NCBI GenBank assembly: GCA_046714175.1
Contig: JBKKBI010000093.1
Coordinates: 1-63,319 of the forward strand
Direction of reading: 5' to 3'
From: Acidimicrobiia bacterium
GTDB lineage: Bacteria; Actinomycetota; Acidimicrobiia; Spongiisociales; UBA11373
Length of the DNA stretch: 63,319 bases
The position numbers and the translations under genes are program-made. The notes below the pieces were generated by a model. That model saw only the letters and a program-made list of their open reading frames with translations. It made no database searches and was not told where the DNA came from. Below are positions 1-63,319 of the stretch, in pieces; position 1 is the stretch's first letter; every line of letters starts with the position of its first letter.

Positions 1-218
1 ATGTACTCGATCGTCCCGTAGATCCCGCCGATCGTGGTGATCTCATCCCCGATTTTGATGGACGAGATCAGCTCCTCGTGGCGGCGCATCCGGGTGCGCT
101 GGGGACGGACCATCAGGAAGTAGAACAGTCCACCGAGCACGACCGCGTACAGGAGCAGGGTCTGCCACGTCGATCCCTCTTCCGCGGCGGCCTCGACCTG
201 GGCAAGGATGGTGATCAT
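1..218 (-). CDS. yajC: Preprotein translocase subunit YajC (3' end runs off window)
   Basis: Manual translation MITILAQ...LFYFLMVRPQRTRMRRHEELISSIKIGDEITTIGGIYGTIEY; GGAGG RBS; follows tgt. Confidence 0.9.
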   Translation of the reverse strand, partial: MITILAQVEAAAEEGSTWQTLLLYAVVLGGLFYFLMVRPQRTRMRRHEELISSIKIGDEITTIGGIYGTIEY

Positions 219-257
219 GAAACCTCCGGAGCCCACCACGGCGCGGCGGGCGGTCGC

Positions 258-2383
<2,126 letters not shown>

Positions 2384-2512
2384 TTATTGCTAGTGGCTAT
2401 TGGACAGCCGCGCGGCTATGGCGCGATGAGCGATCAGCACCGACACAGTGTGACTCAAGTCGCGATCAATATGTCTCATCTGGCGGGAAGCGGCATCGGA
2501 CAACGGACAACG

Positions 2513-3538
2513 CTACAGAAGCTTCCCCTGCTCACTGGGCGCGGGCATTTCGAGACCAAGGTGGCGGTAAGCCAGCGCGGTGGCGATCCGGCCCCGGGAG
2601 GTGCGTTGCAGCATTCCCATCTGGAGCAGGAAGGGCTCGTAGGCGTCCTCGACGGTCTGGGTCTCCTCGGACACCGCGATCGCCAGAGTGGACAACCCGA
2701 CCGGTCCGCCACCGAACTTGTGGATCACGGCCTCGAGGATGGCGCGATCGACGCGATCGAGACCGGCGGCATCGACCTCGAACATGTCCATCGCCTGTTC
2801 TGCGATCGTGGCGTCGACTTCGCCGGCAGCCCGGACTGCAGCAAAGTCGCGCACCCGTCGCAACAGCCGGTTGGCGATGCGCGGCGTACCCCGTGACCGC
2901 GAGGCGATGGCACGCCTGCCGCCGGTGTCGACGGCGATCGCGAGAATGTGCGCCGACCGCTCCACGATCAACTCCAGCTCCGCGGGGCGGTAATAATCGA
3001 TGCGGGCGACGTATCCGAAGCGATCGCGCAACGGCGCCGAGACCCGTCCCACCCGGGTGGTGGCGCCGACGAGGGTGAATGGCGGCAGATCGAGACGGAT
3101 CGAGCTCGCTCCCGCACCCTTGCCGATCACGATGTCGAGCTGAAAATCCTCCATCGCCGTATACAGGATCTCCTCGACCGCCCGCGGCAGGCGATGCACC
3201 TCGTCGATGAACATGACGTCGCCCGCCTGGAGGTTCGACAGAATCGCAGCCATGTCGCCGGCCCGCTCCAGCACCGGACCCGAGGTGGCGCGCAGCTGAG
3301 CGCCCATGGCGTCGGCCAGGATCGCGGCCAGGGTGGTCTTGCCCAGCCCCGGAGGCCCGCTGAAGAGCACGTGATCCAAAGGCTCCCCTCGTCCCCGCGC
3401 GGCCTCGATCAGGATCGAGAGACGCTCCTTCAACTCCTCCTGGCCGACGAAGTCGTCGAGACTCGTCGGGCGCAGGCCAGCTTCGAAAGCGGCCTCCTCA
3501 GGCCCGGGACGGGAGGCGAGCAGTCCGTCCTCCCTCAT
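2513..3538 (-). CDS. ruvB: Holliday junction branch migration ATPase RuvB
   Basis: [34 protein letters not shown]. Confidence 0.98.
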
Positions 3539-4101
3539 CGCCGCCCCAGTTTCTGCAGTGCGCTGCGCAGCATCGCCTCGACATCATCACCGGAGAGGCC
3601 GATCACCGCTTCTCTGATCTCAGCGGGGGCGTAACCCAATCCTTCCAGGGCGCTGCGCACGGTCCCCAATCCCCCGCTCACCGGTATCGCCCCCGCGGGC
3701 AGGGCGAGGCGGGCGCGCAGATCCAGGACGAGCTTCTGGGCGCTGCGCACCCCGATGCCGGGAACAGTGGTGAGAGTGTCGATGTCCTCGCCGATCACAG
3801 CCGCTCGCAGCCGCTCCGCACCGAGGGTGCCCAGAATCGCCAGGGCCAGCTTGGGGCCGACTCCGCTCGCCGCCAACAGATGGCGGAACACCGTGCGGCC
3901 GTCATCGTCGGCAAACCCGAACAGAGCCAGCTGGTCCTCGCGCACATGCAGGTGGGTGTGCACGACGACCTCCTCCCCGAGGGCAGGAAGTGCCGCCAGA
4001 TCGCGAGCACTCATGGCGACTTCATAGCCGACGCCGCCGACGTCGACGATCACGCCGTCTGCAGTGCGGGCCGCCAGGTGACCACGCAACCGGCCGATCA
4101 T
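3535..4101 (-). CDS. ruvA: Holliday junction branch migration protein RuvA
   Basis: MIGRLRG...VGGVGYEV, HhH motifs GVGPKLA and PGIGVRSA; start at ATG 4101 overlapping ruvC stop. Confidence 0.95.
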
Positions 4102-4592
4102 GAGCGCCCCCCGGCAAGAGTCCGCAGCGCCATGGATTGCAGGTGGCACAGTGCCACCGCGAGCGCGTCGGCGGCGTCGGCCGGTCGCGGCGCGGTGGTG
4201 AGGCCGAGACGCCGCGCCACCATTGCCTGCACCTGCTCCTTGGCGGCGTCTCCGTATCCGGTGACCGCCAGTTTCACCGCCGAAGGGGTGTACTCGGAGA
4301 CCTCCAGCCCGGCGCGGGTGGCCGCCAGGATCGCTACTCCGGAAGCCCGGCCCACCGCCATCACAGTGTGCAGATTGCGATTGGCGAAGACTTCCTCGAT
4401 GGCGGCGGTGGTGGGCCCGTGCTGAGCGATCACCGCCGCCAGGTCGTCGAACAGCTCGACGAGCCGCTGCGCCGCGGTGGCCGTCGGGTCGGTGCGAATC
4501 ACACCGGCGGCGACAGGGCGCACCGGATTGCCAGCCGCGACGATGCCGTAGCCGGTCACCGCCAGGCCCGGATCGATGCCGAGGACAAACAT
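4098..4592 (-). CDS. ruvC: Crossover junction endodeoxyribonuclease RuvC
   Basis: MFVLGIDPGL, AIEEVF, DAADALAVA. Confidence 0.96.
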   Translation of the reverse strand: MFVLGIDPGLAVTGYGIVAAGNPVRPVAAGVIRTDPTATAAQRLVELFDDLAAVIAQHGPTTAAIEEVFANRNLHTVMAVGRASGVAILAATRAGLEVSEYTPSAVKLAVTGYGDAAKEQVQAMVARRLGLTTAPRPADAADALAVALCHLQSMALRTLAGGRS

Positions 4593-4600
4593 GTGTTCGA
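4586..4600 (-). promoter_or_regulatory. LexA (SOS) box overlapping ruvC start codon
   Basis: TCGAACACATGTTTG on - strand, identical to box upstream of lexA; matches CGAAC-N4-GTTCG with one mismatch. Confidence 0.8.
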
Positions 4601-4648
4601 TCAGGATAGAGGTCTCCACGGACCGATTGTCGGCAATAGCCTGGCCCG

Positions 4649-6190
4649 GTGAATCTGCCCTCGAGCACGGCCGCCGGCATCGCCGCGGCCACTCCCGCCG
4701 ACCGGGACCGGTGGATCGACTTCCTCCGCGCCCTGAGTATCGGCGCGGTGGTCCTCGGCCATTGGCTGGTGGCGGTGGTCGTGTGGCAAGAGGGAGAGGT
4801 CAGCGGGTCCAACGCCCTCGAGTCGTTGCCCGGGCTGTGGCCACTGACCTGGGTGCTCCAGGTGATGCCGCTCTTCTTTTTCGTCGGTGGGTTCTCCAAC
4901 CTCGTGAGCCTCCGCGCCTCGCGTCGCCGCGGCGAGGGCTACGCGGCCTTCCTGCAGGGTCGCTTCACCCGTCTGCTGCGCCCCACTCTGGCGTTTCTCC
5001 TTCCGGCAGTGATCGTCGTCGCCACCCTCGATGCCGCCAATGTGGCCGACGACCTGGTGTTCCCGGTGGCCACACTCATCACCGGACCGTTGTGGTTTCT
5101 CGGCGTCTACATGATCGTTATCGCGCTGACGCCGCCGATGGCGGCGTTGCACGATCGGTTTGGTGCCAGGGTCGTCGTGGTCGGGATCACTCTCGCCATC
5201 GGCGTCGACATCGCCCGGTTCGGATTCGGCGCCTCACCCGTCGGGTACGCCAACTACCCGATTGTGTGGCTGCTCGCTCACCAGTGGGGTTTCCTCTACG
5301 CGGACGGGCGGCTCCACTCCCGGCGCGGCCGCACCCTGGCCGCGGTGGGATTGGCGGCGGCGGCCGGCCTGGTCTGGCTCGGCCCCTATCCGGCGTCGAT
5401 GGTGGGCCTGGCCACTGACGAGTTCTCCAATATGGATCCCCCCACCCTGCCCATCGTGGCGCTCACCATGTGGGAGATCGGACTGGCCTTGCTGCTCCGC
5501 CCGATCGCGGTCCGCTGGCTGGCGCGCCCGCGGCCCTGGACCGCGGTGGTGGCGGTGAACTCCGTGATCATGACCGCTTTCCTGTGGCATCTCACCGTGC
5601 TCGTGGCGGCGGTGGCGGTGCTGTACCCGCTCGGATTCCCCCAGGCGGACGTGGGGACCGCAGCGTGGTGGCTGCTTCGCATCCCGTGGATCGGCATACT
5701 TCTGGTCCTGCTCGCTGGCCTGGTGGCGGCCATCGGAGGGATCGAGCGTGCCGGACTGACCCGCCGGCGGATCGGCGGCCCACCCCACGCTGCCGGAGCG
5801 CTCCTGGCGCTAGTTGGAGCGCTGGCCACGCTGTGGGGCATCCTGGGCTTCGCAGTCGGAGGGTTGCACCAGGTGTTCTCCCCCACGGGAGAGACCCTGA
5901 TATTGCTGCGGCTCAACCCGTTCCAGAACCTGATCCACGTCGTCGGCGGCGCCGCGCTGCTGGCGGCGGCCGATTCGCCGCAACGCCTGCCTGCCGCGCT
6001 CGTCGCCACCATCACAGGCGCGGCTCTGACCGCGCTCGGACCCTGGCTCCGTGGCGGCTCCGTCGACAACGTGCTCGCGGTCAATCTCGCCGCCGATGTG
6101 CTTCACGGCGCGTTGGCGGCGCTGGCGGCGACGGCCGTGGTGCTCGCCTGGAGGGAGCGGCGGAGGCTCAGCCGGCGACCGCAGCCATGA
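4649..6190 (+). CDS. Acyltransferase family 3 membrane protein with C-terminal DUF4383-like domain
   Basis: RDRWIDFLRA, QVMPLFFFVGG, LWFLGVY; C-terminal LNPFQNLIH and NLAADVLH repeats. Confidence 0.8.
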   Translation: MNLPSSTAAGIAAATPADRDRWIDFLRALSIGAVVLGHWLVAVVVWQEGEVSGSNALESLPGLWPLTWVLQVMPLFFFVGGFSNLVSLRASRRRGEGYAAFLQGRFTRLLRPTLAFLLPAVIVVATLDAANVADDLVFPVATLITGPLWFLGVYMIVIALTPPMAALHDRFGARVVVVGITLAIGVDIARFGFGASPVGYANYPIVWLLAHQWGFLYADGRLHSRRGRTLAAVGLAAAAGLVWLGPYPASMVGLATDEFSNMDPPTLPIVALTMWEIGLALLLRPIAVRWLARPRPWTAVVAVNSVIMTAFLWHLTVLVAAVAVLYPLGFPQADVGTAAWWLLRIPWIGILLVLLAGLVAAIGGIERAGLTRRRIGGPPHAAGALLALVGALATLWGILGFAVGGLHQVFSPTGETLILLRLNPFQNLIHVVGGAALLAAADSPQRLPAALVATITGAALTALGPWLRGGSVDNVLAVNLAADVLHGALAALAATAVVLAWRERRRLSRRPQP

Positions 6191-6908
6191 TCTCGTCACT
6201 GATGTCGAAGTTGGCGTAGACCGCCTGCACATCGTCGAGATCTTCGAGGGCATCGACGAGCCGCAACACGGCGCGCGCCGAGGTTTCGTCGAGTGGAATC
6301 GATGCCGCCGGGAGCCGCGTCACCTCGGGATCGGCGGTCGTGATTCCGGCAGCTCGCAGCGCCTCCACCACCCGGCTCAGGTCGCCCGGCGCCGTGATCA
6401 CTTCATGCTGGTCCCTGCCCGGCCGCACATCCTCGGCCCCCGCCTCGAGTGCCGCGAGCATCACCTCGTCTTCGGAACCGGTGGCGAGGACGTAACCGCG
6501 CGACGAGAACAGATAGGCGACCGATCCCGGCTCGCCGAGGCTCCCACCGTTGCGAGTGAACGTAGAGCGGATGTCGGAAGCAGCCCGGTTGCGATTGTCC
6601 GTGAGAGCCTGGACGTACACCGCGACCCCACCGGGCGCGTAGCCCTCGTACCAGATCTCGTCGTAATGCCCGCCCCCGGTCTCACCGGTTCCGCGCTTGA
6701 TCGCCCGATCGATGTTGTCGTTGGGCATCTCCGCGGCCTTCGCCTTGGCCACGGCCGTGCCAAGCGAGGCGTTGGCGGAGACGTCGCCACCACCATCGCG
6801 CGCCGCCACCTCGATGCCGCGGGCGAGCTTGGCGAAAATCTTGGCGCGCTGGATGTCCTTGGCGCCTTTCTTGTGCTTGATCGTGGACCACTTGGAATGC
6901 CCCGACAT
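6168..6908 (-). CDS. yebC: YebC/PmpR family protein
   Basis: MSGHSKWSTIKHKK, YEGYAPGG, TDNRNR, LEDLDDVQAVYAN. Confidence 0.96.
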   Translation of the reverse strand: MSGHSKWSTIKHKKGAKDIQRAKIFAKLARGIEVAARDGGGDVSANASLGTAVAKAKAAEMPNDNIDRAIKRGTGETGGGHYDEIWYEGYAPGGVAVYVQALTDNRNRAASDIRSTFTRNGGSLGEPGSVAYLFSSRGYVLATGSEDEVMLAALEAGAEDVRPGRDQHEVITAPGDLSRVVEALRAAGITTADPEVTRLPAASIPLDETSARAVLRLVDALEDLDDVQAVYANFDISDEIMAAVAG

Positions 6909-7480
6909 CACGTCCTCCCCGCGACTTCAAGCAGCAGTGTATGGATTCGGGTGTCGCCGGTCAGTTCCGGGTGGAATGAGGTCGCAACGACGTTGCCCTG
7001 ACGAACCATCACCGGGTGGTCCCGCACTTCGGCCAGGACCTCTACTCCGGTGCCGAGACGCTCGATCCAGGGGGCCCTGATGAACACTGCCCGCACCTGG
7101 CCGGCGATCCCCTGCACTTCGAGATCGGTTTCGAACGATTCCACCTGGGAGCCGAAGGCGTTACGCCGCACGACGACATCGAGAACCCCCAACTGGACCT
7201 GGGCCCGGTCCGAGGTGGTTCCGGTGGCGAGCAGGATCATCCCGGCACAAGTGCCCAGAGTGGGGAGCCCGGCGCGGATCGCGGAACGCAGCGGTTCCAC
7301 CAGTCCATAGCGATCAGCCAGTCGTCCGATCGTGGTGCTCTCTCCACCGGGTATGGCGAGAGCGTCCAATCCGTCGAGATCGGCGGGGAGGCGGACCGGC
7401 ACCGGATCCCCACCAGCAGCGATGATCGCCGCCGTGTGCTCGCGGAAGTCTCCCTGCAGCGACAGCACTCCGAATCGCAC
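6908..7480 (-). CDS. pdxT: PLP synthase glutaminase subunit
   Basis: LQGDFREH, PGGESTT, GTCAG, SFHPELT. Confidence 0.97.
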   Translation of the reverse strand: MRFGVLSLQGDFREHTAAIIAAGGDPVPVRLPADLDGLDALAIPGGESTTIGRLADRYGLVEPLRSAIRAGLPTLGTCAGMILLATGTTSDRAQVQLGVLDVVVRRNAFGSQVESFETDLEVQGIAGQVRAVFIRAPWIERLGTGVEVLAEVRDHPVMVRQGNVVATSFHPELTGDTRIHTLLLEVAGRT

Positions 7481-7483
7481 GCT

Positions 7484-8365
7484 TCACCAGCCCCGACGGG
7501 CCAGCCGATCCTCGTCGGCGAGTCGATCCATACCGATGCCGACCATCGGCTCCCCCAGCCCGCGTGACACCTTGGCGAGGATCGCCGGGTCGTTGTAGAA
7601 GGTCGTCGCCTCCACGATGGCGCGAGCCCGGGGTGCCGGGTCGGCGCTCTTGAAGATCCCGGATCCGACAAACACCCCGTCGCAACCGAGCTGCATCATG
7701 AGGGCGGCATCGGCGGGAGTCGCCAATCCCCCGGCGGCGAAGTTCACCACGGGGAGGCGCCCGGTACGCGCCACCTCCTCCACCAGATCGAATGGAGCGG
7801 CCAGATCACGGGCTGCGGCCATCAGCTGCTCATGACCGAGGGTCTGCAGGCGGCGGATTCCCTCCGTCATCGCCCGCATGTGGCGTACCGCCTCGACCAC
7901 ATCGCCGGTGCCCGCTTCACCTTTGGTGCGAATCATCGCCGCACCTTCCCCGATGCGGCGCAGGGCTTCCCCGAGGTCGCGGGCGCCGCATACGAAAGGA
8001 ACCGTGAATTGCCACTTGTCGATGTGATGGGCGTCGTCGGCCGGTGTCAGCACCTCGCTCTCGTCGATGTAATCGACTCCGAGGGCCTGCAGGATCTGCG
8101 CCTCGACAAAGTGACCGATGCGAGCCTTGGCCATGACCGGGATCGAGACCGCGGCCACGATCTCTTCAACCCTGGTGGGGTCGGCCATCCGGGCCACCCC
8201 GCCGTCGCGGCGGATGTCGGCGGGTACCCGCTCCAATGCCATCACCGCGACCGCCCCCGCCTCCTCCGCAATGCGCGCCTGCTCGGCGGTGGTCACGTCC
8301 ATGATCACCCCGCCCTTGAGCATCTCGGCGAGGCCACGCTTGACGCGTTCTGTGCCCTGTTCCAT
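7484..8365 (-). CDS. pdxS: PLP synthase lyase subunit
   Basis: [32 protein letters not shown]; start [11 protein letters not shown]. Confidence 0.97.
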
Positions 8366-8399
8366 GAAGGAAGATGGTACCCCGGCTAGGGAGAGAGCA

Positions 8400-8458
8400 G
8401 GGGCGAGGGAAAAGGGGCGAGGGAAAAGGGGCGAGGGAAAAGGGGCGAGGGAAAAGGG
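8400..8458 (+). repeat. Tandem 14-bp repeat (GGGGCGAGGGAAAA)x4
   Basis: Four perfect units plus GGG in pimA-pdxS intergenic region. Confidence 0.95.
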
Positions 8459-8465
8459 CCATCTG

Positions 8466-9512
8466 TCATCTGTCATCTTCCCTCCGTGCATCCTCATATG
8501 CCACCAGATACGACCGCACCACCATCGGGCCGGCGTAGTTCTGCGCCCGTTCCCGGGCGGCGGCACCGAGGCGGTGCCGGGCAGCGTCGTCGCCCAGCAG
8601 ATCGGCCACCTCCCTCCCCAAGGCCACCGGGTCCCCGGTCGCGGCCCACCGCACCGTGTCTCCGGCGACCCCGCGAAACGCCTTGAGGTCGGAGGCGACA
8701 ATGGCCCGCCCCGCGGCCATCGCCTCCAGCACCACGATCCCGAAGCTCTCCCCGCCGGTGTTGGGGCACGCCACCACCGCGGCCCTGCTGAGCTCGTTGC
8801 GCTTCTCCGCCTCGTCGACCCGGCCCAGGAATGTCACACCCGCCGGACCGGAAATCCGATCGGCCCCAATGATCCGCAGGGAGGCGCCGGGCACGTCGCG
8901 CAGAATGCGCGGCCATGCCTGCAACAAGACGTCCAGACCCTTGCGCGGATCGTCGCGGCCGACGAAGACCACCCGCCCCGGGACCACCGCGTCGGTGACC
9001 GCGTAGTCTTCGAGGTCGATTCCGTTGGGGATGATCCGCATGTCGGTGATCGCCGGAACCGCCGAGGCGGCAACCTCGCTGACGGCGGTGGCAACGGCGA
9101 TGCGAGCGGTGACCCGGCGCACCACGGGCTCGGCGATGCGGTATGCGTTCCGGGCCCACGTGCCTGGATCGGCGTGAAAGGTTCCGACCACCGGTGGCGT
9201 ATCGGCCAGGACCGCGCCGAGGGAGACCATCGGCATGAACGGCTCGTGCACGTGCACCACATCGGCGCCGGCCACCGCCTCCGCGACGCGGCGGATGACC
9301 CTGGGATCGACTGCGATCGGCGCCGCCGATCGGTTGGCCCGCACGGATCGCCAGCTGCCAACCGAGACTGTTCCCGGGGGCCCGGCATCTCCCGGTGCGA
9401 CCGCCCACGCTCGGTGGCCCGCCGCAGTCAGCCAGCGGACCAGCCTCGTCACCTGGTCCTGCACGCCGCCGTGGGCCTCGAAGGCGTATGGGCACACCAG
9501 CGCCACGTTCAT
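8466..9512 (-). CDS. pimA: GT4 glycosyltransferase, phosphatidylinositol alpha-mannosyltransferase PimA-like
   Basis: [33 protein letters not shown]; synteny with pgsA-patA. Confidence 0.85.
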
Positions 9513-10396
9513 CGAGCCACCTCACGGTCGGAGGGCCAGTTGGGGACGATCAAATGCCACTGTTCGGGCGCAACACGGATGATGTCTTCGAGAACTGCCG
9601 CCAGTTGCTGGGTGCCGGCGAGAACCCGAGCATCAATGTCGCCTTCTGCGGGGAGCGACAGTGGTGGCCGAATCTCGAATCGGTACCCCGCCCCGCGAGC
9701 GAAATAGGTGCCGGCCGGCAGCAATACCGCACCGGTCCGCACCGCCAGCGATAACGGTCCGGCCGGGAGAGTGGTCCGCTCCCCGAAGAACTCCACCGCA
9801 ACTCCGCGGCCGGAGAGGTCGCGATCGCACACCAGCGCGACCACGCCGCCTTCCTGGAGGCGCTGCAGCAACTCGCGGGTCACGGGCGATCCCTTGCGGG
9901 CGACGACGATGTCGATCTCCATCATGCGGCGCATTTCGACGAACCATTGCACCACGCGCTCGTTTCCCAGATCCTCGGCCACCGCCAGCACACGGGCACC
10001 TTCGGCGGCAGCCCGCAATCCGGCCGGCTCCCAGTTGCCCAGGTGGGGTAGCGCCACCACGACCCCTCGCCCTGTGGCCACGCCGGCGAGCAGGTGGTCC
10101 ATGCCGGCGATCTGAGATACCGCGAGGACCTTCTCCCGGCGGCGAGGACGCATCCAGAACACCTCGGCCCAGTATCTCCCGTACCAGCCAAAGACCCGAC
10201 GAGCGGCACGGCGCGATCCGACGGCAGTGCCGGCGACCCGGGTCTGATGGCGCATTGCCATGGCGAACCGGCCGCGGGCGAAGAACGAGCCGAGCCAGCC
10301 GGCGCCATAACCCACACGCCGCATCACGGGTTCCGGTAGCAGCCCGAAGAGGCCGGTGAGAATCCGGCGAAGGTAGTAACCCGCGGCCGTCTTCAC
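9509..10396 (-). CDS. patA: Phosphatidylinositol mannoside acyltransferase (PatA-like)
   Basis: PHLGNWE, DRDLSGRG, PEQWH; GTG start overlapping pgsA stop. Confidence 0.85.
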   Translation of the reverse strand: MKTAAGYYLRRILTGLFGLLPEPVMRRVGYGAGWLGSFFARGRFAMAMRHQTRVAGTAVGSRRAARRVFGWYGRYWAEVFWMRPRRREKVLAVSQIAGMDHLLAGVATGRGVVVALPHLGNWEPAGLRAAAEGARVLAVAEDLGNERVVQWFVEMRRMMEIDIVVARKGSPVTRELLQRLQEGGVVALVCDRDLSGRGVAVEFFGERTTLPAGPLSLAVRTGAVLLPAGTYFARGAGYRFEIRPPLSLPAEGDIDARVLAGTQQLAAVLEDIIRVAPEQWHLIVPNWPSDREVAR

Positions 10397-10986
10397 GCCG
10401 GAAGCCGGCGCCAGGTCTGGATGAACCGCTGCACCACGGTCAGCCAGGTCCCCACCGCCAGGATCCACAAAGCTGGCTCCAGGGTGGGCAGATCGACTCC
10501 GGCGAGGCCGACGCCGAAACCGAACACGAGCAGCCGCTCGGCACGGCCCATCAACCCGCCTTTGCCTTCGACACCGAGCGCCTCCGCCCGGGCGCGCAGA
10601 TAGGGGATGACCAGTGACCCACACGCCGCCACCATGGACAGAACCACCAATCCCGAGGCAGCATCGTCGCCGAGGTGATAGGCGAGGCCGGTCCACATCG
10701 CCACCTCCCCGAGCCGGTCGGTGAACGAGTCCAGAAGCGCCCCGCGGATCGTCTCGTTGCCCGTGACCCGGGCGAGCACACCGTCGAGGATGTCGCACAG
10801 CGCCCCCACTCCGAGCGTGATCGCCCCCGACATGAGCCGCCCGGTGCCGATGAGCACTGCCCCGGCCACCGAGAGAGCGAAGCCAGCCAGGGTCACCATG
10901 GTCGGCGTGACCCCTGCTCGGGCCAAGAGTCGGGCCACCGGGTCGGCGACTCGTGACACCTTCTTCCGGGCTCTGACATCCAGCAT
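10393..10986 (-). CDS. pgsA: CDP-alcohol phosphatidyltransferase (phosphatidylinositol phosphate synthase)
   Basis: DILDGVLAR...GALLDSFTDR motif; YLRARAE. Confidence 0.9.
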   Translation of the reverse strand: MLDVRARKKVSRVADPVARLLARAGVTPTMVTLAGFALSVAGAVLIGTGRLMSGAITLGVGALCDILDGVLARVTGNETIRGALLDSFTDRLGEVAMWTGLAYHLGDDAASGLVVLSMVAACGSLVIPYLRARAEALGVEGKGGLMGRAERLLVFGFGVGLAGVDLPTLEPALWILAVGTWLTVVQRFIQTWRRLPA

Positions 10987-11067
10987 TCGATACCTCAGAC
11001 GGAACCTACCACACGGGATTCAGCCGGTTCCTGCTCATTACAATGCCGCCGCACTCCAGGAGGTCGG

Positions 11068-13110
11068 ATGGCCGAGAAGATCCGCAACGTCGTCCTCGTC
11101 GGACACAGTGGAAGCGGGAAGACCACCCTCGCCGAAGCCCTTCTCTTCGCCGCCGGGGAGATCACCCGGATGGGACGCGTGGAGGACGGCAACACGGTCA
11201 CCGACTTCGAGCCCGAAGAGCGCACCCGCCGGTCATCGGTGAGCCTGGCGATGGCTCCCTTCACATGGCGCGGTCACCGGATCAATCTCATCGACACTCC
11301 GGGCGTCGCCGACTTCACCGGGGAGGTGCGGGCGGCACTGCGCGTCGCCGACCTTGCTCTGTTCGTCGTGTCCGCGGTCGACGGCGTCGAGGTGCAGACC
11401 GAGCAGATCTGGGCACTCGCCGCAGAGGAGGGCATCGCGCGAGCGGTCTTCGTCAACAAGCTGGACCGCGAGCGCGCCTCATTCGCCCGAACCATGCAGC
11501 AGCTCAAAGAGGTTTTCGGCACACCGATCGCACCGGTGCTGGTTCCGATCGGCGCCGAGCACGAACTCACCGGAGTGGCCAACCTCGTCGGAGGCAAGGC
11601 ATACACCTATGCCGGCGGTGGGATGACTGCGGTTGAAGGGGAGCTCCCCGAGGCGATGCTTGCGGAAGTGGCTCGACTGCACACCGGACTGGTCGAGGCC
11701 GTTGTCGAGACGGATGACGCGATGCTGGAGAAGTATCTCGATGGCGGCGTCGAGCCTTCCGGCGAGCAACTCATCGCCGGAATGCATCGCGGCATGGTGC
11801 AGGGGTCGGCGTTCCCGGTGTTGTGCGGGTCGGCGACTCACGGAATCGGTGTCGACCGCCTCGCCGAGTTCATCGTCGAGTTCGGCCCCGGACCCGAGGA
11901 GCGCCCCGAGCCCCCTTTGGCGGAAGGCGCGGCCCTTCCCGACTCGGGCGTGGTCGCCTATGTGTTCAAGACGATGTCCGACCCATATGTAGGGCGCATC
12001 TCGCTCTTTCGGGTCTTCCGGGGCACATTGGCGCTCGACGCGGAGCTGGAGAACGCCAATCGCCACGCGGCGGCGCGCATGCACAACATGTTCTCGATGC
12101 GCGGCAAGGAGCATCACGAGGTGCACCTGGTGGTCGCCGGTGACATCGCCGCCGTCGCCAAACTGGAAGTGACCCTCTCCGGCGACACGCTGCGCTCCCA
12201 TGGGGTCAAAGTCACGATCGACCCGGTGGCGCTTCCCAACACCACGATGGCGGTCGCAGTCTTTCCCCGGAGTCAGCACGACGAGGAGAAGCTCTCCACC
12301 GCTTTGGCTCGCGCCGTCGAGGACGATCCGACGCTGCGAGTCAACCGCAACACGGTCACCCACGAGACGGTCCTGTCTGGACTAGGCGAGGCCCATCTCG
12401 ACGTGACGGTGTCGCGCCTTGCGGCCCGATTCGGCGTGGGAGTGGATACCGCCCTTCCCAAAATCGCCTATCGCGAGACCATCCGGGGCAAGGCCGATGT
12501 GGAGGGAAAGCACAAAAAGCAGTCGGGTGGCCGCGGCCAGTTCGGAGTGGCCAACATTCGCTTCGAGCCTGGCCCTGCGGGCACCGGATATCAGTTCGTC
12601 AACGAGACCAAGGGCGGTTCGATCCCCAAGCAGTATCTCCCCGCCGTGGAGAAAGGGGTCCACGAGGCGTTGGAGCGAGGAATCCTGGCCGGCTACCCGG
12701 TAGTCGACGTCAGGGCCATCGTTTACGACGGCAAGTTCCACGCCGTGGACTCGGACGAGTTGTCCTTCAGGATGGCGGGCATCATGGCGGTCAAGGAGGC
12801 GGCGTCAAAGCTGAACGCCGCGCTTCTGGAACCGATCATGAAGGTCAACATCCGGATCCCCGAGGAACTGATGGGCGATGTGATCGGAGATCTCAATGCC
12901 AAGCGGGGCCGGGTCCTGGGCATGGACTCGGACGGCGGATTTCGGCTGGTCACGGCTGAGGTCCCCATGGCCGAGATGCAGCGCTATGCGATCGACCTCC
13001 GTTCCCTGACCAGCGGACGGGGTTGGTTCGAGATGGAGATGAGCCACTACGAGGAGGCTCCACCACATGAGGCGCAGAAGGTCATCGCCGCCGCCAAGCC
13101 CGGTGAGTAG
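11068..13110 (+). CDS. Elongation factor G-like protein (EF-G2)
   Basis: GHSGSGKTT, DTPG, NKLD, KQSGGRGQF; RGITI replaced by RRSSV. Confidence 0.92.
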   Translation: MAEKIRNVVLVGHSGSGKTTLAEALLFAAGEITRMGRVEDGNTVTDFEPEERTRRSSVSLAMAPFTWRGHRINLIDTPGVADFTGEVRAALRVADLALFVVSAVDGVEVQTEQIWALAAEEGIARAVFVNKLDRERASFARTMQQLKEVFGTPIAPVLVPIGAEHELTGVANLVGGKAYTYAGGGMTAVEGELPEAMLAEVARLHTGLVEAVVETDDAMLEKYLDGGVEPSGEQLIAGMHRGMVQGSAFPVLCGSATHGIGVDRLAEFIVEFGPGPEERPEPPLAEGAALPDSGVVAYVFKTMSDPYVGRISLFRVFRGTLALDAELENANRHAAARMHNMFSMRGKEHHEVHLVVAGDIAAVAKLEVTLSGDTLRSHGVKVTIDPVALPNTTMAVAVFPRSQHDEEKLSTALARAVEDDPTLRVNRNTVTHETVLSGLGEAHLDVTVSRLAARFGVGVDTALPKIAYRETIRGKADVEGKHKKQSGGRGQFGVANIRFEPGPAGTGYQFVNETKGGSIPKQYLPAVEKGVHEALERGILAGYPVVDVRAIVYDGKFHAVDSDELSFRMAGIMAVKEAASKLNAALLEPIMKVNIRIPEELMGDVIGDLNAKRGRVLGMDSDGGFRLVTAEVPMAEMQRYAIDLRSLTSGRGWFEMEMSHYEEAPPHEAQKVIAAAKPGE

Positions 13111-13122
13111 GAAGAGGAACTC

Positions 13123-14394
13123 ATGACCCGCAAGGCGGTGCTGCACGTCGACGGCAAGGAGATAGAACTGCCCGTTGTGGTGGGCAGCGACGGCAACCCC
13201 GGGATCGACATCTCCAAGCTTCGGAGCCAGAGCGGCTATGTGACCATCGACTACGGCTTCGCCAACACCGCAGGGACCGCCAGTGCCGTCTCCTGGGTGG
13301 ACGGCGACGCCGGGGAACTCCGCTATCGCGGCTACCCGGTGGAGCAGCTCGCCGCCAAGGCGAACTTTCTCGAGGTGGCATACCTTCTCTTCCATGGCGA
13401 GATGCCGACCTCGGATCAGCTCGCGGCCTACACCGACGAGGTGACCCACCACACGCTCCTCAACGAGGAGATGAAACGGCTGTTCGACGCCTTTCCGCGC
13501 AGCGCCCATCCGATGGCGATCCTGGCGTCCGCCACGAATGCCATGGCCACCTTCTACTCGGACTTCCACAACCCACGCGATCCCTATGCCGTCGAACAAT
13601 CGGCGCTGCGCCTGGTGTCCAAGATGCCGACCGTCGCCGCGCTCGCGTACAAGAAGTCGATCGGTCAGCCGTATGTGTACCCGCGCAACGATCTCGACTA
13701 CTCGTCGAACTTCCTGCACATGATGTTCGCCCTTCCGGTCGAGGAATACATCGTGGATCCGGTGGTGGCGCGGGCCCTCGACGTGCTGCTGATCCTCCAT
13801 GCGGATCACGAGCAGAATTGCTCCACCTCGACCGTGCGGCTGGCAGGCTCCAGCCAGGCGAACTTGTTCACGTCCGTGGCCGCCGGGATGAGCGCCTTGT
13901 GGGGACCACTGCACGGCGGAGCCAACCAGGAGGTCGTCGAGACGCTGCAGCGGATCCATCGCGACGGCGGCAACACGGCGAAGTGGGTGGCGAAGGCGAA
14001 GGATCCCAACGACAGCTACCGGCTTCCCGGGTTCGGGCACCGGGTATATCGCAACTACGACCCCCGCGCCAAGATCCTCAAGACCTTCGCCTACGACGTG
14101 ATCGAGCGCATGGGCCGGGACGATCCGCTGCTGGACATCGCTCTCAAACTGGAGGAGACCGCCCTCGCCGACGACTACTTCGTGTCGCGCCGGCTGTACC
14201 CCAACGTGGACTTCTACTCGGGGATCATGTTCCAGGCGCTGGGTTTCCCGGTGCACATGTTCACGGTCCTTTTCGCCATCGGGCGCCTCCCCGGCTGGGT
14301 GGCGCAGTGGAAGGAGATGAGCGAGGACCCCGAGACCCGGATTGGCCGGCCCCGTCAGATCTACACCGGGTCCCCCGCCCGCGATCTCCCATGA
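13123..14394 (+). CDS. gltA: Citrate synthase
   Basis: ILHADHEQNCST, GPLHGGAN, GFGHRVY, YPNVDFYSG. Confidence 0.97.
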   Translation: MTRKAVLHVDGKEIELPVVVGSDGNPGIDISKLRSQSGYVTIDYGFANTAGTASAVSWVDGDAGELRYRGYPVEQLAAKANFLEVAYLLFHGEMPTSDQLAAYTDEVTHHTLLNEEMKRLFDAFPRSAHPMAILASATNAMATFYSDFHNPRDPYAVEQSALRLVSKMPTVAALAYKKSIGQPYVYPRNDLDYSSNFLHMMFALPVEEYIVDPVVARALDVLLILHADHEQNCSTSTVRLAGSSQANLFTSVAAGMSALWGPLHGGANQEVVETLQRIHRDGGNTAKWVAKAKDPNDSYRLPGFGHRVYRNYDPRAKILKTFAYDVIERMGRDDPLLDIALKLEETALADDYFVSRRLYPNVDFYSGIMFQALGFPVHMFTVLFAIGRLPGWVAQWKEMSEDPETRIGRPRQIYTGSPARDLP

Positions 14395-14984
14395 CCGATC
14401 TGCGGGCCCGCGAAACCACCCGCGAGGATTGGGACGGTCTGGTGATCGAGCTGGTCGAGGACGGCCACGTTGTCGGCGTCGCCTACCTCGACGACGGGGC
14501 GATGATGGCCGAGTTCTATCCCGACGAGGATGCCGAGGCGTGGGTATTCGATGCCGCCGACCTGCAGCGGGTGCTCGACGTCGCGGCCGCCATGCTCGGG
14601 TTGGAGGAGCCGGTGCCGGCCATCCCCCAGGGCGTGGCCGTGGACCGCATCGCCGAGGAGTTTGATCGCACCGCCGAGTTTCGGGGAGCCGAAGACGAAG
14701 GCTTCTACCCCGTGGCCGGAGCGCTGGCCATCACCACCCGCGCCGACTCGCTGGGTCTGGCGGTGGTCTCCGTGGAGGGTTTCACAATCAGCTCCGGTGA
14801 ACCGGCTCCCGTCTCCGGACTGGCCACCGACATCGGCGACGCCCACCGCGGCGAAGCCTGGCCGACGTTTCGTGCGGGATGCAATGCGCAGGCCCGGGCG
14901 CTCCTGGAGCGATGGGCGAACCGGTCCGGCCTCGTCGTCGCCCTCGAGGTGGGCGACGAGTCCGGCGAGAGGTATGTGCTGTAG
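14391..14984 (+). CDS. Hypothetical acidic protein coupled to gltA
   Basis: ATGA overlap with gltA stop; MTDLRARETTRE...; GC3-biased frame. Confidence 0.75.
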   Translation: MTDLRARETTREDWDGLVIELVEDGHVVGVAYLDDGAMMAEFYPDEDAEAWVFDAADLQRVLDVAAAMLGLEEPVPAIPQGVAVDRIAEEFDRTAEFRGAEDEGFYPVAGALAITTRADSLGLAVVSVEGFTISSGEPAPVSGLATDIGDAHRGEAWPTFRAGCNAQARALLERWANRSGLVVALEVGDESGERYVL

Positions 14985-14989
14985 GACGG

Positions 14990-15208
14990 TGCCCGGTGCC
15001 CGTTGCCCGTTGCCCGCAAGAGTCGGTGTCCGATACCGCTGCCCGCTTCCCGCTGCCCGCAAGAGTTGTTGCCGGTTACCCGCAAGAGTCGTGGGCCGTT
15101 ACCAGTAAGAGTTGGCCGCCTCCTATCGGGCGGGTAGCGGGTAGCTGGTAGCCGGCTGTTGGCGGGTAGCCGGTAGCTGGCTGTTGGCGGGAAGCCGGTA
15201 GCCGTCTC
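14990..15208. repeat. Degenerate heptameric tandem repeat tract
   Basis: TGCCCGT/TGCCCGC and GGGTAGC/CGGTAGC 7-mers, punctuated by CCCGCAAGAGT x3 plus one variant. Confidence 0.8.
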
Positions 15209-15592
15209 CTACCCGCCAACAGCCTCTTCATACTTCTCCACCACGCTTCCGGTGACCGCGTCGACGCGGACCAGGGCGCGGCGGGTGGGGGGGTCGTCGC
15301 TGCTGAACACGAGCACATTCCACACCGGGCGGGATCGCCAGCCGTCGAAGGAGACGGCGGCCGAGGCGTGTCCCACCGTGAAGGTCACGTTGCGCCCGGC
15401 CATGTCCAGCGCAGCCGAGTCGCGCACTGCGATCTCCCACGCCGCCAGCAGGTTCCACACCCCGAGACCCCCAAGGAGGGCGGCCATCATCAGGAGTCCC
15501 TTGGTGGCACCGGCCGCCACCAAGGCAACCAGAAGCACCCCGGCGCCGAGATGCAGCCAACCCGCGGTTCGCCTGCGCCGGGTGCTGGGCAT
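15209..15592 (-). CDS. Hypothetical membrane protein (2 TM plus PepSY-like C-terminus)
   Basis: MPSTRRRR...two hydrophobic helices...PVWNV...VRVDAVTGSVV. Confidence 0.65.
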   Translation of the reverse strand: MPSTRRRRTAGWLHLGAGVLLVALVAAGATKGLLMMAALLGGLGVWNLLAAWEIAVRDSAALDMAGRNVTFTVGHASAAVSFDGWRSRPVWNVLVFSSDDPPTRRALVRVDAVTGSVVEKYEEAVGG

Positions 15593-15708
15593 GGAATACC
15601 CGCGCCGCCCGGAGGCATCGAGGTCTGCGGGCACTGCTTCCCGGGCGGCCACTTCCCCGGGGATTTCGATCCCGCGGCGGGACCGACCCTTCGGGGTGCG
15701 TGGCTGGC

Positions 15709-18117
15709 TCAGGGCTTGTCTTCCCGGGCGTGGCCCGCGGCTGCGGCGGCGTGACCCTCGACGTCGAGCTGCGGCAGCCAGTTGAGCCATTTCGGCAGGT
15801 ACCAGTTCCACTCCCCGAGGAGGCGCATCGATGCCGGGACCATGATCGATCGGATGATCGTGGCGTCGAGGAACACCGCGATGGCGAGCCCAAAGCCCAT
15901 CTGCTGCATCGCCGCCAGGTCCCCGGCGGCGAAGCCGGCAAAGACCGCCACCATGATCAACGCCGCCCCGGTGATGATCGCCCCGGTGGTGCGCAGCCCG
16001 TACGCTACCGCTGCCTGGTTGTCCCCCGTCCGGTCGTAGTGCTCCCGTATTCGGGTGAGCAGGAACACGTGATAGTCCATCGACAACCCGAACAGCACCG
16101 AGAACAGGAACAGCGGCAGCCACGCTTCGATGGACTCCACCTGGATGAACCCAAGCCACTCGGCGATCGCCTGGATCCATCCCGGCGATGCCTCGGGCTG
16201 GAAGAACAGCACCACCGCTCCGTAAGCCGCACCCACCGAGAGCAGGTTGAGCAGGATCGCCTTGATAGGGAGAACGATCGAGCGGAACACCACGGTCAGC
16301 AGGATGAAGCTCAGGCCCAGCACGAAGAAGAACACGATCGGCGTGTACCGGTTGACGTCGTCGAAGAAGTCCAGGTTGAACGCCGGCCAGCCACCCACCA
16401 GCACCCGGACACCAGTCCCCTCGAATGCTGCGGGCACGTACTCGCTGCGCAACCGCTCCACTGCGGCATTCGAGGCCCGCGACGCCGAGTCCCCGGCGAG
16501 AGGAATGGTGATGGCCCCCAGGTCTCCCGCTTCGTTGGTCACCAGGCCGGTGCTGGGCGGTCCGAATGCCGGATCGGCGGCGAGCGCAGCCATCAGGTCG
16601 TCGACCGCGGCCTCGACCTCGGGGGTCACCGCGCCGTCGACCACGATCTCGACCGGATCGGCCAGGCCGCCCGAGAACTCCTCCTGGAGGATCAAGAAGG
16701 CGTGCTTCGACTCCAGGGAGTCGGGAAGGGTCGAGACTCCGGAAAACCCGGTCTGGATCTGGAAGTAGGCGACACCGATAGCCACCAGCACCGCCCCACC
16801 ACCAAGCAGCCACAACACCGGGCGGCGCATGACACGGTTGGTCAGGTCGTCCCAGAACCCACCGACCTTGTCCACGTTCTGCAGACGTCTGTCGCGCCAG
16901 GCTCGGTAAGACGCGGCGAGCCGTGTTCGGCTTATCAGGTCGGCGACAATCTCGATGACCAGCGTGACCACAATGGCTATGCCCAGCAGTTTGAGCGCAT
17001 CCAATGACCTCTGGAAAGCGAGGTTGAGGATGGCTGGGATTACGCCGAGCACGGCAATTGCGATGATCCGCTGTCTCCGCGTGAGTCCATTCACGGTGTT
17101 GCCGAGGAGGGAAAGCACCGCCGGAAGGAGCGTCATCGAGGCCGCAACCGCCACCAGCACCACCAGAATCGCCCCGGCGCTGAGGCTGCGGAAGATCGTG
17201 TTCGGCATGAAGAACAGCCCTAACAGCGCCAGCACCACGGTTACCCCGGAGAAGAAGACCGCCCGGTTGGCCGTTGCCCCGGCGCGGCCAATCGCATCCA
17301 GCTTGTCGACCCCACGGGTGCGCTCCTCGCGGTACCGGGCAACGATGAACAGGGAGTAGTCGATCCCGACCGCCAGCCCCATCATCGTGATGAAGTTGGT
17401 GATGAAGAAGCTCAGCTCGAATGCCAGCCCGACTGCGGCGGTGAGGCCGAAGGCGATGGCGATCGACGCGATCGCCAGCAGGATCGGCAGGACCGCGGCG
17501 ACCACCGTGCCGATCACCACCATCAGCACGATGAGGGCGATCATGATGCCAAAGGACTCGCCCTTTTGCAGAGTCTCCTCGGCGAGGTGCTGGAAGTCGT
17601 TGTTGAGTGTCGCCTGGCCGGCAACCAGCGTCTCGAAGCCGGCGGGATGCGGCACCGCCTCCACCACCTCGGCCAGCTCTTCGGCGTGCTTCGAGGCCTC
17701 GGTCAAGTCGGGATCGGCCATGGTCACCGGAAGCAGCACCGTCCTGCCGTCGTCAGAAACTGGCCCGGTTTCATCGAGATATGAACCGACGAACTGCACC
17801 TTGTCGGGGCCCAGACCCAGGATGGCCTGTTGCACTGCGGCGATGAAGTCCCCGTAGGCGGGCTGATCCACAGTGGTCCCATCGGCCACCACCACCACGA
17901 ACTCGGCGAACTTCTGCTCACCGCGCAACTCTTCGAGCAGCTCCAGCGCCTGCACCGCCTCGGGACGATCGGTGAAGTTCACGTCTGTGGTGAGGGCATC
18001 CGCCAGATATGTGGCGGCGAGGTACCCCGCGATCGCGATCCCCGCCACCCAGACTCCGACGGTCAACCACGGCCGACGGCTGGAGGCACGGGCGAGGGAT
18101 TCGGGATTGAGCTTCAT
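15709..18117 (-). CDS. MMPL family transporter
   Basis: GLAVGIDYSLF, LFGLSMDYHVFL, ITGAALIM, GEWNWYLPKWL. Confidence 0.95.
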   Translation of the reverse strand: MKLNPESLARASSRRPWLTVGVWVAGIAIAGYLAATYLADALTTDVNFTDRPEAVQALELLEELRGEQKFAEFVVVVADGTTVDQPAYGDFIAAVQQAILGLGPDKVQFVGSYLDETGPVSDDGRTVLLPVTMADPDLTEASKHAEELAEVVEAVPHPAGFETLVAGQATLNNDFQHLAEETLQKGESFGIMIALIVLMVVIGTVVAAVLPILLAIASIAIAFGLTAAVGLAFELSFFITNFITMMGLAVGIDYSLFIVARYREERTRGVDKLDAIGRAGATANRAVFFSGVTVVLALLGLFFMPNTIFRSLSAGAILVVLVAVAASMTLLPAVLSLLGNTVNGLTRRQRIIAIAVLGVIPAILNLAFQRSLDALKLLGIAIVVTLVIEIVADLISRTRLAASYRAWRDRRLQNVDKVGGFWDDLTNRVMRRPVLWLLGGGAVLVAIGVAYFQIQTGFSGVSTLPDSLESKHAFLILQEEFSGGLADPVEIVVDGAVTPEVEAAVDDLMAALAADPAFGPPSTGLVTNEAGDLGAITIPLAGDSASRASNAAVERLRSEYVPAAFEGTGVRVLVGGWPAFNLDFFDDVNRYTPIVFFFVLGLSFILLTVVFRSIVLPIKAILLNLLSVGAAYGAVVLFFQPEASPGWIQAIAEWLGFIQVESIEAWLPLFLFSVLFGLSMDYHVFLLTRIREHYDRTGDNQAAVAYGLRTTGAIITGAALIMVAVFAGFAAGDLAAMQQMGFGLAIAVFLDATIIRSIMVPASMRLLGEWNWYLPKWLNWLPQLDVEGHAAAAAGHAREDKP

Positions 18118-18236
18118 CGGCGGGCCGTCCTGCGTCGTGGTGGCGGCGCAACGCTAGACGACATCGCAACGGTCCCCACCGCCGCAGACGCGGCTCCGCC
18201 AGCACCCCACAGTCCGCAGATTTCCGCCAGCAGTCC

Positions 18237-18264
18237 TCAGCCAGACTCGTTCAGTTCTGGCTGA
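18237..18264 (-). terminator. Hairpin downstream of lipoprotein gene
   Basis: TCAGCCAGA...TCTGGCTGA inverted repeat just past stop at 18268; no clear U-tract. Confidence 0.45.
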
Positions 18265-18267
18265 CCG

Positions 18268-18690
18268 TCACGCGGTGGGATTGTCGTAGTAGGTCAACAC
18301 CCCATCGGCGACCGAGCCGAGGATCTCGACCGGCTCCTCGCTCCATTGCGCCAGTTCGTGGTCCGCCGGGGCATCGGTCATCCCGGCCATGCCCTGAACC
18401 GAGAAGCCGGCCACTTCTAGGGTGGCCCCTCCGGGCTGGGGCGGGAATGACTCCAAGATGGCATCGGCGATCACCATCCGGCCATCGTCGTAGACGAACA
18501 GGTAGCCGCGAACCAGGTGCGGCCGGTCTGCGGGGGCGTCGATCGCCTCCGCCACCGAGATTGGGTCGCCGACCGCCACCCGACCGCCACCGGGCTGGGT
18601 CGTGGTGGTGGTGGTGGCGGCATCGTCGTCGCCGCAGGCCGCCACTATCAGGACGGCCAGAAACAGGGGAACCAATCGCTTCATAGTCAT
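18268..18690 (-). CDS. Hypothetical lipoprotein
   Basis: MTMKRLVPLFLAVLIVAAC lipobox, Thr-rich linker; GGAG RBS. Confidence 0.8.
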   Translation of the reverse strand: MTMKRLVPLFLAVLIVAACGDDDAATTTTTTQPGGGRVAVGDPISVAEAIDAPADRPHLVRGYLFVYDDGRMVIADAILESFPPQPGGATLEVAGFSVQGMAGMTDAPADHELAQWSEEPVEILGSVADGVLTYYDNPTA

Positions 18691-18715
18691 ATCTCCTCTC
18701 CTTCGTTGCCGGTGA

Positions 18716-18741
18716 GACGGAACCGGCGGCACTGAGGTTCC
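18716..18741 (-). promoter_or_regulatory. ECF sigma-type promoter
   Basis: GGAAC-N17-CGTC upstream of the lipoprotein gene. Confidence 0.55.
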
Positions 18742-18765
18742 CGTGACCTGAAAGAGACCGAGCTT

Positions 18766-20694
18766 TCAGCGGGGCGGCCGACAGATCCGGCGCACGGTTT
18801 CCACCACCTCGACCACCGGGATGTCCCGCCGCTCCTCCTCGCCCCGCAGACGGAGCCCAGCGGTCCCGGCGGCCTGATCGCTGTCGCCCACCACCAGCAC
18901 CGCAGGGTGCTTGTGGGTGATGGCCTTGCGCAGCTTCTCCCCCACCGTCTCGTCGGCGCCGTCGACCTCGCTGCGGATGCCGGCGTCACGCAGCCGGGCC
19001 ACCACCTGGTCGGCGTACTGGCGATGGCGATCGGCAACCGGGATGACGGTGGCCTGGATCGGTGACAGCCAGCCGGGGAGCGCTCCGGCGTAGTGCTCCA
19101 TGAGGACGCCGAAGAACCGCTCTACCGAGCCGAATAGGGCGCGGTGGATCATCACCGGACGCTCCTTCTCGTTCCCGGCGCCGGCAAACTCGAGGGCGAA
19201 GTTCTCCGGCTGGGCGAAGTCGACCTGCAGCGTCGACAACTGCCAGCGCCGTCCAATCGCGTCGCGAACATGAATGTCGATCTTGGGCCCGTAGAACGCA
19301 CCCTCGCCCGCGGCGACTTCGTAGGGCAGGCCGGTGCTGTGCATCGCCGCAGCCAGAGACTCGGTGGCCCGCTCCCACAATTCGGGGCGGCCGACGAACT
19401 TCTCCGGACGGGTGGAGAGATCGGCAGAAAACTCGTCGAAACCGAAGTCGCGCAGCACCATCAGCACGAAATCGAGCAGCCGCTTCAGCTCCTCGCCCAC
19501 ATCAGACTCCATACAGAAGATGTGGCTGTCGTCCTGGGTGAAGCCCCGGGCTCGCAGCAGGCCGTGGACCACACCGCTGCGCTCGTAGCGGTACACGGTC
19601 CCGAGTTCGAACAGGCGCATCGGAAGGTCCCGGTACGACCGCGCCTGGGAGCGGTAGATCAGAATGTGCCCCGGACAGTTCATCGGCTTGAGCACGTACT
19701 CGTCGCCATCATCGATCTCCATGGTCGGGAACATGTTCTCCCGATAGAAGGAGAGGTGACCCGATGTCTCCCACAGATGGCTGCGGGCGATGTGTGGTGT
19801 GAAGACGATGTCGTACCCGAAGGCGAGATGGGTGCGCCGCGAGTAGTCCTCCATGATCATGCGCACGAGGGCGCCGCGGGGATGCCACACCGCCAGGCCG
19901 CTGCCGGTCTCGGCGGGGAAGGAGTAGTAGTCGAGTTCGCCCCCGAGGCGGCGGTGATCCCGCTTGCGGGCCTCGTCGAGGCGATGCAGGTGATCGGTCA
20001 TCGCCTGGCGGCTCTCCCAGGCGGTCCCGTAGATGCGCTGTAACTGGGGACGATGTTCGTCACCACGCCAATAGGCGCCGGCGGTGCGCAGCAGCTTGAA
20101 GGCTGCCAGCCGACCCGTCGAGGGGAGGTGGGGGCCCCGGCACAGGTCGATGAAATCGCGGTTGCGATATGCGGAGACCGTGTCCCCGGAGGCGCCCTCG
20201 CCTTCATCCACCCCCTGGATGATCTCGACCTTGAAGGGATGGGCGGCGAACAATTCGAGGGCGGACGACTTGGACATCTCCATCCGCTCGAACGGCTGGT
20301 CGGCGGCCACGATCTCGGCCATGCGCGCTTCGATCCGCTCTACGTCCTCCGGGGTGAAGGCACGGCCGATGTCGAAGTCGTAGTAGAAGCCGTCGTCGAT
20401 CGCGGGCCCGATGGCGAAGGTGGCGCCGTCGAACAGACCCAGCACTGCCTGGGCGAGCACGTGGGCCGCAGAGTGACGCAACACGTGCCGGCCGGCCTCG
20501 CTCTCGGCGGTGATCACCTCGAGACGACCACCAGTGGGGAGCGGCCGATTCAGATCGAGTTCGGCGCCGTCGAGACGCACCGCCACCGCGGCGGCGGCGA
20601 GGCGCTTCCCGATGGCCAAAGCAGCATCGGCGCCAGTGGCGCCGTCCGCCAAGCGCAGCTCCTTGCCGTCGGGGAGGGTCACCGTGAGGGGCAT
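18766..20694 (-). CDS. thrS: Threonine--tRNA ligase
   Basis: TGS domain, RHSAAH, DLCRGPH, KPMNCPGH, GEGAFYGPKID. Confidence 0.98.
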   Translation of the reverse strand: MPLTVTLPDGKELRLADGATGADAALAIGKRLAAAAVAVRLDGAELDLNRPLPTGGRLEVITAESEAGRHVLRHSAAHVLAQAVLGLFDGATFAIGPAIDDGFYYDFDIGRAFTPEDVERIEARMAEIVAADQPFERMEMSKSSALELFAAHPFKVEIIQGVDEGEGASGDTVSAYRNRDFIDLCRGPHLPSTGRLAAFKLLRTAGAYWRGDEHRPQLQRIYGTAWESRQAMTDHLHRLDEARKRDHRRLGGELDYYSFPAETGSGLAVWHPRGALVRMIMEDYSRRTHLAFGYDIVFTPHIARSHLWETSGHLSFYRENMFPTMEIDDGDEYVLKPMNCPGHILIYRSQARSYRDLPMRLFELGTVYRYERSGVVHGLLRARGFTQDDSHIFCMESDVGEELKRLLDFVLMVLRDFGFDEFSADLSTRPEKFVGRPELWERATESLAAAMHSTGLPYEVAAGEGAFYGPKIDIHVRDAIGRRWQLSTLQVDFAQPENFALEFAGAGNEKERPVMIHRALFGSVERFFGVLMEHYAGALPGWLSPIQATVIPVADRHRQYADQVVARLRDAGIRSEVDGADETVGEKLRKAITHKHPAVLVVGDSDQAAGTAGLRLRGEEERRDIPVVEVVETVRRICRPPR

Positions 20695-20758
20695 GGGATC
20701 GTGAGGGTAGGCGCGGGGAAAATGAGGCCGGATGCCGGTGGCCGGAAGCGGGAGACCC

Positions 20759-20863
20759 TCAGCCGAAGAGCTTGCCGCATCCCGGGCAGGTGGAGTCGTC
20801 CTCGATCGTCGCCGTCCGGCACCACGGGCACGGTAGGTCGGGATGGATCGGGTCGTGAAGCAT
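20759..20863 (-). CDS. 34-aa zinc-ribbon microprotein
   Basis: MLHDPIHPDLPCPWCRTATIEDDSTCPGCGKLFG with two CPxC knuckles. Confidence 0.55.
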   Translation of the reverse strand: MLHDPIHPDLPCPWCRTATIEDDSTCPGCGKLFG

Positions 20864-21013
20864 CACCAGTCGCGACGGGCGTCGTGCCGACGAACCTGAC
20901 AAGAGCGGGCTCCTCACTCGGTCCGGCGCAGAGTAGGCGTCACTCTGGTGAATGTGAAGGATTGCCGAGCTCGCCGGCATCCGTCATCCTCCCCCACCCC
21001 TAACATCGCCCGC

Positions 21014-22006
21014 GTGTCTCGAGTCGGTCTCGTACTCGGCGGCGGCGGAATCACCGGCGCCGCCTTTCATTTCGGGGCGCTGCTATCGCTGCGCATGGCT
21101 ACGGACTGGAACCCTTCCCGGGCAGAGGTCGTGGTCGGCACCTCCTCAGGAGCAGTGGTAGCCGCCCTGGTTCGTTCCGATCGCCTGGAACTCGACGCCC
21201 TGATCGGCGATGTGCATGGCGCCGCCGAGCTGACCAGCGAGTTGGGCCGGCGCATCTATCAGCGCACCCGCCCCGCCGGGGTGTCCCGGTGGGTGCGGCA
21301 CGGGCTGATTCCCGGGCTGCGCCGACCCGGTATCGGGCTGGCGGTTGGATCACCCGGCCGCTACACGACCGCGGGCATCGCCGATTGGATCCGCGACACG
21401 GTTGGACCTGCCGCCGAAGGATGGCCGGCGGCCCCGACGACCATCGTCGCCTACGAGGTGGAGTCCCGTCGCCGCGTCGCGTTCGGCACCGAGGGCAGCC
21501 CGGACGTCCCCCTCGCCGTCGCGGTCGCGGCATCGGCCGCGGTTCCCGTCGTCTTCGAGCCGGTACTGATCGACGGCCGCCACTACGTCGACGGCGGCGT
21601 CGCCAGCGGGACCAACGCCGACCTTCTGCTCGGATATCCCGCAGCACTGGATCTGGTCATCGTGGTCGCACCGATGGCTTCCCTGGAAGGCCGTCCCGAT
21701 GCCCGCTTCTACGAGGGCTACGTGGACCGCCTCGGCGGTGCCGCCCTCGAGGAAGAGTTGCGCTCCATCGCCACCGCGTGGCCCGGCACAGACATGGTGG
21801 TCCTCCGTCCCGACGCCGCGGTGCTCGCCGCCGGCCGGCCCAACCCTCTCGACCCCGCCGCGGCGCTCCCCTGTTTCCTGGCCACATTGCGGTCGATGCG
21901 CTCGGCGCTCGCCGCACCGGAAGTCTGGCCGTTGCTGGAGAAGCACTTCCCGGGTACCCGACGCCATCGCTCGTGGCTGGGACGGCTGCGGGCGAGTCGC
22001 GCTTGA
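21014..22006 (+). CDS. Patatin-like phospholipase
   Basis: LVLGGGGITG, GTSSG nucleophile, YVDGG. Confidence 0.9.
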   Translation: MSRVGLVLGGGGITGAAFHFGALLSLRMATDWNPSRAEVVVGTSSGAVVAALVRSDRLELDALIGDVHGAAELTSELGRRIYQRTRPAGVSRWVRHGLIPGLRRPGIGLAVGSPGRYTTAGIADWIRDTVGPAAEGWPAAPTTIVAYEVESRRRVAFGTEGSPDVPLAVAVAASAAVPVVFEPVLIDGRHYVDGGVASGTNADLLLGYPAALDLVIVVAPMASLEGRPDARFYEGYVDRLGGAALEEELRSIATAWPGTDMVVLRPDAAVLAAGRPNPLDPAAALPCFLATLRSMRSALAAPEVWPLLEKHFPGTRRHRSWLGRLRASRA

Positions 22007-22015
22007 GTTCCCCGG

Positions 22016-23524
22016 CTACTCGGCCCGGACCCGGACCGTGTGGTGGCCGGTGGCGCCATCGGGCCGCGGCGGGGTGCGCTCCGCGGTCTGGACATACCCG
22101 GTTCCGTCGGTGGCGCGAACGGACATCGTGTGCTCGCCCGGGGTCATGACGGTATCGAGTCGCCATTGCACCCAGGCGTGCGATGACAACGGGACGCTCA
22201 GCTCGCACTCCATCCATTGACCACCGTCCACCGTCAACTCGACCCGGTCTACTCCGTGTATCGGGGCCCAGGCGACACCCGCCACGGTGACGGCACCCGC
22301 GGCGACCCGGCGCCGGGGCAGATCGATTCGGGACTGGGTCTTGATCGGAGCCTCCTTGGCCCAGCCCCGCGGCACCCAGTAACCGTCGTGTCCCTCCCAG
22401 GTGGTGAGCTCGATCTCCGACAGCCACTTGGTCGCCGAGACATACCCGTACACCCCGGGGACGATGAGGCGGGCCGGAAATCCGTGGGCGCCCGGCAGTG
22501 GGTCGCCGTTCATCGCCACCGCAACCAGAGCCTGTCTGCCATCGCTGGCGAGGGTGGTGGGGAACCCGGCGGTGAACCCATCCACGGAACGGCCCACCAC
22601 CTGCCCCGCCCCGGGGTGCACTCCGGCGCGCTCCAACAGGTCGGCCAACCGCACCCCCGCCCAGCGGGCATTGCCCACGAGGTCGCCGCCGACTTCGTTC
22701 GACACACACGCGATGGTGACATGCTCCTCGACCAGTTCCATGGCGAGGAGATCGTCGTATCCCAGGTCGAGAGTGCGATCGACCATCCCGGAAACCTGTA
22801 GCCGCCACCGCCCCAGGTCGACGCGGGGAATCAGCAGAGCGGTGTCGATGCGATAGAACTCCCGGTTGGGAACTTCGACGGGCGTCAGTCCTGTGATGCC
22901 GAACTCGTGCTCGGGGCCGGGCCGCGGCGCCGGATCCGCGATCGGACCGATGGTCACCCCGGGAGCGGGAGCGGGGCGACTGCGCAACAGGCGCCCGCCA
23001 ACACCGGCGGCGAGCGCAAAGGTCGCGGTTCCTCCGGCGAGGGCAAGGAACCGCCGCCGGTCGCCACTACCCGGTACCCCCGCAGCCGGATCATCGTGCG
23101 GAGTGGTGCGGAACAAGGTCAGGACCACGGCGAGTCCGGTGGCTGCGGCGACCGCGGCCGCGGCGAACACCACCGGGGTTTCGGCCCCCGGCTCCTGGCT
23201 TCCCGCCCACCCCCCGAACAGGCCTAGCCCGACGAACACCACGACCGGGATCAGCATCCGATCTCCCGAGATGGAGCCGACCAGCCACCCGATCGCGAGC
23301 GCAATGAGCACCGTCCCGACGGCGAGAGCTGTCTTGTCGCCGGTTCCGAAGTTGGCGACCGCGAAGTCCCGGAGCCACGGTGGCGAGGCATCGACCACGA
23401 TGGCTCCAACCGCCGCCAGCGGCGAGGGGAGAGCGAACAGTCCGGCGAGCAACTCCCCCACCCCGAGCGCCGCACCCGCGCCGACCGCGCCGGCAATACC
23501 CCCGCGGACGCGCTCCCAGGCCAT
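22016..23524 (-). CDS. Membrane-anchored molybdopterin oxidoreductase (sulfite oxidase family)
   Basis: N-terminal TMs, IACVSN, HGFPARLIVPGVYGYVSATKW, C-terminal Ig-like dimer domain. Confidence 0.92.
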   Translation of the reverse strand: MAWERVRGGIAGAVGAGAALGVGELLAGLFALPSPLAAVGAIVVDASPPWLRDFAVANFGTGDKTALAVGTVLIALAIGWLVGSISGDRMLIPVVVFVGLGLFGGWAGSQEPGAETPVVFAAAAVAAATGLAVVLTLFRTTPHDDPAAGVPGSGDRRRFLALAGGTATFALAAGVGGRLLRSRPAPAPGVTIGPIADPAPRPGPEHEFGITGLTPVEVPNREFYRIDTALLIPRVDLGRWRLQVSGMVDRTLDLGYDDLLAMELVEEHVTIACVSNEVGGDLVGNARWAGVRLADLLERAGVHPGAGQVVGRSVDGFTAGFPTTLASDGRQALVAVAMNGDPLPGAHGFPARLIVPGVYGYVSATKWLSEIELTTWEGHDGYWVPRGWAKEAPIKTQSRIDLPRRRVAAGAVTVAGVAWAPIHGVDRVELTVDGGQWMECELSVPLSSHAWVQWRLDTVMTPGEHTMSVRATDGTGYVQTAERTPPRPDGATGHHTVRVRAE

Positions 23525-23625
23525 GGGGTCTCAACGCCGGACCGACCGGTGCCGTTCCCATTCGCCCGGTAGTGTCGGCCCGTGGCGCAGCGACCGGGGA
23601 TGGATCGACCACCCCGCCTTCACCA

Positions 23626-24057
23626 GTGACCCGTCGCCCGCTCGCCCGCCTCGGCGCGGCCGCCATCCTCGCCATCCAGCTGCTGCTCATCGTGCGCGCC
23701 TATTCGGCGCCCATCGACACCTTCGGGTTTCAGATGTTCCCCGAGTCGTCGCAGTGGGAGGCCGACATCGTCCGGGTGCTGCGGGACGGAAGCCGGATCG
23801 ATATCGCCGAGCCGTGGCCCGGCGGCTATCGATGGGACATGCTGGTGGACGCCCGCGGTCTCGGCTCACCGCGCGGGCTGCACCACGCCGACGCCGGTCT
23901 CGACGCCACCCTGCACCTGCTCCAGGCCTCCCTCGACTGGGTGGCCGGACACACTCCCGCCGACACCGAGACGGTGCGTCTCGAGGCGACGGTCACCGTG
24001 GTCCACAACGGCCGCAGCCCCACGACGCGGCTCCTGGTGAGCGAGACCCGCGGGTGA
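23626..24057 (+). CDS. Hypothetical exported protein (partner of HTTM protein)
   Basis: GTG start, N-terminal hydrophobic helix, FGFQMFPE; GTGA overlap with next gene. Confidence 0.65.
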   Translation: MTRRPLARLGAAAILAIQLLLIVRAYSAPIDTFGFQMFPESSQWEADIVRVLRDGSRIDIAEPWPGGYRWDMLVDARGLGSPRGLHHADAGLDATLHLLQASLDWVAGHTPADTETVRLEATVTVVHNGRSPTTRLLVSETRG

Positions 24058-25136
24058 ACTGGAACGCCCGGCTCGATGATCCGATCGACCCCCGCCCCCT
24101 GCTCCCCTTGAGAGTCGCGGTGGGACCGCTGGTGCTGCTCCACCTGATGCCCTTCCTCGATCGGGCGGCGGCGGGGGTGATCTACCGCGACCGGTTCTGG
24201 CTCCCCTACGCCGATTGGTATCCCCACCTGCCCCGGGCGCTCTATGTGGCTCTGCTGTGGTCCATCGTCGCCGCCGGATTCATGGTGTCCGTCGGGCTGC
24301 TCACCAGGATCGGCGCGTGGTACAGCGCCGGCGGCGTCGCCTACAACCTCTTTCTCAGCCAGACCCACTTCCATCACAACCGCGCCTTTCTCCTCATCCT
24401 GCTCATTGCAATGGCGGTGCTTCCCGTAGGGACCACGGTGTCGCTCGACCGCCGGTGGCGCACCCCGGTGGTGCTGGCCCGCGGGGGCGGTCGCCGCCTG
24501 GCACTGACCGTGCTCCGGGTCGAGATCGCCCTCGTCTATCTGGCGTCGGGATTCTCCAAACTCATCGACCCCGACTGGTGGGGAGGCACCGTGACCCGCT
24601 TGCGCATCGTCGCCGGCCAAGACCGCCTCGGGGGGATCCCGGACGCGATTCTCGAGGCGGTGCTCGAACCCGGGTTCCACCGTTGGGCGGCGAAGGGGAT
24701 CGTGCTCACCGAGATCTTCATCGGCGCCGGTCTCCTGTGGCGCCGCACCCGCCTCGGAGCCATCTGGATGGCGATCCTGTTCCATCTCGCCATCGAGGCC
24801 ACGGCCGACGTGCAGGTGTTCTCGATCGCGGCATTGGTGGCACTGGTCGTGTGGGTCTCGCCCACGTCACGCGACCGCAGTGTCACGGTGCCCAGGCGCT
24901 GGCAGGGGGCACTGGTACGCGCCCTGGATTGGACCGGGCGGTTCGTCGTCATCGTTGCCCCGGGCAGCAGCGGCATCGCCGTGACCGACCGCGACGGCCG
25001 CCGTCGCCGCGGGGGCGCCGCCGCCTGGTTTGCCGCAACTCGCCTCCCCATCGCCTTCCCGATCGCCGCCCCCAAGCTGCTGGGGCGGAACCGACGCGCC
25101 TACGCTGCGGCCGGAACAGAGAGAGGAGTCCCGTGA
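24054..25136 (+). CDS. HTTM domain membrane protein (vitamin K-dependent gamma-carboxylase/SdpB-like)
   Basis: VGLLTR, FHHNRAFL, VYLASGFSKLIDPDWWGG, FHLAI. Confidence 0.8.
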   Translation: MNWNARLDDPIDPRPLLPLRVAVGPLVLLHLMPFLDRAAAGVIYRDRFWLPYADWYPHLPRALYVALLWSIVAAGFMVSVGLLTRIGAWYSAGGVAYNLFLSQTHFHHNRAFLLILLIAMAVLPVGTTVSLDRRWRTPVVLARGGGRRLALTVLRVEIALVYLASGFSKLIDPDWWGGTVTRLRIVAGQDRLGGIPDAILEAVLEPGFHRWAAKGIVLTEIFIGAGLLWRRTRLGAIWMAILFHLAIEATADVQVFSIAALVALVVWVSPTSRDRSVTVPRRWQGALVRALDWTGRFVVIVAPGSSGIAVTDRDGRRRRGGAAAWFAATRLPIAFPIAAPKLLGRNRRAYAAAGTERGVP

Positions 25137-25423
25137 TCGAGCCGACACCGCTGTGGCAGACACGGCGGTTCCGCATTGGGGTCCTGGTGGCCGCGATCGC
25201 GGTGCTGGCTCTGGTACTGATCCTGCAGAACTTCGACACCACCGAGGTCCAGTTCTACTTCTGGCGCGCCGAGGCCCCTCTCGCCATTGTGATCTTTACC
25301 TCGATGCTCGCGGGCGCCGGCCTCCAAATGTTGATCAAGACGATGCTGCGCCGCCGCAAGCGGGTACGCCAGGCCGGACGCGAACCCGCCAACCCGGGCG
25401 GCATTGCCGACGAAGCGCCCTAG
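25133..25423 (+). CDS. LapA/DUF1049 family membrane protein
   Basis: LILQNFDTTEVQFYFWRAEAPLAIVI. Confidence 0.8.
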   Translation: MIEPTPLWQTRRFRIGVLVAAIAVLALVLILQNFDTTEVQFYFWRAEAPLAIVIFTSMLAGAGLQMLIKTMLRRRKRVRQAGREPANPGGIADEAP

Positions 25424-25445
25424 AGCGGCAACGGATCGGCCGCTC

Positions 25446-25919
25446 TCAGTTGTAGCGCGGACCCTGGTAGGTGTTCGGCTTGCGCCCGGTCAGCTCCGGC
25501 GGGCCCCATGTGTCGTGGTACCAGATGTTGCGCAGCATGAGACGAGCCTGTTCGATCCAGTTGCTGAGGGTGGCCGCGCGGGGCGTCTTCTTGGCCATCC
25601 GCTCGATCGCCGCCGCGATTTCCACCTCTCCGGCGAGCTCCATCGGGTTGCGCGTGCTGAGGTCCACCACCCCGGCCACCCCTGCCCGCAGCAGCAGCCG
25701 GGCGTAATCGTCGTCGATCCCTTTGATCCGTATCAGGTCGGCGCGGTGCACCCAGTCCGCGATACGGCGGGATCCGATCTTGGTCGCGGCGGCGAGCTCG
25801 GCACGCCCATCGGGGGTGCTCCCCTTCCTCAGCAAGGCATCGGTGTCTTTGATCCCGGCCTTGATCAGGCGGGCAACCTGCTTGTCGCCGATCCCTATCA
25901 GCTTCTCGAGCTTCGCCAT
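25446..25919 (-). CDS. DUF4332-like HhH protein
   Basis: LIGIG...ADLIRIKGIDDDYARLLLRAGV...WIEQAR; GGAG RBS. Confidence 0.8.
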   Translation of the reverse strand: MAKLEKLIGIGDKQVARLIKAGIKDTDALLRKGSTPDGRAELAAATKIGSRRIADWVHRADLIRIKGIDDDYARLLLRAGVAGVVDLSTRNPMELAGEVEIAAAIERMAKKTPRAATLSNWIEQARLMLRNIWYHDTWGPPELTGRKPNTYQGPRYN

Positions 25920-26213
25920 GCGGTCTCCTCGGGTCGTACCTGCAAAGTTACCAACCCGCACCGGGCCTGTCGCTTCAGACCGCCCAGCGCTGCTGGTCGG
26001 GAGGTGGTTCGTCATCGGCGAAGCGGGTCACCCGGTGAGTGTCGAGATTGACGACGCCCACAGCGGTGAAGGGGCCGTCGCCACCCCAGAGTTCGGCCAC
26101 CCCGACCGCGCGTGCCAGGTCGTGGCTGCAGCGCCCGTTCTCACAACCTCGGAAAAGTGCGGCCTCGGAGTGATCCACCCCGCAGCCATCGGCCGCTCCA
26201 TGGCGGTCCTTGA

Positions 26214-26564
26214 CTAGTACCCGAGCTCGTCGAGGCGCTCGTCGTCGATGCCGAGGTGGTGGGCCACCTCGTGCAGCACCGTCTTGCGGATCTGAGCCTG
26301 AAGCCGGCTCGGCGGGAGGCGCAATTCGAGGTGGGAGCCCATGAACAGCGTGATCCGGTCAGGGAGGAAACCCGAGTAGCCCGAAGCGCGATCGTGGAGG
26401 TTCACACCTTCGTAAAGGCCAAGCAACCCGCTGCCACCGGGATCCTGGGCCGGAGTGGGCCACTCCTCCACCACCACGTGGAGATTGTCGAGAACCGCGG
26501 TGACCCAGGGAGGGAGATCCTCCAATGCCGCATCGACGAGTTGCTCGAACTCCGACCGCTTCAT
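26214..26564 (-). CDS. Zincin-like metallopeptidase (DUF1025/Zincin_1)
   Basis: LLGLYEG, PDRITLF, HEVAHHLGIDDERLDELGY. Confidence 0.92.
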   Translation of the reverse strand: MKRSEFEQLVDAALEDLPPWVTAVLDNLHVVVEEWPTPAQDPGGSGLLGLYEGVNLHDRASGYSGFLPDRITLFMGSHLELRLPPSRLQAQIRKTVLHEVAHHLGIDDERLDELGY

Positions 26565-26600
26565 CGGGGGCAGGATACGGGGGTTAGAATTGCCCCCTTC

Positions 26601-26675
26601 GGGCGCTTAGCTCAGCGGGAGAGCGCTGCCTTCACACGGCAGAGGCCACTGGTTCAATCCCAGTAGCGCCCACCA
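26601..26675 (+). tRNA. tRNA-Val(CAC)
   Basis: Cloverleaf GGGCGCT...CTGCC-TT-CAC-AC-GGCAG...GGTTCAATCC...CCA; TAGAAT -10 at 26585-26590. Confidence 0.97.
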
Positions 26676-26702
26676 CACGAATCCCCCGGGCCCGCTGGTC
26701 TC

Positions 26703-27101
26703 TCACTCGCTCACGGTGTCGCCATGGCGGTGGGCTACCTTCCACATACCCTCCTCAAGCCGGTACACCTGCGTAGCCCGCAAGGTGTAGCTCCGCGGCT
26801 GACCGTCGACGAAGCACGAGGTGTGCTCAAGGCCAGCGGTGTAAGCAATGTCGCCAACCACGTCGTACGCCAGCAGTTCGAACACATGCGACGTGCAATT
26901 GGAAAAGGCCCCCTCGAGGTAAGAGAAGAGTTCGTCGAGCTCACGCCGTCCAAGGGCATTGCGCCACGCACCTAAAACACTCACTGGTTCGTTGCGTGAC
27001 CAGAGCGCACGACGTGGGCCTGCGTCGCCGTTGTGGAGGGCAACCTCGGCTTCGTACAGCGCGGTATTGACCCAGCGTAGAAAGTCGTCGCGGTCGGTCA
27101 T
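26703..27101 (-). CDS. SnoaL/NTF2-like family protein
   Basis: GDIAYTAGLE, LRATQVYR, WKVAHRHGD. Confidence 0.88.
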   Translation of the reverse strand: MTDRDDFLRWVNTALYEAEVALHNGDAGPRRALWSRNEPVSVLGAWRNALGRRELDELFSYLEGAFSNCTSHVFELLAYDVVGDIAYTAGLEHTSCFVDGQPRSYTLRATQVYRLEEGMWKVAHRHGDTVSE

Positions 27102-27182
27102 ACCGCCAGCATGCTAAAGCCCGCTCTAACGAACGGTCTGGCAGGGATGGCATCGGCCTACCGCGGCGACGCGACCGGATGC

Positions 27183-27698
27183 TTACGCCTGTACCGGCCG
27201 TGGTCGGCTGACTCCGATGCCTCCCGGAGTGTCCGCCCCATAGCGGGCGACCTCGGCCTCGAGGTCGAGTCGCCGCGATTGCGGAACCATGTCCGGGGTG
27301 ATGAGGTCTGCCGGGACCAGCCACGACACCTCGAATTCGAGACCGTCGGGATCGCGTCCGTACAGCGCCTTGGTCGTTCCGTGATCGGTGGCGCCCACCA
27401 TCGCGTTCTCCGCATTGAGCCTTCCGGCAATGGTGGCTAAATCCGTCAGGGTGTCTACCTCCCATGCCAGGTGGTACAGGCCGACCGCGCCGCGGCCCGC
27501 CAGCGAGGCGGCGGCGGCCTCACCGATCGAGAACAACCCCAGATCGTGGTCGTTGGTGGACGCTTCGGCCCGCATGAACACTGCACCGGGAAACTCGAAC
27601 GGGAGGCGCCTGAAACCGAGCACCCGGGAGTAGAAGTCCGCCGAACGCTCGGAGTCGCGGACATAGAGCACCGCGTGATTGAGCCGATGGACCGCCAT
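27183..27698 (-). CDS. VOC/glyoxalase family protein
   Basis: LNHAVLYVRD, LYHLAWEV, YGRDPDGLEFEV. Confidence 0.92.
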   Translation of the reverse strand: MAVHRLNHAVLYVRDSERSADFYSRVLGFRRLPFEFPGAVFMRAEASTNDHDLGLFSIGEAAAASLAGRGAVGLYHLAWEVDTLTDLATIAGRLNAENAMVGATDHGTTKALYGRDPDGLEFEVSWLVPADLITPDMVPQSRRLDLEAEVARYGADTPGGIGVSRPRPVQA

Positions 27699-27894
27699 TC
27701 ACATCCTCCATGATCGACATGAGAGCCTCAGCACACAGGGCGCGGCACTCACCAAGTCGGCCGGCCGAGCCCATTCGCTAACGCTCTGAACCGGGAGCGA
27801 GAATCTTTATTCCCGGGCGCAGCCCCACGGCGCCGAGGCGGATTGGGACGCATTCCGCCCCCGCCGGATACAGTCCCACCCGGAGGATCCAAAC

Positions 27895-29607
27895 CTGAGC
27901 ACCGAACCCGAGATCGCGGTCACCAAAAACGGGCCTTACGAGGTCACCGGTGCCTTGCCGATCATTCCCAAACGCATCGTCCGCTCCGAGGCAGGGGATC
28001 CCGTCGCCTGGGCCACCGACTCCGAGCTGGCCCACCCCACCCCCACGTGGTTGTGTCGCTGCGGCCATTCCGAGAACAAGCCCTTCTGCGACGGCCACCA
28101 CAAGACGGTGGGCTTCATCGGCACCGAAACCGACGACAACGTTCCCTACGCCGAACGGCGCAAGACGCACGCCGGAACTGGAATCACGGTGCACCGGGTT
28201 GGCGCCCTGTGTGCCAAGTCCAGGTTTTGCGCCAACCAGATCACCGACTGGTATCAGCTGCTGGCGAAGAGCGACGACGTCAACGCCCGCACCGAAGTCG
28301 CCGCCATGGTGCAGCACTGTCCCTCCGGGACCCTGGTCCTCGAGATCGACGGCGAGATCCTCGAGCCCGACCTCCGCCGCGCCATATCTCCGATCGAAGA
28401 CGGACCGTACTGGATCACCGGCGGTGTCTCCGTGGTGCGCAGCGATGGCGTCGCCCTGGAGGTACGCAACCGGATGGCGCTGTGCCGGTGCGGCGAATCA
28501 TCCAACAAACCGTTTTGCGATGGCACCCATCACCGGATCGGCTTTCGTACGAAGAACCAGACTCCGGTGGCGGAGGCGCCGCCGCCGGCAGCCACAGAGC
28601 GCCGCGGGGTTCCGGCGTATCGGCGGCTCGTGGTCGGGGTACACGATGCCACCGCCGAAAGCACCTACCGGGCCGCAGCCATGGTGGCCGACGCCGCGGG
28701 CTCGGAGATCACGCTGGTGCACGCCGCCCGATCCGGGCCGGCTGCGACCGCGATCCTCGAGGAAGCGCGGCAGCGTGCCATCGCCGCTGGTATTGCCCCG
28801 GACCGCACCAGCATCACCGCCGAGCCGGGCGACCCGCACTCAGCGATGCACGAGGCAGCGCGCAAGATGGATGCCGGACTGATCGTGGTCGGGCGTGGCG
28901 GCGACGTGCTGGCCCGGCTTCCGGCGCGGGTCTCGCACCGGTCACCAAGCGACGTCCTGGTGGTCGCCCGCTCCGCCGGGGACAGGGCGCGCCACTATCG
29001 CAAGATCCTGATCGCCACCGACGGATCCAAGACCGCCGACCGTTCCGCCCGACGGGGCTACGACCTGGCCCGTGCCCTCGATGCCACTGTGGAGCTGGTG
29101 TTCGTGGGGCATCCCGCCACCGGCGACCTGATCCTCGCCGACACGATGGCCGTGACCGCGGGAGAGGTGCGCACCATCCCGCGGCTGTTGCGGGGAGAGC
29201 CGGCCACGCTGATCCTGGAGCGGGCGGAGGCGGCCGATGCCGATCTGATCGTGGTGGGCAACAAGGGAATGACCGGGTTACGGATCCGGGCGGGCACGTC
29301 GGTTCCGGGTGAGGTGCTCAAGGGGGCGCGCTGCGACGTGCTGCTGTGTCGCACGGTCACTCAGCGCGAGGCGGAGCTGGAGCCGGGCGACGGCGGCGTC
29401 ATCGAACGGGACGGAGAACCGGTGGCGGCATGGATGGATCACGACGGGGAGCTGCACCTCATGTCCGCCAAGTGCACACACCTGGGATGCACCGTGGCAT
29501 GGAACCCGGGCGCCGCGACCTTCGACTGCCCCTGCCATGGTTCCCGCTTCAATCCGGATGGCACCGTTCTCGCCGGCCCTGCGGCCAGCCCCCTGCCCCC
29601 GCTCTAG
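27895..29607 (+). CDS. Multidomain Fe-S protein: CDGSH + ferredoxin-like + CDGSH + 2x USP + Rieske (probable CTG start)
   Basis: CRCGHSENKPFCDGHH; CAKSRFC...CPSG; CRCGESSNKPFCDGTH; two USP domains (LVVGVH...LIVVG, ILIATDGS...LIVVGNKG); CTHLGC...CPCHGS. Confidence 0.88.
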   Translation: MSTEPEIAVTKNGPYEVTGALPIIPKRIVRSEAGDPVAWATDSELAHPTPTWLCRCGHSENKPFCDGHHKTVGFIGTETDDNVPYAERRKTHAGTGITVHRVGALCAKSRFCANQITDWYQLLAKSDDVNARTEVAAMVQHCPSGTLVLEIDGEILEPDLRRAISPIEDGPYWITGGVSVVRSDGVALEVRNRMALCRCGESSNKPFCDGTHHRIGFRTKNQTPVAEAPPPAATERRGVPAYRRLVVGVHDATAESTYRAAAMVADAAGSEITLVHAARSGPAATAILEEARQRAIAAGIAPDRTSITAEPGDPHSAMHEAARKMDAGLIVVGRGGDVLARLPARVSHRSPSDVLVVARSAGDRARHYRKILIATDGSKTADRSARRGYDLARALDATVELVFVGHPATGDLILADTMAVTAGEVRTIPRLLRGEPATLILERAEAADADLIVVGNKGMTGLRIRAGTSVPGEVLKGARCDVLLCRTVTQREAELEPGDGGVIERDGEPVAAWMDHDGELHLMSAKCTHLGCTVAWNPGAATFDCPCHGSRFNPDGTVLAGPAASPLPPL

Positions 29608-30353
29608 CCGGGCAGCTGCCCGACGTAGCGGGCCACTGCTGCAAGCTCCTCGGGGCTCAACTCGATGTCGGACATCGCAGCGACGGTTTGCAGGGCAGTG
29701 GCGATGTCCTCCGCGGTCCGGCCGGCAATGCGGGGAGCAAACCCACTGCCCTCGCCGTCGACCCCGTGGCAGTTGATGCACCCCACCGTCACCTCGTAGA
29801 TCTCCCTACCTCGCGCCAACAACTCCGCGTCCCCGGCGAGGGTGGTCGTGGTCGGTGGGGGTCGGTCCGGCCCGGCACCCAAGCCGGGCTGGAAGATCAT
29901 CAAGTACAGCATCGCGGCGAGACCAGCCACCCCGATCACGGTTATCAGATGCGGCCGCCCTGAACGCAGGATCTCTGCCAGTTCCTCGTCGGAGATCCGG
30001 GGAATGCCAGTGGGGCGGATCTCACAGGCGGTGCGAAGCCGGGTCGTAAACGGCTTGGCCACCGCCAGCATGAGACCAGTGATCGTGGCGAGCAGAACGA
30101 GCGCCGCCCAGTACCACCGCTCCCCGAACAACGACGTGCGCAGCGCCCCCATGGCCAGTCCGGTGACGACGATGGCGACCAGCGAAACGTACATCGCCGA
30201 GGCGGTGCGGCCGGAGAAGTCGAGCACCGCGAGGAGGCGGCGACGATCGCGCTCGCGACGGGCGACATACAGCACCGCGATCGATGCGCCGTGCACCGCC
30301 AAGAACGCGAGCGCCGCGGCGACATGGAGATACCTGAGCCACTGATAGGTCAT
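29604..30353 (-). CDS. DUF2269-like membrane protein fused to C-terminal c-type cytochrome
   Basis: LRYLHVAAA N-terminus, 4 TM ending LMIFQP, then CINCHG and distal Met. Confidence 0.75.
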   Translation of the reverse strand: MTYQWLRYLHVAAALAFLAVHGASIAVLYVARRERDRRRLLAVLDFSGRTASAMYVSLVAIVVTGLAMGALRTSLFGERWYWAALVLLATITGLMLAVAKPFTTRLRTACEIRPTGIPRISDEELAEILRSGRPHLITVIGVAGLAAMLYLMIFQPGLGAGPDRPPPTTTTLAGDAELLARGREIYEVTVGCINCHGVDGEGSGFAPRIAGRTAEDIATALQTVAAMSDIELSPEELAAVARYVGQLPG

Positions 30354-30371
30354 GTCAGCACCTCAATAGCC

Positions 30372-32051
30372 TCACGACGGCGCGAACTCATTCGCTCCCA
30401 CCGGCGCCTGAGTCCACCGGAAGTAGCCCCAGGTGGCGGCGGTGATGCCGGCGTAGAGGGCGGCGATAACCAGCACCACTCGCACCGATGACTCCTTGAA
30501 AGCATCCAGGTAGGCAAGGTCAGGGTTGACGACGAGCTGCCAGAAGGCAAAGGTGGCAACTCCGGCGAGCGCGATCCAGGCCGGCCGGCTCCACTCGATC
30601 ACCGCCTTCCCGTCCATGAAGGCCAGCGGGATCATGGCGTACATCACACCCTCGACTCCGCCGACGAACAGGACTGCCAGAGCGGTCTCGGCGAGATCCA
30701 AACCGCCTCCACCGGCACTGGCCCGGACCAACCCGAGCGCCGCCCACGCCAGAAGCGCCACTACCAGCACCATGGTGGCGGGATAGAAGGTCATCGCACC
30801 GGATTGGCGGCGGTCGGGGCGGATCGGGGCCAAGATCACCGTGGACGCGATGAATCCGTACAGGATCCCGGGTTGGAACCCGAGAACTCGCGAGACCACC
30901 ACGCACACCGCCGCTGCCAGTAGCGCGCCGCCGTGGACACGGACCCCCGCCGGAATGTGCAGCCTCGTGGACGAGAACCAGGCCGCTCCTCCCTCGCTGA
31001 GATAGGTGAGCGCTCCGATCCCGGCCACCAGCGACAAGAAGAGGAAGAGGCTGGCGCGGTTGAAGCCGAACCCAGGGCTGAGAAAGCCGTAGACCAGGCC
31101 GGTGAGAACGAGAATCAGCCCCACCCGAGACCGCGGCGTGAGCGCGATCCCAGTGTGCGGAACGAATCCGGCGAATCGGCCTCGCATTCGAGCAGCCCAG
31201 GCAGTGATCCGGTAGCGGTTGGCATCGACGGTGCTGTTGAACACCGCCGAGGTCACCGCAAACAGCAGCAACAGCAGCAAGGTGAGCAGCAGATTGGTGA
31301 GGAGGACTCCGAGGCTGTTGACGACGTCGCCCGGACCCGGGGTCGCCTGCACGATGTCGGCCACCCCGTCGCCGTCCCCGGGCGGAGGGCTCGGAGGCAG
31401 GGCGACGACCGTCGTGGTGGTCGCCGGAACCGTGGTGGTCGGGGGCAGCGTGGTCGAGGTGACAACGGTGGTCGTGGCGGGAAGCGTGGTGGTGGTCGGG
31501 GGCAGGGTGGTCGTCGTCGTGGTGGTGAGGCGCGGCGGGGGCGGAGTGGTGGTCGTGGTCGCGGCGGTGGTCGTGGTCGCGGCGGTGATCGTGGTCGCGG
31601 CGGTGGTAGTGGTCGTGGGAGGCGGTGCCGGGACGATGGTGTAGGTAGCCATCGCTTGCACACAGCCGCCCGCCGCCGAGGGGGGGCAGGTGCGGGCATA
31701 CACGTTGTGGCGGCCGCGGATCGCCCGACTCGGAGAAGGTGCCGTCACCACCGCGGTGCACGACACACCGTCGAACGTGGCCGAGGCGTAGGCCGGATTG
31801 GTTGGGCTATCCCAGTGGAAGGTCGCCACCAGCCCGCCGCTAAAACACTCCGGGCCTACCTGATAGAAGAAGGTGGCGGTGAAGTCGGCCCCGGCGGGAC
31901 CGCTGGTCGGGTTGAGGGTCAGGGAGGTGGCGCCGAGGGCGGTTCCCGGCACCGCCACCACCACCAGCGCCAGGAGCACCACCAGGATTGCGGCCGAACG
32001 CGCCCGGCGAACGCCGACTGTGCCGCCTCCGCCGTGGTTCATCGGCGGCAT
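30372..32051 (-). CDS. Signal peptide + Ig-like domain + Thr/Pro linker + multi-TM domain (FGLLP-motif membrane protein-like)
   Basis: LTLNPTSGPAG, poly-Thr linker, GFQPGILYGF, MIPLAFMDG. Confidence 0.7.
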   Translation of the reverse strand: MPPMNHGGGGTVGVRRARSAAILVVLLALVVVAVPGTALGATSLTLNPTSGPAGADFTATFFYQVGPECFSGGLVATFHWDSPTNPAYASATFDGVSCTAVVTAPSPSRAIRGRHNVYARTCPPSAAGGCVQAMATYTIVPAPPPTTTTTAATTITAATTTTAATTTTTPPPPRLTTTTTTTLPPTTTTLPATTTVVTSTTLPPTTTVPATTTTVVALPPSPPPGDGDGVADIVQATPGPGDVVNSLGVLLTNLLLTLLLLLLFAVTSAVFNSTVDANRYRITAWAARMRGRFAGFVPHTGIALTPRSRVGLILVLTGLVYGFLSPGFGFNRASLFLFLSLVAGIGALTYLSEGGAAWFSSTRLHIPAGVRVHGGALLAAAVCVVVSRVLGFQPGILYGFIASTVILAPIRPDRRQSGAMTFYPATMVLVVALLAWAALGLVRASAGGGGLDLAETALAVLFVGGVEGVMYAMIPLAFMDGKAVIEWSRPAWIALAGVATFAFWQLVVNPDLAYLDAFKESSVRVVLVIAALYAGITAATWGYFRWTQAPVGANEFAPS

Positions 32052-32112
32052 CGTACGCCGAGCAGGAAGCGACCATCCCGACTAGCTTCCTGCGCCGTCG
32101 CCGGGAGGGGTC

Positions 32113-32568
32113 ATGACCAAGGTCGAGATCTTCAAGTTGGTGCATGTTCTCGCCGCCATGGTCTGGGTGGGCGGGGCGATCACCGCCCAGGTGATGGCGC
32201 TCCGGCTGGCCAACGCTGCACCCGGCCATCGGCTGGGTTTCGCTCGAGACATGCGGTTCCTCTCGCAGTGGATCTTTCTCCCCGCGGCGCTGACCGCCTA
32301 CGTCTTCGGCGAACTACAGCTGAGCGAGATTCCCGCCTTCGACCGTGAACAGACCTGGATCACGATCGGCACGATCGGCTTTCTCGTCTCATTCCTCACC
32401 GCGGCGGCCTTCATGGTGCCGCAGATCCGCAAGGCGGTTCGACTCATGGAACAGGGAGCCGGCCCCGCGGCCGGTGCCGTGATCAAGCGAGTGTCGGTGG
32501 TCGCCCGAGTGATTGTTCTAATCCTGATCGTCGTCGTCTGGGCGATGGTCACCAAGCCAGGCCTGTAG
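32113..32568 (+). CDS. DUF2269-like membrane protein
   Basis: KLVHVLAAMVWVGG...WAMVTKPG. Confidence 0.8.
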   Translation: MTKVEIFKLVHVLAAMVWVGGAITAQVMALRLANAAPGHRLGFARDMRFLSQWIFLPAALTAYVFGELQLSEIPAFDREQTWITIGTIGFLVSFLTAAAFMVPQIRKAVRLMEQGAGPAAGAVIKRVSVVARVIVLILIVVVWAMVTKPGL

Positions 32569-32590
32569 AGCGCCCGCGAATGGAGGACGA

Positions 32591-33043
32591 GTGGACATGA
32601 CGGAGACGCTCAAGTTCCTCCACGTATTCGCCGCGGTCGTATGGCTGGGCGGAGGGATCACCCAGACCCTGCTGATGCGGCGCGCCCTCAAGGCAGATCC
32701 GGTCCATCGCCTCGGGTTGGCGCACGACATGAGTTTTGTCGGCAGCCGCGTGTTCGGTCCTGCTTCGGTCGCTGCGGCGCTGTTCGGGATCTGGATGGTG
32801 CTCAAAGAGCCGGCATTTGCCTTCGGCGACACCTGGATCATCATCGGCCTGGCCGGGTTCATCCTTTCCGGCGCGATCGGCGGGGCGTTCTTCTCCCCGA
32901 AGGGCAAGCTCCTGGTGTCCCAGCTCGAGGCTGGCTCGGACGCTGCCACCGGCACGCTGCGCATTATTGGCCGCGTCGCAGTGGTGGATCAGCTGATTCT
33001 GCTAGTCGTGTTGTGGGCGATGATCGCCAAGCCCGGAGCCTGA
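32591..33043 (+). CDS. DUF2269-like membrane protein (tandem paralog)
   Basis: KFLHVFAAVVWLGG...WAMIAKPG. Confidence 0.8.
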   Translation: MDMTETLKFLHVFAAVVWLGGGITQTLLMRRALKADPVHRLGLAHDMSFVGSRVFGPASVAAALFGIWMVLKEPAFAFGDTWIIIGLAGFILSGAIGGAFFSPKGKLLVSQLEAGSDAATGTLRIIGRVAVVDQLILLVVLWAMIAKPGA

Positions 33044-33044
33044 G

Positions 33045-35084
33045 CTACCGGCCGGGGTTGGCCACGGTGTGCACCACCATGGGCGCGCCGAGACCACCGG
33101 CGACGATGGTGAGCGGCAATTCGTAACTCGCCTGATCGATCAGGCAGAGCTCCTTGGCGGCCGCAGTGCAGTAGTACACGGTGAGGTCGAAGCGCACCAC
33201 CTCCGTGCCTGAGGTGAGTCCGGTCAGGATCGCGCGCAGCGGGAGTGCTGGCGCAATGGCAGTCAACTCCCCCTGCACTGCCGGACCCGCCCAGCTGACC
33301 GAAAGCGGCGCCCGGTCGTTGAGCACGTAGCCTCCGGGAAGCCGCACTTCGATCGTCACCGCGACGTCGCCCGGCGCCACCATCACCGCGTCGAGCGTCG
33401 TGACCTCGCCGGCCAACACCGGCATCCGGTACTCCTCGATCCCGAACAGCACCAGGGTGGAGCCGGCACCGGTGACCAGGTCGACGACCCGGATCGCATG
33501 GTTGTTGGTATCGGCCACGAACAGTTGGCTGCCCGCGATGGAGATACCCCCGGGCTCGTTGAATCGGGGGGCGGCGCCATCACTCCACCCCGACTCGCCC
33601 CCGGCGAAAGTAGTGACTTCTCTGGTGCCGGTATCGATCACGCGAATGGCAGAGTTGTAGGTGTCGGCGATGAATAGCCGTCCCGCGGTGTAGGCGACGC
33701 CGAGCGGATGCTGGAATCGAGCGGCGTTGCCCACCCCGTCCACCAGCCCGAAGTCGAACAGGCTGCGGTCCGCTCCGGCGAGATCCACGACGGTCCGTTC
33801 CGCGGTGAGGACCCTGATCGAGGACGACTCGGCGTCGGCGAAGAAGATGTTTCCGGTTCCGTCGGTGGCAAGCCCGCTCGGCTGGGCGAGGCCGACGTCG
33901 CGCGCCGGTCCCTCCCCCACGTCCTCCCGTCCGCTCCCGGCGACCGCCCGGGCGGCTCCGGTGGCGAGATCGATCGTCCATATCTGATGCGATCCGGCCA
34001 TGGCGACGTACAGCACCTCGTCGACGAGCAGCAGATCCCACGGCGAACTCAAGGCAGTCGCGGCCGCCGGCCCGTCGTTCGGCGGATACACCGGAGATTG
34101 CTCCCCGCTGCCGGCAAGGGTGGTGACACTGCGCGTGATCAGGTCCAGTGCTCGCACCGCGTGGTTCCCCAAGTCGGCGACATACAGGATTGACCCGTCT
34201 GCAGACAGTGCCAGTCCCTGCGGCTGATCGAATGCGGCGCTATCGAAGCCACCGTCGCCGTATCCGCGCCCCCCGCTCCCGGCGACGTCGAGCACCCGTC
34301 CGGTGGCGGCATCGACCACCAGCACCCGGTGATGGTTGGTGTCGGCGACGAATAGGCGCTCCCCGGCGGGGTCGGCATGGATCTTCCCCGGGAACGAGAG
34401 CACTCTCGCCGCAGGACGCGACACCTCGAGGGCGATGGGGTCCCGGTCGATCTGACCACGAAGATCGAACTCCTCCACCAGAGCGTCGATCACCGGCTGG
34501 AACACCGGGTAGATGCCCTCACCGGAGTGCCCTCCGACGATGTTCCCCGCCGGGTCGATCAGCACCAAGGTGGGCCAGGCGTTCACCCCCCACTGCTCCC
34601 ATACCGCGAAGTCGCGGTCGTTGACCACGGGGTGTTCCAGCCCATAGCGAGCGATGATGTTGCGGATGTTGGACGTCTCCCCCTCGTTGGCAAACTTGGC
34701 GCTGTGGACCCCGATCACCACCAGTTCGTCGGGGTACTCGGCTTCGAGTCGCTTCAAGTCGGGGATGATGTGGATGCAGTTGATGCACCCGTAGGTCCAG
34801 AAGTCGAGCAGCACCACCTTGCCGCGCAACTCGGCGACGCTGAGCGGCCGGGGTACGTTGAGCCAGTCGAGTCCGTCGGGGAACTCTGGGGCGGGTGTCG
34901 TGCCGGCGTAGGAGACTCCGTCGAACTCGCCCGCGGTGGTATCCGGGTTGATCACCGTATCCGCGGTACCGCCACCGCCGGAGCACGCGCCGAGCATCAC
35001 GACCAGGGATACCACGGTGGAAAGGCGGCGCACCAGCCTCACAACGCCCCTCTCACCCGGATCGTTCCCCGTCCCCGGAGTCAA
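33045..35084 (-). CDS. Thioredoxin-like + NHL beta-propeller lipoprotein (NHLRC2/SOQ1-like); true start probably about 35033-35042
   Basis: LGAC lipobox, DFWTYGCINCIH, NHL repeats ADTNHHR/ADTYNSAIR, C-terminal YYC...LC. Confidence 0.9.
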   Translation of the reverse strand: MTPGTGNDPGERGVVRLVRRLSTVVSLVVMLGACSGGGGTADTVINPDTTAGEFDGVSYAGTTPAPEFPDGLDWLNVPRPLSVAELRGKVVLLDFWTYGCINCIHIIPDLKRLEAEYPDELVVIGVHSAKFANEGETSNIRNIIARYGLEHPVVNDRDFAVWEQWGVNAWPTLVLIDPAGNIVGGHSGEGIYPVFQPVIDALVEEFDLRGQIDRDPIALEVSRPAARVLSFPGKIHADPAGERLFVADTNHHRVLVVDAATGRVLDVAGSGGRGYGDGGFDSAAFDQPQGLALSADGSILYVADLGNHAVRALDLITRSVTTLAGSGEQSPVYPPNDGPAAATALSSPWDLLLVDEVLYVAMAGSHQIWTIDLATGAARAVAGSGREDVGEGPARDVGLAQPSGLATDGTGNIFFADAESSSIRVLTAERTVVDLAGADRSLFDFGLVDGVGNAARFQHPLGVAYTAGRLFIADTYNSAIRVIDTGTREVTTFAGGESGWSDGAAPRFNEPGGISIAGSQLFVADTNNHAIRVVDLVTGAGSTLVLFGIEEYRMPVLAGEVTTLDAVMVAPGDVAVTIEVRLPGGYVLNDRAPLSVSWAGPAVQGELTAIAPALPLRAILTGLTSGTEVVRFDLTVYYCTAAAKELCLIDQASYELPLTIVAGGLGAPMVVHTVANPGR

Positions 35085-36853
35085 TCCCCGGCGTAGAGGG
35101 CGTCGATCTCCGAAGCGAAATTGGTCGCCACAGTCGTGCGCTTTACCTTGAGCGTGCCGGTCAGTTCGCCGGTTTCGATCGAGAGCTCGCGGGGCAGGAT
35201 CGTGAACTTCTTGACCGTCTCCACCCGGGCCAGCCGCTTGTTCACCGAGTCGATCGTGCTCTGGATCTGGCGACGGATCTCGGCAGATTGATGGAGTGGC
35301 CCCGTGACCCCGTGGGCGTCGGCGTAGGCGGCAGCCGCCTGCGGGTCGAGCGTCACCAATGCGGTGAGGAACTTGCGGCGGTCGCCGATGAGCACCGCTT
35401 CGGAAACCAGTGGGTCGTCCTTGATCCCGGCCTCGATGTCCTTGGGGGCGATGTTCTTGCCTCCGGCGGTGATGATGATGTCCTTCTTGCGCCCGGTGAT
35501 GGTGAGGAACCCATCGGAGTCGAACGACCCCAGGTCGCCGGACAACAGCCAGCCGTCATGGAAGCTCTCTCGGGTCGCCTCCGGGTTCTTGTAGTACCCG
35601 GCGAACACGTTGCCGCCCTGCAGCAAGACCTCGCCGTCTTCGGCCAGTTCGACCCGGCAACCAGGGTAGGGCAGTCCCACGGTGCCGAACTTGGTGCGGC
35701 CGGGACGATTGAAGGTGGTGGGGCCAGTGCCTTCGGACTGTCCGTAGACCTCGAGGACGCATATCCCGAACCCGGAGAAGAACTCGAGCAACTCCTTCGA
35801 GATGGGAGCGGCACCGGTCACCGCGGCGCGCACCCGGCTCAAGCCGATCCCCTGCTTCACCTTCTTGTGGACCACTCCGGCGAGCACGAGCTTGGCCCGC
35901 AGCGCGGGAGACGGGGCACCCCCCCGGTTGATCGCTGCCACTGCTTCCCGACCCACCGTCTGCGCCCAGGCAGCCAGCTTCGCCTTGGCCCCTTTGGCAT
36001 GACCGAGCTCGGCGGCGACGCCGCTCTGGAACTTCTCCCACACCCGGGGCACGGCGAAGAACACCGTCGGTGACACCGACTTGAGGTTGTCGAGCAGCGC
36101 TTCGATCGACTCGGCGAAATACACCGGGTATCCGACCGAGATCGGGATGTGCACCGAGAACATCTGCTCGGCTATGTGGCTCAACGGCAGGTACGACACC
36201 GAGGAGTCGGCCGGGTTCAGGTCGATTACCTCGCGGGCCTTGTCGGCCGTCCATGTGAGGTTGCCGTGGGTCAGCATCACCCCCTTGGGCTGGCCCGTGG
36301 TGCCTGACGTATAGATCAGAGTGGCGAGACCATCGGGTTGCAGTGCGGCCAGCCGGGAGTCGAACTCGGCGTCGGACACCTCCTGCCCCATGGCGACGAA
36401 CTCGTCCCAGCCCAGCACTTGGGGATCGTCGACCGCGGGGGCGCCGCGCATGGTCACGATCCACTTGAGATCGGGAAGGTCGGTGCGCACCGCAAGCACC
36501 TTGTCGAGTTGCACCTTGTTCTCCACCAGGATCACCGGAGCGGCGCCGTGGCCCGTGACGTACTGCACCTCTTCGGGCGAGGACGTGGCATAGATCCCGG
36601 CAGGGGCGCCCCCAACGGCCATGGTGGCCAGGTCGAAGACGACCCATTCCGGCCGGTTGAACCCGAGAATCATCGCGGTGTCACCGGGGCGGAAACCAGT
36701 AGCCAGCAGCGCCTTGCCGACGCGTCGCACCTGAGCCGCGTACTCCGACCACGATGTGGAGCGGTACTCGCCGTCGATCTTCTCGTAGTAGCCCGGGCTC
36801 CCGGGACGGGTCACGGCCTGGGCGAAAAGCCGGGCGGGGATCGTGTCGGCCAC
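35081..36853 (-). CDS. Long-chain fatty acid--CoA ligase
   Basis: IYTSGTTGQPKG, YGQSE, SGDLG, GRKKDIIITAGGKN. Confidence 0.93.
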   Translation of the reverse strand: MADTIPARLFAQAVTRPGSPGYYEKIDGEYRSTSWSEYAAQVRRVGKALLATGFRPGDTAMILGFNRPEWVVFDLATMAVGGAPAGIYATSSPEEVQYVTGHGAAPVILVENKVQLDKVLAVRTDLPDLKWIVTMRGAPAVDDPQVLGWDEFVAMGQEVSDAEFDSRLAALQPDGLATLIYTSGTTGQPKGVMLTHGNLTWTADKAREVIDLNPADSSVSYLPLSHIAEQMFSVHIPISVGYPVYFAESIEALLDNLKSVSPTVFFAVPRVWEKFQSGVAAELGHAKGAKAKLAAWAQTVGREAVAAINRGGAPSPALRAKLVLAGVVHKKVKQGIGLSRVRAAVTGAAPISKELLEFFSGFGICVLEVYGQSEGTGPTTFNRPGRTKFGTVGLPYPGCRVELAEDGEVLLQGGNVFAGYYKNPEATRESFHDGWLLSGDLGSFDSDGFLTITGRKKDIIITAGGKNIAPKDIEAGIKDDPLVSEAVLIGDRRKFLTALVTLDPQAAAAYADAHGVTGPLHQSAEIRRQIQSTIDSVNKRLARVETVKKFTILPRELSIETGELTGTLKVKRTTVATNFASEIDALYAGD

Positions 36854-36938
36854 GGCTGCCTCCTCGCGTGCGGAGCGGCATCGTACACCGCGGCCCGGCT
36901 CCGGCCTACGGCCCGTCACCGGGCGGAGTCCCGCCGTT

Positions 36939-38051
36939 TCAGGAGCAGGTGACCAGCGGCTGCAGCCGGAGCACCTCGGCGAGCAGGAGGCGGGTGGACC
37001 TTCCCACCACGCCGTCGATGAGGCGTCCATGGGCGTCCTGGAAGGCGCGTACCGCCCCCACCGTGCGGCTTCCGAAGATGCCGTCAGCCGGGCCCGGGTC
37101 GAGACCGACCACCTTGAGCAGCTGCTGCAGTTCGGCGACGTCCCAGCCCCGGGCACCCGCCCGAAGGTTGCGGCCATCCGGATCCAACACCGATGCGCCG
37201 GCGGCCAGCGAGACGAGTTCGGCGACTTCGGCCCGGGTCATCGATCCGACCACTCCATCGGCGGCGAGCCCATGCTGGGCTTGGAATGACCGCACCGCAG
37301 TGTGCGTCAACGAGCCGAACAGTCCGTCGATCGGCCCGGGAGCATGGCGGAACGCGTCAAGGAATTGCTGCAACTGCCGCACCGGGTCACCACCCGCGCC
37401 GAGGCGCACCAGACCGGTGGCGGCCAGGAGAGCGCCGACGTCGCCTACGCGGGTGATGCCGCAATGGGCCTTGCCTTGGGCGCTGAGAAGCGCGTCGTGG
37501 GCATTCACCAACACCCCGTCGGGGTCGTACAACTCGAAGTGGAGATGGGGTGGGGTGGTCTCAGCGGTGCCGCTGTCGCCCACCCAGCCGATCAGGTCGC
37601 CGGCGACGACACGGGTGCCGAGTTCGATCCCGGGGGCGATCCCCCAGCCGAGGCCGTCGTCGGTACCGGGCGTGTCGTTGTTGAGGTGGATGTACCACGA
37701 CTCCCAGCCGTCGTCGTGGGTGATCACCAGGGTGCAGCATCGCTCCGGATTGAGATCAGCCGGGTTCTGACTCCAGTTGATCCAGGTGACGGTTCCGGTG
37801 GCGGCGGCCACCACTGGTGTCATCTTGGCGGCCATCAGGTCCTGGGCATGATGGGGACCCGAGCCCCGGGCGGCCCAGAACCAGTCCTCGTACCACGCGC
37901 CGCCGACCACGGGGAAGGTGAGCGGATATTCGACCATTTCGCCGTAGTCGTGGGCAGGCCCGTCAAAGGGCTGGGCATGATTGGCCCACGCCGGTGCTGC
38001 CAGCGCGACGAGCATCGTCAGCACCGCGATAGTGACCAGGCGCACTCGCAT
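36939..38051 (-). CDS. Secreted M23 peptidase with two peptidoglycan-binding domains
   Basis: Signal peptide, HHAQDL, YIHL, PHLHFE; DGLFGSLT and DGIFGSRT PG-binding repeats. Confidence 0.9.
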   Translation of the reverse strand: MRVRLVTIAVLTMLVALAAPAWANHAQPFDGPAHDYGEMVEYPLTFPVVGGAWYEDWFWAARGSGPHHAQDLMAAKMTPVVAAATGTVTWINWSQNPADLNPERCCTLVITHDDGWESWYIHLNNDTPGTDDGLGWGIAPGIELGTRVVAGDLIGWVGDSGTAETTPPHLHFELYDPDGVLVNAHDALLSAQGKAHCGITRVGDVGALLAATGLVRLGAGGDPVRQLQQFLDAFRHAPGPIDGLFGSLTHTAVRSFQAQHGLAADGVVGSMTRAEVAELVSLAAGASVLDPDGRNLRAGARGWDVAELQQLLKVVGLDPGPADGIFGSRTVGAVRAFQDAHGRLIDGVVGRSTRLLLAEVLRLQPLVTCS

Positions 38052-38079
38052 CGATTACCTCCCTGCTCCGCCGTGAGAA

Positions 38080-38106
38080 ACATCGGCGGTATTCGCGCAC
38101 ACCTGA
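38080..38106 (-). promoter_or_regulatory. Possible sigma28 (WhiG/FliA-like) promoter
   Basis: TCAG-N15-GCCGATGT upstream of M23 gene. Confidence 0.4.
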
Positions 38107-38159
38107 GCCACAGATGGGAGAGGCGGGGAAGGCCGGAGCGGAGGAGGCCCGGCGCAGCA

Positions 38160-38230
38160 AGGCCCGATCCTGAACAGGGATCGGGCCTTGAGTGAGCGAA
38201 GTTTCTGGTGGGCGCTACTGGGATTGAACC
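38160..38230 (-). repeat. Duplicated tRNA-Val 3' end (25 nt) plus downstream hairpin; direct repeat of 38320-38388
   Basis: GGTTCAATCCCAGTAGCGCCCACCA-GAAACTTCGCTCACTCA-hairpin present twice. Confidence 0.92.
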
Positions 38231-38363
38231 TTTCCTGTCCCGACGCCACCCGCGGACGGACCCGTTCCGGATCACGCCATAGAGCCCCGGGGCAGCCAAC
38301 AGCAACCACTGGACAGGCGAGGCCCGATCCCGAACAGGGATCGGGCTGAGTGAGCGAAGTTTC

Positions 38364-38438
38364 TGGTGGGCGCTACTGGGATTGAACCAGTGACCTCTTC
38401 CGTGTCAGGGAAGCGCTCTCCCGCTGAGCTAAGCGCCC
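38364..38438 (-). tRNA. tRNA-Val(GAC)
   Basis: CTTCC-CT-GAC-AC-GGAAG anticodon arm; CCA encoded. Confidence 0.97.
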
Positions 38439-38468
38439 GTCGTCCCGGGCCGGCCATTCGGCCCTTCG

Positions 38469-38540
38469 AGGCGGCGCCCGGAATTGAACCGGGGTAAAGG
38501 GTTTTGCAGACCCTCGCCTGAACCACTCGGCCACGCCGCC
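38469..38540 (-). tRNA. tRNA-Cys(GCA)
   Basis: GGCGGCG...AGGGT-CT-GCA-AA-ACCCT...GGTTCAATTCC; CCA not encoded. Confidence 0.96.
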
Positions 38541-38571
38541 AGTGCCGCAGGAGGCCGGAGCATCCCGCCCC

Positions 38572-38647
38572 TGGAGCGGACGACCGGTCTCGAACCGGCG
38601 ACCTTCACCTTGGCAAGGTGACGCTCTACCAACTGAGCTACGTCCGC
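38572..38647 (-). tRNA. tRNA-Gly(GCC)
   Basis: GCGGACG...CACCT-T-GCC-A-AGGTG...GGTTCGAGACC...CCA; TATACT -10 at 38659-38664. Confidence 0.97.
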
Positions 38648-38681
38648 GAAGGGCGCGCAGTATACGCCACGCCTTTTCCGC

Positions 38682-39110
38682 TCAGGAACCAGTGGAACCA
38701 AACCCGGACTCACCGCGGATGCTCTCCTCCAGCTCGTCGACGACGACGAACTCCAGGTCGGCGGCGGCCACCACCAGGAGCTGGGCGATGCGGTCGCCAC
38801 GCTGGATGTGCACCGGCTCGGAGCCGTGATTGACCAGCGCCACCGCGAGTTCGCCGCGATAACCGCTGTCGACCACCCCCGGGGCGTTGACGATCCCGAT
38901 CCCGGAGCGGGTCGCCAGACCTGAGCGCGGCGTGACCAGGCCGGCGTGACCCGGAGGAATGGCCACGGCGACCCCGGTTGGTACCAGGCTGCGCTCCCCG
39001 GGCCCTAACGAGACCGCCACCCGGGCATACAGGTCGACGCCGGCATCTCCGGGATGGGCGGGCCGCGGCACCGGGAGGTCGGGGTCGAGCCGCCGCAATG
39101 GAACCTGCAC
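38682..39110 (-). CDS. dut: dUTP diphosphatase
   Basis: [38 protein letters not shown]. Confidence 0.96.
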
Positions 39111-39186
39111 CCTGCGATTATCGCTCCTCCCGAGTGGGGCGGCTTGAGCCGCCGCCGCTCCAGGTCGAAGATGTTCCGTGGACGCC

Positions 39187-40131
39187 ATGCCGATTACCCC
39201 TCGCGAGCGCGACGCCAATAAGCGCACGATCCTCGACATGCTGGAGACGACTCCGGCCACGCTGGCGCGCCCGCAGCGGGAAGCGGATCCCGCAGACCAG
39301 ATCCCGGACATCGATTTCGACTGGCGCCCCCGCCCACTGGACCGCGCCGTCGCCACCCGACGCTCATTCCGCTGGTCGATCCTGGTGGCGGCCGCCGTTC
39401 TGGGGGGACTGGCCCTGGTGGCGGTGCAGGTGTTGATCACGGTGCCCCAAGGAAAGGCCGACGCCCGCCGGGTCGAGTACCGAGCGGCAATCGACGCGTT
39501 CGAACCAGCGCTCGTGGCCCTCGCATCCGCCCCCGCTCCCAGCGACCCCGACGCGCTTGGAGCCTTCGCCGACGCCCACCACGAGTTCTCCGCCGTGGTG
39601 CGCGCCGACCTCCCCACCGTGATACCGCTGCTTCCCATCGGACCGATCGAAGAGCTGCGTCCGGCGCGCTCCGAAATGCTGGCCGTGATCGACGCTGGTG
39701 ATCAGATGCTCACCGACCTCGCCGCGGCTACCACCTACCGGGAGGCGGCGGCACAGATCCTGGCGTTGCCGCTGCTGCCCACCGAGGCTCCCGAAGAGTT
39801 GATCGACGCCGCGGCGCGGGCGATCGCCGACATGCAGAGCGCCACCGAACGTGCCTACATCGGCCTCGACGACGACCCGGCATACGCCGCGTACCGCGAC
39901 CGGGTGGCGGAGGCCATCGACGCGCTCCCCGACTGGTCCGACAGTTATCTGCTGGCACTGCGCCGGGGGGATCCCGTGGAGACCGCCGCCGTGATCTCCG
40001 AAATGCAGGCCCGGGCCGCGCTGGCAGCAGCGGAATTGGAAGCGGCGGTGGCCGACGTCGATGCTGGGGCGGTGGCGACCATCGCCGGGATGCGGTCCGG
40101 GCTGGTCGAGGCCCGCATCCGACTCGGTTAG
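39187..40131 (+). CDS. Hypothetical single-TM helical protein
   Basis: Long GC3-biased ORF, one TM, Ala-rich helical ectodomain. Confidence 0.75.
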
Positions 40132-40135
40132 GCGC

Positions 40136-40585
40136 TCAGCGGGGCTCCTCCAGAGCCTCCATCTCCCGGGAGAAATCGCTGGCATCCAAGAAGTCCTTGT
40201 GGACCGAGGCGAACCGCAGGTAGGCGGCCTCGTCCAGGTCGCGCAACTCGGCAAGCACCATGCGGCCGATTTCCTCGGATCTCACCTCCGGGCCGAGCTC
40301 TTCGCACCGCGCCTCGATTCGGACCAGGGCGGCATCGAGGGCGGCGGGATCGCCATCGGGATTCGCCAGCGCCCGGACCATCCCGGCCCGCAACTTGGCG
40401 GCGTCGAAACCCTCCAGGCGCCCGTCCCGCTTCCGCACCACCAGCCCGGGTTGACGCCGCTCGTAGGTGGTGAACCGCTGCTCGCAGTTCTCACAGGCGC
40501 GGCGACGGCGAATGGCCGCTCCCGCCTCGGCGGATCGGCTGTCCACCACCCTGGTGTCGACGGCATCGCAGTAAGGGCATCGCAT
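40136..40585 (-). CDS. nrdR: Transcriptional repressor NrdR
   Basis: MRCPYC...RVVDSR...IRRRRAC..C..RFTTYE, AYLRFASV. Confidence 0.96.
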   Translation of the reverse strand: MRCPYCDAVDTRVVDSRSAEAGAAIRRRRACENCEQRFTTYERRQPGLVVRKRDGRLEGFDAAKLRAGMVRALANPDGDPAALDAALVRIEARCEELGPEVRSEEIGRMVLAELRDLDEAAYLRFASVHKDFLDASDFSREMEALEEPR

Positions 40586-40620
40586 CGCCGGCCAGGGTAC
40601 CGGCCCGCCTGCACCCGGGA

Positions 40621-40941
40621 TCATCCGCCCGAGATGGGGATCAGCAGGATCTGACCGGGGATGATCACGCTCGAGCCGAGGTCGTTGTGGCGGCGAATCT
40701 CGTCGACCAGGACGCGGACATCGTCTCCTGGAGCGACATGGTCGGACGCAATGTCCCACAGGGTGTCGCCACGGCGAACCGTGTAATCGATGCCGGTTGG
40801 GGCGTCGACGGCGGCAGACTCGGACTCGGCCGCAGCACCGGCGGGGGCGACCAGGGTTTCGAGGAGCAGGAGGAGCAGCGCCATGGCGACCGCGGCGAGG
40901 AGTACCACGACCCGGGGACGGGTGCTGGCGGGCATCGTCAT
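40621..40941 (-). CDS. Membrane-anchored LysM protein (YneA/ChiZ-like SOS cell-division inhibitor)
   Basis: TM plus YTVRRGDTLWDIA...IIPGQILLIP; lexA-LysM-nrdR synteny and SOS boxes. Confidence 0.85.
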   Translation of the reverse strand: MTMPASTRPRVVVLLAAVAMALLLLLLETLVAPAGAAAESESAAVDAPTGIDYTVRRGDTLWDIASDHVAPGDDVRVLVDEIRRHNDLGSSVIIPGQILLIPISGG

Positions 40942-40998
40942 GGCGCTGGCTCCTTCTGGCTCCGATACGGGGGCGACTGCCTCACCCCCACTCCCCGG

Positions 40999-41020
40999 AA
41001 AGTACGACCCGGGTATGACA
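40999..41020 (-). promoter_or_regulatory. RecA-NDp/PafBC-like promoter of LysM gene
   Basis: TGTCAT-N10-TACTTT. Confidence 0.55.
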
Positions 41021-41057
41021 CGAACAGGCGTTCGCCACTCTATCGAACGCCTGTTCG
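41021..41057. promoter_or_regulatory. Two LexA boxes
   Basis: CGAACAGGCGTTCG (41021-41034) and CGAACGCCTGTTCG (41044-41057). Confidence 0.88.
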
Positions 41058-41156
41058 CCCGTCAAGACCGCGTCGTGGGCCAGTTCGACTTGGAGCGGGG
41101 TCAATGGTCGGCAGATTGACACCGACCCACTCCCCGTCAGTTCGCCGTAAAGAAGC

Positions 41157-41184
41157 CAACCGCCGCACCAGCGTGCGGCGGTTG
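41157..41184 (-). terminator. Intrinsic terminator after micro-lipoprotein gene
   Basis: 12-bp stem CAACCGCCGCAC/GTGCGGCGGTTG followed by GCTTCTTT on - strand. Confidence 0.7.
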
Positions 41185-41230
41185 AACAGTCCTGGCAAGG
41201 ATTCCGAACGGCCCCTTTGGCCGGTTCCGG

Positions 41231-41371
41231 CTAGGAAGTCACGACTGCGGCGCGGCCGCCAATTTCGACTTCCAGATCGTTGTCGTCTTCGTTGCAGGCG
41301 CTCGCCATGAGGGCAAGCACGACCAGCAAAACCATCAGGGGTCGGAGCCGCCGCACTCTCTTGAGAAACAT
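41231..41371 (-). CDS. 46-aa micro-lipoprotein
   Basis: GAGGAGG RBS; MFLKRVRRLRPLMVLLVVLALMASA-CNEDDNDLEVEIGGRAAVVTS. Confidence 0.7.
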   Translation of the reverse strand: MFLKRVRRLRPLMVLLVVLALMASACNEDDNDLEVEIGGRAAVVTS

Positions 41372-41506
41372 GAGCTTGCCTCCTCTGGGATCCGAGTTGC
41401 CGCAAGCGTAATCAGCATGGGTCGAGCATCCCGCGGAGGCCGGGGTCAGTTCAATTTCGAGCGGGGCAACCGTCGTCAGATTCAATCTGACCCACTACCC
41501 CCAAGA

Positions 41507-41521
41507 TCGAACACATGTTTG
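41507..41521 (+). promoter_or_regulatory. LexA box upstream of lexA
   Basis: TCGAACACATGTTTG. Confidence 0.85.
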
Positions 41522-41578
41522 CCCGCGGAGCCGATTCCGGTTACCGTGGTTCCAGCAAAGCCCACTGAGGAGACGACC

Positions 41579-42208
41579 GTGGCCCCCAGCGACATCACCG
41601 AACGGCAACGCGAGATCCTCGACCTGATCCTCGAAACGGTCCGCCGCCGGGGCTATCCGCCCTCAGTGCGCGAAATCGGAGAAGCTGTCGGACTGTCCTC
41701 GCCCTCCACCGTGCACAGCCACCTATCGACGCTGGTGGAGGCCGGGATGTTGCGCCGCGACCCTTCCAAGCCCCGGGCGATCGAGGTGATCGAACCCCAT
41801 GCCGAAGGCGAGCTGCGCCGCGCCCCGGTGCGCGACGTGCCTCTGGTGGGCCGCATCGCCGCCGGGACACCGATCCTCGCCGAGGAAGACATCGATGAGA
41901 TCTTTCCCCTTCCCACCGAGATCGTCGGCAACGATCCGGTCTTCATGCTGCGCGTCCAGGGAGACTCGATGATCCTGGCCGGAATCTTCGACCGCGACTT
42001 CGTGGTCATTCGCCGCCAGCCCGATGCCCGCGACGGGGATCTGGTGGCGGCGCTGATCGACGGTGAGGAGGCGACAGTGAAGCGGTTGCGCCGCGAGCCA
42101 GGGCGCGTCCTGCTGCTTCCCGAGAACCCCGCCTACGAACCGATCATCCTCACCCGCGGCGTGGAGATCATCGGCAAAGTGGTCGCAGTATTGCGCTCGG
42201 TCCGCTGA
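41579..42208 (+). CDS. lexA: SOS repressor LexA
   Basis: GYPPSVREIG, IAAG cleavage site, GDSM, ATVKR. Confidence 0.97.
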   Translation: MAPSDITERQREILDLILETVRRRGYPPSVREIGEAVGLSSPSTVHSHLSTLVEAGMLRRDPSKPRAIEVIEPHAEGELRRAPVRDVPLVGRIAAGTPILAEEDIDEIFPLPTEIVGNDPVFMLRVQGDSMILAGIFDRDFVVIRRQPDARDGDLVAALIDGEEATVKRLRREPGRVLLLPENPAYEPIILTRGVEIIGKVVAVLRSVR

Positions 42209-42212
42209 GCCT

Positions 42213-42956
42213 CTACCAGGATCCGCGGTAGACGGTTCGAGCCGGGCCCTCGATCCAGGACACGCCGTCCACGACTTCCACCTTGAGGTCGCCTCCGGGG
42301 AGATGAACCGTGACTGCGTCTCCCACCAATCCTTCGGCCCGCGCCGCCGTCACCGCGGCCACCGCGCCGGTTCCACAGGCCAGGGTCTCCCCCGCCCCCC
42401 GTTCCCACACCCGCAGTGCGATGCGCCCGGTATCGATCACCGTGGCGAAGCCCGCGTTGGCGCCCTCGGGAAAGGCCGGGTCGGTCCCCACCACCGGCCC
42501 CGCAGCGGCAATGGGCACCGCGTAGCAGTCGGCGACGAAGACCACGGCGTGGGGGTTGCCCACATCGACAGGGATGGCGCGATATCCGGCAATGTCCGTG
42601 GCCTCTCCCCCCACCGAGGCCGGGCCGATTTCGGCACGGACCGACTCCCCCTTGATCACCACCCGGCGCGGGCCGACCGCCGTGGTGACGACGAACTCAT
42701 CCGAGTCCGCCATGGCGTGATCGCGGGCGAACCTGGCGACGCAGCGCAGTCCGTTGCCGCACATCTCGGCGGACGATCCGTCGGCATTCCAATAGTCCAT
42801 GCGCACTCCGGCGCCTGCGGTCACCACCAGAACCCCGTCGCCCCCAATCCCGCGGCGCCGGTCACACCACGCGCTCACCTGGCCGGGGGTAGGTGTGAAC
42901 GGGCCGGCGACCACGACGAAGTCGTTGCCCAGACCCTCCATCTTTACGAAGTCCAT
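42213..42956 (-). CDS. dapF: Diaminopimelate epimerase
   Basis: GLGNDF, NADGSSAEMCGNG, GNPH, ERGAGETLACGTG. Confidence 0.95.
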   Translation of the reverse strand: MDFVKMEGLGNDFVVVAGPFTPTPGQVSAWCDRRRGIGGDGVLVVTAGAGVRMDYWNADGSSAEMCGNGLRCVARFARDHAMADSDEFVVTTAVGPRRVVIKGESVRAEIGPASVGGEATDIAGYRAIPVDVGNPHAVVFVADCYAVPIAAAGPVVGTDPAFPEGANAGFATVIDTGRIALRVWERGAGETLACGTGAVAAVTAARAEGLVGDAVTVHLPGGDLKVEVVDGVSWIEGPARTVYRGSW

Positions 42957-43867
42957 CCCGCCTCCTCCTCGAGGAGCTGGGCTGCTTCCCCCGCCACCAC
43001 GTTCGGGTCATCATCCCACCGCAGCCAGCGGATGCGTGGGTCGCGACGATGGAACGTGCGTTGCCGGCGCGCCAGGGCGGTGGTAGCCGCCACCGCCCGT
43101 CGCGTTCCCTGCGCCAGGTCACACTCCCCGCGCGCCACCGCCAACAGGTCGCGATACCCGACCGCCTGCGAGGCCACCGGACCCATCACCGGCGCCAGCC
43201 GCGCCACCTCCGCCACGAGACCGCTGTCGAGCATGGCCCCGAACCGGGTCCGGATCCGGTCGGCGAGCAGTGGCCCGGGATCGATGCCGAGCGCCACCAC
43301 CGGCCACAGGCTCTGGTAACCGCGCACCGCAGCGGCGGAGGGCCGGGCGGCGCGCTGCGACGGTGTCTCCCCGGTGAGCTCCATCACCTCCAGCGCCCGA
43401 GTGACCCGGCGGGCGTTGTCCAACGCCACCCAGGCCCCGGCATCGGGGTCCGCCATCAGCAGCCGGTCCCGGGCTTCGGCGGCCGCCACCCGCTCGAGCT
43501 GGTGGCGCCGATCCGGATCAGAGGGGGCGAACTCGAGCGGATCGACCAACGCCCGGAAGTGCAGCCCGCTCCCGCCGACGATGAGCAGCCTGGTCCCGGC
43601 CTCGTCTCCCTGGCGCATGACATCCCGGCCCAGGCCCTGGAACTGCGCTACCGAGAACGAGTCCGCCGGGTCGGCGATGTCGAGCATGTGATGTCGCACC
43701 ACGTCCCGCTCTGCCGCCGTCGGCTTGGCGGTGCCGATGTCCATGCCCCGGAACACCTGCATGCTGTCGACAGACACCACCTCGGCGCCGAACCGCCGCG
43801 CCAACAACATGGCGATGGCGCTCTTGGCGGCGGCGGTGGGACCGAGGAGGGCGGCGAGCGTGCTCAG
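42944..43867 (-). CDS. miaA: tRNA dimethylallyltransferase (probable CTG start)
   Basis: LLGPTAAAKS lies upstream of first ATG; DSMQVFRGMDIGTAKP, VGGSGL, ARRQRT. Confidence 0.92.
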   Translation of the reverse strand: MSTLAALLGPTAAAKSAIAMLLARRFGAEVVSVDSMQVFRGMDIGTAKPTAAERDVVRHHMLDIADPADSFSVAQFQGLGRDVMRQGDEAGTRLLIVGGSGLHFRALVDPLEFAPSDPDRRHQLERVAAAEARDRLLMADPDAGAWVALDNARRVTRALEVMELTGETPSQRAARPSAAAVRGYQSLWPVVALGIDPGPLLADRIRTRFGAMLDSGLVAEVARLAPVMGPVASQAVGYRDLLAVARGECDLAQGTRRAVAATTALARRQRTFHRRDPRIRWLRWDDDPNVVAGEAAQLLEEEAGWTS

Positions 43868-45243
43868 GCCGGAGTCCCCACCAAGTGGCTGGGGGCGGCA
43901 TGGTGGAGCGCGGCGTGCAGGAACGTACCGGAGGGCTGGGTACCGGGGACGTGTACCACCTTGTTGGTGCGGGTGCGGGCGGTGATCATCCCCGGATCCT
44001 TGCGGGACGGCCCTTCGCTGAGCACCTCGACAGTGGACCCGATCAGTGCCTGATTCTTCTCCAATGAGATGCGGCGCTGCAGGTCGGCCAAGCGGGCGAA
44101 GCGCTCCCCGGCAACCGCGGGGTCGATGTGTCCCGGCATGGTGGCGGCCGCGGTCCCGGGGCGGGGTGAATAGATGAACATGTAGGCCCCGTCGAACCGG
44201 GCAGTGCTCATTACCTCCAGAGTGGCGGCAAAGTCGGCCTCGGTCTCGCCCGGGAAGCCGACGATGATGTCTGTGGAGGTGGCGAGACCGGGAATTCCCT
44301 CCTCGGCCATTCGCAGCCGCTCCAGGAACCGTGCCGGTGTGTACCCGCGCTGCATGGCCCGCAGGATGGTGGGGCTGCCGCTCTGCAGGGGCAGGTGCAG
44401 CTGCTCGCAGACTGCCGGGGTCTCAGCCATCGCCGCCACCACATCCTGACGGATGTCCTTGGGGTGGGGGCTGGTGAAGCGGATGCGTCGGATCCCCTCC
44501 ACCTCACCGACCCGGCGGAGCAGATCGGCGAACAGCGGGCGGCGACGGCCGTCCAGTGCCAGATCCCGACCGTAGGAGTTGACGTTCTGCCCCAGGAGGG
44601 TCACCTCGACCACTCCGTCAGCAGCGAGAGCGCGGACCTCGCGGATGATGTCGGCAGGGCGCCGGGAGATCTCGCGGCCCCGCACCACGGGCACGATGCA
44701 GAAGGTGCAGCCGTTGTTGCACCCGATGGTGATCGTCACCCATGCCGAATGCGGAACCTCCCGGCGAGCCGGAAGGGTGGACGGCATGTCGTCCACCGAC
44801 TCGGTCTCATCCCAGATCTCGGTGACCGGCCCCCACTCCTCGGCGTGATCCAGCAGCGCCAGGGCGCGGTGCAGATTGTGCGTACCGAAGACCACATCCA
44901 CCCAGGGGGCTCGCGCCATCACCGTGTCGCGGTCCTTCTGTGCCAGGCATCCCGACACCAGGATCCGCATCCCCGGGCGCTCCTGCTTTATGGCCTTGAG
45001 CTGTCCCAGATTCCCGTACAGCCGGTTGTCGGCGTTCTCGCGGATGCAGCAGGTGTTGATGAGTACGACGTCGGCATCCTCGGTCCCGGTGGCCGGCACC
45101 ATTCCGTCGGACTCGAACATTCCGGCGATCCGCTCCGAGTCGTGCTCGTTCATCTGGCAGCCAAAGGTGCGCACCAGATAGCGCCTGCCCACACGGGTAG
45201 GGGTGCGGCGCTCGCGAACGGTGGGCAGACCGATGACTGTCAT
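43864..45243 (-). CDS. miaB: tRNA methylthiotransferase MiaB
   Basis: TFGCQMNEHDSE, CNNGCTFC, DIIVGFPGE, TRAM domain. Confidence 0.96.
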   Translation of the reverse strand: MTVIGLPTVRERRTPTRVGRRYLVRTFGCQMNEHDSERIAGMFESDGMVPATGTEDADVVLINTCCIRENADNRLYGNLGQLKAIKQERPGMRILVSGCLAQKDRDTVMARAPWVDVVFGTHNLHRALALLDHAEEWGPVTEIWDETESVDDMPSTLPARREVPHSAWVTITIGCNNGCTFCIVPVVRGREISRRPADIIREVRALAADGVVEVTLLGQNVNSYGRDLALDGRRRPLFADLLRRVGEVEGIRRIRFTSPHPKDIRQDVVAAMAETPAVCEQLHLPLQSGSPTILRAMQRGYTPARFLERLRMAEEGIPGLATSTDIIVGFPGETEADFAATLEVMSTARFDGAYMFIYSPRPGTAAATMPGHIDPAVAGERFARLADLQRRISLEKNQALIGSTVEVLSEGPSRKDPGMITARTRTNKVVHVPGTQPSGTFLHAALHHAAPSHLVGTPA

Positions 45244-46766
45244 CGGGCGTAGTCGGTGGCTCGCAACTCCCGGATCACCGTCACCTCGATCTGCCCCGGG
45301 TACTGCAGCTCGTCCTGGAATCGTTTGGCGATGCGGCGGGCGAGGTCGTGGGCGGCGAGGTCGTCGACGGTTCCCGGATCGACCACCACCCGTACCTCCC
45401 GGCCGGCCTGCATGGCGTAGACGCGCTCCACGCCGTCGAAGCTGCGGGCGATCGCCTCCAGTTGCTCCAGGCGGCGGACAAAGGACTCCACCGCCTCGCG
45501 GCGGGCTCCGGGCCGCGACGCCGAAACCGCATCGGCCGCCTGCACGATCACCGCGGTCAGGGTACGCGGCTCGACCTCGTTGTGATGGGCCTCGATTCCG
45601 TGCACGATCGCCGGCGCCTCCCCGAACCTACGGGCGATCTCGGCACCCACCATGGCGTGGGAGCCGCCCAACTCGTGACTCACCGCCTTGCCGATGTCAT
45701 GAAGGAAGGCGGCACGGCGGGCCTCCACCGGGTCGACGCCGATCTCGGCGGCAAGCATGCCCGCCACCTTGGCCGACTCGATGAGGTGATGCAGGACGTT
45801 CTGGCCGTAGGACAATCGGTACTTGAGACGGCCCAAGAGGTTCACCAACTCCGGGTGCATGCGGGAGATGCCCACTTCAAGGATCGCCCACTCCCCGGCA
45901 TCACGCACACTCTGTTCGACTTCGGCAAGAGCCTTCTCATAGGCATCCTCGATCGATGCCGGGTGGATGCGCCCGTCCGCGATCAGCCGCTCCAGGGCGA
46001 GCCGGGCCACTTCGCGCCGCACCGGGTCGAAGGCCGAAATCCCCACCGCCTCCGGGGTGTCATCGACGATGATGTTGACTCCGGTGATCGACTCGAAGGC
46101 GCGGATGTTGCGGCCGTCGCGCCCGATGATGCGGCCCTTCATGTCCTCGCTGGGAATCGGCACGGTGGTTACCGTGGTCTCGGCGACGACGTCGGAGGCG
46201 AGGCGCTGGACCGTGGTGGTGAGGATGCGTCGTGCCCGGCGATCGGCCTCTTCGCGAGCCTTCATCTCCAGGTCGCGCATGAGCACCATGGCTTCCCGCC
46301 GCGCTTCGTCCTCGACCCGCTGCAGCAACTCCGCCTTGGCGGCCTTGGCGTCGACCCCAGCCAGCTTTTCGAGCGAGGCACGGGCGTCCTCGCGCAACTG
46401 CTCGGCGGTGCGACGCGTTTCGACCACCTCGCGCTCCCGTTCGATCAGGTTGGTCTCGCGCTGCGCCAGGTTGGCGGCACGCTGTTCCAGGGTGGCCTCG
46501 CGTTGCAGCGATCGCTCCTCCTGGGATTCCAACTCGAGGCGGCGATGGTCCAGGGCGGCCGTCTCTCGCTCGCGATGGGCGTCTGCCGTCGCCCGCGCCT
46601 CTCGCTCCGCCCCCTCCAACACGCGCTGCGCCTCCCGCCGGGCATCACGGACCACATCGTCTGCGGTGGTGTCGCGGAGACTGCGGCCCCGCCACACCCG
46701 GCCGGCGAGGAGGCCGAGCAGGAGCGCGACGGCGGCAGCCGCTGCGACCACGATTGCGTTCGACAT
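45240..46766 (-). CDS. rny: Ribonuclease Y
   Basis: N-terminal TM, coiled coil, KH KGRIIGRDGRNIR, HD LHDIGK. Confidence 0.96.
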   Translation of the reverse strand: MSNAIVVAAAAAVALLLGLLAGRVWRGRSLRDTTADDVVRDARREAQRVLEGAEREARATADAHRERETAALDHRRLELESQEERSLQREATLEQRAANLAQRETNLIEREREVVETRRTAEQLREDARASLEKLAGVDAKAAKAELLQRVEDEARREAMVLMRDLEMKAREEADRRARRILTTTVQRLASDVVAETTVTTVPIPSEDMKGRIIGRDGRNIRAFESITGVNIIVDDTPEAVGISAFDPVRREVARLALERLIADGRIHPASIEDAYEKALAEVEQSVRDAGEWAILEVGISRMHPELVNLLGRLKYRLSYGQNVLHHLIESAKVAGMLAAEIGVDPVEARRAAFLHDIGKAVSHELGGSHAMVGAEIARRFGEAPAIVHGIEAHHNEVEPRTLTAVIVQAADAVSASRPGARREAVESFVRRLEQLEAIARSFDGVERVYAMQAGREVRVVVDPGTVDDLAAHDLARRIAKRFQDELQYPGQIEVTVIRELRATDYAR

Positions 46767-46986
46767 CGGCGGGCTCCTCTCGGCAACCCCGGAAAGCACG
46801 GCGCGCCGAGCCAGTGGGCTCGACGCGCACTCCGCCCGGCCGGGTCAGAGGCCGACTCGACCGCTCGATTCTTTCTGAAGAGGCTGCATCCGGTACGGGA
46901 TTTCAGGTTCTTGAGTACGCGTTGGGGCCAATCGTAATGCCCATTCCGCTCAAGGATGAAAGGGCCGCCAAGGACCCCCCGCCGGG

Positions 46987-48060
46987 TCAGTCGTCGCTAT
47001 CGGCAAGGTCGGCCTTGGTGATGCTGCCGCCGTCTTCGGCGGCGTCGGCCTCGGACTCGTCGAACGATCCTGCCTTGGCGCCCCCGATGCCCACGGTCTC
47101 CAGCACCCGAGCCTGGAGCTGTACGGCCACCTCGGGGTTCTCCCGCAGGAAACGCTTGGCGTTCTCTCTCCCCTGGCCCAGCTGGTCGCCATCGAAGGTG
47201 TACCAGGCACCGCTCTTGCGCACCACGTCGTGTTCCGCGGCCACATCGAGCAGGGAGCCCTCCCGGGAGATGCCTTCGCCGAACATGATGTCGAACTCGG
47301 CCTTGCGGAACGGCGGGGCCACCTTGTTCTTCACCACCTTGGCCACCACCCGGTTGCCCACCGCCTCCTGGCCTTCCTTGATCGACTGGATTCGGCGAAT
47401 GTCGATCCGAACCGAGGCGTAGAACTTGAGCGCCCGGCCTCCTGGAGTGATCTCCGGGCTGCCGAACATGACCCCGATCTTCTCCCGAAGCTGGTTGATA
47501 AAGACCGCCGTCGTCTGGGAGCGGTTGATCGAGCCGGCGAGCTTGCGCAGCGCCTGGGACATGAGCCGCGCCTGCAGGCCCATATGGACATCACCCATCT
47601 CGCCTTCGATCTCGGCCCGGGGCACCAGAGCTGCCACCGAATCGATGACCACCACGTCGAGGGCGCCGGAGCGGATCAGCATGTCGGTGATCTCCAGGGC
47701 CTGCTCTCCGGTGTCGGGTTGGGAGATGAGCAACTCGTCGACATCGACCCCGAGGGCGGCGGCGTAGCCGGGATCCAGGGCGTGCTCGGCATCGATGAAG
47801 GCGGCGATGCCGCCGTTGCGCTGCGCCTCGGCCACGATGTGGAGCGCCAGGGTGGTCTTGCCGCTGCTTTCCGGTCCGAAGATCTCCACGATCCGCCCCC
47901 GGGGGACGCCGCCGATGCCGAGGGCAAGGTCGAGGGCCATGGCGCCGGTGGAGATGGCACCGATCTTCTGCACGTTCTCGGCCCCCAACCTCATGATGGC
48001 GCCCTTGCCAAACTGACGCTCGATCTGCGACAGGGCCACCTCGAGGGACTTATCTTCCAC
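46987..48060 (-). CDS. recA: Recombinase RecA (GTG start with GAAGGAG RBS; alternative ATG at 48093)
   Basis: [30 protein letters not shown]. Confidence 0.98.
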
Positions 48061-48099
48061 GGCGATGCTCCTTCCGGGCTGCTTCCGACTCATGCAGGC

Positions 48100-48121
48100 A
48101 ACGTATCCGCAGGGTGTGACA
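48100..48121 (-). promoter_or_regulatory. RecA-NDp/PafBC-like promoter of recA
   Basis: TGTCAC-N10-TACGTT. Confidence 0.6.
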
Positions 48122-48172
48122 CGGAGCCGTGAACCACACCCATGGTATTCGCCGCCATGGCGCCACGATAGC

Positions 48173-48186
48173 CGAACAGGTGTTCG
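48173..48186. promoter_or_regulatory. LexA box upstream of recA
   Basis: CGAACAGGTGTTCG. Confidence 0.88.
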
Positions 48187-48258
48187 GTGACAAGGAAGTC
48201 AGCAGTCGCCAGCCACCAGTCGCCAGCCAGATCGCAGATGGCCGTCCGACGACCGCGA

Positions 48259-48801
48259 TCAGGCCCCCAGCTTGATCTCCTCCACCACCCGATAGGCAGC
48301 CCCGCCGCTCACCAGGCGGCTCTGATAGACAGTGACCCGGTCCACCGCCATGGTCACCCCAAAGGCCGGGCAGGTCGTCACCAGGGCGGCGAGGTCCTCG
48401 GCCGGACGGATCCGGCTCAGGGTGAGATGGGGGTTGAAGGGGCGGTCCTCCACCCCGAGCCCGGCGCCATCCACGGTGTCCCGGACCTTCTCGGCCAGAG
48501 AGTTGAGGCGATCGAGGCCCCGGTCGGGTCCGATCCATAGCACGTTGGCTCGCTCCGGCCGGGGGAAAGCCCCCAGGCCCGCCCAGCGCAGCCGGAAGCG
48601 CTCCCCCAGATCGGCCTGGTCGAGCGCGGCTACCAAGCGATCGCAATCGTGCTCCGGGATCTCCCCCAAGAACCGCAGCGTGATGTGCCAGTTGCCCGGG
48701 CGCACCACCTTGCCGGGGATGTCGGCCACGGTCGCATCGAGGGCGGCCACCAGCCGGTGGCGCACCTCGTCGGGTACCGGCACCGCCACGAAAACCCTCA
48801 C
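48259..48801 (-). CDS. thpR: RNA 2',3'-cyclic phosphodiesterase (2'-5' RNA ligase family)
   Basis: Two HxT motifs WHITLRFLG and PHLTLSR. Confidence 0.92.
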   Translation of the reverse strand: MRVFVAVPVPDEVRHRLVAALDATVADIPGKVVRPGNWHITLRFLGEIPEHDCDRLVAALDQADLGERFRLRWAGLGAFPRPERANVLWIGPDRGLDRLNSLAEKVRDTVDGAGLGVEDRPFNPHLTLSRIRPAEDLAALVTTCPAFGVTMAVDRVTVYQSRLVSGGAAYRVVEEIKLGA

Positions 48802-50048
48802 CGCTCCCACCACTCCCCGGATACGGCGAGGCGCACGGCGTGCAGGGCGGCGGTGGTGGCATACACCCTCACCCGCTCCCGGTCTCCGGGAAGTCGCAGG
48901 GTGCGGGCGTTGCAACCCTCCGGTGTGGCGACCGCGATGAACATCGTCCCCACCGGTTGCTCCAGGGGGTCGGGCCCGGCCGATCCGGTCGTCGCCACGG
49001 CGACCTCCGCCCCCAGCGCGGTTCGCGCCCCGGCCGCCATGGCGAGTGCGGTCTCCGCGCTCACCGCGCCGTGCTCGTCGAGAACCGCCGCGGGGACTCC
49101 GAGCACCGAGGTCTTGACGGCGTTGGCGTAGGCCACCACCCCGCCGCGGAACACCCGCGACGACCCGGGCACGGTGGTGAGGGCGGCGGCCACCAGTCCG
49201 CCGGTGGCCGACTCGGCGCTGGCCAGACTCCAGCCGCGGGCCTCACATGCCGCGAGCACGATGCGTTCGATGGTGTCGGTGTCGGCACCGAACACCAGCG
49301 AGCCGAGGCGGCGGCGGAGCTCCGCCTCCACCGGGGCGATCAGGTCGCCGGCCGCCGCCGCGGTGGGAGCGCGGGCGGTGAGCCGCAGCTTGATCTCCCC
49401 GCCGCTGGCAAGGAAGGCCAGCGTCGGATTGGTGCCGGAGTCGTAGAGATCGCCGACCACCTCGGCGAGACGGGACTCCGACTCCCCCCAGGTGCGCAGC
49501 ACCCGGCTGACGATCCCCCCGGACCGCTCCCCCTCCAGGGCGAGGAGAAACGGGATCACCGCCTCCTCCACCATCGGCACCATCTCCTGGGGCACCCCGG
49601 GAAGGGCAAACACCCAGCAGGTGCCGATCCGCAACCGCAGCCCGGGGGCGGTGCCCTTCGGGTTGGGAATGAGCACCGCCCCGCGGGGATGTTCCGCCTG
49701 CCGAAGGTTGCTGGTGGGCATCTCCCGACCCCGCGCCTGCCACCACTCCCGCAGCTGTTCGGCATACTCGGACGAAGTCTCCATCCCGACCGCGGCGGCG
49801 ACGCACAGCGCCTCCCGGGTCAGATCGTCCTGGGTGGGACCGATGCCCCCGGTGATGACGACGGCGTCGGCGCGGCCGCACGCTTCGGTGAGGGCGGCGG
49901 CGATTCGGGCCACGTTGTCCCCCACCACCGTCTGGCGGTAGTGATCGAGGCCGGCAGCCGCCAGCCGGGCACCGATGTCGGCGCCATTGCCGTTGACGAT
50001 CTGGCCGAGCAACAACTCGGTGCCGACGGCGAGCTGCTCGACGATCAA
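48798..50048 (-). CDS. cinA: Competence/damage-inducible protein CinA
   Basis: VGTELLLG, TGGIGPTQDDLT, AESATGG; TTG start overlapping rimO stop. Confidence 0.94.
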   Translation of the reverse strand: MIVEQLAVGTELLLGQIVNGNGADIGARLAAAGLDHYRQTVVGDNVARIAAALTEACGRADAVVITGGIGPTQDDLTREALCVAAAVGMETSSEYAEQLREWWQARGREMPTSNLRQAEHPRGAVLIPNPKGTAPGLRLRIGTCWVFALPGVPQEMVPMVEEAVIPFLLALEGERSGGIVSRVLRTWGESESRLAEVVGDLYDSGTNPTLAFLASGGEIKLRLTARAPTAAAAGDLIAPVEAELRRRLGSLVFGADTDTIERIVLAACEARGWSLASAESATGGLVAAALTTVPGSSRVFRGGVVAYANAVKTSVLGVPAAVLDEHGAVSAETALAMAAGARTALGAEVAVATTGSAGPDPLEQPVGTMFIAVATPEGCNARTLRLPGDRERVRVYATTAALHAVRLAVSGEWWER

Positions 50049-51355
50049 CCCAGCACCTCTCCCACCAGATCGGAACCGTATGAACCGGTGATCCGTGCCC
50101 GCACCCAATCCCCCGCTTCGCCCCGATCGAGCAGGATCGCCCCATCGATCTCGGGTGCCTCCCGCACCGACCGCGCCACCGCACGACCATCCTCGACGGT
50201 GTCGACGACCACCTCGAACTCGCGGCCGACTACGGCCGCGCTGCGCGCCGCGGTGATCCGCTCCTGGACCTCCTGCACTCGGCGGGTGCGATCGGCGATC
50301 TCGGTCGCATCGATCTGGCCGTCGAGCGACGCTGCCGGGGTCCCCTCCTCCGCCGAGTAGGGAAAGAAGCCACCCCAGTCGAGCTGCGCCTCCTCGAGAA
50401 ACCCGACCAGAGTGTCGACGTCGTCTTCGGTCTCTCCGGGGAAACCGAGAATGAACGAGGAGCGCAACGCCGCCTCCGGCGCCGCAGCACGAATCCGGGC
50501 GATCAACTCCAGATGGCGCTCGCCGTCGCCGGGACGGCGCATCGCCCGCAGCAGACTCCCCGCGGCGTGCTGCAGACTGAGGTCGAAATACGGCGCGATC
50601 AGTGGGTTGGTGGCCATCTCGGCGATGAGGGCGTCGGTGACCTCGCGCGGATACAGATAGAGCAGCCGCAGCCTCCGCAGACCAGCGACGTCGGACACGA
50701 AGCGCAGCAGCTCGACGATGCCCCCGGGGGCGGCGATGTCACGCCCATAGGCGGCGAGGTCCTGGGCGACGAGCACGATCTCGCCCACTCCATCTCCCGC
50801 GAGGAGGGCGATCTCGTCGCGGATATTCACCGGCGCCCGCGACCGCTGCGGTCCGCGGAACTGCGGGATGGCACAGAAGGTGCATCCCTTGTCGCAACCC
50901 TCGGCAACCTTGACATAGGCGTACGGCGTGGCCGGAGTGGGACGGCGCACCTCGTAGAGGATGTCCATCGGACTGGTGGCGAGACGCACCGGCTGCCAGC
51001 CCGTGAGCCGATCCAGGTCGCCGATCAGCTCGCCGTAACGATCCATCCCGAGCACGGCATCCGCCTCGGGGAGCAGATCGGCCAGCTCGGATTGATAGCG
51101 CTGTGCCATACAACCGAGTACCACGAGGCGGGCGCCCTCGCGGCGGCGATCGGCGTGGTCGAGGATGGTATCCACCGACTCGCGCCGCGCCGCCTCGATG
51201 AATGCGCAGGTGTTCACCATCACCACGTCGGCGAGTTCCAGCGAACCGGCGCGGTCGTAGCCGGCCTCATCGAGGCGCGCCTCGAGTTTCTCGGAGTCGA
51301 CCTGGTTCTTGGCGCACCCGAGCGTGGTCAGCCAGACGGAGGGGCGGGAGGACAT
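50045..51355 (-). CDS. rimO: Ribosomal protein S12 methylthiotransferase
   Basis: LGCAKNQVDSE, EGCDKGCTFCAIP, APEIDG. Confidence 0.95.
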   Translation of the reverse strand: MSSRPSVWLTTLGCAKNQVDSEKLEARLDEAGYDRAGSLELADVVMVNTCAFIEAARRESVDTILDHADRRREGARLVVLGCMAQRYQSELADLLPEADAVLGMDRYGELIGDLDRLTGWQPVRLATSPMDILYEVRRPTPATPYAYVKVAEGCDKGCTFCAIPQFRGPQRSRAPVNIRDEIALLAGDGVGEIVLVAQDLAAYGRDIAAPGGIVELLRFVSDVAGLRRLRLLYLYPREVTDALIAEMATNPLIAPYFDLSLQHAAGSLLRAMRRPGDGERHLELIARIRAAAPEAALRSSFILGFPGETEDDVDTLVGFLEEAQLDWGGFFPYSAEEGTPAASLDGQIDATEIADRTRRVQEVQERITAARSAAVVGREFEVVVDTVEDGRAVARSVREAPEIDGAILLDRGEAGDWVRARITGSYGSDLVGEVLG

Positions 51356-51380
51356 CGCACCGAGTGTAGGAAGGGGCGGG

Positions 51381-51896
51381 TCAGCGGCCCCCAAGGCGCC
51401 GGTAGCGGCCCCGATGACGCAGCAACGGGTCATCACCATCGCCCAGCACCAAGCCCTCCACCGCCCCCTCGATGAGCAGATACCAGCCGGCATCGCCGCT
51501 GCCCATCCAGCGGCACCGCGCCAGCGTGGTCAGGGCGGCGAGCTCGGGGCCGCGGGGGCCGTCGACGAAGTCCAGACCTGCGAAGAGGCCGCCGGGGCTG
51601 GGTCGGACCCCGGCAAAACGATCCGCCAGGGCCTCGTCGCCCGTGGCCAGGGCCGCAACGACGAAACCTCCCGTCGCCGCGATCACATCCCCAAGGTCGG
51701 TGTTGCGGCCGCACAGGAACTGGATTCGGCCCGGTTCGCCGTCGGCGACCATCAGCGACGACACCGTGAGACCGGTGCGATGATCGTCTCGCCCCGCGGT
51801 CACGATGGTCACCGGGGCGGGAAGCCGCCCCCGGAAACGCCGCACCGGATCGCGATCCTCCACCGGGACGGCAAAGGGATCGTCGTCGTGGATCAC
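51381..51896 (-). CDS. Flavin reductase family protein (start uncertain, 51896 or 51932)
   Basis: RRFRGRLPAPVTIVT, GLTVSS, LADRFAG, DPLL.HRGRY. Confidence 0.85.
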   Translation of the reverse strand: MIHDDDPFAVPVEDRDPVRRFRGRLPAPVTIVTAGRDDHRTGLTVSSLMVADGEPGRIQFLCGRNTDLGDVIAATGGFVVAALATGDEALADRFAGVRPSPGGLFAGLDFVDGPRGPELAALTTLARCRWMGSGDAGWYLLIEGAVEGLVLGDGDDPLLRHRGRYRRLGGR

Positions 51897-51938
51897 GACC
51901 GGCACCGTAGCCAGCTCCGCGTCTGCGAACATCGGTCG

Positions 51939-52715
51939 ATGCCTTCCGACGCCGACCTCCGCATCGCCCTCGAGGCCGCCGATGCGGCCGATGCCGCCAC
52001 CACCAGGTGGTTCCGCGCCCCGGACTTGCCGGTCGCGGCGAAAGCCGACCTGAGTCCCGTCTCGGCAGGGGACCGCGCCGCCGAGGAGGCGATCCGGGCG
52101 TATCTCGCCCGCCACCGTCCCCGGGATGCCGTGCTCGGTGAGGAGTACGGGGGGACCGAGGCGCCGGGGCGGCGCTGGATCGTCGATCCGATCGACGCCA
52201 CGGTGAACTTCGTGCGCGGGGTCCCGGTGTGGGCAACGCTCATCGCGCTGGAAGACGCCAATGGGATCGCGGTCGGTGTGGTTTCCGCACCGGCGCTCGG
52301 GGCGCGGTGGTGGGCGGGACGCGGATCGGGAGCCTGGGCCAACGGTCGACGGATGCGGGTGTCGGCGGTGCACCGGCTCGAGGACGCCCACCTCTCCATC
52401 AACTCTGTCGTCACCCACGAACAGCACGGCCTCGGCCCCCAGATCACCGCGCTGTCGCGCGCCTGCGCCCGAACCCGGGGCTTTGGCGACTTCTGGTCGT
52501 TCATGCTGCTTGCCGACGGAGCCGTCGACATCGTGGTCGAACCGGTTGCCGCCGTCTGGGACTTGGCTCCGCTGCTGGTGATCGTCGAAGAGGCAGGGGG
52601 ACGCTTTACCGACCTCGCCGGCCACCGCACCGTCGCCGGGGGGAATGCCGTCGCCACCAACGGGCCACTGCACGACGCGGTGCTGGCGGCCCTGGCCGCT
52701 CCCGCCCGCGGTTAG
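51939..52715 (+). CDS. hisN: Histidinol-phosphatase (inositol monophosphatase family)
   Basis: GEEYG, WIVDPIDATVNFVRGVPVWATLI, RGFGDFW, WDLAP. Confidence 0.88.
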   Translation: MPSDADLRIALEAADAADAATTRWFRAPDLPVAAKADLSPVSAGDRAAEEAIRAYLARHRPRDAVLGEEYGGTEAPGRRWIVDPIDATVNFVRGVPVWATLIALEDANGIAVGVVSAPALGARWWAGRGSGAWANGRRMRVSAVHRLEDAHLSINSVVTHEQHGLGPQITALSRACARTRGFGDFWSFMLLADGAVDIVVEPVAAVWDLAPLLVIVEEAGGRFTDLAGHRTVAGGNAVATNGPLHDAVLAALAAPARG

Positions 52716-52727
52716 CCTCCTCCCTCC

Positions 52728-54002
52728 GTGGACGCGCCCCGATCCCACCCCGATCCCGGGCTGCCAAGCGGGCGGGTGGTGCTCGCCGACCGCTCGGTGC
52801 GTGCCTACCTGGTCGCCGCCTCTATCTCTTCCCTCGGGGCGTTCCTCCAAGCCACCGCTCTCGCCAAGCAGGTATACGACGTCACCGGGTCGGCGCTGGC
52901 ATTGGGACTCCTCGGGTTGGCCGAGTTCCTCCCCGCCGCCCTGCTCGTGCCCTTCACCGGTTCGGTGGCCGACCGCTTCGACCGCCGCAAGGTGGCCGCG
53001 ATCGGCCTCGCCGGAGAGGCGGCGTGCAGCGCCATGCTCGCCGCCTACGCCTGGTCAGACCCCACTTCCTCGTTGCCGCTGTTTCTGCTCGCCTTCCTGT
53101 TTGGTTCGTTCCGGGCCTTCGTCAGCCCGGCAATTCGCTCCCTGCCGCCGTTGGTGGGACCGGCCGGGAGCCTGCCTCGGCTGGTGGCGCTGGGATCAGT
53201 GACCTGGCAGGCAGGGATGATCGTCGGACCGGCGACCTCGGGGTTCCTCTACGACGCGGGTGCCGCCCTCCCCTACCTCTCGGCGATGGCACTATTCCTC
53301 GTCGGGGCCGCCGCCCTGTTGTTGCTGCGGCTCACCCGGACGCAGCAGCGCACCCCGGCGGAGCAGCGCCCCAGCCTGCAACACGCCATGGAGGGGTTGC
53401 GCCTGGTGCGGCGCAACCGGGTGCTCCTCGGAGCGATCAGCCTCGACCTCTTTGCGGTTCTGTTCGGCGGCGCTTATGCCCTGCTCCCCGCCATCGCCGA
53501 CGAACGCCTCGGCGTGGGCAACATCGGATACGGATGGCTGCGCGCCGCCCCCGGTTTCGGCGCGGTGGTGATCACCTTGCTGCTGGCGGTGCGACCGGTG
53601 CGACGCCGGGTGGGCCGGGTGCTTCTCGGCGTGGTGACCCTCTTCGGGCTGGCCACCATTGCCCTCGGGATCACCACCACCTATGTGGTGGCCTTCGCCG
53701 CCCTCGTCGTGCTCGCCGGAGCCGATGCCGTCAGCGTGTTCATCCGCGCCACCATCGTCCCGCTCGCCACCCCGGATGCGATGCGAGGCCGGGTGGCGGC
53801 GGTGGAGAACGTCTTCATCGGCGCCTCCAACGAACTGGGGGCATTCGAGTCCGGGGTGGCGGCGCACCTCATAGGGGTGGCCCCAGCCGTGGTCGTCGGT
53901 GGGTTGGCCACCTGCGGGATCGTGGGCCTGTTCTGGGTGCGGTTCCCCGAGCTGAGGGACATCGACCGGTTCGCGGATCTGGAGAGGCACGCCGGCGGGT
54001 AA
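52728..54002 (+). CDS. MFS transporter
   Basis: [30 protein letters not shown]. Confidence 0.93.
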
Positions 54003-54019
54003 AGGCACCTGCGAGCGTA

Positions 54020-54049
54020 TACACCAGATGGTGTACGGCAGTGTATACT
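54020..54049 (+). promoter_or_regulatory. vapBC promoter/operator (probably leaderless)
   Basis: Inverted repeat TACACCA-GA-TGGTGTA; TATACT -10 eight nt before ATG 54058. Confidence 0.65.
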
Positions 54050-54057
54050 GCAGGCTC

Positions 54058-54258
54058 ATGGGTCGGACCAACATCGACATCGACGACGAGTTGGTGGCGC
54101 GAGTGATGCGCCGCTACCACGTCACCACCAAGCGGGAAGCCGTTCACCTGGCGTTGCGCCGCGCCGCAGGCGAGCCGCTCAGAGGCAAGGAGTTGCTGGA
54201 ACTGCGGGGATCCGGCTGGAGCGGCGACCTCGAGGCGCTGCGCTCCGATCGATCGTGA
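54058..54258 (+). CDS. vapB: VapB antitoxin
   Basis: [13 protein letters not shown]...[11 protein letters not shown]...WSGDL. Confidence 0.9.
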
Positions 54259-54650
54259 TCCTGATCGATACCTCGGCGTGGATAGAGTTTCTGCGCGCCA
54301 CCGGATCGCCGACGGATCGGCGCGTCGCGATGATTGCCGGTGCGGACCCTTACGCGATCACCGATCCGATTGCTGCCGAGTTGCTCGCCGGAGCCACCGA
54401 CGCCCACCAGACACGCAGCGTCCGCGCCGTGATCGACTCGGGTCGGTTCTTCCCGGTACGGCCCCTGTTCGACTACGAGGTCGCAGCCGAGCTGTACCGC
54501 GAGTGCCGCCGTGTCGGGGTGACGCCGCGCAGCCTGGCCGATTGCCTGATCGCCGCGGTGGCGATCGGCAACGACCTGGAAGTTCTCGCCGCGGACCGTG
54601 ATCTCGAGATCATCGCCCGGCACAGCCCACTACGGCTGGCTGCGGTGTGA
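54255..54650 (+). CDS. vapC: VapC PIN-domain toxin
   Basis: [26 protein letters not shown]. Confidence 0.92.
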
Positions 54651-54662
54651 CCGTGGTGGTTA

Positions 54663-54703
54663 GGGGGAAAGGAGCTCCTCAGCGCACGGTCGAGAATCTT
54701 CCC
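54663..54703 (+). other. attL of serine-integrase element (core TC at 54679-54680)
   Basis: GAGCtCCTCaGCGC matches GAGCgCCTCgGCGC at attR; inner arm GCGCACGGTCGAGAATCTTCCC is an inverted repeat of the attR inner arm. Confidence 0.75.
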
Positions 54704-54736
54704 ACCATTCCCTTCCAGATACGTGTGGCCGCGTAG

Positions 54737-55240
54737 GCTTCCTGTTTGAGACGAGCAAGGAGACCACGAAGGTGGAGGCGGGCCTGGCGTGGCGCCCTTA
54801 GCCGATTGGCTGGGGGCGGCTCCGCAATTCTCAACACATGGGCGGCCCACCGGAACCATCGAACTTCTCTGGAAGACAGACGGCAGCTTGCATCAGCGCT
54901 TCGAGGGTCGGACCTCCCGGTAGCCGAGATCGGCCGGGGGACCGCTCCGATCGATGCGACCGCGCAATTGGCCCTGCGCGTGCAAGGCGACCGCTACCCA
55001 ATGCTGGTTCTCGAGACCAGACGCGACTTTGCCGAGAGCGTGGTTAGGGAAGATCGCGGAGTCGGACCCTAGAAGCGGCGAGCGCTGGAGGGACACGCTC
55101 GCACCGAGTCTTAGGGATCGACTAGACGATATCGCTGACCTCGCCCACGCCCTCCTAGGTCAGGCGAACGAACTGTCAGATCTGATCCGAGGCGGCCTTG
55201 CCTACCACCATGCGGGGGTCCCGGCGTCGCTCCTACGAGA
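54737..55240 (+). pseudogene. Frameshifted fragment of Ski2-like DEAD/DEAH helicase
   Basis: LSDLIRGGLAYHHAGVPASLLRE motif; upstream frame PMLVLETRRDFAESV; no intact start or end. Confidence 0.6.
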
Positions 55241-55318
55241 GTGGGGATGGTTCCGGAGATTTCGTAGGCGCGTTCGGGGGGTTACCTCGATGTGGAGGTC
55301 GAGGAGTTCGTAGACCCG
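55240..55318 (-). pseudogene. LSR C-terminal tail remnant (copy 3)
   Basis: RVYELLDLHIEVTP(+1 nt)ERAYEISGTIPT aligns with VIELLDVRVKTTEEDYEISGSIPL. Confidence 0.7.
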
Positions 55319-55371
55319 GTGTCAAGAGTGACAACGGAACTGTGTCGCGACGAAAGGAACAGCGGGCGTGA

Positions 55372-56370
55372 TCATTGCCGCCATAGCACTGGCGTGACAG
55401 TGTGCACGCCCGCGAGGCCCTTGAGCGTCACCGAGAGGGATGCACCGAATCTGAACTCGGCGTCGTCCCCCAGTAGGGCGCGGACCGAGTCGGATGCCAT
55501 GATCTGCCCCCCTTCGGCTGCGGCTGCGATTCGGGCCGCCTTGTTGACGGTGTTGCCGAGGTAGTCGTTGTCGGCGGCCACCGCGTCGCCGGAATGGACT
55601 CCGACTCGGACGCTCAGCGGTATGTCTCCGAGCGCGCCATCGAGGTGCTGTTGGATCTCGATCGCCGCCCGCACTGCCTCCCGGCTCGAGCCGAAGGCCA
55701 GCATCGCTCCATCGCCGAGGGTCTTTACCACCTCGCCGCCGTGGGAGGTCGCTGCCGAGGCGATGATCCGGTGGTGGTCGTTCAGGACTGAAATCCAGGC
55801 GGCGTCCCCCAGTTGGACGGCGAGGGGGGTCGAGTCCTCGATGTCGGTGAACACCAAGGTGACCGTTCCGTGCCGCCCGGAAAGCACGACCTGGCGACCC
55901 TCGATCGACTCCAGAAGCTTGCTGAGAGAGGTGGTGAGGTCGACGCCGAACGACTCGAGGTTGCTTTCCCCCAGCGAGCGGTGCACTTGCACTATGCGCC
56001 ATATTCCGCTCTCGAGAACCAGCACTGCCGTGAATCGGAAGGGAGAAGGTCGGGCATCGCCGACGAAGATCGACGACCGAGCGGCCACCCAGCCAACCGA
56101 ACCCAGGTGGTAGGCCTCGAGTTCGAGGTCTTCATTGTGGTGAGGTAGCCATCCCTCGACGAAGGTCGAATAGGCGTCGACCATGTCAGGGCCAGACCAC
56201 CACTCCTGGGGATCGGTCCCCACGTATCTGGTTACTGCGGAACGCAGGAACATGTTGGCCGCTGTGGCACCCTCGCCCCGTTCCAAGGCGGCAAAGAAGC
56301 GCTCGACGACAGCGCGTAATTCTGGTGAGTCCTCGACGACAGCGCGCAATTCTGGTAAGTCCTTGGACAC
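55372..56370 (-). CDS. SnoaL-like + class III adenylate cyclase
   Basis: VFTDIEDST, VKTLGDG, RVGVHSGD, DYLGNTVNKAARI; N-terminal WRIVQVHRS SnoaL domain. Confidence 0.92.
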   Translation of the reverse strand: MSKDLPELRAVVEDSPELRAVVERFFAALERGEGATAANMFLRSAVTRYVGTDPQEWWSGPDMVDAYSTFVEGWLPHHNEDLELEAYHLGSVGWVAARSSIFVGDARPSPFRFTAVLVLESGIWRIVQVHRSLGESNLESFGVDLTTSLSKLLESIEGRQVVLSGRHGTVTLVFTDIEDSTPLAVQLGDAAWISVLNDHHRIIASAATSHGGEVVKTLGDGAMLAFGSSREAVRAAIEIQQHLDGALGDIPLSVRVGVHSGDAVAADNDYLGNTVNKAARIAAAAEGGQIMASDSVRALLGDDAEFRFGASLSVTLKGLAGVHTVTPVLWRQ

Positions 56371-56417
56371 CCGCCCTCCGGCACCGGGTGGGAGAGGCTA
56401 GTGCGACTTCCCGGGTC

Positions 56418-56579
56418 GGCGCGCATGGTGAGACTGATGCGGAACGGAAAGGCCATTCCGGCCAACTCTTGACCGGGGCTCCGAGGGGCCTCTGCTGAGA
56501 GTTCACCGGGGTTAGTTAGTGGGCCGTGGGTGGGGATGGTTCCGAAGATTCCGTAGGTGCACTCCGGGGTTACCTTGAA
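56418..56579 (-). pseudogene. LSR C-terminal tail remnant (copy 2) containing an intact att-like site at 56458-56509
   Basis: FKVTPECTYGIFGTIPTHGPLTNPGELSAEAPRSPGQELAGMAFPFRISL; 25-bp imperfect inverted arms around TC core. Confidence 0.7.
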
Positions 56580-56611
56580 CCCATCCTCGGTCCTCGCCAT
56601 AGACTCGCCTG

Positions 56612-56787
56612 GTGGTGACCTGGCTGCGTGGTGCCGCCTTGCCGATCGTTGCGCTAATGCTCGCCTCGGGTTGCGGTGGTGCGACTGGTGGGACTTTGCC
56701 GCTGCAACCGTCAACAGGCCAGACAGTCGATGGGGGCGGCACCTCGCTCCCGGCTTCTGGCTCGGGCGGCCGCGTAGTCGACTATCT
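56612..56787 (+). pseudogene. Truncated lipoprotein gene fragment
   Basis: VTWLRGAALPIVALMLASGC lipobox; runs into recombinase fragment. Confidence 0.4.
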
Positions 56788-57500
56788 AGCTTCAGCCTCG
56801 AGGGTCAACTCGAACGGCTGACCACGCTGGCGGGGCGACTCGGCTATGAGTGGGAGGACTTCTGCGACTCCGGGATCTCAGGGGAGAAGCTGGAGGAACG
56901 CGGGGCGATCATGCAGCTGCTGGGCAGCCTGGACCGGTTCGACGCGGTCATGGTCGTGGACGAGTCGCGGTTGGCGCGAAGCGAGGATGTCGCCTTTGCG
57001 ATCCGGGGTGCCTTCCGTGAAGCCAAGGTCCGCCTGATCACCCTCGAGGGTGAGACAGACCTCAGCGACCCCGGTGAGTCCGCCATGTCGGCGGTACGAA
57101 CCGTGTTCGGGGTGATGAGACCGCAGACGGCGCGTCGAGGAAATCCACGAGGAGCGGAGACGCACATTCAGAGACGGTCCCACACTCGGCCTCACCAGCT
57201 CTGAGATCCGTGCAGTCCTCGCAGGGCTCGCTGGCGAACGAAGCGAACTCGACCGAGAGATCCGGACCCTCGAGGGGAAACTCCTCGTCGCCGAGAGAAG
57301 CCCTGACACGGCCGCGACCCTCAGGCACCTCGCCAGCATCGCGGTAGCTCGGCTTGAGACCCCGAACCTCCAACTCCAGGCCGCGGTCATCGAGCTCCTC
57401 GACGTCCGGGTCAAGACAACTGAGGAGGACTACGAGATCAGCGGATCGATCCCCCTCGACACCAGCACATTCGACGGGAAGATGCCGACACGAGCGCCTC
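56788..57500 (+). pseudogene. Large serine recombinase pseudogene (catalytic N-terminus and central recombinase/zinc-ribbon region missing)
   Basis: SLEGQ...DSGISG...DESRLAR resolvase domain; after about 57115 a new frame gives coiled coil then IELLDVRV...EISGSIP. Confidence 0.8.
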
Positions 57501-57516
57501 GGCGCCCCTTACCTCG
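57476..57516 (+). other. attR of serine-integrase element (core TC at 57499-57500)
   Basis: GGGAAGATGCCGACACGAGCGCC-TC-GGCGCCCCTTACCTCG. Confidence 0.75.
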
Positions 57517-57535
57517 CCGCTTCGCACGGTTCACC

Positions 57536-57808
57536 TCAACCACCCAACCCCGCGACCCGAGCGGCCAGCGGCCCCGGGCCGACCGCTTCGAGCAGGGCGG
57601 CGAACGCCGCATCAGCTACGCGCCCCGCGGCCGTGAGATCGGCCGCGGCCAAATCCACCGCCGCGACCAATGACGCAAACGCCCCCACCTGATCCAGCGC
57701 CGCCGCATCGGCGGCGGCCTTGCGCGCCGCGTCGCCGTCGCCCTTCTCCAAAGCCTCCAATGCGCGCTCGGCGGCACTGAGCGCTTTGCGCTGCTGCTGG
57801 CCGTCCAT
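57536..57808 (-). CDS. Hypothetical Ala-rich protein
   Basis: TGATG overlap with E2 stop; helical composition. Confidence 0.7.
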   Translation of the reverse strand: MDGQQQRKALSAAERALEALEKGDGDAARKAAADAAALDQVGAFASLVAAVDLAAADLTAAGRVADAAFAALLEAVGPGPLAARVAGLGG

Positions 57809-58953
57809 CAGCCCGACACCGCCTCGATGGCTGTGCTGACCGCCGACAAGAAGGCCCGCCCCTTGGCCCCATCGATCACACGATGGTCGTACGAGAGGGA
57901 CAGCGGCATCTCCCGCCCGATGCCGATGGCGCCATCGCGCACCACCGGCTTCTCCACCGCCCGGCCCACCGAAAGGATGGCGGTGGTGCCGTAGGGGATG
58001 ATCGGGGTGCCGAAGCCGCCGCCGACCGCACCGATGTTGGAGAGGGTGAACGTGGCGCCCCGCAGGTCGCCCGCGGCCATGGTGCGGTTGCGAGCGGCGG
58101 TCGCAACGCGGACTATCTCGGCGGCGAGGCCGGCGGTGTCGCGGGTGTCGGCCGACCGCACCACCGCGACGAGCAATCCTTCAGGGGTGTCCACGGCGAC
58201 GCCGATGTCGTAGTGCCGGCGCAGCAGGAGATGGTCACCGTCGAGGGTGGCGTTGAACTCGGGGAACTCCTTGAGCACCGGGACCACCGCCTCGATCAAC
58301 AGTGCCTCGAGAGGCATCGCACCTCCCTCGCCGCCGAGGCGGGAGCGTGCGGCGAGGATCGGCCCGGGATCGGCGGTGCCGAAGGTGGTGACGTGGGGGA
58401 TCTCCTGCCAGGAGCGGGTGAGGTTGCGGGCAATGGCGAGCCGGGTGGCGCTGAGGCGCACCCGCTCCACCGGGCCACTCCCCTGCGCCGTCCCCTCGAC
58501 GTCGCCCCGCAAGACGCGACCCCCCGGCCCACTCCCCCGGACGGTGGCGAGGTCGACTCCCATCGACGCCGCCAGACGCCGCACCAGTGGCAGGGCCTGC
58601 GGAGCACCGGATCGGGCCGGCACCGATTCGGCCTCGTCGAGGTTGCCGACGATGGGACGTGCCTCGCGCCGCGGTGCAGCCGCTGGCGTCGGCGCCGCGG
58701 CGCTCCACGATTCCCCCTCCTCTCCGATCACCACCAGCAGCGAGTCGACGGCGAGGGTGGTGCCGGCGGGGGCACCGTGGTGCAGGATCACCCCGGCCCG
58801 CGGCGCCGGGATCTCCACAACGGCCTTGTCGGTCTCGATCTCGACCATGGGCTGGTCGAGTCCGATGCGACTGCCCACCGCCACCTTCCACGCCACGATG
58901 GTGGCCTCGGTGAGGCCCTCGCCGATGTCGGGGAGATGGAACTCGTACGCCAT
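57808..58953 (-). CDS. 2-oxoacid dehydrogenase E2 (dihydrolipoamide acyltransferase)
   Basis: Lipoyl ETDKA, GSGPGGRV, SYDHRVIDG. Confidence 0.94.
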   Translation of the reverse strand: MAYEFHLPDIGEGLTEATIVAWKVAVGSRIGLDQPMVEIETDKAVVEIPAPRAGVILHHGAPAGTTLAVDSLLVVIGEEGESWSAAAPTPAAAPRREARPIVGNLDEAESVPARSGAPQALPLVRRLAASMGVDLATVRGSGPGGRVLRGDVEGTAQGSGPVERVRLSATRLAIARNLTRSWQEIPHVTTFGTADPGPILAARSRLGGEGGAMPLEALLIEAVVPVLKEFPEFNATLDGDHLLLRRHYDIGVAVDTPEGLLVAVVRSADTRDTAGLAAEIVRVATAARNRTMAAGDLRGATFTLSNIGAVGGGFGTPIIPYGTTAILSVGRAVEKPVVRDGAIGIGREMPLSLSYDHRVIDGAKGRAFLSAVSTAIEAVSG

Positions 58954-59930
58954 CACTCCTCCAGGGTGCGCCGGGCGGCGGCGACAATGCGGTCGACTCC
59001 GGGAATGTGGTCGCGTTCGGTGCGCTTCAGCGGCACCACGGTGTCCCATCCGGTGACCCGTTGCACCGGGGCGTGCAACGAATAGAGCGCGGCCTCCTGC
59101 ACCAGGGCGGCGACTTCGGAGGCGATCCCGGCGGTGCGATGGCCCTCGCTGATCGCCACCACCCGTCCGGTCTTCTCTGCAGATGCCACCACGGTGGCGG
59201 CATCGAGCGGGGCCAGAGTGCGCAGGTCGACCACCTCGGCGGAGACATCGTCGGCAGCGAGGGCGTCGGCGGCGCGCAAAGCGTCGCGCAGCATCGCCCC
59301 GTAGGCGACCAGGGTGACGTCGGAACCCTCCCGCACAACGGCGGCAACCCCGATGGGGAGGGTGTAGTGGCCTTCGGGTACCTCTTCCTTGATCGCCCGG
59401 TACACCCGGATCGGCTCGAGGAACACCACCGGGTCGGGGTCGGCGATGGCGGCGAGCAGCAAACCCTTGGCCGCAGCCGGGGTGCCGGGAGCGACCACCT
59501 TGATCCCCGGGGTGTGGACATACATTGCCTCACTGGATTCGCTGTGATGCTCGGCGGCGCCGATACCGCCGCCATAAGGGATGCGGATCACCATCGGGGC
59601 GGTAAAGCGATGGTTGCTCCGATTGCGGATCCGGCCGACATGACTGACGATCTGGTCGTAGCCCGGGTAGGAGAAGCCGAGAAACTGCAGTTCCGCCACC
59701 GGGTGCAGTCCCGCCACCGCCATCCCGAACGCAGCCCCGACGATCCCCGACTCCGCCACCGGAGTGTCGATCACCCGCTCGGGTCCGAAGCGCTCCAGCA
59801 ATCCGTCGCTCACCCGGAATACCCCGCCCGCCCGGCCGATGTCCTCACCGAGCAGCACCACCCGATCATCCTCCACCAGGGCGACTGCGAGGGCGTCGTT
59901 GAGGGCCTGGGCCAGGTTCATCTCGCTCAT
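58953..59930 (-). CDS. pdhB: 2-oxoacid dehydrogenase E1 beta
   Basis: GEDIG..GGVFR, DTPVAE, EHHSES. Confidence 0.92.
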   Translation of the reverse strand: MSEMNLAQALNDALAVALVEDDRVVLLGEDIGRAGGVFRVSDGLLERFGPERVIDTPVAESGIVGAAFGMAVAGLHPVAELQFLGFSYPGYDQIVSHVGRIRNRSNHRFTAPMVIRIPYGGGIGAAEHHSESSEAMYVHTPGIKVVAPGTPAAAKGLLLAAIADPDPVVFLEPIRVYRAIKEEVPEGHYTLPIGVAAVVREGSDVTLVAYGAMLRDALRAADALAADDVSAEVVDLRTLAPLDAATVVASAEKTGRVVAISEGHRTAGIASEVAALVQEAALYSLHAPVQRVTGWDTVVPLKRTERDHIPGVDRIVAAARRTLEE

Positions 59931-60967
59931 GACCCCTCCCCCTCTCCCAACAGGAGGTCGCGTTGCGCCTCCAGTGCCGGAGTGGGCCGAGCGAACGCCC
60001 GGTCGAACGCCGCACCCGGTCCGAACGGCTGCAGTGCCTCGGCCCGGGATACTGCGACCTCGATCTCGGCGGAGGCGGCGGCGGTCTGCTCCCCCTCCCA
60101 CGACTCCGACCACTCCCCGATCGACTGCAGGTGGCGCCGCACCCGGTCGAGCGGGTCGCGGTGCCGCCACTCCTCGACCACCGCCTCGTCGCGATACCGT
60201 CCGGCGTCGTCTGCAGTGGTGTGCGGGCCGATGCGATGGGTGACGGCTTCGATCAGGGTCGGCCCGTTTCCCGCTCGGGCCCGGGCCACCGCCTCGCGGG
60301 TGACTGCGTACATCGCCAGGAGATCGTTGCCGTCGGCGAGCACCCCCGGCATCCCGTACGCGTCCGCCTTCTGGGCGATGGTGGCCGAGGCGGTCTGTCG
60401 GTCGCGACTCATCGAGATCGCCCATCCATTGTTCTGACACAGAAAGACGGTCGGGGTGCGATACACCCCGGCGAAGTTCATCGCCTCGTGGAAGTCGCCC
60501 TCGGAGGTGGCCCCGTCACCGAAGTAGGTGATGGCGATACGGTCGGAGCCCCGCAGCCGTTCCGCCCACCCCAGGCCGACGGCGTGGATCATGTGCGCCC
60601 CCACGGTGATCGAGGGGGGCAGCACGTTCACCCCCGCCGGCGGCGCCCCGCCCCGCTCGTCACCCATGCGGCCCAGAAAGAGGCAGTCCCAGGTGTATCC
60701 CTGCATCCACATGGCAGCGGCGTCGCGATAGGTGGCCACCATCCAGTCGTCGGGGCGTAACGCCGCGGCGCTCCCCACCTGTGCCGCCTCCTGGCCCTCG
60801 AACTGTGCGTAGGTGGCGAGACGCCCCTGCCGCTGCAACGCCGATGCCTTGTGGTCGTAGGCCCGCGCGGCGAGCATGGCGGCGAGCAAGCGCTTGATCT
60901 CGACCGGCGGCAGCGGCGCCTCGCCGAGCAGACGGCCGTCGACATCGAGCAGGCGAAGGGGATCCAT
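59927..60967 (-). CDS. pdhA: 2-oxoacid dehydrogenase E1 alpha
   Basis: GQEAAQVG, FGDGATSEGD...QNN, HTTADD. Confidence 0.92.
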   Translation of the reverse strand: MDPLRLLDVDGRLLGEAPLPPVEIKRLLAAMLAARAYDHKASALQRQGRLATYAQFEGQEAAQVGSAAALRPDDWMVATYRDAAAMWMQGYTWDCLFLGRMGDERGGAPPAGVNVLPPSITVGAHMIHAVGLGWAERLRGSDRIAITYFGDGATSEGDFHEAMNFAGVYRTPTVFLCQNNGWAISMSRDRQTASATIAQKADAYGMPGVLADGNDLLAMYAVTREAVARARAGNGPTLIEAVTHRIGPHTTADDAGRYRDEAVVEEWRHRDPLDRVRRHLQSIGEWSESWEGEQTAAASAEIEVAVSRAEALQPFGPGAAFDRAFARPTPALEAQRDLLLGEGEGS

Positions 60968-61016
60968 GACGCGGTGACTCTAAAGGGTTGCCCGAGGGGC
61001 GAGGGGGTCGCCGAAC

Positions 61017-63272
61017 TCAGACGTCCACCGACTCGCCCAGCATCTCGTCGAGTTCTTCGGGGGTGAGCAGCACCTCTCGGGCCTTGGAGCCTTCAGAGGG
61101 ACCGACGATCCCGCGGCGCTCCAGGATGTCCATGACCCTCCCGGCGCGGGCGAAGCCGATGCGGAGCTTGCGCTGCAGCATCGAGGTAGAACCGAGCTGC
61201 GAGCGGACCACAAGATCGATCGCCTGGCGAATGATGTCGGCGTCGACGCCATCGCCATCGGCCGCGTCCCGCGGCGTCGCCTCGCTGGGTTCGAACACCG
61301 TCTCCTCGTAGTGAACCAGGCGCTGCTGCCGAACGAACTCGACCACGCTGCGCACCTCGTCTTCCGCCACCCAGGCGCCCTGGATGCGCTCCGGCTTGGG
61401 ATCGCGGGCGGTGACCACGATCATGTCGCCGAGTCCGATGAGTTTTTCCGCCCCGGAGAGGTCGAGGATCACCCGACTGTCGGCCTGCGAGGCCACGGAG
61501 AAGGCCAGACGGGAAGGGATGTTGGCCTTGATCACGCCGGTGATCACGTCCACCGACGGACGCTGGGTGGCGATGACCAAATGGATGCCCACGGCACGCG
61601 CCATCTGCGCGATCCGCACGATCGCCTCCTCCACGGCCCGCCCCGCCACCATCATGAGATCGTTCAGCTCGTCGACCACGACCACGATGTAGGGGAAGCG
61701 GATGAACCGTGCGCCCTCGAGCATTCCGCGGTCGAACTTCTCGTGATACCCGGCAATATCGCGTACCGACGACTCGGCGAGCAGGTCATAGCGCAAGTCC
61801 ATCTCCCGCACCGCCCACTGCAGGGCATCGACGGCCTTCTTCGGGTTGGTGATCACTCGGGTGAGCAGGTGGGGAACCTCGTTGTACTGCCCCATCTCCA
61901 CCCGCTTCGGATCCACAAGGATCATCCTCACCTCTTCGGGCGTGGTGCGCATGAGGAGCGAGGTCACGATGGCATTGATGCACGACGACTTGCCGGCTCC
62001 GGTGGCCCCGGCGATCAGCACATGGGGCAACTCGCTCAGGTTGAGCATGTGGGGTCGTCCGGAGACGTCCATGCCCAATGCCACCGACAGCGGATGAGTT
62101 GCCTCCTTGGCCTCGATACTGCGCAGGATGTCCCCCAGGGTGACCAGTTGCCGGCGCCGGTTGGGCACTTCGACACCGATGGCGCTCTTGCCCGGGATCG
62201 GGGCCAGGATGCGCACGTCGGGGGTGGCCAGGGCGTATGCGATGTCGTGCGCCAGGCTGGTGATGCGCGCCACCTTCACCCCGGGGGCCAGCTCGATCTC
62301 GAACCGAGTCACGGTGGGACCGGGGACGATGCGGGTGAGGCGAGCATCGACTCCGTGTTGACGCAACGCCTCCTCGAGCTCGCGAGCGGTGTCATCGAGC
62401 AGCTTCTTGCTGTGCGCCACACCGCCACCGAGGGCGAGCAGTTCCAGGGGAGGCAGGGTGTACCCGGGCTTCGGGGCGGGTCGCTTCGCCGCCACCGGCT
62501 GTGGTGGAGACATGGTGGGCACGCTCGGGGCAACGCGGGTAACGGGAACCGGGACCGGCACCGGATCCGGGTTGACCACGACCAAGCGGGGCCGGGCAGG
62601 AACCGAGGAGCGCACCTCCACCACCGGCCGGCGATGGCGACGCGAGCGCAGCCGCTCCCAGCCGGCGGTGAGGTAGGCCTGCATCGCCCGCAGCGCCTCG
62701 CGCACCGTGGTACGGGTCATGACGAGAACTCCGAACGCGGTGAACGCCAGCAATACCACGAATGCCCCCCAGAACCCGATGAGGCGACGCAGCGGGAAGG
62801 CGAGGATCGAGCCCACCGCACCGCCGCGGTCGCGCACCAGATCCAGCGACTCGGCCAGAGACACGGTCCCGGTCATCAGATGGAATAGCGCCAGCGAAGA
62901 GGCAAAAGTGACCCCGAAGCCGAGGACGACGCGGCGGTAGTCGTCACGCTGGCGGGTGAGCAGGAGCAGCAGCCCGAGCCCGAGCAGGGCGGGGGCGACC
63001 GCATAGCCCCAAATGCCGAAGGCGAGCCGGAATCCACCCACGATGCCCCGACCCACTGGTCCGGCCAGCCCGACGAAAGAGAGCCCGACCAGGATCGCGG
63101 CCACGACGAGAATCGCCCCCCACAGGTCGTCTGTGTGGCGGCCGAAACCGTTACGGATCCGCTCCCGAATGGTCGCCAGCAACGACCGCTTCGGCTGCGA
63201 GGCCGACGTATTGGTGCTTCGGGATGTCCCGCCCCGCCCGTTGCCCCGGCGGGCGGACTTCCGCGATGGCAT
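61017..63272 (-). CDS. ftsK: DNA translocase FtsK
   Basis: 4TM N-terminus, AGATGAGKS, VVDELNDLM, ATQRPS, gamma domain LQRKLRIGFARAGR. Confidence 0.97.
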   Translation of the reverse strand: MPSRKSARRGNGRGGTSRSTNTSASQPKRSLLATIRERIRNGFGRHTDDLWGAILVVAAILVGLSFVGLAGPVGRGIVGGFRLAFGIWGYAVAPALLGLGLLLLLTRQRDDYRRVVLGFGVTFASSLALFHLMTGTVSLAESLDLVRDRGGAVGSILAFPLRRLIGFWGAFVVLLAFTAFGVLVMTRTTVREALRAMQAYLTAGWERLRSRRHRRPVVEVRSSVPARPRLVVVNPDPVPVPVPVTRVAPSVPTMSPPQPVAAKRPAPKPGYTLPPLELLALGGGVAHSKKLLDDTARELEEALRQHGVDARLTRIVPGPTVTRFEIELAPGVKVARITSLAHDIAYALATPDVRILAPIPGKSAIGVEVPNRRRQLVTLGDILRSIEAKEATHPLSVALGMDVSGRPHMLNLSELPHVLIAGATGAGKSSCINAIVTSLLMRTTPEEVRMILVDPKRVEMGQYNEVPHLLTRVITNPKKAVDALQWAVREMDLRYDLLAESSVRDIAGYHEKFDRGMLEGARFIRFPYIVVVVDELNDLMMVAGRAVEEAIVRIAQMARAVGIHLVIATQRPSVDVITGVIKANIPSRLAFSVASQADSRVILDLSGAEKLIGLGDMIVVTARDPKPERIQGAWVAEDEVRSVVEFVRQQRLVHYEETVFEPSEATPRDAADGDGVDADIIRQAIDLVVRSQLGSTSMLQRKLRIGFARAGRVMDILERRGIVGPSEGSKAREVLLTPEELDEMLGESVDV

Positions 63273-63319
63273 GTGGCAAGGAGATTACACCGGTGTCGTC
63301 CCTGCGTAAATGACCCGGG

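Follow-up and report, generated by a model that had tools for sequence, protein, structure and literature searches.

Anatomy of the locus

The DNA analysed here, called the window, is a stretch of 63,319 nt from a soil Acidimicrobiia bacterium (assembly GCA_046714175.1, contig JBKKBI010000093.1), in which positions 54681-57500 had been proposed, from the letters alone, to hold an array of gene cassettes moved by a serine integrase. These positions delimit exactly one element, with edges at attL (central TC at 54679-80) and attR (central TC at 57499-500), which is likely to be a single integrated element of a large serine recombinase (LSR) of a subtype referred to as B-type, now dead, enclosing the remains of two A-type elements. 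Its parts, from left to right, are:

54656..54703, + strand: attL of the outer B-type element; the left arm is B-type and variable, the dinucleotide at the centre is TC (54679-80), and the right arm (54681-54703) is P'-type and conserved
54696..54738, + strand: conserved block of 43 nt, lying at the element's inner left end and made up of the distal P' motif and ~35 nt
54741..55224, no strand assigned: DNA without recognisable gene
55225..55321, - strand: tail 3, an orphan C-terminal fragment of an A-type LSR, in which homology ends at 55241
55372..56370, - strand: intact gene for a class III nucleotide cyclase with a SnoaL domain, 332 aa (SnoaL_3 PF13474 and PF00211)
56460..56507, - strand: internal attP-like A-type site with P-type arms on both sides, centred at 56483-84 (GA on +, TC on -)
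56475..56606, - strand: tail 2, an orphan C-terminal fragment of an A-type LSR, 5'-truncated and with its stop codon lost
56779..57508, + strand: B-type LSR pseudogene, retaining the catalytic domain and coiled-coil/tail, with tail 1 at its 3' end
57476..57523, + strand: attR of the outer element; the last LSR codons form its P arm, TC at 57499-500 is its centre, and the other arm is B'-type

An alignment of seven loci at attL shows conserved right arms and variable left arms; the right arm repeats, in inverted form, the P arm of the B-type LSR. At attR, the distal motif lies at offset 10 (7/9). Rebuilding attP from the two sites present in the window gives a dyad of 15/23, with 8/8 matches in its distal part, and rebuilding attB gives one of 13/23; the present-day attL and attR have 8/23 and 11/23. 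The element is thus flanked by hybrid attL and attR sites with an imperfect inverted repeat at the central dinucleotide, in keeping with a serine integrase.

An intact VapBC pair (54028-54650) adjoins the element from outside, and right of attR homology to relatives returns by ~57621-57640. Two genomes of the same genus (G002 and G004) have an MFS gene joined to the right flank and lack ~53984-57630, and the GC content of the element region is 0.64-0.66 vs 0.70-0.72 in the flanks, which together point to a putative foreign origin of the region. The window's own unoccupied attB was not recovered from these same-genus relatives, which are too diverged here and also lack VapBC. At the inner left end, the 43-nt block is a multi-copy sequence (24 matches in 11 other genomes of the family and one in the window's own genome) that has no match in Rfam. 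The gene-less DNA that follows contains two open reading frames (54746-55069 and 54954-55310) without Pfam match, and its best hit across 41 genomes is not significant (E 0.014). A + strand peptide at 55100-55240 that looked helicase-like has no Pfam match and an insignificant best match in the same 41 genomes (E 0.014), so that this reading was dropped. Likewise, a structured RNA was considered and discarded, since Rfam yields nothing at E <= 1 across 53900-57900; the vicinity of the element has no tRNA either.

The outer integrase is a pseudogene

Tail 1, which ends at 57508 on the + strand and is recognised by a 47-position tail profile (E 5e-18), belongs to a gene that has lost its middle. 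Compared with a 497-aa relative, 56779-57177 corresponds to residues 16-148 and 57113-57469 to residues 370-488, so that residues ~149-369, i.e. the recombinase and zinc-ribbon domains, are gone. What remains of the N-terminal resolvase catalytic domain is matched by PF00239 (E 3.8e-14, over profile positions 14-120 of 145 only) and includes the RLS motif, just after which five residues are deleted. There is no start codon in register, and the stop codon has changed from TGA to TTA. Neither PF07508 nor a zinc ribbon is found in this gene at 56779-57508, whereas the integrase of a relative (G051:C85) has all three domains (resolvase catalytic, recombinase and zinc ribbon). Because the recombinase and zinc-ribbon domains are missing, the gene is a pseudogene of this family and not a working member.

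The attP site overlaps the end of the integrase gene

The att sites of this lineage were compared across 25 tail sites from 15 related genomes, in which attP overlaps the final LSR codons, in agreement with the overlap between att site and integrase tail that had been read from the window. Judged from these alignments, attP is a ~48-bp imperfect palindrome, the left arm of which consists of the last codons of the integrase, so that every integrated copy keeps an integrase tail and half an att site at one edge. At a single common centre, the eight P'-type sites have a mean of 12.9/25 dyad matches, against 9.25 for the second-best axis, and 12 B'-type sites have a mean of 9.2. In 13 of the 25 tail sites the distal motif is found at offset 10, and in six at offset 15, with a weak seventh; four are ambiguous and one has no TC centre. 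This corresponds to the 5-bp shift published for serine integrases, the distal (zinc-ribbon) motif of which is described as lying 5 bp closer to the centre when the half-site is B-type and not P-type (PMC3783163). A motif scan of the region allowing two mismatches was too noisy for use.

A B'-type arm is found on four of the five full-length LSRs (the fifth is ambiguous), and all five P'-type sites of judgeable state adjoin orphan tails and none a live integrase. At the place where G051 bears an 8.7-kb A-type island, G019 has an unoccupied attB, the two motifs of which are spaced as in B-type sites; this spacing led us to reject the idea that the G019 site is a decay scar. An SSV-type split integrase, in which attP lies ~45 codons before the stop, was also rejected, since the 5' limits of orphan tails vary and the dyad centre is at the stop. 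The lineage was found in 15 of 301 genomes of the order, all in one Acidimicrobiia family, and the tail profile matches none of 260 genomes from the other families of the order.

Two A-type tails and a cyclase gene inside the element

All three LSR C-terminal remnants that had been picked out in the window were recovered as peptides by six-frame translation, and the - strand order also stands: tail 2 with its att site, the intact cyclase, then tail 3, which lacks one. The identity between tails 2 and 3, put at 42/50 nt by hand, was reproduced with one gap (37/45 without). The tail profile matches tail 2 with E 2e-21. It matches tail 3 in two pieces only (E 0.0012 and 0.135), and a 1-nt insertion shifts its frame, so that the peptide originally reported for it is a frameshift-corrected reading. 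At the DNA level, 81 nt of it show 87% identity to a tail from a different genus (G022:C21, E 2.5e-19), and it has 83% identity to another contig of its own genome (C82:4554-4633). Tail 3 and this C82 tail break at the identical nucleotide, which counts against an account by decay, since random decay does not predict a shared breakpoint.

The internal att site seen in the original prediction is the palindrome at 56460-56507. It has a dyad of 15/23 at the common centre of the family and a distal motif at offset 15 (7/9), and is the sole P'-like match that nhmmer finds in the genome with a model that includes tail 2 itself among its nine sequences. A dyad of 15/23 is unremarkable on its own (~10% of random 280-nt windows reach it somewhere), and the palindrome carries weight because of its position and the family alignment, not because of the dyad score alone. 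With P-type arms on both sides, the site is as expected of a junction between two tandem elements, a reading that the evidence supports. At tail 3, an att site is absent, the best dyad being 12/23, under the background mean of 13. Between the two tails lies the only intact gene within the element, the cyclase, which matches SnoaL_3 at E 3e-14 and, along positions 4-174 of the 183-position profile, Guanylate_cyc at E 1e-19. A paralogue (67% DNA identity) is found on another contig of the same genome, C69, which has no tail profile match.

Decay and stacking in related genomes

There are 20 strong tail matches in the 41 genomes of the family, five of them in full-length frames. The orphan tails range from ~20 to >200 codons with variable 5' ends, and N-terminal and middle LSR fragments are present as well. 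This is a pattern of decay, which does not fit the mini-elements, non-autonomous by design, that had been suggested. Stacks comparable to that in the window occur in relatives: (i) in G051:C85, a full LSR with attR is preceded, at a distance of 8.6 kb, by half a tail with a P-P' site, (ii) in G046:C124, two co-oriented tails are 3.3 kb apart and (iii) in G052:C103, a B-type P arm is joined to an A-type P' arm exactly at their shared centre. A downstream tail on the same contig is detectable for only two of the ~8 P-P' sites.

Many units of tail and att site beside different single cargo genes had been named as support for the cassette idea; in the window's own genome, only one further tail was found (on C82), with no co-oriented cargo gene adjoining. 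The notion of an array driven in trans is not borne out by the 96%-complete genome, in which PF07508 has zero matches, in an assembly of 103 contigs whose gaps may hide integrases; besides the window, PF00239 exceeds its cut-off only in a 186-aa frame on C41. Cargo that varies across strains was not seen either: the two same-genus genomes lack the whole region, and the search of 41 genomes yielded neither alternative cargo nor an empty intermediate, which largely amounts to the outcome named beforehand as refuting the cassette idea.

The stretch is also present in four soil-metagenome runs from a single study, with 0.79-0.96 of the sampled words recovered. Their contigs, which bridge 54031-56639 and 56612-57900 at ~5x depth (where rare circles would not be visible) and possibly include the source sample, show the same arrangement and no excision joint. 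Two more runs, in which the share was small (0.07 and 0.09), did not enter this contig comparison.

How the locus may have formed

As it stands, the locus is an ordinary decayed island. Nested decay, named in the original prediction as its main alternative, fits best, and of the overall proposal the real LSR tails, the overlap with att and the stacking hold, while designed mini-elements, a drive in trans and the likeness to integrons do not. We regard the locus as probably the fossil of nested or tandem LSR elements, and the evidence supports the stacking here of at least three of them, probably through integration into earlier junctions. The following order of events is inferred. A B-type element would have entered by attP x attB recombination at TC, just downstream of the VapBC pair, leaving attL at 54679-80 and attR at 57499-500, and its integrase would afterwards have lost its DNA-binding domains. 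Inside it, on the opposite strand, A-type tail 2 is joined to the cyclase through the site with P-type arms on both sides, and beyond the cyclase tail 3 is the stump of a second A-type integrase. Read most simply, a small element (P' arm, cyclase, integrase) would have been added in tandem to an older element, at the att junction of the latter and presumably by site-specific recombination, both A-type integrases having decayed thereafter. There is no indication of present-day mobility.

Several other explanations have to be weighed against this fossil of stacked elements. That the tails are chance or low-complexity matches in GC-rich DNA, as the weak protein scores of tail 3 might suggest, is a negligible prospect, already refuted by the scores of tails 1 and 2, the match of tail 3 to G022:C21 at the DNA level and the 260 unmatched genomes outside the family. 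Tail, att site and one cargo gene could instead form non-autonomous cassettes, inserted and excised by a trans-acting serine integrase in an integron- or SCC-like array. In favour of this, the complete palindromic site of tail 2 adjoins the only intact gene, cargo lies between two or three tails of the same orientation on three contigs (the window, G051:C85 and G046:C124), the five judgeable P'-type sites are all beside orphan tails, and the outer attL and attR look intact, so that a related integrase with a directionality factor could in principle excise the element. Trans-mobilisation of tandem cassettes has moreover been demonstrated for Ccr serine recombinases (PMC11470126). We nevertheless find these cassettes very unlikely, since a complete site at every boundary is contradicted by tail 3, plain attP x attB integration of cassettes cannot yield a P-P' site, orphan tails retain variable lengths of integrase coding sequence, relatives of the cyclase lie elsewhere on contigs without tail profile match, PF07508 is missing from the window's own 96%-complete genome, and other cargo and empty intermediates are missing from the 41 genomes searched.

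The inner arrangement of tail, att site, cyclase and tail might also represent more than one unit of a single small A-type element (a dimer or concatemer), or homologous recombination between tails. A dimer (attL - element - attP - element - attR) gives an internal P-P' site and co-oriented flanking tails, as observed, and tails share 80-400 nt of homology on which recombination could act. However, tails 2 and 3 are only 82-84% identical, as distant as tails of different genera, and the G052:C103 joint of arms from two subtypes at their shared centre argues for site-specific exchange; both variants seem improbable to us. Stacking by integration into earlier junctions, which we prefer, has its own difficulty: in the serine integrases that have been studied well, attP is reported not to recombine with hybrid sites (PMC3783163), and their behaviour therefore does not account for the P-P' junction. 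It is conceivable, if rather doubtful, that arrays in this family grow also by attP x resident hybrid junction and that modules are mobilisable in trans by a related integrase. Were this true, each step would leave a dead integrase tail and a P-P' site before the newcomer's cargo, modules such as the cyclase unit and the complete 2.8-kb element, the attL and attR of which are intact, could still be mobilised, and such arrays would be the serine-recombinase equivalent of composite SCC islands, with looser pairing of sites.

Comparison with known systems

In integron cassette arrays, a tyrosine integrase sits beside attI and a promoter, and each cassette ends in a complete attC. A single cargo gene between co-oriented repeats is reminiscent of them, but the enzyme family here is another one, the array is not headed by an integrase and its primary site, and one of the two inner boundaries is siteless. 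Islands of tyrosine integrases also accrete at tRNA genes, where each newcomer leaves an att-bearing copy and repeated fragments mark the arrays. The marking by repeated fragments is shared, whereas the fragment here is the 3' end of the integrase and the enzyme is a serine recombinase, normally strict in pairing attP with attB. Phage-type serine integrases (A118/LI, Bxb1, phiC31) are like the integrases of relatives in having resolvase catalytic, recombinase and zinc-ribbon domains, and like this lineage in having att sites that are imperfect palindromes about a central dinucleotide with a 5-bp difference in distal motif between B and P. They differ in that attP here overlaps the last integrase codons, so that integration swaps the final codons and stop, and in that this lineage is found in one Acidimicrobiia family only, the window copy being dead.

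Composite SCC islands and pseudo-SCC elements (Ccr) offer a further parallel, with tandem stacks at one locus, some elements without recombinase and an att sequence repeated at each junction. The repeated sequence of SCC is described as the end of the target gene rlmH (PMC13739063), whereas here it is the integrase's own tail, and no live recombinase, excision or variable content is seen. A literature search, which was not exhaustive, returned no description of arrays marked by integrase tails. P-P' junctions recur next to dead integrases, and one of these junctions combines arms of two subtypes. This hints at an occasional pairing of attP with hybrid sites by these enzymes, which would bear on how strict directionality is in nature. 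Finally, the comparison gives a full natural set of att sites (attP, unoccupied attB, attL and attR) for an undescribed lineage of serine integrases, including the central TC, the 5-bp motif shift and an attP reaching into the last integrase codons, a set that is testable at the bench and could extend the integrase toolbox.

Three recombinase tails around a cyclase gene

The observation behind the original prediction, that three large serine recombinase (LSR) tails surround an intact cyclase gene, is confirmed. All three quoted tail peptides were recovered by six-frame translation, the third only after correcting for a frameshift, since it has a 1-nt insertion relative to the other copies, and the 42/50 nt match of copies 2 and 3 was reproduced exactly with one gap (37/45 ungapped). 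The tails were scored with a 47-position profile made from nine tails.

Features of the region (E values from the tail profile)
54028-54650: VapB/VapC (PIN) toxin-antitoxin pair
54696-54738: conserved 43-nt core, just inside the left end of B-type elements
54741-55224: no gene assignable
55225-55278 and 55277-55321, minus strand: tail 3, in two pieces (E 0.0012 and 0.135)
55372-56370, minus strand: cyclase ORF, intact, 332 aa (SnoaL_3 and class III cyclase)
56475-56606, minus strand: tail 2 (E 2e-21)
57380-57508, plus strand: tail 1 (E 5e-18)

Nucleotide comparison puts tail 3 at 87% identity over 81 nt with a tail of another genus (E 2.5e-19), and at 83% with a fourth tail in the same genome, on contig C82. 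Neither a Pfam search of ORFs nor relatives in 41 genomes gave a gene assignment for 54741-55224. In its 5' end the cyclase gene carries a 30-nt tandem duplication (56302-56361), 93% identical, encoding DLPELRAVVE and DSPELRAVVE.

The insertion locus

The window is one entire contig of a 1.89-Mb assembly (96% complete, 103 contigs); relatives sharing these integrase tails are deposited as MAGs of Acidimicrobiia, and the stretch is also present in soil-metagenome runs. In two genomes of the same genus (G002 and G004), the MFS transporter gene that extends to 53983 in the window adjoins the right flank (from ~57625-57640) with ~120 bp between, so that ~53984-57630 is an insertion relative to these genomes. 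It has a GC content of 0.64-0.66, against 0.70-0.72 beside it, and consists of two parts, the VapB/VapC pair and then 54681-57500. Since G003 is also missing the MFS gene at this locus, the spot is variable. It spans 52728-57640, between an inositol-monophosphatase-like gene and a small ORF upstream of an E2 acyltransferase gene, and holds nothing in G003 (C87), the MFS gene only in G002 (C40) and G004 (C4), and MFS, VapBC and the element in the window. The intact VapBC pair, directly left of attL, is missing at the locus in two same-genus genomes, and copies 68-72% identical occur at other loci in G003, G006, G012 and G023. The empty attB of the window locus was not recovered from the same-genus relatives compared.

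An att-site model for the recombinase lineage

In an alignment of 25 tail sites, drawn from 15 genomes and compared at their 3' ends, the conserved DNA block runs up to the stop codon of the integrase. The sites share a TC centre 10 nt before the end of the last codon and, to its right, show two classes of arm. In class one the right arm mirrors the left, eight such sites averaging 12.9/25 dyad matches (positions matching as an inverted repeat) at the common centre, against 9.25 for their next best axis and 9.2 for twelve sites of the other class. In class two the same distal motif of 9 nt (GACTTCGCC-like) is found 5 nt closer to the centre, and similarity stops just past it. The motif is at offset 10 in 13/25 sites and at offset 15 in 6/25, plus one weak case; of the others, four are unclear and one is without the TC centre. 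According to PMC3783163, in serine integrase sites the zinc-ribbon motif of an attB half-site lies 5 bp nearer the crossover than that of an attP half-site, attB itself being ~10 bp the shorter. Because the offsets obey this 5-bp rule, class one is taken as attP-like (P-P', after the arms of attP) and class two as attR (P-B', with one arm of attB).

The attR form is found in four of the five full-length integrases, the fifth being unclear. In G051 a full integrase closes an 8.7-kb island. At the island's position G019, whose flank is 89% identical, has a short site in which the two motifs stand at B-type spacing; this is an unoccupied attB and provides an independent check of the model. Since the crossover falls within the closing codons of the integrase, an integrated copy would take its terminal residues and stop from the target side.

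A decayed B-type element

The vapC stop is followed directly by a site at which seven aligned loci agree in the right arm and differ in the left; the conserved right arm forms an inverted repeat with the P arm that the subtype of tail 1 (B-type) encodes. The TC centres are at 54679-80 for this site and 57499-500 for the tail-1 site. Sites were rebuilt by joining the arms in the way expected from attP x attB recombination.

Dyad scores of rebuilt and present sites
Rebuilt attP: 15/23 (distal 8/8)
Rebuilt attB: 13/23
Present attL: 8/23
Present attR: 11/23

Arm pairing and dyad scores together indicate that 54681-57500 is a 2,820-bp integrated B-type element of neat att anatomy, which has attL and attR and whose integrase, on the right, is dead. 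Compared with a 497-aa LSR (G022, contig C42), the tail 1 gene matches residues 16-148 (65% identity) and 370-488 only, its recombinase and zinc-ribbon domains being lost; an LSR of the other subtype (G051, contig C85) has all three domains. The 43-nt core of the attL site has 24 matches spread over 11 other family genomes (for example G010:C201:1915-1974), one more in its own genome, and none in Rfam. Many of its matches are near contig ends, and G048:C72 has two co-oriented copies, at 3927 and 7777, 3.85 kb apart.

A probable tandem joint inside the element

Within the element, the minus strand reads tail 2 (A-type) with its site, a ~90 nt spacer, the cyclase gene, a 50 nt spacer and tail 3. 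Both arms of the tail-2 site are P-type; its dyad score at the family centre is 15/23, with the motif at offset 15. The homology of tail 3 ends 52 nt short of the expected centre, and a dyad search of that region found no palindrome. A plain attP x attB event cannot yield a P-P' site, which has the look of a joint of two tandem elements, and the same picture was seen at three other places: (i) G051:C85, where, 8.6 kb upstream of a live integrase and attR, a half tail carries a near-perfect P-P' site, (ii) G046:C124, with two co-oriented tails 3.3 kb apart and (iii) G052:C103 (locus L045, tail end at contig position 6468), where a B-type P arm meets an A-type P' arm exactly at the TC centre. 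The latter A-type arm has a 9/9 motif at offset 15, giving a hybrid site of two integrase subtypes. We therefore read the inner segment as a tandem joint, in which the tail of an old A-type element would have been joined to a small element consisting of a P' arm, the cyclase gene and an integrase, both integrases presumably being destroyed afterwards. The joint may have originated from recombination of attP with a hybrid site, from integration of a dimer or by homologous exchange.

Cassette system or decay

The feature is real and probably represents the fossil of nested or tandem serine-integrase elements. Strong tail matches number 20 in 41 family genomes (G028 and G039, flagged unpublished, enter only the 41-genome tallies of the DNA comparisons and of the search for relatives of 54741-55224, and no claim is based on either), and five of the 20 are full-length frames, a lower bound for live copies because integrase genes of multi-copy elements are often at contig ends in these MAGs. 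The remaining matches are stumps with very uneven 5' limits (~80 nt to >600 nt), and N-terminal and middle integrase fragments are also present among relatives, which on sequence comparison is a spectrum of decay and not a designed minimal unit. Random decay does not, however, predict that tail 3 (to 55241) and the C82 tail (locus L016, ~4553), both A-type orphans, should part from every other tail at one and the same nucleotide, right after ATCCCCAC, with unrelated sequences downstream.

The original prediction proposed an integron-like array, with tail, att and cargo units mobilised in trans as cassettes, and named such decay as the main alternative. Trans-mobilised tandem cassettes of serine recombinases are described for SCC elements in PMC11470126, a likeness through which this reading would only vary something known. 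We consider it very improbable here, and it was not borne out. A PF07508 search of the whole genome, 96% complete in 103 contigs, gave no match and hence no working LSR; the sole further tail in the genome, on C82, sits between two unrelated genes, the upstream one opposite in orientation; relatives of the cyclase (on C69 of the same genome and G002:C115) have no tail profile match on their contigs; and no partial or variant array was found in any of the 41 genomes. Contigs of four runs from one study have the same arrangement, with no joints, which speaks weakly against cassettes.

The sole other resolvase-domain match above cut-off in the genome (contig C41:7276-7581) belongs to a 186-aa open frame, whose size fits a small serine recombinase and not an LSR. 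In G054, each of four contigs (C34, C36, C133 and C202) opens with a serine-recombinase frame that is 472-495 aa long, belongs to a different type and is 29-30% identical to the query, which looks like a multi-copy element breaking the assembly.

Follow-up and report, generated by a model that had tools for sequence, protein, structure and literature searches.

The window, as the whole analysed stretch of 63,319 nucleotides from an Acidimicrobiia bacterium is called here, carries between a vapBC gene pair and a conserved gene of 90 codons the broken remains of a serine integrase (LSR) gene together with what are probably both halves of its attachment site. The features are as follows.

54028–54650, + strand: vapB (54028–54258) and vapC (54255–54650), the left flank of attL (PF09957, PF01850)
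54658–54678, + strand: B half-site of attL, an attB-type arm agreeing by eye with the family B-type arm consensus at 11 of 17 positions
54679–54680, + strand: crossover dinucleotide TC in attL, from the window sequence
54681–54703, + strand: P' half-site, type 1, with the outer motif ATCTTCCC at 54696–54703
54680–54736, + strand: detached last 18 codons and stop of the integrase; the frame would read QRTVENLPTIPFQIRVAA-stop in the excised form
55200–55322, − strand: relic (c), a C-terminal piece of an LSR of subfamily 2, with a frameshift (..VYELLDLHIEVTP / ..YEISGTIPT..; repeat D1)
55372–56370, − strand: SnoaL-like and adenylate/guanylate cyclase gene between the LSR relics (PF00211, PF13474)
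56418–56600, − strand: relic (b), the 3' part of a subfamily-2 LSR gene whose attP-type site, with a type-2 P' arm, is unsplit
56779–57114, + strand: LSR (a), N-terminal resolvase-domain fragment, aligning to residues 15–126 of the 500-aa G007 LSR
57134–57498, + strand: coiled-coil and tail piece from the C-terminus of LSR (a), aligning to residues 376–486 of the G007 LSR
57476–57498, + strand: P half-site of attR, with the outer motif GGGAAGAT, within the LSR reading frame and conserved at the DNA level in homologues
57499–57500, + strand: crossover dinucleotide TC in attR, from the window sequence
57501–57520, + strand: B' half-site; its reverse complement agrees by eye with the family B-type consensus at 13 of 17 positions
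57536–57808, − strand: conserved 90-aa gene, the right flank, with homologues in relatives

At the right end, the P arm beginning GGGAAGAT is followed by the TC and then by flanking sequence; at the left end the order is flank, TC and P' arm, which ends in ATCTTCCC. The LSR frame enters the attR dinucleotide as ...GKMPTRAP, and the frame that starts at the C of the attL dinucleotide continues for 18 codons to a stop at 54734–54736. The two frames are compatible with each other. An initial annotation of this DNA had placed attP inside the integrase gene, and its coordinates, its in-frame join and its stop ending at 54736 are all reproduced from the sequence. Both of the sites that it reconstructed show LSR-type arms, the B-type consensus for the window B arm being derived from the arms of P'+tail sites of the family. 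The symmetric arms that it described are present, but their symmetry, 14 of 22 positions in the script register and 15 of 22 when counted manually in the register of that annotation, is not unusual in the window: the reverse complement of the P arm is matched at 14 or more of 22 positions at 29 places. With 29 places at or above this level, arm symmetry by itself is not convincing. The window attL stretch is 80–91% identical at the DNA level to P'+tail sites on six other contigs. Very probably, the segment from 54679 to 57500 is what decay has left of a small integrative element, one of a kind present in this Acidimicrobiia family, whose integrase gene overlaps its own attP.

The N-terminal fragment of LSR (a) is 69.6% identical to the LSR of a related genome, G007 (tblastn), and the N-terminus that would bear the catalytic serine is out of frame or missing. 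The resolvase catalytic domain PF00239 is detected in 56557–57204 (53 bits, 3.8e-14), over profile positions 14–120 only. Residues ~127–375 in the numbering of the 500-aa G007 homologue, comprising the recombinase and zinc-ribbon domains, are absent, and a whole-genome profile search gave no match to the recombinase domain PF07508 anywhere in the source genome. Because it lacks both these residues and the catalytic N-terminus, the window integrase is, as judged from its reading frames, a dead LSR pseudogene. The switch governed by integration state that had been proposed for this locus thus has nothing here that is able to switch.

The interior holds other debris. Relic (c) is 83–89% identical to LSR 3' ends found elsewhere. 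The SnoaL-like/cyclase gene has paralogues at 67–69% identity and may be either cargo or a resident gene. Relic (b) has the core GA on the + strand at 56483–56484; it includes the segment 56418–56579 that the initial annotation had aligned across the junction as an intact paralogous tail. That tail is real and protein similarity across the junction is present, but the similarity is weak and the relic belongs to a second LSR subfamily with a different P' type. No longer relatives of the 126-aa C-terminus came out of a word-based search. The best local alignment of the attL piece had suggested that it derives, with a frameshift, from the region of the "EISGTIP" motif; this assignment was rejected, the attL of G007 having the same kind of P' arm and tail.

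These relics raise the question of whether attL at 54679 and attR at 57499 arose in separate events within a composite accretion region, so that the 48-bp attP never existed. The 2.8-kb interior contains remains of two other LSR genes that run the opposite way, and one of these has its own unsplit site; solo attL-type sites and arrays are frequent in the family. Nor was an empty version of the window locus found among the relatives searched. Such an origin nevertheless seems rather unlikely: the arms GGGAAGAT and ATCTTCCC are both of type 1, properly oriented and in frame, and the B arms on both sides are of attB type. The conclusions drawn below for the family are independent of how the window's own att sites are paired.

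The flanks bear on the search for the empty site. Homologues of the 90-aa gene occur in 17 of 41 genomes, G000 included, and in every case the E2 gene adjoins. In two genomes of the same genus, G002 and G004, an MFS gene directly adjoins the 90-aa gene, and thus vapBC is also an extra at the window locus. As read from these gene orders, vapBC is outside the LSR element, yet it is missing at the locus in the same-genus relatives. Homologues of vapC in relatives occupy other contexts, and no attB-like site was found downstream of them in the relatives examined. The empty site that the initial annotation had envisaged, with vapC joined to the gene at 57536–57808, did not materialize: the two never lie on one contig in the 40 relatives searched.

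The layout is far clearer in G007, where the element is intact, measures 13.1 kb and encodes a 500-aa LSR containing PF00239, PF07508 and PF13408; the LSR homologues of G022 and G203 also have PF07508 and PF13408. On contig C27 of G007 the attL TC is at 37612–37613, the LSR gene at 49250–50752 and the attR TC at 50743–50744. At attR the reading frame breaks at the codon that corresponds to the break in the window. At attL the P' arm matches at 19 of 25 positions, the best in 47 kb (the next best being 16), and is followed by LPFRIRVAA-stop. The integrated LSR gene of G007 ends instead with two flank-encoded residues, PR, and a stop. In G020, a same-genus genome, the site is empty: the alignments of the left and right flanks abut, with only TC in common, inside an amidase gene. 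The attB of G020 and the attL and attR of G007 likewise share only TC, as expected of a 2-bp crossover, with no long direct repeat. Contigs assembled from the G007 sequencing runs span both integrated junctions; no attR-to-attL or flank-to-flank joint was seen among them, which is not evidence against excision. Site architecture, breakpoints and empty site are thereby shown, by alignment, for the intact relative, and an attP inside the integrase gene with a TC crossover, as the initial annotation had it, is borne out.

The same breakpoint recurs across the family. In six LSR genes, those of the window and five homologues (L054 among them), the DNA sequence GGGAAGAT-N15-TC is common to all and divergence begins right after the TC. 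Among 13 listed 3' ends of LSR genes, 12 have the outer motif of the P arm at a distance of 22–23 nt from the core, and the remaining one, that of L063, has no such site. In the left, attB-side arms the outer motif is found at 17 nt in 7 of 32, where shuffled sequences predict 0.33, and at 22–23 nt in 4 of 32, many arms matching only loosely. In LSRs the outer (zinc-ribbon) motif of attB is reported to lie 5 bp closer to the centre than that of attP (PMC3783163), and the spacings of 22–23 and 17 nt correspond to this shift. In many other family members the integrated-form gene ends in QHP-stop rather than in PR as in G007, and Ala-Ala stands at none of the integrated-form ends read. Four 3' ends from other LSR genes of G203, G010 and G007 belong to other subfamilies with different C-termini and are uninformative on the layout. 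The genome_contigs collection yielded only three genomes, all known already, and metagenome_contigs one 2.2-kb contig; viral_contigs gave no match and so no sign of phage nature.

What follows the crossover at attL is itself conserved. Thirty-two copies of the P' arm plus tail were collected from this Acidimicrobiia family with a search pattern that excluded the last four codons. The final three residues are V in 28, A in 29 and A in all 32; the C, L-P, F and I of the tail are invariant or almost so. A stop follows the tail in 22 copies and has been lost in 10, and 21 of the 32 end in (V/I)-A-A-stop. In the three last codons the third position has entropies of 0.78, 1.42 and 1.25 bits, whereas no first or second position exceeds 0.45. 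Nine codon combinations occur and the stops include both TAG and TGA, while the Ile codon is retained as AT-N. Retention of V-A-A with free third-position wobble points to a translated and selected peptide, that is, to a tail under selection at the protein level. The C-terminus ending in Ala-Ala that the initial annotation had read beyond the crossover has accordingly turned out to be conserved coding sequence across the 32 copies.

It is conceivable that the stretch after the P' arm acts instead at the DNA level, for instance as an accessory binding site, a terminator or a left-end promoter, and that its coding capacity is incidental. The unit does occur in recombinase-less cassettes and at solo sites that no long ORF enters, and the upstream frame is open for 9–107 codons in 31 of the 32 copies. 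A DNA motif, however, would not be expected to tolerate precisely synonymous changes. Variation has a period of three bases, nearly all the variation of the two Ala codons is in the third base (1.42 and 1.25 bits versus 0.34 or less), Ile is kept as AT-N, and TAG and TGA alternate as stops at one place. This explanation is therefore highly improbable.

A second type of P' arm and tail shares the same site family. Its tails end in ...LVLDE, ...STSN or ...RVPNP, retaining a QxPC..F...F pattern but not Ala-Ala; the end in P0006 is ...VPVR. Among proteins, a full-length LSR ORF with the VAA tail was found in none of 11 matches from a HMMER search of 1.84 billion sequences. It was likewise absent from the 8000 candidates scored with a tail profile against 5.8 billion proteins, among which just three short ORFs, at attL-type sites, bore the tail.

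The arrangement suggests how integration could alter the enzyme. The LSR has its attP over the last part of its own reading frame, the P arm encoding ...GK(M/I)xTxxx, the crossover TC lying 18 codons ahead of the stop, and the P' arm with 10 further codons encoding ...C-R-Y-L-P-x-x-x-F-(R/Q)-I-R-V-A-A-stop. Recombination of attP with attB leaves the tail at attL, and the integrated gene gains a short flank-encoded end. Loss or gain of the tail may in this way set the behaviour of the integrase according to integration state. The preferred reading, put forward tentatively, is that the V-A-A carboxyl terminus acts as an ssrA-like ClpXP degron; an integrase made from the free circle would then be short-lived, and the prophage-encoded form would be without the degron. 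The tmRNA tags of the hosts, AEDNFAQAA (in the source genome), AEDNFALAA and AEPELALAA, have LAA or QAA as their last residues, and all five genomes examined contain ClpX. Observations that speak against this account include the second tail type without Ala-Ala, the loss of the stop in 10 of the 32 copies, and the presence of the tail on recombinase-less cassettes, where fusion to an integrase is impossible.

The tail might alternatively be a working part of the integrase, serving at its C-terminus to position or restrain, for example, the coiled-coil or zinc-ribbon domains. The free, full-length form would then be competent for integration, and the truncated, integrated form altered in activity or directionality, as is reported for Mx8, where integration gives int a new 3' end that modifies the enzyme without inactivating it (PMC6070905). 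Conservation extends well past the last two residues, to C, L-P, F and I in the 32 copies, and the type-2 tails keep QxPC..F...F with no Ala-Ala. On the other hand, the P' arm itself encodes L-P and part of C-R-Y, so that part of this conservation may reflect constraint on the DNA site, and conservation that allows for wobble is strictest over V-A-A-stop, where the tail looks like the end of the host ssrA tag. A working role of this kind is regarded as doubtful.

The intact homologue resembles the LSRs of phiC31, Bxb1, A118/LI and SPbeta (SprA) in its resolvase, recombinase and zinc-ribbon domains and coiled-coil C-terminus, in its 2-bp crossover, in imperfect inverted attP arms of ~23 nt, and in an attB outer motif 5 bp nearer the centre (PMC3783163). 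It is unlike them in having attP within the integrase frame, with 18 codons left to the stop, so that attL takes the conserved tail. In model serine integrases attP is not known to lie within the integrase gene, and full-text searches of the literature found no description of attP within the frame of a serine integrase. The Int of Mx8, by comparison, is a tyrosine recombinase. Its attP likewise lies within the integrase coding sequence, and the recombinant gene formed on integration has a different 3' end, its protein remaining active with changed properties (PMC6070905). In the present family, in contrast, the enzyme has the domains of a serine recombinase, and the 18 residues that it loses end in a way that resembles an ssrA tag. 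Integrases of the archaeal SSV type also have the recombination site within the ORF (PMC7253208); they are tyrosine recombinases, however, whose gene is broken into two large pieces and thereby inactivated, whereas here the exchange is confined to the last 18 codons. In mycobacteriophage BPs and its relatives, where immunity depends on integration and the BPs integrase carries a C-terminal proteolysis signal (PMC4557955), attP also lies inside an ORF and integration takes off the C-terminus. In those phages it is the immunity repressor gene, not the integrase gene, that is split, the recombinase is not an LSR of the present kind, and proteolysis was demonstrated experimentally, whereas the degron here is predicted.

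The family's att sites also bound recombinase-less cassettes, among them a methyltransferase cassette of 1.2 kb (P'...P), which occur in arrays and move between species. The P-P' junctions in these arrays would require attP to recombine with attL or attR. The array sites are of LSR type (B-P' or P-P'), the sole linked recombinase is the LSR, and palindromic attB-like sites are dispersed through each genome in many copies. Composite SCC islands similarly contain ccr-less pseudo-SCC units bounded by repeated att sequences. Staphylococcal SCC elements, with their Ccr serine recombinases, are found in tandem at one locus (bioRxiv 10.1101/336396), and they resemble the present elements in being serine-recombinase elements whose arrays include recombinase-less units between repeated att sequences. 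They differ in LSR clade and host phylum, and in their target, rlmH, which is not used here, many dispersed attB-like sites being present instead. Integrons, with tyrosine IntI, attI and attC cassettes, are unlike these arrays, whose sites are LSR-type and whose linked recombinase is the LSR only. The Acidimicrobiia system might be pictured as a cross between SCC and the integron. Autonomous elements and recombinase-less cassettes of one or two genes would all end in P...P' arms, insert at multi-copy palindromic attB sites, build same-orientation arrays and move between species. The V-A-A degron tail would be present on the integrase of the free element only and be removed by integration. That cassette traffic and a self-policing integrase should all hold jointly is a fairly improbable combination.

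Serine integrases are prized because the integrase alone integrates, while excision needs an extra factor. How the level and timing of the integrase are controlled in cells is much less clear. The window locus itself is a dead relic and its practical message is modest. Cassettes common to several species, together with stacked arrays, hint at cassette exchange in a poorly studied class of actinobacteria. Precedents for a design in which integration rewrites a C-terminus are the tyrosine integrase of Mx8 and the phage repressor of BPs, and no publication was found that describes it for a serine integrase. If true of this family, such rewriting would provide the enzyme with a built-in sensor of its integration state.

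An intact element in a relative (G007, contig 27) matches exactly the model of the initial annotation, in which attP lies inside the 3' end of a large serine recombinase (LSR) gene and integration removes an 18-residue tail ending in Val-Ala-Ala. The reverse complement of its P arm (P and P' denote the attP half-sites, B and B' those of attB) has a single outstanding partner, with a score of 19/25 (16 for the runner-up), 13.1 kb upstream; this P' partner is followed by codons for LPFRIRVAA and a stop. The integrated integrase ends two residues (PR) past the crossover, and the frame on the attL side is 18 codons long. A genome of the same genus (G020) carries the uninterrupted site within an amidase gene; left- and right-flank alignments abut there, and the sequence common to this attB and to the attL and attR of G007 is TC only. 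Besides unknowns, the element encodes a peptidoglycan-binding protein and an HTH-ImmA/IrrE regulator. The assembled contigs span both integrated junctions, and no circle junction appeared among them.

With the 126-residue C-terminus as query, HMMER returned 11 matches from 1.84 billion proteins, and this C-terminus was matched in 8 of 401 genomes of the order, the window's own among the 8. The LSR gene is intact in G007, G022 and G203; in G195 only part of one is present, at the end of a contig. The DNA of these LSR genes, like that of the window and of one metagenome contig, reads GGGAAGAT-N15-TC; directly past TC the sequences are unrelated. The layout resembles that of phage Mx8, in which attP lies within int and integration gives the gene a new 3' end (PMC6070905); SSV-type integrases split their own gene (PMC7253208). 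A search of the literature on serine integrases outside subscription journals found no report of attP inside the gene.

The coordinates and letters given for the window all proved correct when its sequence was rechecked. The LSR frame arrives at the attR core (TC, 57499-57500) as ...GKMPTRAP, and the frame starting at the C of the attL core (TC, 54679-54680) reads QRTVENLPTIPFQIRVAA-stop, ending at 54736. With the element integrated, the LSR frame runs 58 more codons into the flank. The symmetric arms are present but are weak evidence alone, as 29 window positions reach at least 14/22 against the reverse-complemented P arm. By eye, the B arm fits the attB type at 11 of 17 positions and the B' arm at 13 of 17. 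The window belongs to a 1.89-Mb assembly of 103 contigs, and the locus is laid out as follows.

Features of the locus and integrase leftovers
to 52715, plus strand: inositol-monophosphatase-family gene (PF00459)
52728-54002, plus strand: MFS transporter gene (PF07690)
54028-54650, plus strand: vapB and vapC
54658-57520: stretch under study, attL to attR with the B and B' arms
55200-55322, minus strand: leftover (c), C-terminal fragment of a second LSR subfamily
55372-56370, minus strand: SnoaL-cyclase gene, inside the stretch
56418-56600, minus strand: leftover (b), C-terminal fragment of the second LSR subfamily
56779-57114, plus strand: leftover (a), resolvase-domain piece, residues 15-126 of the 500-residue G007 LSR (69.6% identity)
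57134-57466, plus strand: leftover (a), second piece, residues 376-486, directly after the first in a different frame
57536-57808, minus strand: conserved 90-residue gene
57808-59049, minus strand: 2-oxoacid dehydrogenase E2 gene

Three integrase leftovers thus lie inside the stretch. Leftover (a) has lost residues ~127-375, with the recombinase and zinc-ribbon domains, and the catalytic N-terminus as well; a PF07508 profile search of the whole window genome gave no match. A further LSR C-terminal relic in that genome (contig 82, 4554-4633) is 83% identical to window 55241-55322. An extra GGGAAGAT motif at 55047-55075 has GGTTA in front of it, like the attL B arm; it lies at the end of an ORF that looks spurious (54746-55072), and it may be a further degraded half-site. 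The cyclase gene contains in its 5' end a 30-nt tandem duplication (56302-56361, 93% identical), so that PELRAVVE(D/R) is repeated in the predicted protein.

The stops of the MFS and 90-residue genes overlap in two genomes of the same genus (G002 and G004), so that 54003-57535 of the window, with both vapBC and the LSR relic, is extra by comparison. Six other relatives lack the MFS gene, and there the phosphatase gene adjoins the 90-residue gene. The predicted empty site, with vapC beside the 57536-57808 gene, was not found at this locus among the relatives examined; vapC homologues sit in unrelated contexts. Because foreign LSR relics lie between them, the window's attL and attR may derive from separate events.

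The tail itself was followed across 41 family genomes with a pattern that omitted its last four codons. It found 31 sites in 15 genomes (reversed control, 0), giving 32 distinct P'-plus-tail copies with that of the window. Valine is kept in 28 of the 32 (plus two Ile), the first alanine in 29 and the second in all 32; a stop follows directly in 22, and 21 end in (V/I)-A-A-stop. Third-base entropies of the V, A and A codons are 0.78, 1.42 and 1.25 bits, against at most 0.45 at the first two bases, and the copies use nine codon combinations and both TAG and TGA stops. To judge from its codons, the post-crossover tail is a selected peptide. The invariant L-P may instead be a DNA constraint, since the P' outer motif itself encodes it. 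As the frame upstream is open for merely 9-107 codons in 31 of the 32 copies, the peptide would be made only with P' joined to the integrase gene, in the excised form.

That the peptide acts as a degron is possible, if short of probable: the host tmRNA tag terminates in -QAA in the window's genome and in -LAA in four relatives, clpX was found in five of five genomes, and none of the integrated-form ends read finishes in Ala-Ala. Against this, a second P'/tail type (QHPCQDF...) ends differently, as does P0006; no LSR fused to the VAA tail turned up among the database matches scored, nor a circle junction in the assembled contigs. The rival view, in which the tail would serve a functional role within the integrase, seems to us somewhat less likely.

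The sites follow a common grammar. Among the 13 LSR 3' ends listed, 12 have a P arm with the outer motif 22-23 nt from the core (locus L063 showed no such site). Of the 32 left arms of P'-plus-tail sites, 7 have it at 17 nt, where 0.33 would be expected, and 4 have it at 22-23 nt; the right flanks of integrated LSR genes resemble the inverted 17-nt type. This difference in spacing is the 5-bp shift described between LSR attP and attB half-sites (PMC3783163). Many integrated homologues end in ...LQHP-stop because B' and P' share the same inner arm. The inner part of these sites is a near-perfect palindrome, GTCAGGGGTGCC-TC-AGCACCCCTGAC, with 55 copies at up to two mismatches in 22 of the 41 genomes (reversed control, 0), as at G010:C214:3742-3767 and G195:C26:8747-8772 (genome, contig and positions). 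Some copies resemble unoccupied attB sites; the palindrome's native role may be that of a terminator or of a repeated element. At L043 (G195:C103, 6417-7169) the contig end truncates an LSR gene with an unsplit type-2-like tail, the attP form. This gene may represent a free form or a tandem junction, or else a domesticated copy; it adjoins PadR, DUF1048 and ABC-transporter genes, with pyruvate:ferredoxin oxidoreductase genes farther out.

Such sites also occur in arrays. In G199 (contig 32, 149-7434; locus L106) six same-orientation LSR-type sites separate units of one or two genes, with no LSR or other recombinase gene in the array. Three further loci, L159 (G010:C214), L160 and L161, have arrays of this kind, the sites being of B-P' and P-P' form throughout the four. 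The units hold E1 dehydrogenase alpha and beta, MFS transporter, methyltransferase and unknown genes; on G010 contig 150 type-2 sites are spaced just 0.45-0.94 kb apart. A 1.2-kb methyltransferase cassette in L106 (4850-6099) is 96% identical to its counterpart in G007 (contig 106, 1889-3137; L072), whereas the neighbouring chromosomal DNA is 75% identical, and on the right the identity ends exactly at the TC core. These identities and this boundary suggest that a cassette with no recombinase of its own was transferred recently between the genomes.
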